A stretch of 28,833 nt of DNA from Octopus sinensis (lineage: Eukaryota). Positions 1 to 28,833 of this stretch are shown in pieces. The stretch covers positions 1 through 28,833 of the forward strand of contig NW_021827543.1 in NCBI RefSeq assembly GCF_006345805.1, given 5' to 3'. How positions within the stretch are numbered: the stretch's first letter is position 1; every line of letters starts with the position of its first letter. The notes below the pieces were generated by a model. That model worked only from the letters and a program-made list of their open reading frames with translations. It had not been told where the DNA came from and searched no databases. A program made the translations under genes and the position numbers.

Positions 1-335
1 CATTCAAACGCATGGCTGGGAACTGCTGCCACACCTGCCGTACTCTCTTGATTTGGCACCAACGGATTTTCACCTCTTTCGATCTCTTTCAAATGCTATG
101 CGCGGAGTTTTGTTCAATACTGATGCAGAATTGAGAGCTTGGCTGGAACAATTTTTCGAGTCGAAATCGAGTGATTTCTACCAACGAAGTATTGAAAATC
201 TTGTTGAACGTTGCGAAGAATCTGTAAACAATGAGGGTGAATACATTATTGATTAATTAATTGTTATTTTTTTTAATTAAACCTTTTAAGAAAATTAAAT
301 TTTAAAAAACGGCAGGAACTTAGTTGCCAACCCAA
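1..335 (+). mobile_element. 3' end of a mariner (Tc1/mariner DD34D) transposon: transposase C-terminus plus right TIR
   Basis: The frame from position 2 reads GWELLPHLPYSLDLAPTDFHLFRSL...GEYIID* (stop at 256), matching mariner HPPYSPDLAPSDYHLF. The TIR at 304-335 has reverse complement TTGGGTTGGCAACTAAGTTCCTGCCG, resembling mellifera-subfamily TIRs. The P-to-L changes in the YSPDL motif suggest decay. Confidence 0.9.
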
Positions 336-800
336 AATGTATGTGTATATTTTGTATGCACGTTTTCGTATTTTTTATCTACTCCTTGTAGACTGTGAGG
401 ATTGTATACGTGAAGGATAGGTAGGGGTTATGTGTGTGAGTGAGTTAGTGTATTTATCGATGCTTATCTAACAATATCATAATTGTCAATTTTAATTAAC
501 TCACTCGCTATCGAAATAGTTAAAAGATTATATCTAAATGCTATTTCCAAGGAAAATAAACGCATAACTTCCATTCTATTTCAAATTAAAGCTACAAGCA
601 GCATTATTAACGCAACAAAATAGTCCCAACAGAACAATCTCTAAAAGCGCAAACCATTGATTTTTACAAATTTAAAATACGTAAATAGAAGACATGTTTA
701 CAAAAACATAAGTATTATGTTTAATGTTTACTCGTTAAGTTGTGCTTGATACAGCCACAATATGTGAAGAAATATTTTTCTTTAAAATTATCTATTTACA

Positions 801-998
801 GAGATGTACTTGCATAGCATGTGACCTGATCTGAGATCGTGTGCTTGAACGAAAACAATTGCAGCGTGGAAGGAGTTTATAAGCCATTTAAGAAACACAC
901 AAAAACCCTTAGATTCACTTCAACATTTAAATTTAATTTGTCAAAATATTTTCGTCGCTTTGATACCGCGACCTGTTAAGACAAAATTTCGTGTTGCA
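801..998 (-). mobile_element. Single arm of fold-back element family F1 with a hammerhead-like motif (937-985, minus)
   Basis: Homologous to both arms of 16779-17035 and ends at the equivalent of that element's palindrome centre. Confidence 0.75.
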
Positions 999-1405
999 TA
1001 TCTATTTGCAAAAACAAAATAACTTAGGAAAAGATAATGGTGCAAACCTAAAGTCAAATTTGAGACGTTCGAGAGCATTTGGATGTGAGAATACCTACCG
1101 ATGCGGAAATAATCCCAAGACAATATTCTCCAAAAGCGCATGCATTTCTGCGTTGTTCTGCTTCGTCAACTACAAACACCAAATGTTGTCCGTCGCAGCC
1201 CAATGAGGACGAATTCATTCTTAATAGAACAGCATGTGGTACGTTTGTTAATGAGGGTACTGCTAAAATATTGATGCTGTCTATTGCTTTTCGTATCGCT
1301 ACCGTCTACACGATCTATGTGACTTCCTCAGTCGGTTAAGTATATTGTCATTTTTATATTGTCATTCGTTAGTCTTTTAGCGCTTGTGATTAATAAAGAA
1401 ATTAA

Positions 1406-1583
1406 CATCATCATCATCATCATCATCATTGACATCATCATAAACAATATTATCATCGTTATCAACATCATCTTTTTCTTCTTCTTCTTCTTTTTCTTCT
1501 TATAATTATTATTATTATTATTATTAGTAGTAGTAGTAGTAGTGTAGTATATTTATTTTTATTATTATTATTATTATTATTAT

Positions 1584-1618
<35 letters not shown>

Positions 1619-1962
1619 CTATTATTATTATTATCATTATTACTATCATTATTATTATTATTATCATTATTATTATTAATATGATTGTCATCATATATAA
1701 TCATCATCATCATCATCATCATCACGATCACCATTACGATCATCATTATCATTATTATTTCCTGTTACAGCTCTTCCCCACGTTCTTATATATATATACA
1801 CACATATAAATACACATATATCTATACATGTATACACATATATATATATATATTTATATGAATAGTTACACACAGACAGATTGTTATAGCTTTTACATAT
1901 ATATATATATATATATAATATATATACATGCATTTACTCATATATGTGTGTGATATTTGCTG

Positions 1963-1998
<36 letters not shown>

Positions 1999-2002
1999 AT
2001 AT

Positions 2003-2040
<38 letters not shown>
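1406..2040. repeat. Compound microsatellite (CAT)n/(TAT)n/(TAG)n followed by (TA)n
   Basis: Seen directly. Confidence 0.95.
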
Positions 2041-2045
<5 letters not shown>

Positions 2046-2263
2046 CGAAGCGAACAATGTCTCAGAGTGAGGTCCATTGACTTAAAATGATGTCTCCAGA
2101 CGTGTGGACAGTTTAATGACCAACGGTGCGATATTTCACAGCAGGAAATGTGTTCTTCCCTCTCATAATGTTATCCATTTTGTCTTGTGTCCTTTCACAG
2201 TTAAACACCGCAATTTATAGACATTAATGATGGTCTACCTAAGCAAGCAAGAGAGAGAGAGAC

Positions 2264-2316
<53 letters not shown>

Positions 2317-2340
2317 GAGAGATAGACAGAGAGAGACAGA

Positions 2341-2432
2341 GAGAGAGCGGTGTAAGAAAGGGAGTGCGATGGAGATACAGTCAGAAGAGAGGGTAAGTTT
2401 GTATACAAGATATCAAGAAATTATTTTCAGTA

Positions 2433-2499
<67 letters not shown>

Positions 2500-2618
2500 G
2501 AGAGAGAGACAGAGAGAGAGCGGTGTAAGAAAGGGAGTGCGATGGAGATACAGTCAGAGGAGAGGGTAAGTTTGTATACAAGATATCAAGAAATTATTTT
2601 CAGTGTGTGTGTGTGTAT

Positions 2619-2652
<34 letters not shown>

Positions 2653-2660
2653 GACAGAGA
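2341..2660 (+). repeat. Tandem duplication with 173-bp period, containing (GA)/(GACA) tracts
   Basis: CGGTGTAAGAAAGGGAGTGCGATGG...TTATTTTCAGT occurs at 2348 and 2521, nearly identical. Confidence 0.9.
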
Positions 2661-2864
2661 AAGAGAGTGTGTGTATGTGTATGTGTATGCGTGTGTTTAT
2701 GTTTACGTGTATGTGTGTGAGTGTAGGTCTATGTGTTATTGTATATCCGCGTGTGTTTGTGCGTGTGTGTATCTGTGTGTGCATGGGCTTGGGTCTGTCT
2801 GTGCTCGTGTGCTCGTGTGTATGTGTTTGTGCTTGTATGTGTGTGTGAGTGTATATGTGTATGT

Positions 2865-2895
<31 letters not shown>

Positions 2896-3172
2896 CCCTC
2901 TTTCTAAGTCTGTGTGCGTATTTGCATCAGTGTGCGAACAAGCGTGAGTGTCAGAGAGAGAGAGAGAGTGAGAGAGAGAGAGAGATAGAGAGGGTGGGGA
3001 GAACGTGAGAGAAGTAAGAAGGAGAGGAAGAGATAGAAGAAGAAAGAGAGAGATTGTTTCTTAGTTGTAATTTTGCTTCTGAGGATGTGTGTATGTATGT
3101 GTTGGTTATTAGCGCTATCATCTGCACGTGTGCGCGCGTGTATGTGTTTGTGTGTGCGTGTGTGTGACAGAG

Positions 3173-3220
<48 letters not shown>

Positions 3221-3401
3221 TGATTGTGTGTGTGTGACAGGCAGACAGGCTGACAGAGAGACTGGCGTACAGGCAGAAAAACAGCTTGTTTCGAAGTTCT
3301 AAGTTTCTGTGTGAGTACGTGTGATTATCGATGTAAGTGTGAAAGTCCGACGGGTGTGTGGATATTTTTATGTGTGACTAGCACGGGGACGATTTAAAGT
3401 A

Positions 3402-4045
3402 TACGAGGGTGGACTGAAAAGTTTATAAACTAACTATGAAAGGGTGATGTTGGAGCTGTGCAATCTTCCAAGCATTAATTTCAGCTCTTCTTATTAATAG
3501 CTACATTGTTTCTTTCCAGGTAAACCGATTGTTCAAAGACTTCAAAAGTAACTAGTAGCGACTTCTCTTAAAAATCGATAAAATTTAGTATCGTGGTATT
3601 ATCAAGTACTTGCAGAAAAAGGGTTTTGTTGTTTGTTCCTTCTCGAGCCACATCTGGCTCATAAGACCCGGTTTCCCGGTTTTCTTGGAGTATAGGTTCC
3701 CCACCTGGACGGAACGCCGGTCCGTCGCAGGTGAGCAGCAAGATGCAGGAGTAAAGAATGAGAGAAAGTTGTGGCGAAATAGTCAGCAGAAGTTCGCCAT
3801 TACCTTCTGCCGGAGCCGTGTGGAGCTTAGGTGTTTCGCTCATAAACACACACATCGCCCGGTCTGAGATTCGAACCCACGATCCCTCAACCGCGAGTCC
3901 GCTACTCTAACCACTAGGCCAGGTGCCTCCACAGAAAAACGGTTTAACCCCTAAGGATATTCATGCTGACGTGGTTGCTACAATTAGGGGCTGGACGCTC
4001 CATCTTAATTCAGCACTGCAAAAGTGGGCAGCTAAATTAAGACAA
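3402..4045 (+). mobile_element. Decayed 5' part of a second mariner element (TIR plus N-terminal HTH), interrupted by a SINE
   Basis: It begins TA-CGAGGGTGGACTGAAAAGT, like a mariner TIR. From 3574 it reads (I)DKI*YRGIIKYLQKKG, then after the SINE LTPKDIHADVVAT...QKWAAKL, matching the mariner N-terminus pattern RxVIKF...GLTPKEIH...TVxKW. The start codon is lost and there are a stop and frameshifts. Confidence 0.75.
3627..3931 (-). mobile_element. tRNA-derived SINE, family A, full length with 14-bp TSD
   Basis: On the minus strand: A box TGGCCTAGTGG, B box GGTTCGAATCT, and a 3' tail GGCTCGAGAAGGAACAAACAACA. TSD is CAGAAAAAGGGTTT (3613-3626) / CAGAAAAACGGTTT (3932-3945). It aligns end to end with 10161-10464. 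Confidence 0.92.
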
Positions 4046-4779
4046 CCCAGGGTCTGGACACCATGCAGCTCGTATAAGATTATTTCTGCCATTCTCTGTA
4101 CGTGTGTGGTTTTCATATGTGCTGGGGTGGAGTTGTGCATGTAAGCATTTTTAGCGTGTGTGTGTGCGTGCGCATGCGTGCATGGACGTGGGTGTGAATA
4201 ATGGGAGAAAACGCGCTTAAGATTAAATTTGCGTTTTTTATTTGCACGTGAGTTTGTGTGAGTGTGTGTGTGGATGTGTGTGTGTATGAGTGTGTGAGGG
4301 TGTGTGCGGGAAAGAGAGAGAGAAAGAGAGAGAGAGCAAAGGAGTGACTGTATTTGATGGGAAGAGAGAGAGAGAGAGAGAGGTTTGTGCAAGAGTTCAT
4401 GTGCGTGACATGGTTGTTTGTGGCAGTACAGTTTCTACGCGTGTGCGCATGTGTATATGTATGTATGTATGTATGTTTGTATACACACGCACACGCGCAC
4501 ACACACACACATATGTGTGTATGTGTGTGTGTTAATGCATGTATATATGTGTATGTGTGACTGAATGATTGAATGAATGAATGAATGAATGAATGAATGA
4601 ATGAGTGAATGAACGAACAGCCGATCTGAATTGACTGTGTGCACGAAAGTAGACAATTAAGGTGCTGTCCGGAACGAGCACTTCAATGCAAAACAAGAAA
4701 AGGAATACCGCGTCTGCAACGAAATATAAGAGTCACTTACTGGCATTAAAAAACCACTGTAGGTTACGTGGTCGCTGAA

Positions 4780-5245
4780 AAAAGGAAATGAAAGGAAGGA
4801 AGGAAGGAAGGAAGGAAAGAAGGAAAGGAAGAATGAAAGAAAGAAAGAACGAAAGAAAGAAAGTAAGAAAGAGAGGAAGGAAAGAAGGAAGAAAGGAAGA
4901 AAGGAAGGAGGAAAGAAAGAAGAAGGAAAGAAGAAAGAAGAAGGAAAGAAGAAAGAAGAAGGAAGAAAGAAAGGACGAAAGAAAGAAAGAAGAAAGAAGA
5001 TGAATGAAAGGAATGATGAAGGAAGGAAGGAAGGAAGGAAGGAAGGAAGAAAGAAGAAAGGAAAAAAAAGAAGGAAGGAAAAAAGAAAGAAAGAAAGAAG
5101 AAAGGAAAAAGGAAGGAAGAAAGAAAGAAAGAAAGAAAGAGAAAGAAAGAAAGAAGGAAAGAAAGAAAGAAAAAAGAAAGAAAGAAAGAAAGAAAGGGAG
5201 GGAGGAAGAAAGAAAGAAAGGACGAATGAAAGAAAGAAAGAAGAC
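4780..5245. repeat. Polypurine (GAAA/GGAA)n tract
   Basis: About 465 bp that are almost entirely A/G. Confidence 0.95.
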
Positions 5246-5281
5246 AAGTTATCAGCGATGGCCATCCCCGAAACATGAGTC

Positions 5282-5960
5282 CCAGGCATTGGCCGGTTAG
5301 GTATCGTGGTAGAAGATACTTGCCCAAGGTACCGCATATTCTTCACATACCGATTCGTAATGCACTAATTGTTGCGACTGTTGGGCTTGACGGCAAGATA
5401 ACGTAAAAGGTCACTGGTACTAGAAGTTCACATTGAAGTAGTTGGAGACAACTGATGGTGTCATCTTCAGGTGTGACCTGGAAATATGTTCGATTCCTTT
5501 TACCTTTAGCTTGGATTTTGTTAAGCTAGTAACATAATTACGAATACGTCCAATGTTTAGTTCTTATTTTTTGGAACAATGTAGTTACTATTGCTTTGTG
5601 CACTCGACTCATCATCATTTTCGTTATTCAATAGTTTTCTTCAGAAGACCAAAATTTCTCCATCTTTTACCTTTTACTTGTTTCAATCATTGGATTGCGG
5701 CCATGCTGGGGTGTCACTTTGAAGTTTTTAATCAAACTTATTCGTTGTGTGTCAGCCTTGAGAGAGCGAAAGAGAGAGAGGGATAGATATACATAAATAC
5801 ATAGTCCTACACACAGATACAAATATTCACACAGAGACACAAATCTATAAACACACTCAAAATACACACATATCCATAGATACCCACACATCTGTCTCTC
5901 GGCCCTAGTTCTTTATCTGATATTTATTCTATTGTCTGTTTTACCGAATCACTAAGTTAC
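5282..5960 (-). mobile_element. Scattered degraded fragments related to SINE family B
   Basis: AGAAGATACTTGCCCAAGGTACCGCA near 5311-5336, CTTTTACTTGTTTCAATCATTGGATTGCGGCCATGCTGG near 5671-5709, and CCGAATCACTAAGTTAC near 5944-5960. Confidence 0.55.
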
Positions 5961-7409
5961 TAGGTTTGTTTTGTTTTTTTTATTTTTGTTTTGTTTGTTT
6001 TTCCGCTTGTTTGTTTCGGGGGTTTTTTGTCTCTTTTTTGTAGAATAAAATTTATAATCATCAAACCCCCAATATGTTCCCTTTTGAGTAAAGCTGTTTT
6101 GTTGTGAAATATTTCATTTGAGGATGTAATACGTCGCAGTCTGTTATTGTTACACCTCATAAGCAAACAGCTGGATTCTTTTCTTGCGGCGGGTGGCATT
6201 TTCGAGCAATTCCATAAGTCATTACTGATTTTAAAATTTAAAAAAAAAAGAAAGAAGATTTTAAAAGATTGCTTTCATCGATTTTAAAAGATAGGAAACA
6301 AATTTCGTTGATAGGTGGCGATATTTATCACTTGCAGACAAACAAATAATTAATTACACCACACACCAGCAAAAACAGCCTAAAAAGAATCCCAAAATGG
6401 AACCAGCGTTTGAAAATAATAAGGAAAAAAGAGAACAGCCGACTATGAATTCATCAACCTCAAATGTACTTTAGAGTTTCAATTTCTTCCACGAATGCAG
6501 CTAACAAGATTCTCTTTATCATTTGCCATGTTGTTTATTTTTTGCCGCGTTTCTTTTCTCTCTCTCTCAACTTATTATTGATGTTGCTGTGGCAGCCATG
6601 TTGTTTGTAGCAATTATCTGCATGTTGAATGCAGGTTTGAGACTAATATCGCTAAGATTTCTATATAAAAGGCTTCTTCTTCTTTAATAAATGAGATCAG
6701 AAGAATAACCAGTTATTTAACAAAGCTGATAGTTGCGGCGTTAATCGTAAAGTTGGTATTCATCTTAAATTCAATGACTCGTTGCATATACCAACCATTT
6801 GTCTATTCTACAAGTATTACATGCATGCATGGTTATACATGTGTGTCCATGTGTGTACAAGGTTGTGCGTATGTGTTTGCAATGGATGCATTTATGTATA
6901 TGTGGATTTGCGTATATACTTATTAGTATAATATTAAGAATGTGTATATATGTGCATTTGCGTATGAAAGCATTTTGTTTATATGTGTATGAATGGGTTT
7001 GATTGTGTTGTAACTGTTTATTTCAGTGTATGTATGTATGTGTGAGTCTGTGTTTAAGTGCATGTATGCTGTGTGTACGTTTCTGTGTGTTTGTGCGTGT
7101 ATTCACGCATGTGTATGAATGCGCGCGTGGTTATATTTCGTTACTGTCCGTGAAGACTAAGTATTTAGCCGAAATGAATGCTTGTATGGATGCATGTTGG
7201 ATGCGTAGATGTAGTGTTTACGTGTGTGTATGTGTATGTTCACATGTGTAGGTATGTATTTAGAGATATGTGCGTGTATGTGTGTGTGTAGCTGTGCGTG
7301 TGTGTGTATATACGTCCTTACACAAATATGTTGGTTTATATCTATCAAACGATCTATCTATATGGATGAATATGTATACATGCATTTATTGATAACCGCG
7401 TAAATTAAG

Positions 7410-7448
7410 TCATATGCGTATGTATATGTGTGTGTGTGTTTGTGTGTG

Positions 7449-7488
<40 letters not shown>

Positions 7489-7707
7489 GAGAGAGAGAGA
7501 ATATATATAAACATATAGTGTATATATATATATATATACATATATATGTATATATAACATATATACTATATATATGTACATATATACATATATATATATA
7601 CATAAATGTGTATATATATATATGTACATACATATATATACATATATATGCATATATATATGTCTGCATATATATATACATATATTTGTTTATAGCATAT
7701 ATATATA

Positions 7708-7773
<66 letters not shown>

Positions 7774-8020
7774 TATATATATTATATATTACTATTTTAT
7801 ATATATACACGCACACACGCTCACAGACACATATGATATGTATGTGTGCGTTATATATATATATATATATAATATATATATATATATATGTGTGTGGTGT
7901 GTGTGTGTGTGTGTGTGTATGTGTATACGCACGCACATACACACAAGCACATACACATTCGTACATAGATGTATTTATAGATAAATACATGAATGAATGA
8001 ATGAATGAATGAATGAATGG
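7410..8020. repeat. (TA)n/(TG)n/(GAAT)n microsatellite block
   Basis: Seen directly. Confidence 0.95.
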
Positions 8021-8724
8021 ATTAGGGAATGTTGCAATCGACTGAATGATTAAGCGTGTGTGGATTAGCGGAATGAAGCGTATACGAACGAGGGCGCGGA
8101 TGTGTGTACGTATCTATGTATACATATATATAAGGATGGATGGGGGTTCATAGCTAGGTGGAAGGGTGGATGAATGGATGGGTGGGTGGATCTATTTATC
8201 GATCCTCGCATGAATGGACATTGGAATCGTATGTGGGTGAATAGTTAGACGGCGTTGGTGGGTGGGTTGGTGGGTGGGGTGGCCGGGAGGCTTTATGGAT
8301 GGCCGGGTGGATAGCTGGGAGGACGGGTGGGTGTATGGGTAGACGGACGGGTAGATCGATGGATGGACGGAACTATTGGCACGGTTGCGTTTGTTTTATT
8401 GGTATATTTGATTCTGTTACTGTGTTGTCGTATCTTTCGTGAATATGAAGATGAAATAGAATTCAGATATATTTGGTATTCGTTTAACTACTACTACTAC
8501 TACAACACACATACACAAGCACACGCATGCGCACACATACACAAGAACACGCATACACACGCACAGATACACAAACAAACAAACAGATACACAAACAAAC
8601 ATACTAAATTGTATTGATAAACAATTGGCGTTCCACTGGTCGGGGAATCTTTGGTTGGTTTACCATATTTAGAGATATTGGAAGCTAACAGATATGACAA
8701 ATTTACTACGATATCCTAGCTCTA

Positions 8725-9185
8725 TTTCTCTCTCTCTCCTCCTCTCTCTCTCTCTCTCTTTCTTTGTCTCTCTCTCTGTCCTCCCTCTCTCTCTCTCTCT
8801 CTTTAACCCTCATCTCATTCGAAGCCGCTCTCTCTCCCTCTCTCTCTCTCTCTCTCTCCTTTCTTTCCATCTCTACCTCTCTCTTAGCTTCTTTTTCTCA
8901 TTCTCTTTCTCTTCTCTCCCTCCATCCCCCCACACCTTTTCCCGTTTCTCTCTCCTCCCCCTTTATCTCTTTGCATCTCTTTCTCCATCCTTCTCTCCCT
9001 CTCTCCCTCCCCTCCCTCTCCCCTCCCCTCCCTCTATCCTTCCCACCTCTCTCTCTATTTCTCTCTTTCTCTTTCCCTCTCTCCGTGTCTTTCTCCTTCA
9101 CTCTCCCACTTTCTCTATCTTTCCCTTTCTCTCTGTCCTTCTCTCTCACATCCTCCCTCCCTCTCACATCCTTCCGTCTCTCTAT

Positions 9186-9216
<31 letters not shown>

Positions 9217-9230
9217 CATTCCCTCTCTCT
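8725..9230. repeat. Polypyrimidine (CT)n-rich tract
   Basis: About 500 bp that are mostly C/T. Confidence 0.95.
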
Positions 9231-9540
9231 AAGTGACATACAACTACAAGACACAGCAATAATGTACCAGGAATTTCTCAACCATTTTGCTCTTGTTGAA
9301 ATTTCGAAAACCATATTTGATGTCATAAGACACATTTTTCCTTAAAAAAATCCCTCAAAAAAATTACACCCAAGTCTTCTTATATGCAAAAATAGACCTT
9401 CTCTATGCTGACTTTATCCCTAATGCTCAATTATTATAGATTAATCTTAATCCAGATGGTTTCTTCTACCAAATTTGACGTCTTGCTTTACGTTCAGTTG
9501 TATTGCCTACTTACCGTTTATATAAAATAATGTTTTCTTT

Positions 9541-9727
9541 TCTACTCTAGGCACAAGGCCCGAAATTTGGGGGGAGGAAACCAGTCGATTAGATCGACAC
9601 CAGTACGCAACTGGTACTTAATTTATCGACCCCGAAAGGATGAAAGGCAAAGTTGTACCCAGAACGTAAAGATATGAAATACATATTTCTTTACTACTCA
9701 CAAGGGGCTAAATACAGAGAGGACAAA
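9541..9727 (-). mobile_element. SINE family C fragments (octopus-type, Meta-domain-like core)
   Basis: Contains CTGGTACTTAATTTATCGACCCCGAAAGGATGAAAGGCAAAGT and TATTTCTTTACTACTCACAAGGGGCTAAA, both shared with 22370-22761. Confidence 0.8.
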
Positions 9728-10586
9728 CAGTGACTGGTTGCATCTGTTAAGGGAACATGATGAAGATTATCTATTAATTCAAACCAACTATTTTCTAAAT
9801 CTCCGAAACGAAGCCTCATATCATATGTACAATTTACAATATTCAATGACAAGTCACAACATAGCGGGCCTGTTACGCATGACAGAGAACAGATACCAGT
9901 GGCGACATTGCAGACTACGAAAGTGTCTACAATAGCAACCCAGCGACTGGTTGCATCTGTTAAGGGAACATGGTGAAGATCTATTAATTCAAACCAGCTA
10001 TTTTCTAAATGTCCGTAACGGAGCCTCATATCATATGTACAATTTAAAATGCTCAATGACAAGTCACAACATAGCGAGCTTGCTACGCATGATAGAGAAC
10101 AGAGACCATTGGCGACACTGGTTACAAAAACGTCTACAATGACAACCCAGCGACTGGTTGGGGGCACATGGCCCAGTGGTTAGAGCAGCGGGCTCGCGGT
10201 CGAGGGATCGAGGGTTCGAATCTCAGACCGGCCAATGTGTGTGTTTATAAGCAAAACACCTAAGCTCCACGCGGCTCCGGCAGAAGGTAATGGCAAAACT
10301 TCTGCTGACTTTTTCGCCACAACTTTCTCTCACTCTATGGTCCTGTATCTTGCAGCTCACCTGCGACGGACCGGCGTCCCATCCAGGTGGGGAACCTATA
10401 CGCCAAGAAACCGGGAAACCGGCCCTTATGAGCCAGGCATGGCTCGAAAAGGAACAAACAACGACAGCGACTGGTTGCAGCCGTTAAGGGGACATGGTGA
10501 AGATTATCTATTAATTCAAACCAACTATTTTCTACACCTCCATAAAGAAAGCCTCATATCCTATGTACGATTTAAAATGTTCAATG
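9728..10586 (+). repeat. Tandem repeat of about 210 bp (about 2.6 units), third unit split by SINE A
   Basis: Units start CAG(T/C)GACTGGTTG at 9728, 9941 and 10148/10465 and share TATTAATTCAAACCA and GCCTCATATC. The third unit stops at TTCAATG (10586). Confidence 0.9.
10161..10464 (+). mobile_element. tRNA-derived SINE, family A, full length with perfect 13-bp TSD
   Basis: A box TGGCCCAGTGG and B box GGTTCGAATCT. TSD CAGCGACTGGTTG at 10148-10160 and 10465-10477. Confidence 0.92.
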
Positions 10587-10812
10587 CTGCTTCAGTCATG
10601 TCTGATTTGACCTTTCAACCAATAGAGAATGTAAACAAAAGCCTAGCGGAATGCTAGCTTACAGTCTTGTTTGTAGTGGCCTAAATATATTCACTTCCCA
10701 ACACAAGTACACAACAACAGCAAGCTGCTATTTCTTGCGAGGTTGTTGCTCTCGCTCTTTTTTTTTTTTTTTGGCGTTTCATTTGTTGTTTCAGCATAGT
10801 AATTACGGGCGA

Positions 10813-10837
10813 GCTACTATTACTATTACTACAGAAG

Positions 10838-10897
<60 letters not shown>

Positions 10898-10907
10898 TTA
10901 CTACCAA

Positions 10908-10939
<32 letters not shown>

Positions 10940-11305
10940 TACACTACTGCTGCTACTACTACTAACAGCCAATAGACAATAACTCCAGGGTAAACACTAA
11001 TTGTACCGGTTGTCTTCCCAGTCGGATTGTTTCTACCTGATATTTAGACTGTCTGAGGAAGTGCGGTGTGTATATGCGAGTGTGGGTGTATATATGTATG
11101 TATATATATGTGTGTGTGTCTGTATATTTCTAAATATATATATATAATATATATCTATATATATAATAGATATATACACACTATATGTATATATACACAC
11201 ACACGTATATATGTATACGTATATAATATATATAATGTATATTATATATATATCATATATATAATATATATAATATGTATATATATATGTATTTATATGT
11301 GTGTG

Positions 11306-11340
<35 letters not shown>

Positions 11341-11501
11341 ATATATATATATAATACATATATATCTATGTATATATTATATATATCTACACATATATAT
11401 ATAATGTTATATATATATATATATAATATATAATATATAATATATCTTATATACCTTAATTACTAATGTATATATATTATATATCTACACTATATTATAA
11501 T

Positions 11502-11539
<38 letters not shown>

Positions 11540-11540
11540 A
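10813..11540. repeat. (ACT)n and degenerate (TA)n microsatellites
   Basis: Seen directly. Confidence 0.9.
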
Positions 11541-11799
11541 TACAAAACGTACAAAACTTAAAACAATGGAGTACAACGCAACAATACGACAGCAAACAGA
11601 ACCAACAACAACACAAACAAATCAAACAATGTAATCAAACACTACCACCATTACTACCACCACCACCACCAACTACAACAACAACAACAGCAACAACAAA
11701 CAGTGTAATCAAAAGTAAATCTAAAGACAAAACAATAACGCTCGCTGATCATTTCTATTTAAAACCGTTGAACCGAACTGACTGGCAGTTAAAGTCACT

Positions 11800-11854
<55 letters not shown>

Positions 11855-13229
11855 TAGCTGTAGTAGTAGTAGTAGTGGTGGTGGTTGTGGTGGTGGTAGA
11901 TGTTGATATTGTTGGTGTAGTTGTTGCTATTGACATTGCAGTGCTGGTGGAGTGGAGTGGACTGGACTGATAGGAGGTGATGGATTTGGAGAAGTGTAGG
12001 TGGTAGTGTCATCGGTTTTAATTGGCTACAGCCGTAGTTAGAGGCTGGCGGCGATGGTGACAGTGGCGGTGGCGATGACGGCGGTGGCGGCAGTGGTGGT
12101 GGTAGTGGTGGTGGCGGCGTCGGTGGTGGTGGTGGGTGGTGGTGGTGGTGGTGGTGGTGATGATGGTGATGGTGATTGACATGGAAGTAGTGATAGCGCT
12201 GGAAATAAGCAGGTGGTTGTGATTGCTGTACCGGTGGTAGTAATTGTGGTGGAGGAGGTGGTGGTGGTGGTGGTGGTGGTGGTGGTGGTGGTGGTGATAG
12301 TTGTAGTGATGGTGGTAGTGTTGTTTCTGTTAGTGTTTGTTGTAACTGTAGTACTGATGATGGTGGTGGTTGGTGGTGATGGTGGTGGTGATAGTGGTGG
12401 TAGTAGTGTGGTTCTGTTAGTGTTTGTTGTAACTGTAGTACTGGTGGTGGTGGTAATAACTATGGAGCAGTTGGGAAGAGGGTCGTGAGAATGTTATTAC
12501 TAGTGGTGGTCGCGGTGGGGGTTTGACCCCCCCTCCCCCACCAACTCCTCACCAGGTCAGTCCTGATATAGAAGACCGGTCAATAAAATACCAGACATGA
12601 CCATCGTGTGTTTTAAATGCAAACCGTAGACAAACCTTTTGCTCTTTCCGGAGAGGATAACAGTGTGATTTGAGGTCGATATTTCTGTTATTTCTAGCAA
12701 TCAGGTGGTTCTCTTTCTGGTGGTGATGGTAGTGGTGGTGGTGGTGGTGGTGGTGGTGGTGGTGGTGGTGGTGGTGGTGGTGGTTGTAATGGTGGTGGTG
12801 GTAGCGGTAGTGGTGGTTGTAGTAGTAGGGGTGGCGATGGCGATGGTCGTACTGTTAGTGGTAGTGATAGTAGAGCTGGTGGTGATGGTTGTTGGGATGG
12901 TGGAGGTGGTAGTGGAGGTGGCGGTGGTGGTGGCGGCTTTGGTGGTGGCGGTGATGCTGTTAGTGGATGTGGTTGTGGTAGCGGCGGTGGTAGTTTGGTG
13001 GTGGTGGCGGTGGTGTTGATGGTTGTGATGACAATGATGGTGATGGTGATAGTGGGGGGGGGGTATAGTGGTGCTGGTGGTGTTTGTAATAATGTTGTTG
13101 TTGTCGATGATGTTGTTGTTGGTGTGTGTGTGTGTGTGGGGGGGGGTCAGCTATAGCAGAACTAGTGACGTTTCTAATGATGATGATGATGATGACGAAG
13201 ATGAAGACGATGTTGACGACGACGACGAC

Positions 13230-13276
<47 letters not shown>

Positions 13277-13390
13277 CGACGACGACCATGATGATTGTGG
13301 GGGTGATGGTATATGTAGCAGCAGCCGAGGTGGTGGTGGTAGTGGTGGTGGTGGTGGCGGTGGGTAGTGGCGGAGGGTAGTGGTGATCAC
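11800..13390. repeat. Long degenerate trinucleotide field (GTA)n/(GGT)n/(GAT)n
   Basis: Seen directly, with a non-repetitive interruption at about 12490-12715. Confidence 0.95.
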
Positions 13391-13882
13391 GTCCTCAGAC
13401 AGAAACTTCTGGACGGTGAAAACTGGAAGGTAAATAATGAGTGAATGAAGAGTGAACGAAGATTAATGAGTGACCGAGACAAGAGAGAGAGAGAGAGAAA
13501 AAGAGGGAGAGACAGAGAGACAGAGACAGAGTGCAAACGAACAGAGGGGGAGATGGGTAGTAATAGGTGGGGAACGGAAGTGTGGAGGAGAAAAGATCTG
13601 TCGGAATTTTATTGATTGGCAGTAAATAAACATAGAACAGATTGAGAAAACGGAAAGAGGGGGAGGGAGACAAAGTAAGAACAGAAGGAGAAAGAAAGAC
13701 AAAAGTAGTAGTAGTTTTAGTAGTAGTAGTAGTAGTAGTAGTAAGTCTGAGACAGAGGGATTGCAGAGAATTAACGAGACGAGAAGATGAGAAAATAAAA
13801 GACTATCATTGGAGACTGGAGATACAGTTGGCGGCGGTCTGGGGTTTTGAATAATACTATAACATTATGACCAATCTTAGCC

Positions 13883-13945
<63 letters not shown>

Positions 13946-14249
13946 TTATCTATGTGTGTGTGTGTGTTTATACATATTGCACACACACCACACACCAACA
14001 CACATTATATACACAAACATATACGTATATTTATTACCTATCTATCTGCTTCTGTTTATATACATATATGTATATATATATATATATTATATATAGATAT
14101 ATATATATATATATTATAGATATATATATATGTATATATAGTATGTATATATATGTGATATATATATTATATATATATATATAGATATATTATATATTAT
14201 ATATATAATATATATATATATCTATATATTTATACACACCACATATACA

Positions 14250-14403
14250 TCAGCCGAAAATTGCGAAGATGATCTGGTTCTTGACTGATGAGAGGGCTTC
14301 GAATGCCCGTCCTGTGGTTCTGTGTCGTCTCCTTGGTGTTTCTGTTCTTGTCCATGTTTGTATTTATTTTTTACTGTTTACCATATAATATATTATAATA
14401 TAT

Positions 14404-14435
<32 letters not shown>

Positions 14436-14625
14436 AATATTCAGTAAATTATTTTATGTGTGTGTGTGTGTGGCTGCTCTAGCATGGCGCAGTCGAAAGA
14501 CAGAAACATAAAATTAATTAAGGAATAGGATATATATGAGCATGTGCACACGCACACACACACACCATACACACACACACACACATAAATATATATATAT
14601 ATATATAATATATATATCTATATAT

Positions 14626-14656
<31 letters not shown>

Positions 14657-14855
14657 GTACTTATAAGATGACCAAAAGGTGTACGTACGGCACTATATGT
14701 ATGTATAAATAAAAAGTAGAATAAGAACGTAACGGACAACAATAAAAACAGGGACAGATAAACGACAAAAAGACGGACAAGAAAAAAACGTATCATTCGT
14801 GGCCTTCTGTCCATCAGTCAAGTTTCCAATTATCATTACAGTTTCGGCTAGTTGC
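14250..14855. repeat. Diverged inverted pair of a repeat (about 14250-14385 and 14700-14855) separated by (TA)n
   Basis: CAGCCGAAA...CTTGACTGATG...CGAATG on the plus strand matches TAGCCGAAA...CTTGACTGATG...CGAATG on the minus strand. Confidence 0.55.
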
Positions 14856-15143
14856 ACTTGAGACTATTCAAAATTGGTAGGCACCAAAAATCTAAGCTAC
14901 GAGCATTAAATTTTGAGAAGAAAGCAAGCGAATGTGTAGGACAACACAGACTAAGATAAAAAACGAAAAAACGGAGAAAATGTTACACGATTACAAATAC
15001 AAACAACACGAGAATAACAATAGGTGTCTTTCGACTAATAAGGACGGATCAAGTTGCGGTGGCGTGTGGAGTGAAAGCCTTGCGGCACAACTATATTTTT
15101 ATATTTTATATATATATATGTAATTTTCTTTTATATATATATA

Positions 15144-15325
15144 TTCTTCTTTTATTCTTTTACCTGTTTCGGCTTTTAATCGAGCAAATCGACCCCAGAA
15201 CTTATTCATTGTAAGCGTAGTATTTATTCTGTCGGTCTCTTTGGCCGAACCGCTAGAATCCGGGAACGTAAACACACCAACATCGGTTGTCAAGCGATGG
15301 TGAGGGGACAATCACAAGCACACGA

Positions 15326-15358
<33 letters not shown>

Positions 15359-15360
15359 AC

Positions 15361-15401
<41 letters not shown>

Positions 15402-15603
15402 GTGTGTATGTATGCATGTATGTATATATACTACGGGCTTCTTTGAGTTTCCGTCTACCAAATTCACTCACATGGCTTTGGAAGTAGACACTTCTACTAT
15501 AGCCCAAGGTTACAGTATAAGATATTTGCTCAAAGTATCACGCAGTAGGATTGAACCCGAACCCATGTGGTTGGGAAGCAAGTTTCTAACGACACGGCCA
15601 CTC
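15144..15603 (-). mobile_element. SINE family B (CORE-like, internal microsatellite), diverged copy
   Basis: Homologous to the copies at 15662, 26033 and 27506 (CGAGCAAATCGACC, TTTCCGTCTACCAAAT, TGAACCCGA). Confidence 0.85.
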
Positions 15604-15661
15604 ATATGTGCCTACATACATATATGCATGCAATTATATATTTATATATATTTTTTCTTTT

Positions 15662-16023
15662 TCTTTCTTTTACTTGTTTCAGTCATTTGACTGCGGCCAT
15701 GCTGGAGCACCGCCTTTAGTCGAGCAAATCGACCCCGGGACTTATTCTTTGTAAGCCCAGTACTTATTCTATCGGTCTCTTTTTGCCGAACCGCTAACTG
15801 ACGGGGATGTAAACACACCAGCACACAAACACACACACATAAATATATATATATATATACATATATACGACAGGCTTCTTTCAGTTTCCGTCTACCAAAT
15901 CCACTCACAAGGCATTGGTCGGCCCGGGGCTATAATAGAAGACACTTGCCCAAGGTGCCACACAGTGGGACTGAACCCGGAACCATGTGGTTGGTTAGCA
16001 AGCTACTTACCACACAGCCACTC
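15662..16023 (-). mobile_element. SINE family B
   Basis: Minus-strand head GAGTGGCTGTGTGGTAAG...GGTTCAGTCCC, CORE-like CCTTGGGCAAGTGTCTT, internal (TA)/(TG) tract, and tail GACTGAAACAAGTAAAAG. Confidence 0.9.
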
Positions 16024-16083
16024 ATGTATATATATATATATAGGTTGAAAAAAGATTAGAGATCTATAGAAATCAAATTTTTA

Positions 16084-16490
16084 TATATAAAAGATGGAGG
16101 TGGAAATAGCACAGAAGTAAGTCTAAGACATTTCAATTTAAGATGGAATTTAACAAAAATTATTATTTGAAAAATTATTATATAAAGAAAATATTACCTG
16201 TTTTGATGAATCTCATCTTATGAAAAATCGGTAAAAATTTATGAAAATTTGAAGAAAAATCAGTTTATCTTCTGTCTAGGGGATATGTTCTTGTCCCCCA
16301 GACAGAAGATAAACTGTTTTAACTTCAAATTTTTTTATAAGATTTTGCTGATATTTGATAAGATGAGATTCAACGAAACCGGTAATATTTTCTTTATATA
16401 ATTTTTAAAAATCATTTTTATCAAATTCCCCCTTAAATTGAAATGTCTCAGTCTTACTTCTGTGCTATTTACACCTCCATCTTGTATATA
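16084..16490. repeat. Fold-back element F2, about 400 bp
   Basis: Imperfect arms of about 200 bp (AAGATGGAGGTGGAAATAGCACAGAAGTAAG ... CTTACTTCTGTGCTATTTACACCTCCATCTT) with the centre near 16285-16292. Confidence 0.9.
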
Positions 16491-16708
16491 TATATATATA
16501 TAAGATGGAGGTGGAAATATATATGTATATAAATATATATGTATATATATGTGTATATATATATATGTATATATATATGTATATACATACATACATACAT
16601 ACACAAACACACACACACATGTATATATTTCATATATATATGTGTGTGTGTGTGTGTGTATTGGTGTATGTATGTATGTATATATATATATATATACACA
16701 TATTATAC

Positions 16709-16741
<33 letters not shown>

Positions 16742-16778
16742 ATATATAGATAATATATATATATATATATATATATAT

Positions 16779-17035
16779 GCAATTGTAGCGTGGAAGGTGT
16801 TTATAAGGATTTAAGAAACACGCAAATCCGTTAGATTCACTTCAACATTTAAATTTAATTTAACAAAATATTTTCGTCGCTGTGAAACTGCAACTTTTTC
16901 ACTGACAAAATTCCGTGCTGCACGGAATTTTGTCAGTGAACACCTCGCGGTCTCAAACCGACGAAAATAGGCTGCAATTGATTTCGTTCCAGCACACGAT
17001 CTCAGATCAGGTCACTTGCTATGCAAGTACGTCTC
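16779..17035. mobile_element. Fold-back element F1, probably Penelope-derived, with two outward-facing hammerhead-like motifs
   Basis: Perfect 21-bp arms at 16898-16918 and 16920-16940 around a single T. The right arm has an internal deletion relative to 801-998. It is flanked by (TA)n. Confidence 0.75.
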
Positions 17036-17057
17036 CTATATATGTATGTGTATATGA

Positions 17058-17277
17058 CGCCATGATAGATCGTTAGCTCCTACACGCATTTTTTCTCTCC
17101 TTTTTTTCTCTCCTTGTTTCTCTCTTGTTTTTTTTCTGTGTATCTTTCTGTCGAAGAGCGTAGGCTCGAAACGTAAAAAGAGCGTTTTCTTTTCTACTCT
17201 GAGCGCTCTTATACTAATACATTCGTTTGTTTGTACTCCACCTGCCTTCGTCTTTGTATATTTTCGCAACTTTCCCG

Positions 17278-17280
<3 letters not shown>
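17058..17280 (+). repeat. Dispersed repeat family P1, copy 1, with hammerhead-like motif at 17143-17181
   Basis: Homologous to 26829-27025 (GCCATGATAGATCGTTAGC...GAAGAGCGTAGGCTCGAAACGTAAAA...ATACTAATACA). Confidence 0.8.
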
Positions 17281-17334
<54 letters not shown>

Positions 17335-17454
17335 TAAAAAATGGAGTTAAAAAAGGAGTTACAACAACTTTACTTGTGAGATTTTTGGCTGCCCTGGTAA
17401 CTATTTATTTATTTTTCCGTGTTAATTGTTAACAAAGGTAAAAATACCATCTAA

Positions 17455-17533
<79 letters not shown>

Positions 17534-18145
17534 CTGTGTGTGTGTTCTGTGTGTGTGTGTATGTATCAAGAGTAAGGTATCAATAAACTTTATACGCTGC
17601 GGCAAAGTTCGGAAGGAAACAGTTAAGCTGAGACCTCTTTTGATCACGAGGAGAATGACAGCCCGGAATTGGTAACAATGTAGAAAAATCGTTGTCAGCC
17701 TCAACTCAATAAGGAGCGAAGGACTTCAGAAAGTGGCATGTGTCATAATCTCAGATGCAGGATGCCTAACTTATCATAGCAATTTCATCTGAACTTGTGA
17801 CATAACACACACCGATGACATCATGCGCATATTACGTATGTTTTAGTTGTCATGAAACAGCGGTCGAGATAAACCTTTACGTAATTTTTCTGTTCTGTTT
17901 CGTTTTCTTATCCCTTTATTCTCTAATTCGTGTTTTTTATTCCACGTAAGTATACGTCTGAAGCCTACTGGTGTTTATCTGCCTTTCCACCTTCATAAAA
18001 GATCGATAAGTATTGTCCTTATACGCAACTTTCGATGCGGAGGCGCTAGATCCGGATGAATCCCATCAATTTGAGCTCTAATCTGTATTATCCATGTTAT
18101 GCTTATTTTACTTACACCTAATCAGTGTGTGGGTGTGGTGTCTCT

Positions 18146-18208
<63 letters not shown>

Positions 18209-18564
18209 TGTATATATATTATTTCAATGCCAATATGCTGAGAACAGACTTTAAATCATCAATTTCCACATTTATAATAGACATTCACTATAAATACATG
18301 TCGTGCTGAAATCGAGGAAAGCGAGCTCACAAAATTTTTTTTAAAGTTCGTTATTTCTATATTGAATCAATTTCGATATTAATCTTATGGTGTGGATTTT
18401 TCCCTCTACAGTAGAAAATACGGTAAGCAATAAATTAAATACTTATACGCATCCATGGAAAAAAGCAAAAGCAAGAGTCATGTGTACACATAAGTATCCC
18501 ATTTATATCTAAATGTAAAAACCTTTAGCCAGCCTCATATATGTATATAAAGATAGAGGGAGCG

Positions 18565-18676
18565 ATAGAACAAGACAATTTGATTCAGAATCCTTGGTAC
18601 GGCCATTGGCGTCTGACTAGCCACGCATTTGAAACTCAGAGTACCAAGGATTCTGAATCAAATGGCTTTGATCTAT
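18565..18676. repeat. Hairpin or MITE-like inverted repeat
   Basis: Perfect 23-bp arms at 18578-18600 and 18641-18663 with a 40-nt spacer and imperfect outward extension. Confidence 0.85.
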
Positions 18677-19246
18677 ACATGTAACTCCCAATAAATGTGT
18701 TGAATGCCCTTCTTACGTTTGTCTACTCACTCGTCTATATATATGTGTGTGTGTGTATACACATGCACGAACAGGCAAACACATATACACATATACATAG
18801 CTTTTCTACGTTAATTGTGTAATTCTTTCTTTTGTCAATGTACATTTTCATAAATAGATCATTACCAACTTCACCTTGATTCTGCAAAATCTATACTTAA
18901 ACCGTTCTGTTTTGAATCAGTATTTTACCGAAATTTTCAAACTACATGGCGAGCATTTTATTTCGAATTCCTTTGCCAGCAATGTACATCGGAGTTTGTT
19001 TTGTCTTTTGGTAACAAATATATTATTAGATAACTATCTGCAAATTTTGCTGTCATAATTATGAACTAACTCTTAAATTCTTTACATGTCCGTTTGTCTG
19101 TGTATTTATGTTTGTATGTAGTTTCACTCGTATACTTACACGTATCTATAGATATATATACACATTTATAAAATCACACACCTTTCGCATATCTTTACAT
19201 ATGCGTATACATATAGGTTATAGATTTTATATAGAATACATATATG

Positions 19247-19335
<89 letters not shown>

Positions 19336-19531
19336 GTCCTTGCATTCGTAACGCGGAGCAGATGAAACAAGGACAGCTGAACAAGGGGAATATTTTTTAT
19401 GTTGCATGTCTCATTTCTCTGTTTGCTCTTTTAGTTATTCCCAAAAAAGTTCGTTTATATGTTTTTGATTTTATGTTTTCGTTTCTCATTGTGTTCAACG
19501 TTTTTTTATGTCCAATACCCATATATGCATG
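19336..19531 (+). repeat. Dispersed repeat family P2, copy 1, flanked by (TA)n
   Basis: Homologous to 28124-28293 (AACGCGGAG.AGATGAAACA...AAGGGGAATATT...TTATGTTTTCGTTTCTCA...TTCAACGTTTTTT...CCCATATATGCATG). Confidence 0.8.
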
Positions 19532-20087
19532 TATATATACATATATATATATATAGGTATATACATATGTGTATGTATATATGCATATATTTATATATTA
19601 TTTATATTATATATATATGTATGTATGCATGTATGTATATGTATGTATATATATATATGCATTCATATACATATACACACATACATGTGAATATCCATGT
19701 AGCTATATCTATATATATTTACCTCCCTTCCTGTATATATAAATATTTGTGTATATATACGTATATATGTACATTTCCATATCTATACATATATGTAAAT
19801 GTGTAAATATATCTATATGAGTCTGTACATTAATAGATATGTATATAAGCATAAGTAAGGATGTATATTCATATACTTATATATGCATATACACACACTC
19901 AAACATACACGCAAACACGTGCCCATGCAGATAAATAAAAGAGCCATTCCTCCTTCGCAAAAGAATAGTAATATTTTCCTTACGTTTCTTTTTTTTTTCT
20001 TCTGTTCTGTGAGTGCCGACGCAAAAGTACTTTCTGCAGACTCCATTTTATTTTTGTCCACACCTGATATTGTCAGTCTCATTTCAG

Positions 20088-20115
20088 CCAGGAGACATTG
20101 TTCCTGGAATTTTCG
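20088..20115 (+). other. Candidate 28-nt microexon (24 nt with the alternative acceptor)
   Basis: Branch-like CTGAT, acceptor CATTTCAG, and consensus donor G|GTAAGT within a non-repetitive island. Confidence 0.35.
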
Positions 20116-20569
20116 GTAAGTATTGGGAAGCGGAATATATTTTCTGTCTTCAGCAGTGAAATATTCAACAACTGTCTTTGAGTGAATTCATCCAGCAGAA
20201 AATTGAAGGAATAAAAAAAGAAATTTATTTATTTATTTATTTTTTTTTTGCTGCTTCGTAAAAACTATTCTCTTTATCTAAAAACTATCTTGGAACTATC
20301 TTTCGGTGATGAAACGAAAAAGACAATAACTGAAAATGCACTTATATAATTGTCAAGAAGTATGTTTTCATTTTGTTTTTTTAGATGTACCCTGCGCGTG
20401 CGTGTTTGTGTGTGTGTGTGTGTGTGTACGTGTGTGTGTATGTGTATGTGCACGTGAGTGTGTGTGTGTGTGCACGTGAGTGTGAGTGTGTGCACGTGAG
20501 TGTGTGCACGTGAGTGTGTGCACGTGAGTGTGTGTGTGTGCATATATTCACACAGAACACATACCTGTA

Positions 20570-20614
<45 letters not shown>

Positions 20615-20695
20615 TCATGTCTATATTCATGCATTATATATATATGTATACATGCACACCGTATATCGGTCTTATACTATATAACATACATGTAT

Positions 20696-20741
<46 letters not shown>

Positions 20742-21173
20742 TATATATATTTGTATTTATATATACATATTTGTGCATACATATATATGCATGTGTAAAT
20801 ATACATATAAACGCACACACATATACATACATATATATATATATATAAATATATATGAATGTAACTATAATATATGCGCCTGTATGTGTGTATGTATGTG
20901 GCATACCTACTTATGTACCTTCTTGTAAATACATACGTACATACAAACTTACTTATATACGTACATACAGAGAGTTTTTTTTTTTCCGGCGGGAGAATAT
21001 TCAACAAAATGAAAGCCGGTTACTACCATTCACAAGGTGTATAGTGCGGTATAATGTACAGTACGTGTATATTCATACATCTTTAAATACGCAGAATAGT
21101 ACGACTTTAAAAGTACAAATGAAATATAAGGCATAATTTATTCTTTAACTGGGTGTACATATGTACGCATGTC

Positions 21174-21837
21174 ATTATTCTGTTCTTTTTCAATATTTCT
21201 TGCCAATAGAGAGAGTCGGTTTCTAACCTATATCCAAGGTTCCTTCAATGGAATTTCAACACCTGCAACAGGGTCTTGAGGTTTGTATGTATGTATGCAT
21301 GTATGTATGTATGTATGTATGTATGGATGTATGTATGTATGTATGTATGTATGTATGTATGTATGTATGCATGTAAGTATGCATGTATGTATGTATGTAT
21401 GTATGTATGTATGTATGTATGTATGTATGGTATGTATGTATGTATGGATGGATGCATGCATGCATGCATCCATGTAGGCATGTATGTATGTATGTATGTA
21501 TGTAGTTTGTATGCATGTATGTACGTATGTATGTATGTATGTATGCATGTATGGATGCATGTATGTATTTATGTATGTATGTATGTATGTATGTATGTAT
21601 GTATGTATGGATGCATGCATGCATCCATGTAGGCATGTATGTATGTATGTATGTATGTATGCATCCATGTAGGCATGTATGTATGTATGTATGCATCCAT
21701 GTAGGCATGTATGTATGTATGCCATTATTCTGTTTTATTTCAAGATTTCTTGGCAATAATGAAGGATTCGGTTTCTAACCTAGATCCAAGGTTCCTTTAT
21801 TGAAATTTCAACATTTGCAACAGGGTCTTGATGTATG

Positions 21838-21868
<31 letters not shown>

Positions 21869-21935
21869 TGTATGTATGTATGTATGTATGTATGCATGTA
21901 TGTTTGTATGTATGTTTGTATGTATGTAGATATGT
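21174..21935 (+). repeat. Two copies of a ~110-bp unit, each followed by a (TATG)n array
   Basis: CATTATTCTGTT...CGGTTTCTAACCTA.ATCCAAGGTTCCTT...CAACAGGGTCTTGA at about 21174-21279 and 21723-21831. Confidence 0.85.
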
Positions 21936-21969
21936 ATTGTAGTCTAACGTTGTCCGAGAATGACGGTTA

Positions 21970-22220
21970 CTTATTGAACGACCTACGCAAATTATTTGTT
22001 TATATTGATCATACATATGTGCTGTATACCAGCTCAATCTTTCCATCAGATCGACCTTTTCCTGAACATGTGCAGCTGTACAACACATCAGGTGTCGATG
22101 TGATCGCAGTGCAACGTGTGACGGAGTGTTTCTCTCAAAAGCACAACGCACAAGACGGTCCAGAAATTGAGGCCATTATTTTGCGGCGTGCCGCACACTA
22201 ACCACTAGACCATGCGTCCT
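21970..22220 (-). mobile_element. Degraded tRNA-derived SINE, family D
   Basis: The minus strand starts AGGACGCATGGTCTAGTGGTTAG (A box), followed by a decayed B box and a CORE-like TGCGTTGTGCTTTTGAGAGAAACACT. Confidence 0.6.
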
Positions 22221-22227
22221 TATATAT

Positions 22228-22267
<40 letters not shown>

Positions 22268-22273
22268 GTACGT

Positions 22274-22341
22274 AGGCGCTGGAGTGACTGTGTGGTAAGT
22301 GGCTTCCTTACCAACCACATGGTTCTGGGTTCAGTCCTACT
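22274..22341 (+). mobile_element. SINE family B head-only fragment
   Basis: AGGCGCTGGAGTGACTGTGTGGTAAG...GGTTCTGGGTTCAGTCC, with no further match after that. Confidence 0.75.
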
Positions 22342-22369
22342 CCTGTGCTTCGCAGTATTTACATGTATA

Positions 22370-22761
22370 TATTTCTTTACTAGCCACAAGGGGCTAAACA
22401 CAGAGGGGATAGACAAGGACAGACAAACGGATTAAGTCGATTACATCGACCCAGTGCGAAACTGGTACTTTATTTATCGACCCCGAAAGGATGAAAGGGA
22501 AAGTCGACCTCGGCGGAATTTGAACTCAGAACGTAACGGCAGACGAAATGCCTATTTCTTTACTACCCACAAGGGGCTAAACACAGAGGGGACAAACAAG
22601 GACAGACAAACGGATTAAGTCGATTACATTGACCCCAGTACGTAACTGGTACTTAATTTATCGAACCCGAAAGGATGAAATTTGAACTCAGAACGTAACG
22701 ACAGGCGAAATACCGCTAAGCATTTCGCCCGGCGTGCTAACGTTCCTGCCAGCTGGCCGCC
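22370..22761 (-). mobile_element. SINE family C, head-to-tail dimer
   Basis: Two units (22370-22552 and 22553-22761). The minus-strand head is GGCGGCCAGCTGGCAGGAACGTTAGCACG with B box GAGTTCAAATT, and the core is CTTTCATCCTTTCGGGGTCGATAAA. Confidence 0.85.
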
Positions 22762-22798
22762 TTTATATATGTATGTAATGTGTGTGTATGGTATGTAA

Positions 22799-22829
<31 letters not shown>

Positions 22830-22982
22830 ACCATTTATTCATGTCATCCTATTCTACTCTGTACAATTTAAGTTCATTGACCGCGTCAAAAAGTCAAATG
22901 TGTCAACAGAGAATATATGATAATCGAACATAATGCCAACTGTTACAATAAGAAGCAACAGGTCAGTCCCAACTAAATGAAA

Positions 22983-23045
22983 CCAATCCATTTATACTGA
23001 AAATTTTTTTTGTGCGCATGTTCTCATTGATAGGAATCACGTGAC
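22983..23045 (+). promoter_or_regulatory. Possible proximal promoter motifs (CCAAT box, E-box TCACGTGAC)
   Basis: CCAAT at 22983-22987 and TCACGTGAC at 23037-23045 in non-repetitive DNA upstream of the ATG. Motif matches only. Confidence 0.2.
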
Positions 23046-23131
23046 ATCTAGATACCATTGCTCTTCGTAAATACTCGCCTAATATTGCAGCAGTGCGTTA
23101 CAGGGTAAAAAGTTTGGTTAATTTTTACGCT

Positions 23132-24499
23132 ATGAAAATATCGACTTTCCTTAGATGGATTGTGACAATTTATGGTTTAGCTATAACTGCTTTTGGTTAT
23201 TATTTTCTAATTAAACAAAAATGGCAATTAGAACAAAATTATGCAGATGGCAATCGGCTTATTTTCCGGAGGATAAATATTAACATATCAAAAAAGCGAA
23301 CAAGTGATTTGGATAAAACAAGATACAAAATCGACTGGCACGATTACCAAAAAATCTTATTGGATTCCTATAGGGAAGGACCTGGAGAACAGGGTAGACC
23401 CGTGGTGCTGAGTGCCGCAGAAAGAATAAACGAAGACCAGTTGTTTGCAGTGAATGGATTTAGTGGTGCGGTTAGTGATAAAATATCACTATACCGTTCT
23501 TTGAGAGACATTCGCCATCCGGATTGCAAGCATAAGAAATATCTGAAGAATTTACCAAAGGTGAGTGTCATAATTCCGTTTTATAATGAACACTGGACTA
23601 CATTGCTTCGCACTATATATGGAGTTTTGTGGAGGTCACCTCCAGAACTGATACAAGAGATCATTCTGGTGGATGATTTCAGCACCAAAAATCATAATAA
23701 AAAACCCTTGAGCGATTACGTGAGAGAAAACTTCGAGAAGGTCAAATTAATTCGCAACTATAAACGGGAGGGTTTGATACGGTCCCGACTTCAAGGGGCT
23801 AAAACAGCAAAAGCTGAAGTAATAGTGTTCCTCGATTCTCATGTGGAACCATCTGTGAATTGGCTTCCTCCTTTACTAGAACCAATTGTGTTGAATGAGA
23901 AAACTGTTGTATGTCCGTTTATTGATGTTATCGATCACACCACGTTTTCACAGTTTGCTCAGGATGAAGGAGCACGTGGAGCGTTTGACTGGAAACTTAA
24001 CTACAAACGTTTACCACGTCTGAAGGGAGATAAAATAGATCCCACTGAAACGTTTGAGAGCCCCGTGATGGCCGGTGGGTTGTTTGCAATGAATAAAACA
24101 TGGTTTTGGACATTAGGTGGTTACGACCCACATCTGGATATTCGTGGAGCTGAACAGTTTGAAATTTCGTTTAAGATTTGGTTGTGTGGTGGTCAAATAC
24201 TAGACGCGCCTTGCTCAAGAGTTGCTCATATATACCGCAAATTTATTCCTTATTCTTCAAGCGTAAAAGCGTATGGCGATTATCTATCACGGAATCACAA
24301 GAGGGTAGCTGAAGTCTGGATGGATGAATATAAGCAATACGTTTATAAAATGGAACCGAGTTTTAAACGTGTGGATGCAGGAAATATTTCGCAACAACTA
24401 GCTCTTCGCAAAAAGCTTCGTTGCAAATCATTCAGGTGGTTTCTTGAAGAAATTGCTTTTGATGTTGTTCAATATTATCCGATCGATGAAGAAAAATAG
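23132..24499 (+). CDS. GALNT10-like: Polypeptide N-acetylgalactosaminyltransferase, GALNT10/pgant6-like (GT27), 455 aa, single uninterrupted ORF, no C-terminal ricin-B lectin domain
   Basis: The first in-frame ATG is at 23132 (the track's start at 23093 is GTG). The N-terminal hydrophobic anchor (WIVTIYGLAITAFGYYFLI) indicates a type II Golgi protein. GALNT10-type motifs: DWHDY, GPGEQG, SDKISLYRSLRDIRHPDC, VSVIIPFYNE, EIILVDDFS, REGLIRSR, FLDSH (DxH at 23834-23842), RGAFDW, FESPVMAGGLF, PCSRVAHIYR, RVAEVWMDEY, CKSFRWF. The ORF ends YYPIDEEK*. Confidence 0.95.
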   Translation: MKISTFLRWIVTIYGLAITAFGYYFLIKQKWQLEQNYADGNRLIFRRININISKKRTSDLDKTRYKIDWHDYQKILLDSYREGPGEQGRPVVLSAAERINEDQLFAVNGFSGAVSDKISLYRSLRDIRHPDCKHKKYLKNLPKVSVIIPFYNEHWTTLLRTIYGVLWRSPPELIQEIILVDDFSTKNHNKKPLSDYVRENFEKVKLIRNYKREGLIRSRLQGAKTAKAEVIVFLDSHVEPSVNWLPPLLEPIVLNEKTVVCPFIDVIDHTTFSQFAQDEGARGAFDWKLNYKRLPRLKGDKIDPTETFESPVMAGGLFAMNKTWFWTLGGYDPHLDIRGAEQFEISFKIWLCGGQILDAPCSRVAHIYRKFIPYSSSVKAYGDYLSRNHKRVAEVWMDEYKQYVYKMEPSFKRVDAGNISQQLALRKKLRCKSFRWFLEEIAFDVVQYYPIDEEK

Positions 24500-24577
24500 A
24501 ACGATACAGAGAGAGGAATTTGAGTCATGATAATTTTTTTCATTGAGAGGAAGTTCTTACAAAAAACAAACACAAAA

Positions 24578-24657
24578 ATTAAATAAATATTAAACCGTTT
24601 CGTTCGACTGAGAAATGCATTAATTAGAAACATGAAAAATATTAATGATGAAATAAA
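24578..24657 (+). promoter_or_regulatory. Candidate polyadenylation signals of the GALNT gene
   Basis: ATTAAA/AATAAA at 24578-24587 and AATAAA at 24652-24657, 80-160 nt after the stop codon. The AT-rich context makes chance matches likely. Confidence 0.35.
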
Positions 24658-25009
24658 AAAGTTTGAAACTTAATTAGACGTGACACCAATTAGGGTCAGA
24701 AGAGATGACTATATGTTTATCAGAATGGAAAAATGTATTCTTTAACATGAGACGATTCTCAGAGAGATTTCTATTCTTGTTTATGCTTGTTTTTTTATTT
24801 TATTCTTTTGTTGCTTTTGTTTCGTTTGTGATTGCGACATCAAGAAATCTGTTCCAAAACTTACGTAACAAAGAAGAATTTACCCAACCAATGTCTGGAC
24901 AATGAACCATTCGTTTGTCGTACATTATTCAACTCTTTTCACTCTTTAGAATTGTTCAGTCGTGTGTGGCGGTTAGTAACCGAATATCTCAATAGGAAAT
25001 ACTAAGTTC

Positions 25010-25300
25010 GTCATCTTCATCGTCATCACCACCACCATCATCATCATCATCATCATCCTCATCATCATCGTCATCATCATCACCATCATCATCATCATTA
25101 TCATCATCATCATCATTACCACCACCACCACCACCACACCATGACCATCATCATCATCAACATCATCATATTCGTCATCGTCGTCGTCGTCGTCGCCACA
25201 ACCCTCTCCACGAGGACGACCACCACCACCACCACTACTACAAGAGCCAGCACCACTGTTACTATAGCCATGACATCACAACCACAACCATAACCATCAA
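25010..25300. repeat. (CAT)n/(CAC)n/(CGT)n microsatellite
   Basis: Seen directly. Confidence 0.95.
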
Positions 25301-26032
25301 CATAATTATAAAAAAACACGGTTACAGAATAGAAAGCAGAATACTGGAAGACATTTGACTCTAACTTAAATGAATAAACAAATAAAATAAATAAATAAAC
25401 AAACAAATAAAACAAAAGCTCAGTATATAATAATTTACAGTATCAAGTGTAACAACAGCTACGTCACACCGCATATGATTATTATAACAAGTTGAGCTAA
25501 GACTCATACACGCCAGTATAATACATTTATGAAACTTGTTTCCAAAATAAACCACCAAGACGCGCATATAAGAAAGCAAGATTAGTACATTCTACTAAGA
25601 CCACAAATTGACTATTTTCTTATAAGAAAACCAATTAAACTATCTAAGAATACGAAGGTCTCAGATCAACGTTACGTGATTATACAAAAAAAAAATTACT
25701 TCAGGTCTAAAGGAGGTTTGAACTCAGCAATAAATTCTGGAGTCTCGAAGCAAATCAGATTGTCGTTCAACTATCTAGAAATAGCTCCCAAATTTCTTTC
25801 TGGGCATACTCTACTATCTTATGGAAAGGAAGGGGACATTGGACAGTGTCGTATTGAGTACATTATAAAATCGTTTGAGTAGTCAAAGTTGGATGGAGCA
25901 CTTTTGGTCATAGATCCTGGGTGATCGGGGATTAAACTGGAGATAGTCAACAATTCACGTCAGTGTCAAACCACCCAGAATCTGGAAACCGGGTACAATT
26001 TTAAAACCAATCGACGCAGGATCACACAGAAT

Positions 26033-26457
26033 ACTCTTTTAGTCTTTTACTCTTTTACTCTCTTTTACTTGTTTCAGTCATTTGACTGCGGCCATGCTGG
26101 AGCACCGCCTTTAGTAGAGCAAATCGACCCCAGGACTTATTCTTTGTAAGCCCAGTACTTATTCTATCGGTCTCTTTTGCCGAGCCGCTAAGTTACGGGA
26201 CGTAAACACACCAGCATCGGTTGTCAAGCAATGCTAGGGGGACAAACACAGACACACAAACACACATACACACATATATATATATATATATATATAATCA
26301 TATATACGACAGGCTTCTTTCAGTTTCCGTCTACCAAATCCACTCACAAGGCATTGGTCGGCCCGGGGCTATAGCAGAAGACACTTGCCCAAGATGCCAC
26401 GCAGTGGGACTGAACCCGGAATCATGTGGTTGGTTAGCAAGCTAATTACCACACAGA
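26033..26457 (-). mobile_element. SINE family B
   Basis: Same head, core and tail as the other copies, with a (GAGTAAAA)n tail. Confidence 0.9.
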
Positions 26458-26828
26458 CCTTTCAATGCAAACCTTAAACAGTCCATGAGAAATTCAATTA
26501 TGCTATCACCAAATTATATCTGAACATTAGCAGGACTAGTCCCCACCCGTGCTTTCCCCACTCTCGCCTCCCCCACCTCCCAACAACATCACACCACACC
26601 ACACTACACCATACAACATTACACATCACATCACAATACACCACCCACACACCCATCCCCACATTTTCACACCTACACATACATACACGCACAGGTCCAG
26701 ACCACCAGCCCTCTTTCACACGCACATACATACTCTCTTATATATACACGCACCTTCGTGTTGGGTTCATCTTTACTTTGTTATCTCCCATACGTTCCTT
26801 CTCGTGTGTGATCCTTCTGTCTGGCAGT

Positions 26829-27025
26829 TGCCATGATAGATCGTTAGCCACTACACACATTTTTCTCTCCTTGTTTCTCTCCTTCTTTTTTCTGTGTCCC
26901 TTTCTGTAGAAGAGCGTACGCTCGAAACGTAAAAGACTTTTTCTATTCCTGAGCGTTATACTAATACACCTGTTTGTTTTGTACACCACTGTCTTTGTCT
27001 TTTGTTTTTTCGTAAACTCTTCTAT
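26829..27025 (+). repeat. Dispersed repeat family P1, copy 2, with hammerhead-like motif at 26896-26937
   Basis: Homologous to 17058-17280. Confidence 0.8.
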
Positions 27026-27029
27026 CTCC

Positions 27030-27109
<80 letters not shown>

Positions 27110-27113
<4 letters not shown>

Positions 27114-27385
27114 ATATTAAATGAAGAGAGTAAAGAATTTGAGCGTTCAAACTTTATGTTTATTTCCAGCCGGAATAAAAGTCCAACACGTGTTTCGATC
27201 GCACCAATCGCATATTGTTGCATATTCATATCCAGCGATTTATAAATGCATACATCACGGCATATGAATATGCAACAATATGCGACTGGTGCGAACGAAA
27301 CACGTGTCGGACGTTTATTGTAACTGGAAATATACATGAAGACTAAATGTTCAAATTCTTCATTCTCCTCATTTTGATATTGTAT
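27110..27385. repeat. Fold-back element F3, about 275 bp
   Basis: Imperfect arms of about 130 bp, for example TCGCATATTGTTGCATATTCATAT / ATATGAATATGCAACAATATGCGA. Adjacent to (TA)n. Confidence 0.9.
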
Positions 27386-27505
27386 TTTACACTCTAAATA
27401 GACAAGAAATAAACTGGAATATCAGATGAGAGCTGAAGATAGATTACCAAAAAACGCACCACGGGAAGGAACCAACATGGGCATTTTACGCACAGATATT
27501 CGATA

Positions 27506-27918
27506 TACTCTTTACTCTCTCTTTTACTCTTTTACTTGTTTCAGTCATTTGACTGTGGCCATGCTGGAGCACCGCCTTTAGTCGAGCATATCGACCCCGG
27601 GACTTATTCTTTGTAAGCCCAGTACTTATTCTATCGGTCTCTTTTGCCGAACCGCTAAGTGACGGGGACATAAACACACCAGCATCGGCTGTCAAGCAAT
27701 GCTAGGGAGACAAACACAGACATACAAATGCATACACACATACGTACATATATACGACAGGCTTCTTTCAGTTTCCGTCTACCAAATCCACTCACAAGGC
27801 ATTGGTCGGCCCGGGGCTATAGCAGAAGACATTTGCTCAAGATGCCACGCAGTGGGACTGAACCCAGAACCATGTGGTTGGTTAGCAAGCTACTTACCAC
27901 ACAGCCACTCCTGCGCCT
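27506..27918 (-). mobile_element. SINE family B, full length
   Basis: Head AGGCGCAGGAGTGGCTGTGTGG and (GAGTAAAA)n tail. Very similar to 26033-26457. Confidence 0.9.
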
Positions 27919-28123
27919 ATATATGCCTAAATATATATGCCTAAATATCATATTCCTCCTAGTTCAACTTTGCAGAAAACAAACGACCAAGACAGGTGTA
28001 TGAACAACAAGCACGTTTGTTCTCACTGTCCTGTTCTTGTTACCTCTTTCACCCTCCACAAAAAAATCCCAAATTTTATTTAACTTGCTTTGCGGGAAGG
28101 ACTGTTTCAAGGAAGTCGCGTAT

Positions 28124-28293
28124 TGTCCATGCCTTCGAACGCGGAGTAGATGAAACAGAGACAACTGAAGAAGGGGAATATTCTTTATGTTGTATGTCTC
28201 GTTTCTCTGTTTGTTTTTGTTTTGTTTTTGTTTTTATGTTTTCGTTTCTCAAAGTTTTCAACGTTTTTTGATGCCCTGTGCCCATATATGCAT
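28124..28293 (+). repeat. Dispersed repeat family P2, copy 2
   Basis: Homologous to 19336-19531. Confidence 0.8.
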
Positions 28294-28295
28294 GG

Positions 28296-28328
<33 letters not shown>

Positions 28329-28528
28329 TGTAGGTATATACATATATGTATATAAGCATATATTTATATATTATTTATATTATTATATGATCGAAAGCCT
28401 TTTCCAAGTAAGAGAGAAAGAGAGAGGGAAAACAGACAGATGAGAATGAGGGAGAAAGAGAAAAAGGCAGACAGTTGTGTGGGTGTGTGTGTGTGGTATT
28501 GTACATATATATATATATAATATAATCC

Positions 28529-28580
28529 GGCGGTGTCTCCCGCATGGCCGCAGTAACATGACTGAAACAAGAATAAAGAA
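28529..28580 (+). mobile_element. SINE family B 3' tail fragment
   Basis: GGCGGTGTCTCCCGCATGGCCGCAGT...ATGACTGAAACAAG. Confidence 0.7.
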
Positions 28581-28833
28581 ATTATATATATATGCATATA
28601 TATATATATATATATATATATCTATATATAATGCATATATATATGTGTTTGGTGTTGTGTTGTGTGTATGTATGTATGTAGGTATGTGTGTAATGTATAT
28701 CTATACTGTATCCGTATTTAGAACTAAACTGATCGATGTAACTTTTCCATCTACTTCTCTCTCTCTCCCTCCTTCTTCTTCTCTCTCCTCCCCCTCTTCC
28801 CTCCCTTATATACAAAGGGAGAGTGAAAGACAG

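What the first reader, a model, noticed from the sequence alone, without database searches (positions are those of the whole stretch)
16859..16969. Hammerhead-ribozyme-like family with a compensatory G3-C8 core swap, arranged back-to-back in a palindromic element
Seen: three copies (937-985 minus, 16859-16909 minus, 16929-16969 plus) give the majority consensus UUUGUCA-GUGAACA-N-GUCGC-(9-nt loop)-GCGAC-GAAA-AUAU-UU-UGACAAA. This has type I hammerhead topology: a 7-bp helix I, a 5-bp helix II, GAAA, a palindromic helix III (AAUAUU) and a UUU cleavage triplet. Established: the canonical core is CUGANGA with a C3-G8 Watson-Crick pair, and Penelope-like elements carry minimal hammerheads with palindromic helix III that cleave as dimers. 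Here the core reads G3-U-G-A-A-C8-A, so both partners are swapped, and there is an extra nucleotide between A9 and helix II. Inference: the ancestral element encoded a functional non-canonical hammerhead that CUGANGA-based searches would miss. Each individual copy here is mutated, and the consensus rests on only three copies.
Basis: partly seen in the sequence, partly recalled or inferred. Interest (0 to 1): 0.8.

Follow-up and report, generated by a model that had tools for sequence, protein, structure and literature searches.

The report
Octopus retroelement hammerhead with swapped core
A small RNA motif repeated thousands of times in an octopus genome is the hammerhead-ribozyme fold at the end of a Penelope-like jumping gene, with its key core base pair flipped from C-G to G-C, a natural form I could not find in print; it likely still cuts itself weakly, which is untested.

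Summary
Observation confirmed and extended. The three motifs lie in decayed copies of a ~206-nt repeat (4,589 exact matches of one 28-nt anchor). In an unbiased sample G3 stands in 68 and C8 in 64 of 70 arms, none reads CUGANGA, and 32 of 70 keep the full hammerhead descriptor; none of the three window copies does. The repeat is the pseudo-LTR of a Penelope-like retroelement: it follows an RT + GIY-YIG ORF in 24 of 30 loci and holds the ORF's first 30 codons. Two sister families carry the same fold at the same place with C3-G8 and U3-A8 cores; 99 of 99 cells pair and 6 of 11 pairs change on both sides. An unrelated family has A3-U8. The extra nucleotide, palindromic helix III and inverted pairs are known PLE traits; the back-to-back layout is an integration by-product that would mask the ribozyme. 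New: the natural G3-C8 core, known to me only as a laboratory rescue mutant. Cleavage is untested, and no copy starts at the cut site.

The parts
796..998 (-). Solo pseudo-LTR copy (pLTR positions 5-206, long 'tailed' end at 796)
   Evidence: 93-97% identical to the best genomic copies
937..985 (-). Hammerhead motif, copy 1, decayed (2-nt loss and G5>U in the core)
796..887 (-). First 30 codons of the retroelement ORF (ATG at 887), inside the pLTR
   Evidence: frame continues into the RT-EN ORF at the tandem junction in L298
796..855 (-). 'Tail': ~57-60 nt between the short and the long 3' end
   Evidence: bimodal 3' ends
789..797 (+). 9-bp direct repeat flanking copy 1 (second copy 999-1007); likely target-site duplication
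   Evidence: not general in the family (3 of 18 solo copies)
999..1007 (+). Second copy of the 9-bp flanking repeat
16780..16922 (-). Short (tail-less) arm of the head-to-head pLTR dimer, pLTR 5-147, ending in (TA)n
   Evidence: L001
16859..16909 (-). Hammerhead motif, copy 2, decayed (C8>A, helix I mismatches)
16916..17036 (+). Long (tailed) arm of the dimer with an internal 79-nt deletion (pLTR 59-137)
   Evidence: L001: q5-58, q138-203
16929..16969 (+). Hammerhead motif, copy 3: intact G3 (16936)-C8 (16941) core, no cut site or 3' helix I strand

Best explanation
These are decayed pseudo-LTR copies of an octopus Penelope-like retroelement (reverse transcriptase + GIY-YIG endonuclease) whose pseudo-LTR carries a minimal type I hammerhead fold with a G3-C8 core pair, which likely still self-cleaves weakly after UUU when two same-sense copies pair through AAUAUU or the element's protein assists. 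The pseudo-LTR is likely the capped 5' end of the transcript (motif at +20 to +66, ORF start at +116). Reverse transcription likely starts inside the RNA at two sites (+147, +206) and runs to the cap, which gives the thousands of short copies; priming on both target strands likely gives the head-to-head dimers with one long and one short arm. The copies were made from uncleaved RNA, so cutting is likely a side or regulatory reaction, not a step of insertion.
For: Shown: pLTR 0.84-1.23 kb behind the ORF, same strand, in 24 of 30 ORF loci (24 of 27 that reach the C-terminus; one partial; three on C29 may be duplicates); GIY-YIG over the Pfam cut-off, RT by BLASTP to a Pfam RVT_1-positive element, E 9e-8 and Atlas clusters at 0.97; pLTR runs into the ORF. 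Sister family B (55% aa) has C3-G8 in 15 of 16 motifs, family C (49%) U3-A8 in 21 of 23, a 42% metagenome relative the canonical CUGAAGA. A+B+C: 99 of 99 cells paired, 6 of 11 pairs changed on both sides, slid controls 30-50%. Two subfamilies of family A differ at 5 of 9 loop II positions and 0 of 38 core/stem positions (P 8e-5). 3' ends: 52 long, 41 short, 1 other of 94; 18 of 19 inverted pairs are long+short. 16 of 21 free 5' ends carry a G that the master lacks. No other letter above 5% at G3 or C8 in four runs of four further coded organisms. Literature: C3G/G8C partly restores a PLE hammerhead, RT starts internally at two sites and extends both strands, uncleaved RNA is the substrate (PMC11167929); the G:C swap is the only rescuing double mutant in the core (PMC9901934).
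Against: No cleavage assay. 0 of 94 arms start at positions 54-65, around the cut (61/62). Minimal PLE hammerheads show low or no activity alone (PMC4209133). UUU is a poor triplet (recalled). Sister family B has C at position 9, a sign that the core may be relaxed in this clade. Covariation rests on three families, not nine independent rows. Core+stems versus the rest of the pLTR is not significant (0/38 vs 14/159, P 0.08), and individual copies decay no slower in the motif (2.3-2.7% vs 1.8%). The 5' boundary also looks like a 3' splice site.
Confidence: 0.75

Rival explanations
1. The motif is a true hammerhead homolog that has become catalytically silent or negligible and is kept as a structural or protein-binding RNA element in the 5' UTR; the 3-8 pair is kept for shape only.
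For: No genomic 5' ends at the cut site; sister family B lacks A9; hammerhead mutants do not impair insertion of the anole element in vitro (PMC11167929); Naiads thrive without canonical hammerheads (PMC8557442).
Against: All other catalytic positions (U4, G5, A6, G12, A13, A14, A15.1-U16.1, H17) are invariant over three families whose proteins are ~50% apart; the 3-8 pair forms in the active conformation (recalled); the anole motif also leaves no trace in reads yet cleaves with protein (PMC11167929).
Confidence: 0.2
2. The palindrome itself is the functional unit: a fold-back DNA element (MITE- or Helentron-like), or a pair of hammerheads that act together.
For: Many copies are 270-295-nt near-perfect palindromes in AT-rich or (TA)n sites; 6-bp complementarity between the two ends of the monomer and a small hairpin near one end.
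Against: 42 of 94 arms have no adjacent inverted arm; arms are variably 5'-truncated; pairs are asymmetric long+short; the same sequence is the terminus of an RT-EN element; inverted 5'-truncated copies with a one-sided tail are the described PLE pattern (PMC8557442); read-through RNA buries both motifs in one hairpin, -233.5 kcal/mol.
Confidence: 0.03
3. The hammerhead likeness is chance in a young repeat family with little internal variation.
For: Within family A nearly all variation is neutral decay, mostly at CpG; no compensatory pair change inside the family; no Rfam hammerhead match.
Against: The same fold at the same position in two sister families and a metagenome relative, two of them with published core types; Rfam also misses the canonical minimal motif in L316.
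Confidence: 0.02

Closest known systems
Minimal type I hammerheads (min-HHR) in the pseudo-LTRs of metazoan Penelope-like elements (Cervera & de la Pena 2014, PMC4209133)
   Same: Type I topology, G10.1-C11.1, one extra nucleotide between 9 and 10.1, palindromic 15.2-16.2/loop 3, place in the pLTR, mostly solo or opposite-strand pairs; a natural U3-A8 core variant is described there.
   Different: Core pair is G3-C8, which that paper's main text does not report; helix I is 7-8 bp rather than 4-5; triplet is UUU.
Poseidon element of the green anole (PAc; Frangieh et al. 2024, PMC11167929)
   Same: Hammerhead and ORF start within the pLTR; two internal RT starts that define the tail; first start ~85 nt behind the cut site in both; AT-rich targets; no RNA or genomic ends at the cut site.
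   Different: PAc has natural C3-G8 and G3-C8 only as an engineered partial rescue; its ORF starts inside the hammerhead, here 55 nt behind the cut; tail here ~57-60 nt against 30-40; different clade (CxxxCxxC linker, long RT insertion).
Neptune / Nematis clades of EN+ PLEs (Craig et al. 2021, PMC8557442)
   Same: C-terminal GIY-YIG with CCHH, CX2-5CxxC linker (short, as in the Nematis rows of their Fig. S2), (TA)n targets, tandem and inverted insertions.
   Different: RT motif B reads GGAIGVGIAG rather than G.AMG; motifs A and B are 132 aa apart against 63 in the Neptune-type elements of the same genome; far from those on the tree. Clade not assigned.
Animal non-LTR retrozymes (bioRxiv 10.64898/2026.07.22.740005)
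   Same: Short non-coding PLE-derived units with a type I hammerhead.
   Different: Retrozymes are head-to-tail tandems; these copies are solo or head-to-head and begin upstream of the ribozyme, not at its cut.

Membership tests
PLE minimal type I hammerhead | Helix I closing the motif and helix II with G10.1-C11.1 | tested here: met
   MFE of intact copy; pairs kept with double changes across families
PLE minimal type I hammerhead | Literal core consensus CUGANGA | tested here: not met
   56 of 70 arms read GUGAACA, none CUGANGA; filed as a core variant, as U3-A8 motifs are
PLE minimal type I hammerhead | Watson-Crick pair between positions 3 and 8 | tested here: met
   G-C, C-G and U-A in families A, B, C
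PLE minimal type I hammerhead | U4 G5 A6, A9, G12 A13 A14, A15.1-U16.1, H17 | tested here: met
   all present in family A; sister family B has C9
PLE minimal type I hammerhead | Extra nucleotide between 9 and 10.1; palindromic helix III/loop 3 | tested here: met
   extra G; AAUAUU palindrome in 63 of 70 arms
PLE minimal type I hammerhead | Located in the pseudo-LTR of a PLE | tested here: met
PLE minimal type I hammerhead | Site-specific self-cleavage (as dimer or protein-assisted) | not testable with these tools
   only assembled contigs were offered, no raw RNA reads; no genomic 5' ends at the cut
Rfam Hammerhead_1 (RF00163) | Covariance-model match | tested here: not met
   no hammerhead row at E<=10 in three loci with copies, nor for the canonical minimal motif in L316; no family copy was the match among the 30 of 65 genome hits fetched
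EN+ Penelope-like elements | Single ORF with RT and C-terminal GIY-YIG (CCHH) | tested here: met
   1042-codon open frame in L296; GIY-YIG 24.5 bits over cut-off 22.6; RT motifs. Pfam gave no hit on the 982-aa query
EN+ Penelope-like elements | Pseudo-LTRs, inverted 5'-truncated copy, one-sided tail | tested here: met
   L208, L209, L298, L299; 18 of 19 pairs long+short
EN+ Penelope-like elements | Retained intron near the pLTR | tested here: inconclusive
   branch-point-like CTAAC, pyrimidines and AG precede the pLTR in the master, but free copies share only one G upstream; no spliced joint seen
Nematis or Neptune clade | CX2-5CxxC linker before the GIY-YIG domain | tested here: met
   CQSNCAVC in the ORF
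Nematis or Neptune clade | Grouping by RT phylogeny with named members | tested here: inconclusive
   no named reference in the tree; RT motif B and A-B spacing differ from the published rows
Non-LTR retrozyme | Head-to-tail tandem units each with a hammerhead | tested here: not met
   solo or head-to-head copies; same-sense neighbours were larger segmental duplications

The most novel reading that the evidence does not exclude
The first natural, active G3-C8 hammerhead, in a genome whose Penelope-like families use all four Watson-Crick pairs at positions 3-8 (C-G, U-A, G-C, A-U). The pair is then freely exchangeable in evolution, and many retroelements scored as 'lacking a hammerhead' may carry one that CUGANGA-based descriptors cannot see.
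Probability: 0.45. Interest if true: 0.7.

Novelty: new variant of a known kind. Interest (0 to 1): 0.58.

Why it matters
The C3-G8 pair was found by crystallography and tested by swap mutants; natural covariation that I found in print stops at U3-A8. One octopus genome supplies G3-C8 and A3-U8 as well, three of the four pairs within one clade of orthologous motifs: a natural rescue experiment for ribozyme structure-function work. It shows that hammerhead censuses built on CUGANGA undercount PLE ribozymes, which bears on claims that some PLE clades lack them. The thousands of short copies also record, in vivo, the two internal RT starts and two-strand priming measured in vitro for the anole element, and show that inserted copies come from uncleaved RNA.

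Tried and rejected
Rfam scan of the window: only microsatellite-driven miRNA matches among the 150 of 320 rows shown. Sequence beyond copy 1 (990-1390) is an unrelated older repeat, not part of the element. BLASTN of the monomer against 30 GIY-YIG loci, mostly Neptune-type, was blank; the partner was found through anchor matches 2.7-2.8 kb apart. A 4-kb same-sense array on C1 proved a segmental tandem without a PLE ORF. Fourteen near-identical copies (L057-L077 set) sit inside a younger composite repeat and were left out of counts. Loci L078-L107 were selected on a pattern containing the core and were not used for core frequencies. Target-site duplications are not general: 3 of 18 solo copies, shuffled mean 0.36, maximum 3. 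RNA evidence: three runs guessed to be RNA and one metatranscriptome hold the repeat as contigs only; no ends, strand or splice joint can be read. No relatives in viral contigs; no PDB match. Two-molecule folding gave a strand-swapped helix I, not the helix III dimer, which 2D folding cannot show. One alignment had wrong coordinates and MAFFT misaligned L316; neither was used. Lunse et al. 2017 and Przybilski & Hammann 2007 are not held, so they could not be checked for natural G3-C8.

Full report
Observation. They belong to one repeat: 796-998 on the minus strand, and a head-to-head pair at 16780-17036 whose long arm lost pLTR positions 59-137. Each window copy is broken: copy 1 in the core, copy 2 at C8 and helix I, copy 3 in helix II and by loss of the cut site; none passes a full descriptor.

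The family. The own genome (2.72 Gb; an octopus by inference, since a protein named as Octopus vulgaris matches the sister family's ORF nearly letter for letter) holds 4,589 exact matches of a 28-nt anchor outside the motif, control 0. I read the arms at the first 100 matches: 98 arms, 94 after removing four duplicates. Of 70 that cover the core, 56 read GUGAACA; G3 stands in 68, C8 in 64, C3 in 1, G8 in 1. Thirty-two of 70 keep core, helix I, helix II, GAAA, palindrome and UH together. An intact copy folds as predicted. Runs of six coded organisms hold the repeat, and four runs of four organisms show no other letter above 5% at G3 or C8.

What the repeat is. [quoted passage not shown] In 24 of 30 ORF loci the repeat follows the stop at 0.84-1.23 kb on the same strand. 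One locus has a 1042-codon open frame. At a tandem junction the repeat runs into the ORF, whose ATG is at pLTR position 116, so window 887-796 are the first 30 codons. This is the pseudo-LTR of an endonuclease-bearing Penelope-like element. Its 3' ends fall in two classes, 52 long and 41 short of 94, and 18 of 19 inverted pairs join a long and a short arm (32 of 39 in the first, selected set): the one-sided tail and inverted copy described for PLEs (PMC8557442, passages). Clade is open: linker as in Nematis, but RT motif B differs and motifs A-B are 132 aa apart against 63 in Neptune-type elements here.

Is it a hammerhead? Inside family A there is almost no covariation, only decay. Relatives supply it. 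Family B (55% aa) has the motif at the same place with C3-G8 in 15 of 16 cases, but C at position 9; family C (49%) has U3-A8 in 21 of 23 loci with the motif, of 30 fetched; a 42% metagenome relative has canonical CUGAAGA with an extra nucleotide and palindromic helix III. Over A, B and C, 99 of 99 cells pair, 6 of 11 pairs change on both sides, and position 3-8 shows three pair types; slid controls pair 30-50% (A with B). These are three lineages, not nine rows. The tree puts A as sister to B+C; with the C-G outgroup, G3-C8 is likely derived. Two subfamilies of A differ at 5 of 9 loop II positions and none of 38 core and stem positions (P 8e-5); against the rest of the pLTR the contrast is not significant (P 0.08). 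An unrelated Neptune-type family has an A3-U8 core (489 matches within one mismatch) with a G-C/A-U exchange in its helix I, so all four Watson-Crick pairs occur in this genome.

How it likely works. Shown: 61 of 94 arms reach pLTR positions 1-8, 12 of them with the master's upstream sequence; 16 of 21 free ends at positions 1-2 carry a G where the master has T or C (7 of 9 without an inverted neighbour); none starts at 54-65. Inferred: the pLTR is the capped 5' end of the RNA and the G is the copied cap (recalled from LINE elements); RT starts internally at +147 or +206 and copies to the cap, as the anole protein does in vitro, where it also extends both target strands and uses uncleaved RNA (PMC11167929, parts 1-2 of 4 read). 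Two-strand priming then explains the long+short head-to-head dimers. The palindrome is a by-product: its two motifs are on opposite strands and read-through RNA forms one hairpin. Cleavage would need two same-sense copies paired through AAUAUU, or the protein. I put activity at about 55-60%: the double swap partly rescues a PLE hammerhead (PMC11167929) and is the only rescuing double mutant of the core in a full pairwise scan (PMC9901934, passages), but minimal hammerheads are weak (PMC4209133, parts 1-2 of 4 read), UUU is a poor triplet (recalled) and family B lacks A9. The upstream boundary also resembles a 3' splice site, as in Drosophila Penelope (PMC4209133; PMC2377424, passages); this stays open.

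Against what is known. The extra nucleotide, palindromic helix III, opposite-strand pairs and U3-A8 are in PMC4209133; U3-A8 also in PMC3088659 (section 8 read). Searches for G3-C8, GUGANCA, C3G/G8C, A3-U8 and octopus hammerheads returned G3-C8 only as an engineered variant (PMC11167929; PMC3884650, passages; PMC9901934). I could not see Lunse et al. 2017, Przybilski & Hammann 2007, or any figure alignments, and did not open the supplement of PMC4209133, so an earlier natural case is not excluded. Rfam misses the motif. The scan's own notes had nothing on this sequence.

Verdict. Real, and now anchored by an autonomous partner and cross-family covariation. A new core variant of a known kind of ribozyme in a known kind of element; catalysis untested. 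Interest 0.58.

Noticed in passing
L126 / L257:5879-5922 (G000:C12:56456886) and L348-L359: Neptune-type PLE family whose pLTR hammerhead has an A3-U8 core, a 2-bp helix II and ACCGGU helix III; 489 matches within one mismatch; helix I shows a G-C/A-U exchange between copies. The link to the GIY-YIG ORF was seen in one locus.
   Followed up: partly
L300:5863-5913 (family B): Sister-family hammerhead has C instead of the conserved A9 in all 16 motifs read, with an otherwise canonical core; a natural A9C variant worth assaying.
   Followed up: partly
L296 ORF, RT motifs A-B: Families A and B have ~69 extra residues between RT motifs A and B, where telomerase and Naiad RTs have the insertion-in-fingers domain, although the endonuclease is C-terminal; Pfam RVT_1 does not detect this RT. 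Possibly an unnamed PLE clade; 28 database relatives at 30-53% identity.
   Followed up: partly
L089:1328-1533 (pLTR 1-10, 138-143, 197-202): The 5' end of the pLTR RNA is complementary to both the short and the long 3' end sites, which may position the two RT starts.
   Followed up: no
L115, L121, L122, L137, L141, L146-L175: Further PLE-type hammerheads in the genome: U3-A8 in three Neptune-type families, C3-G8 in others, including a large canonical family with the same two-ended anatomy.
   Followed up: partly
L057-L077: A partly deleted palindromic copy has been captured and re-amplified inside a younger composite repeat (shared flanks in 14 independent loci).
   Followed up: no
window 2-256 and 308-335: C-terminal fragment of a mariner-like transposase with its terminal repeat (motif recalled; no Pfam hit).
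   Followed up: no
window 15172-16037, 26031-26456, 27505-27938; 3628-3931 with 10159-10462: Several copies of another abundant ~400-nt interspersed repeat, and a 300-nt inverted pair 6.2 kb apart.
   Followed up: no
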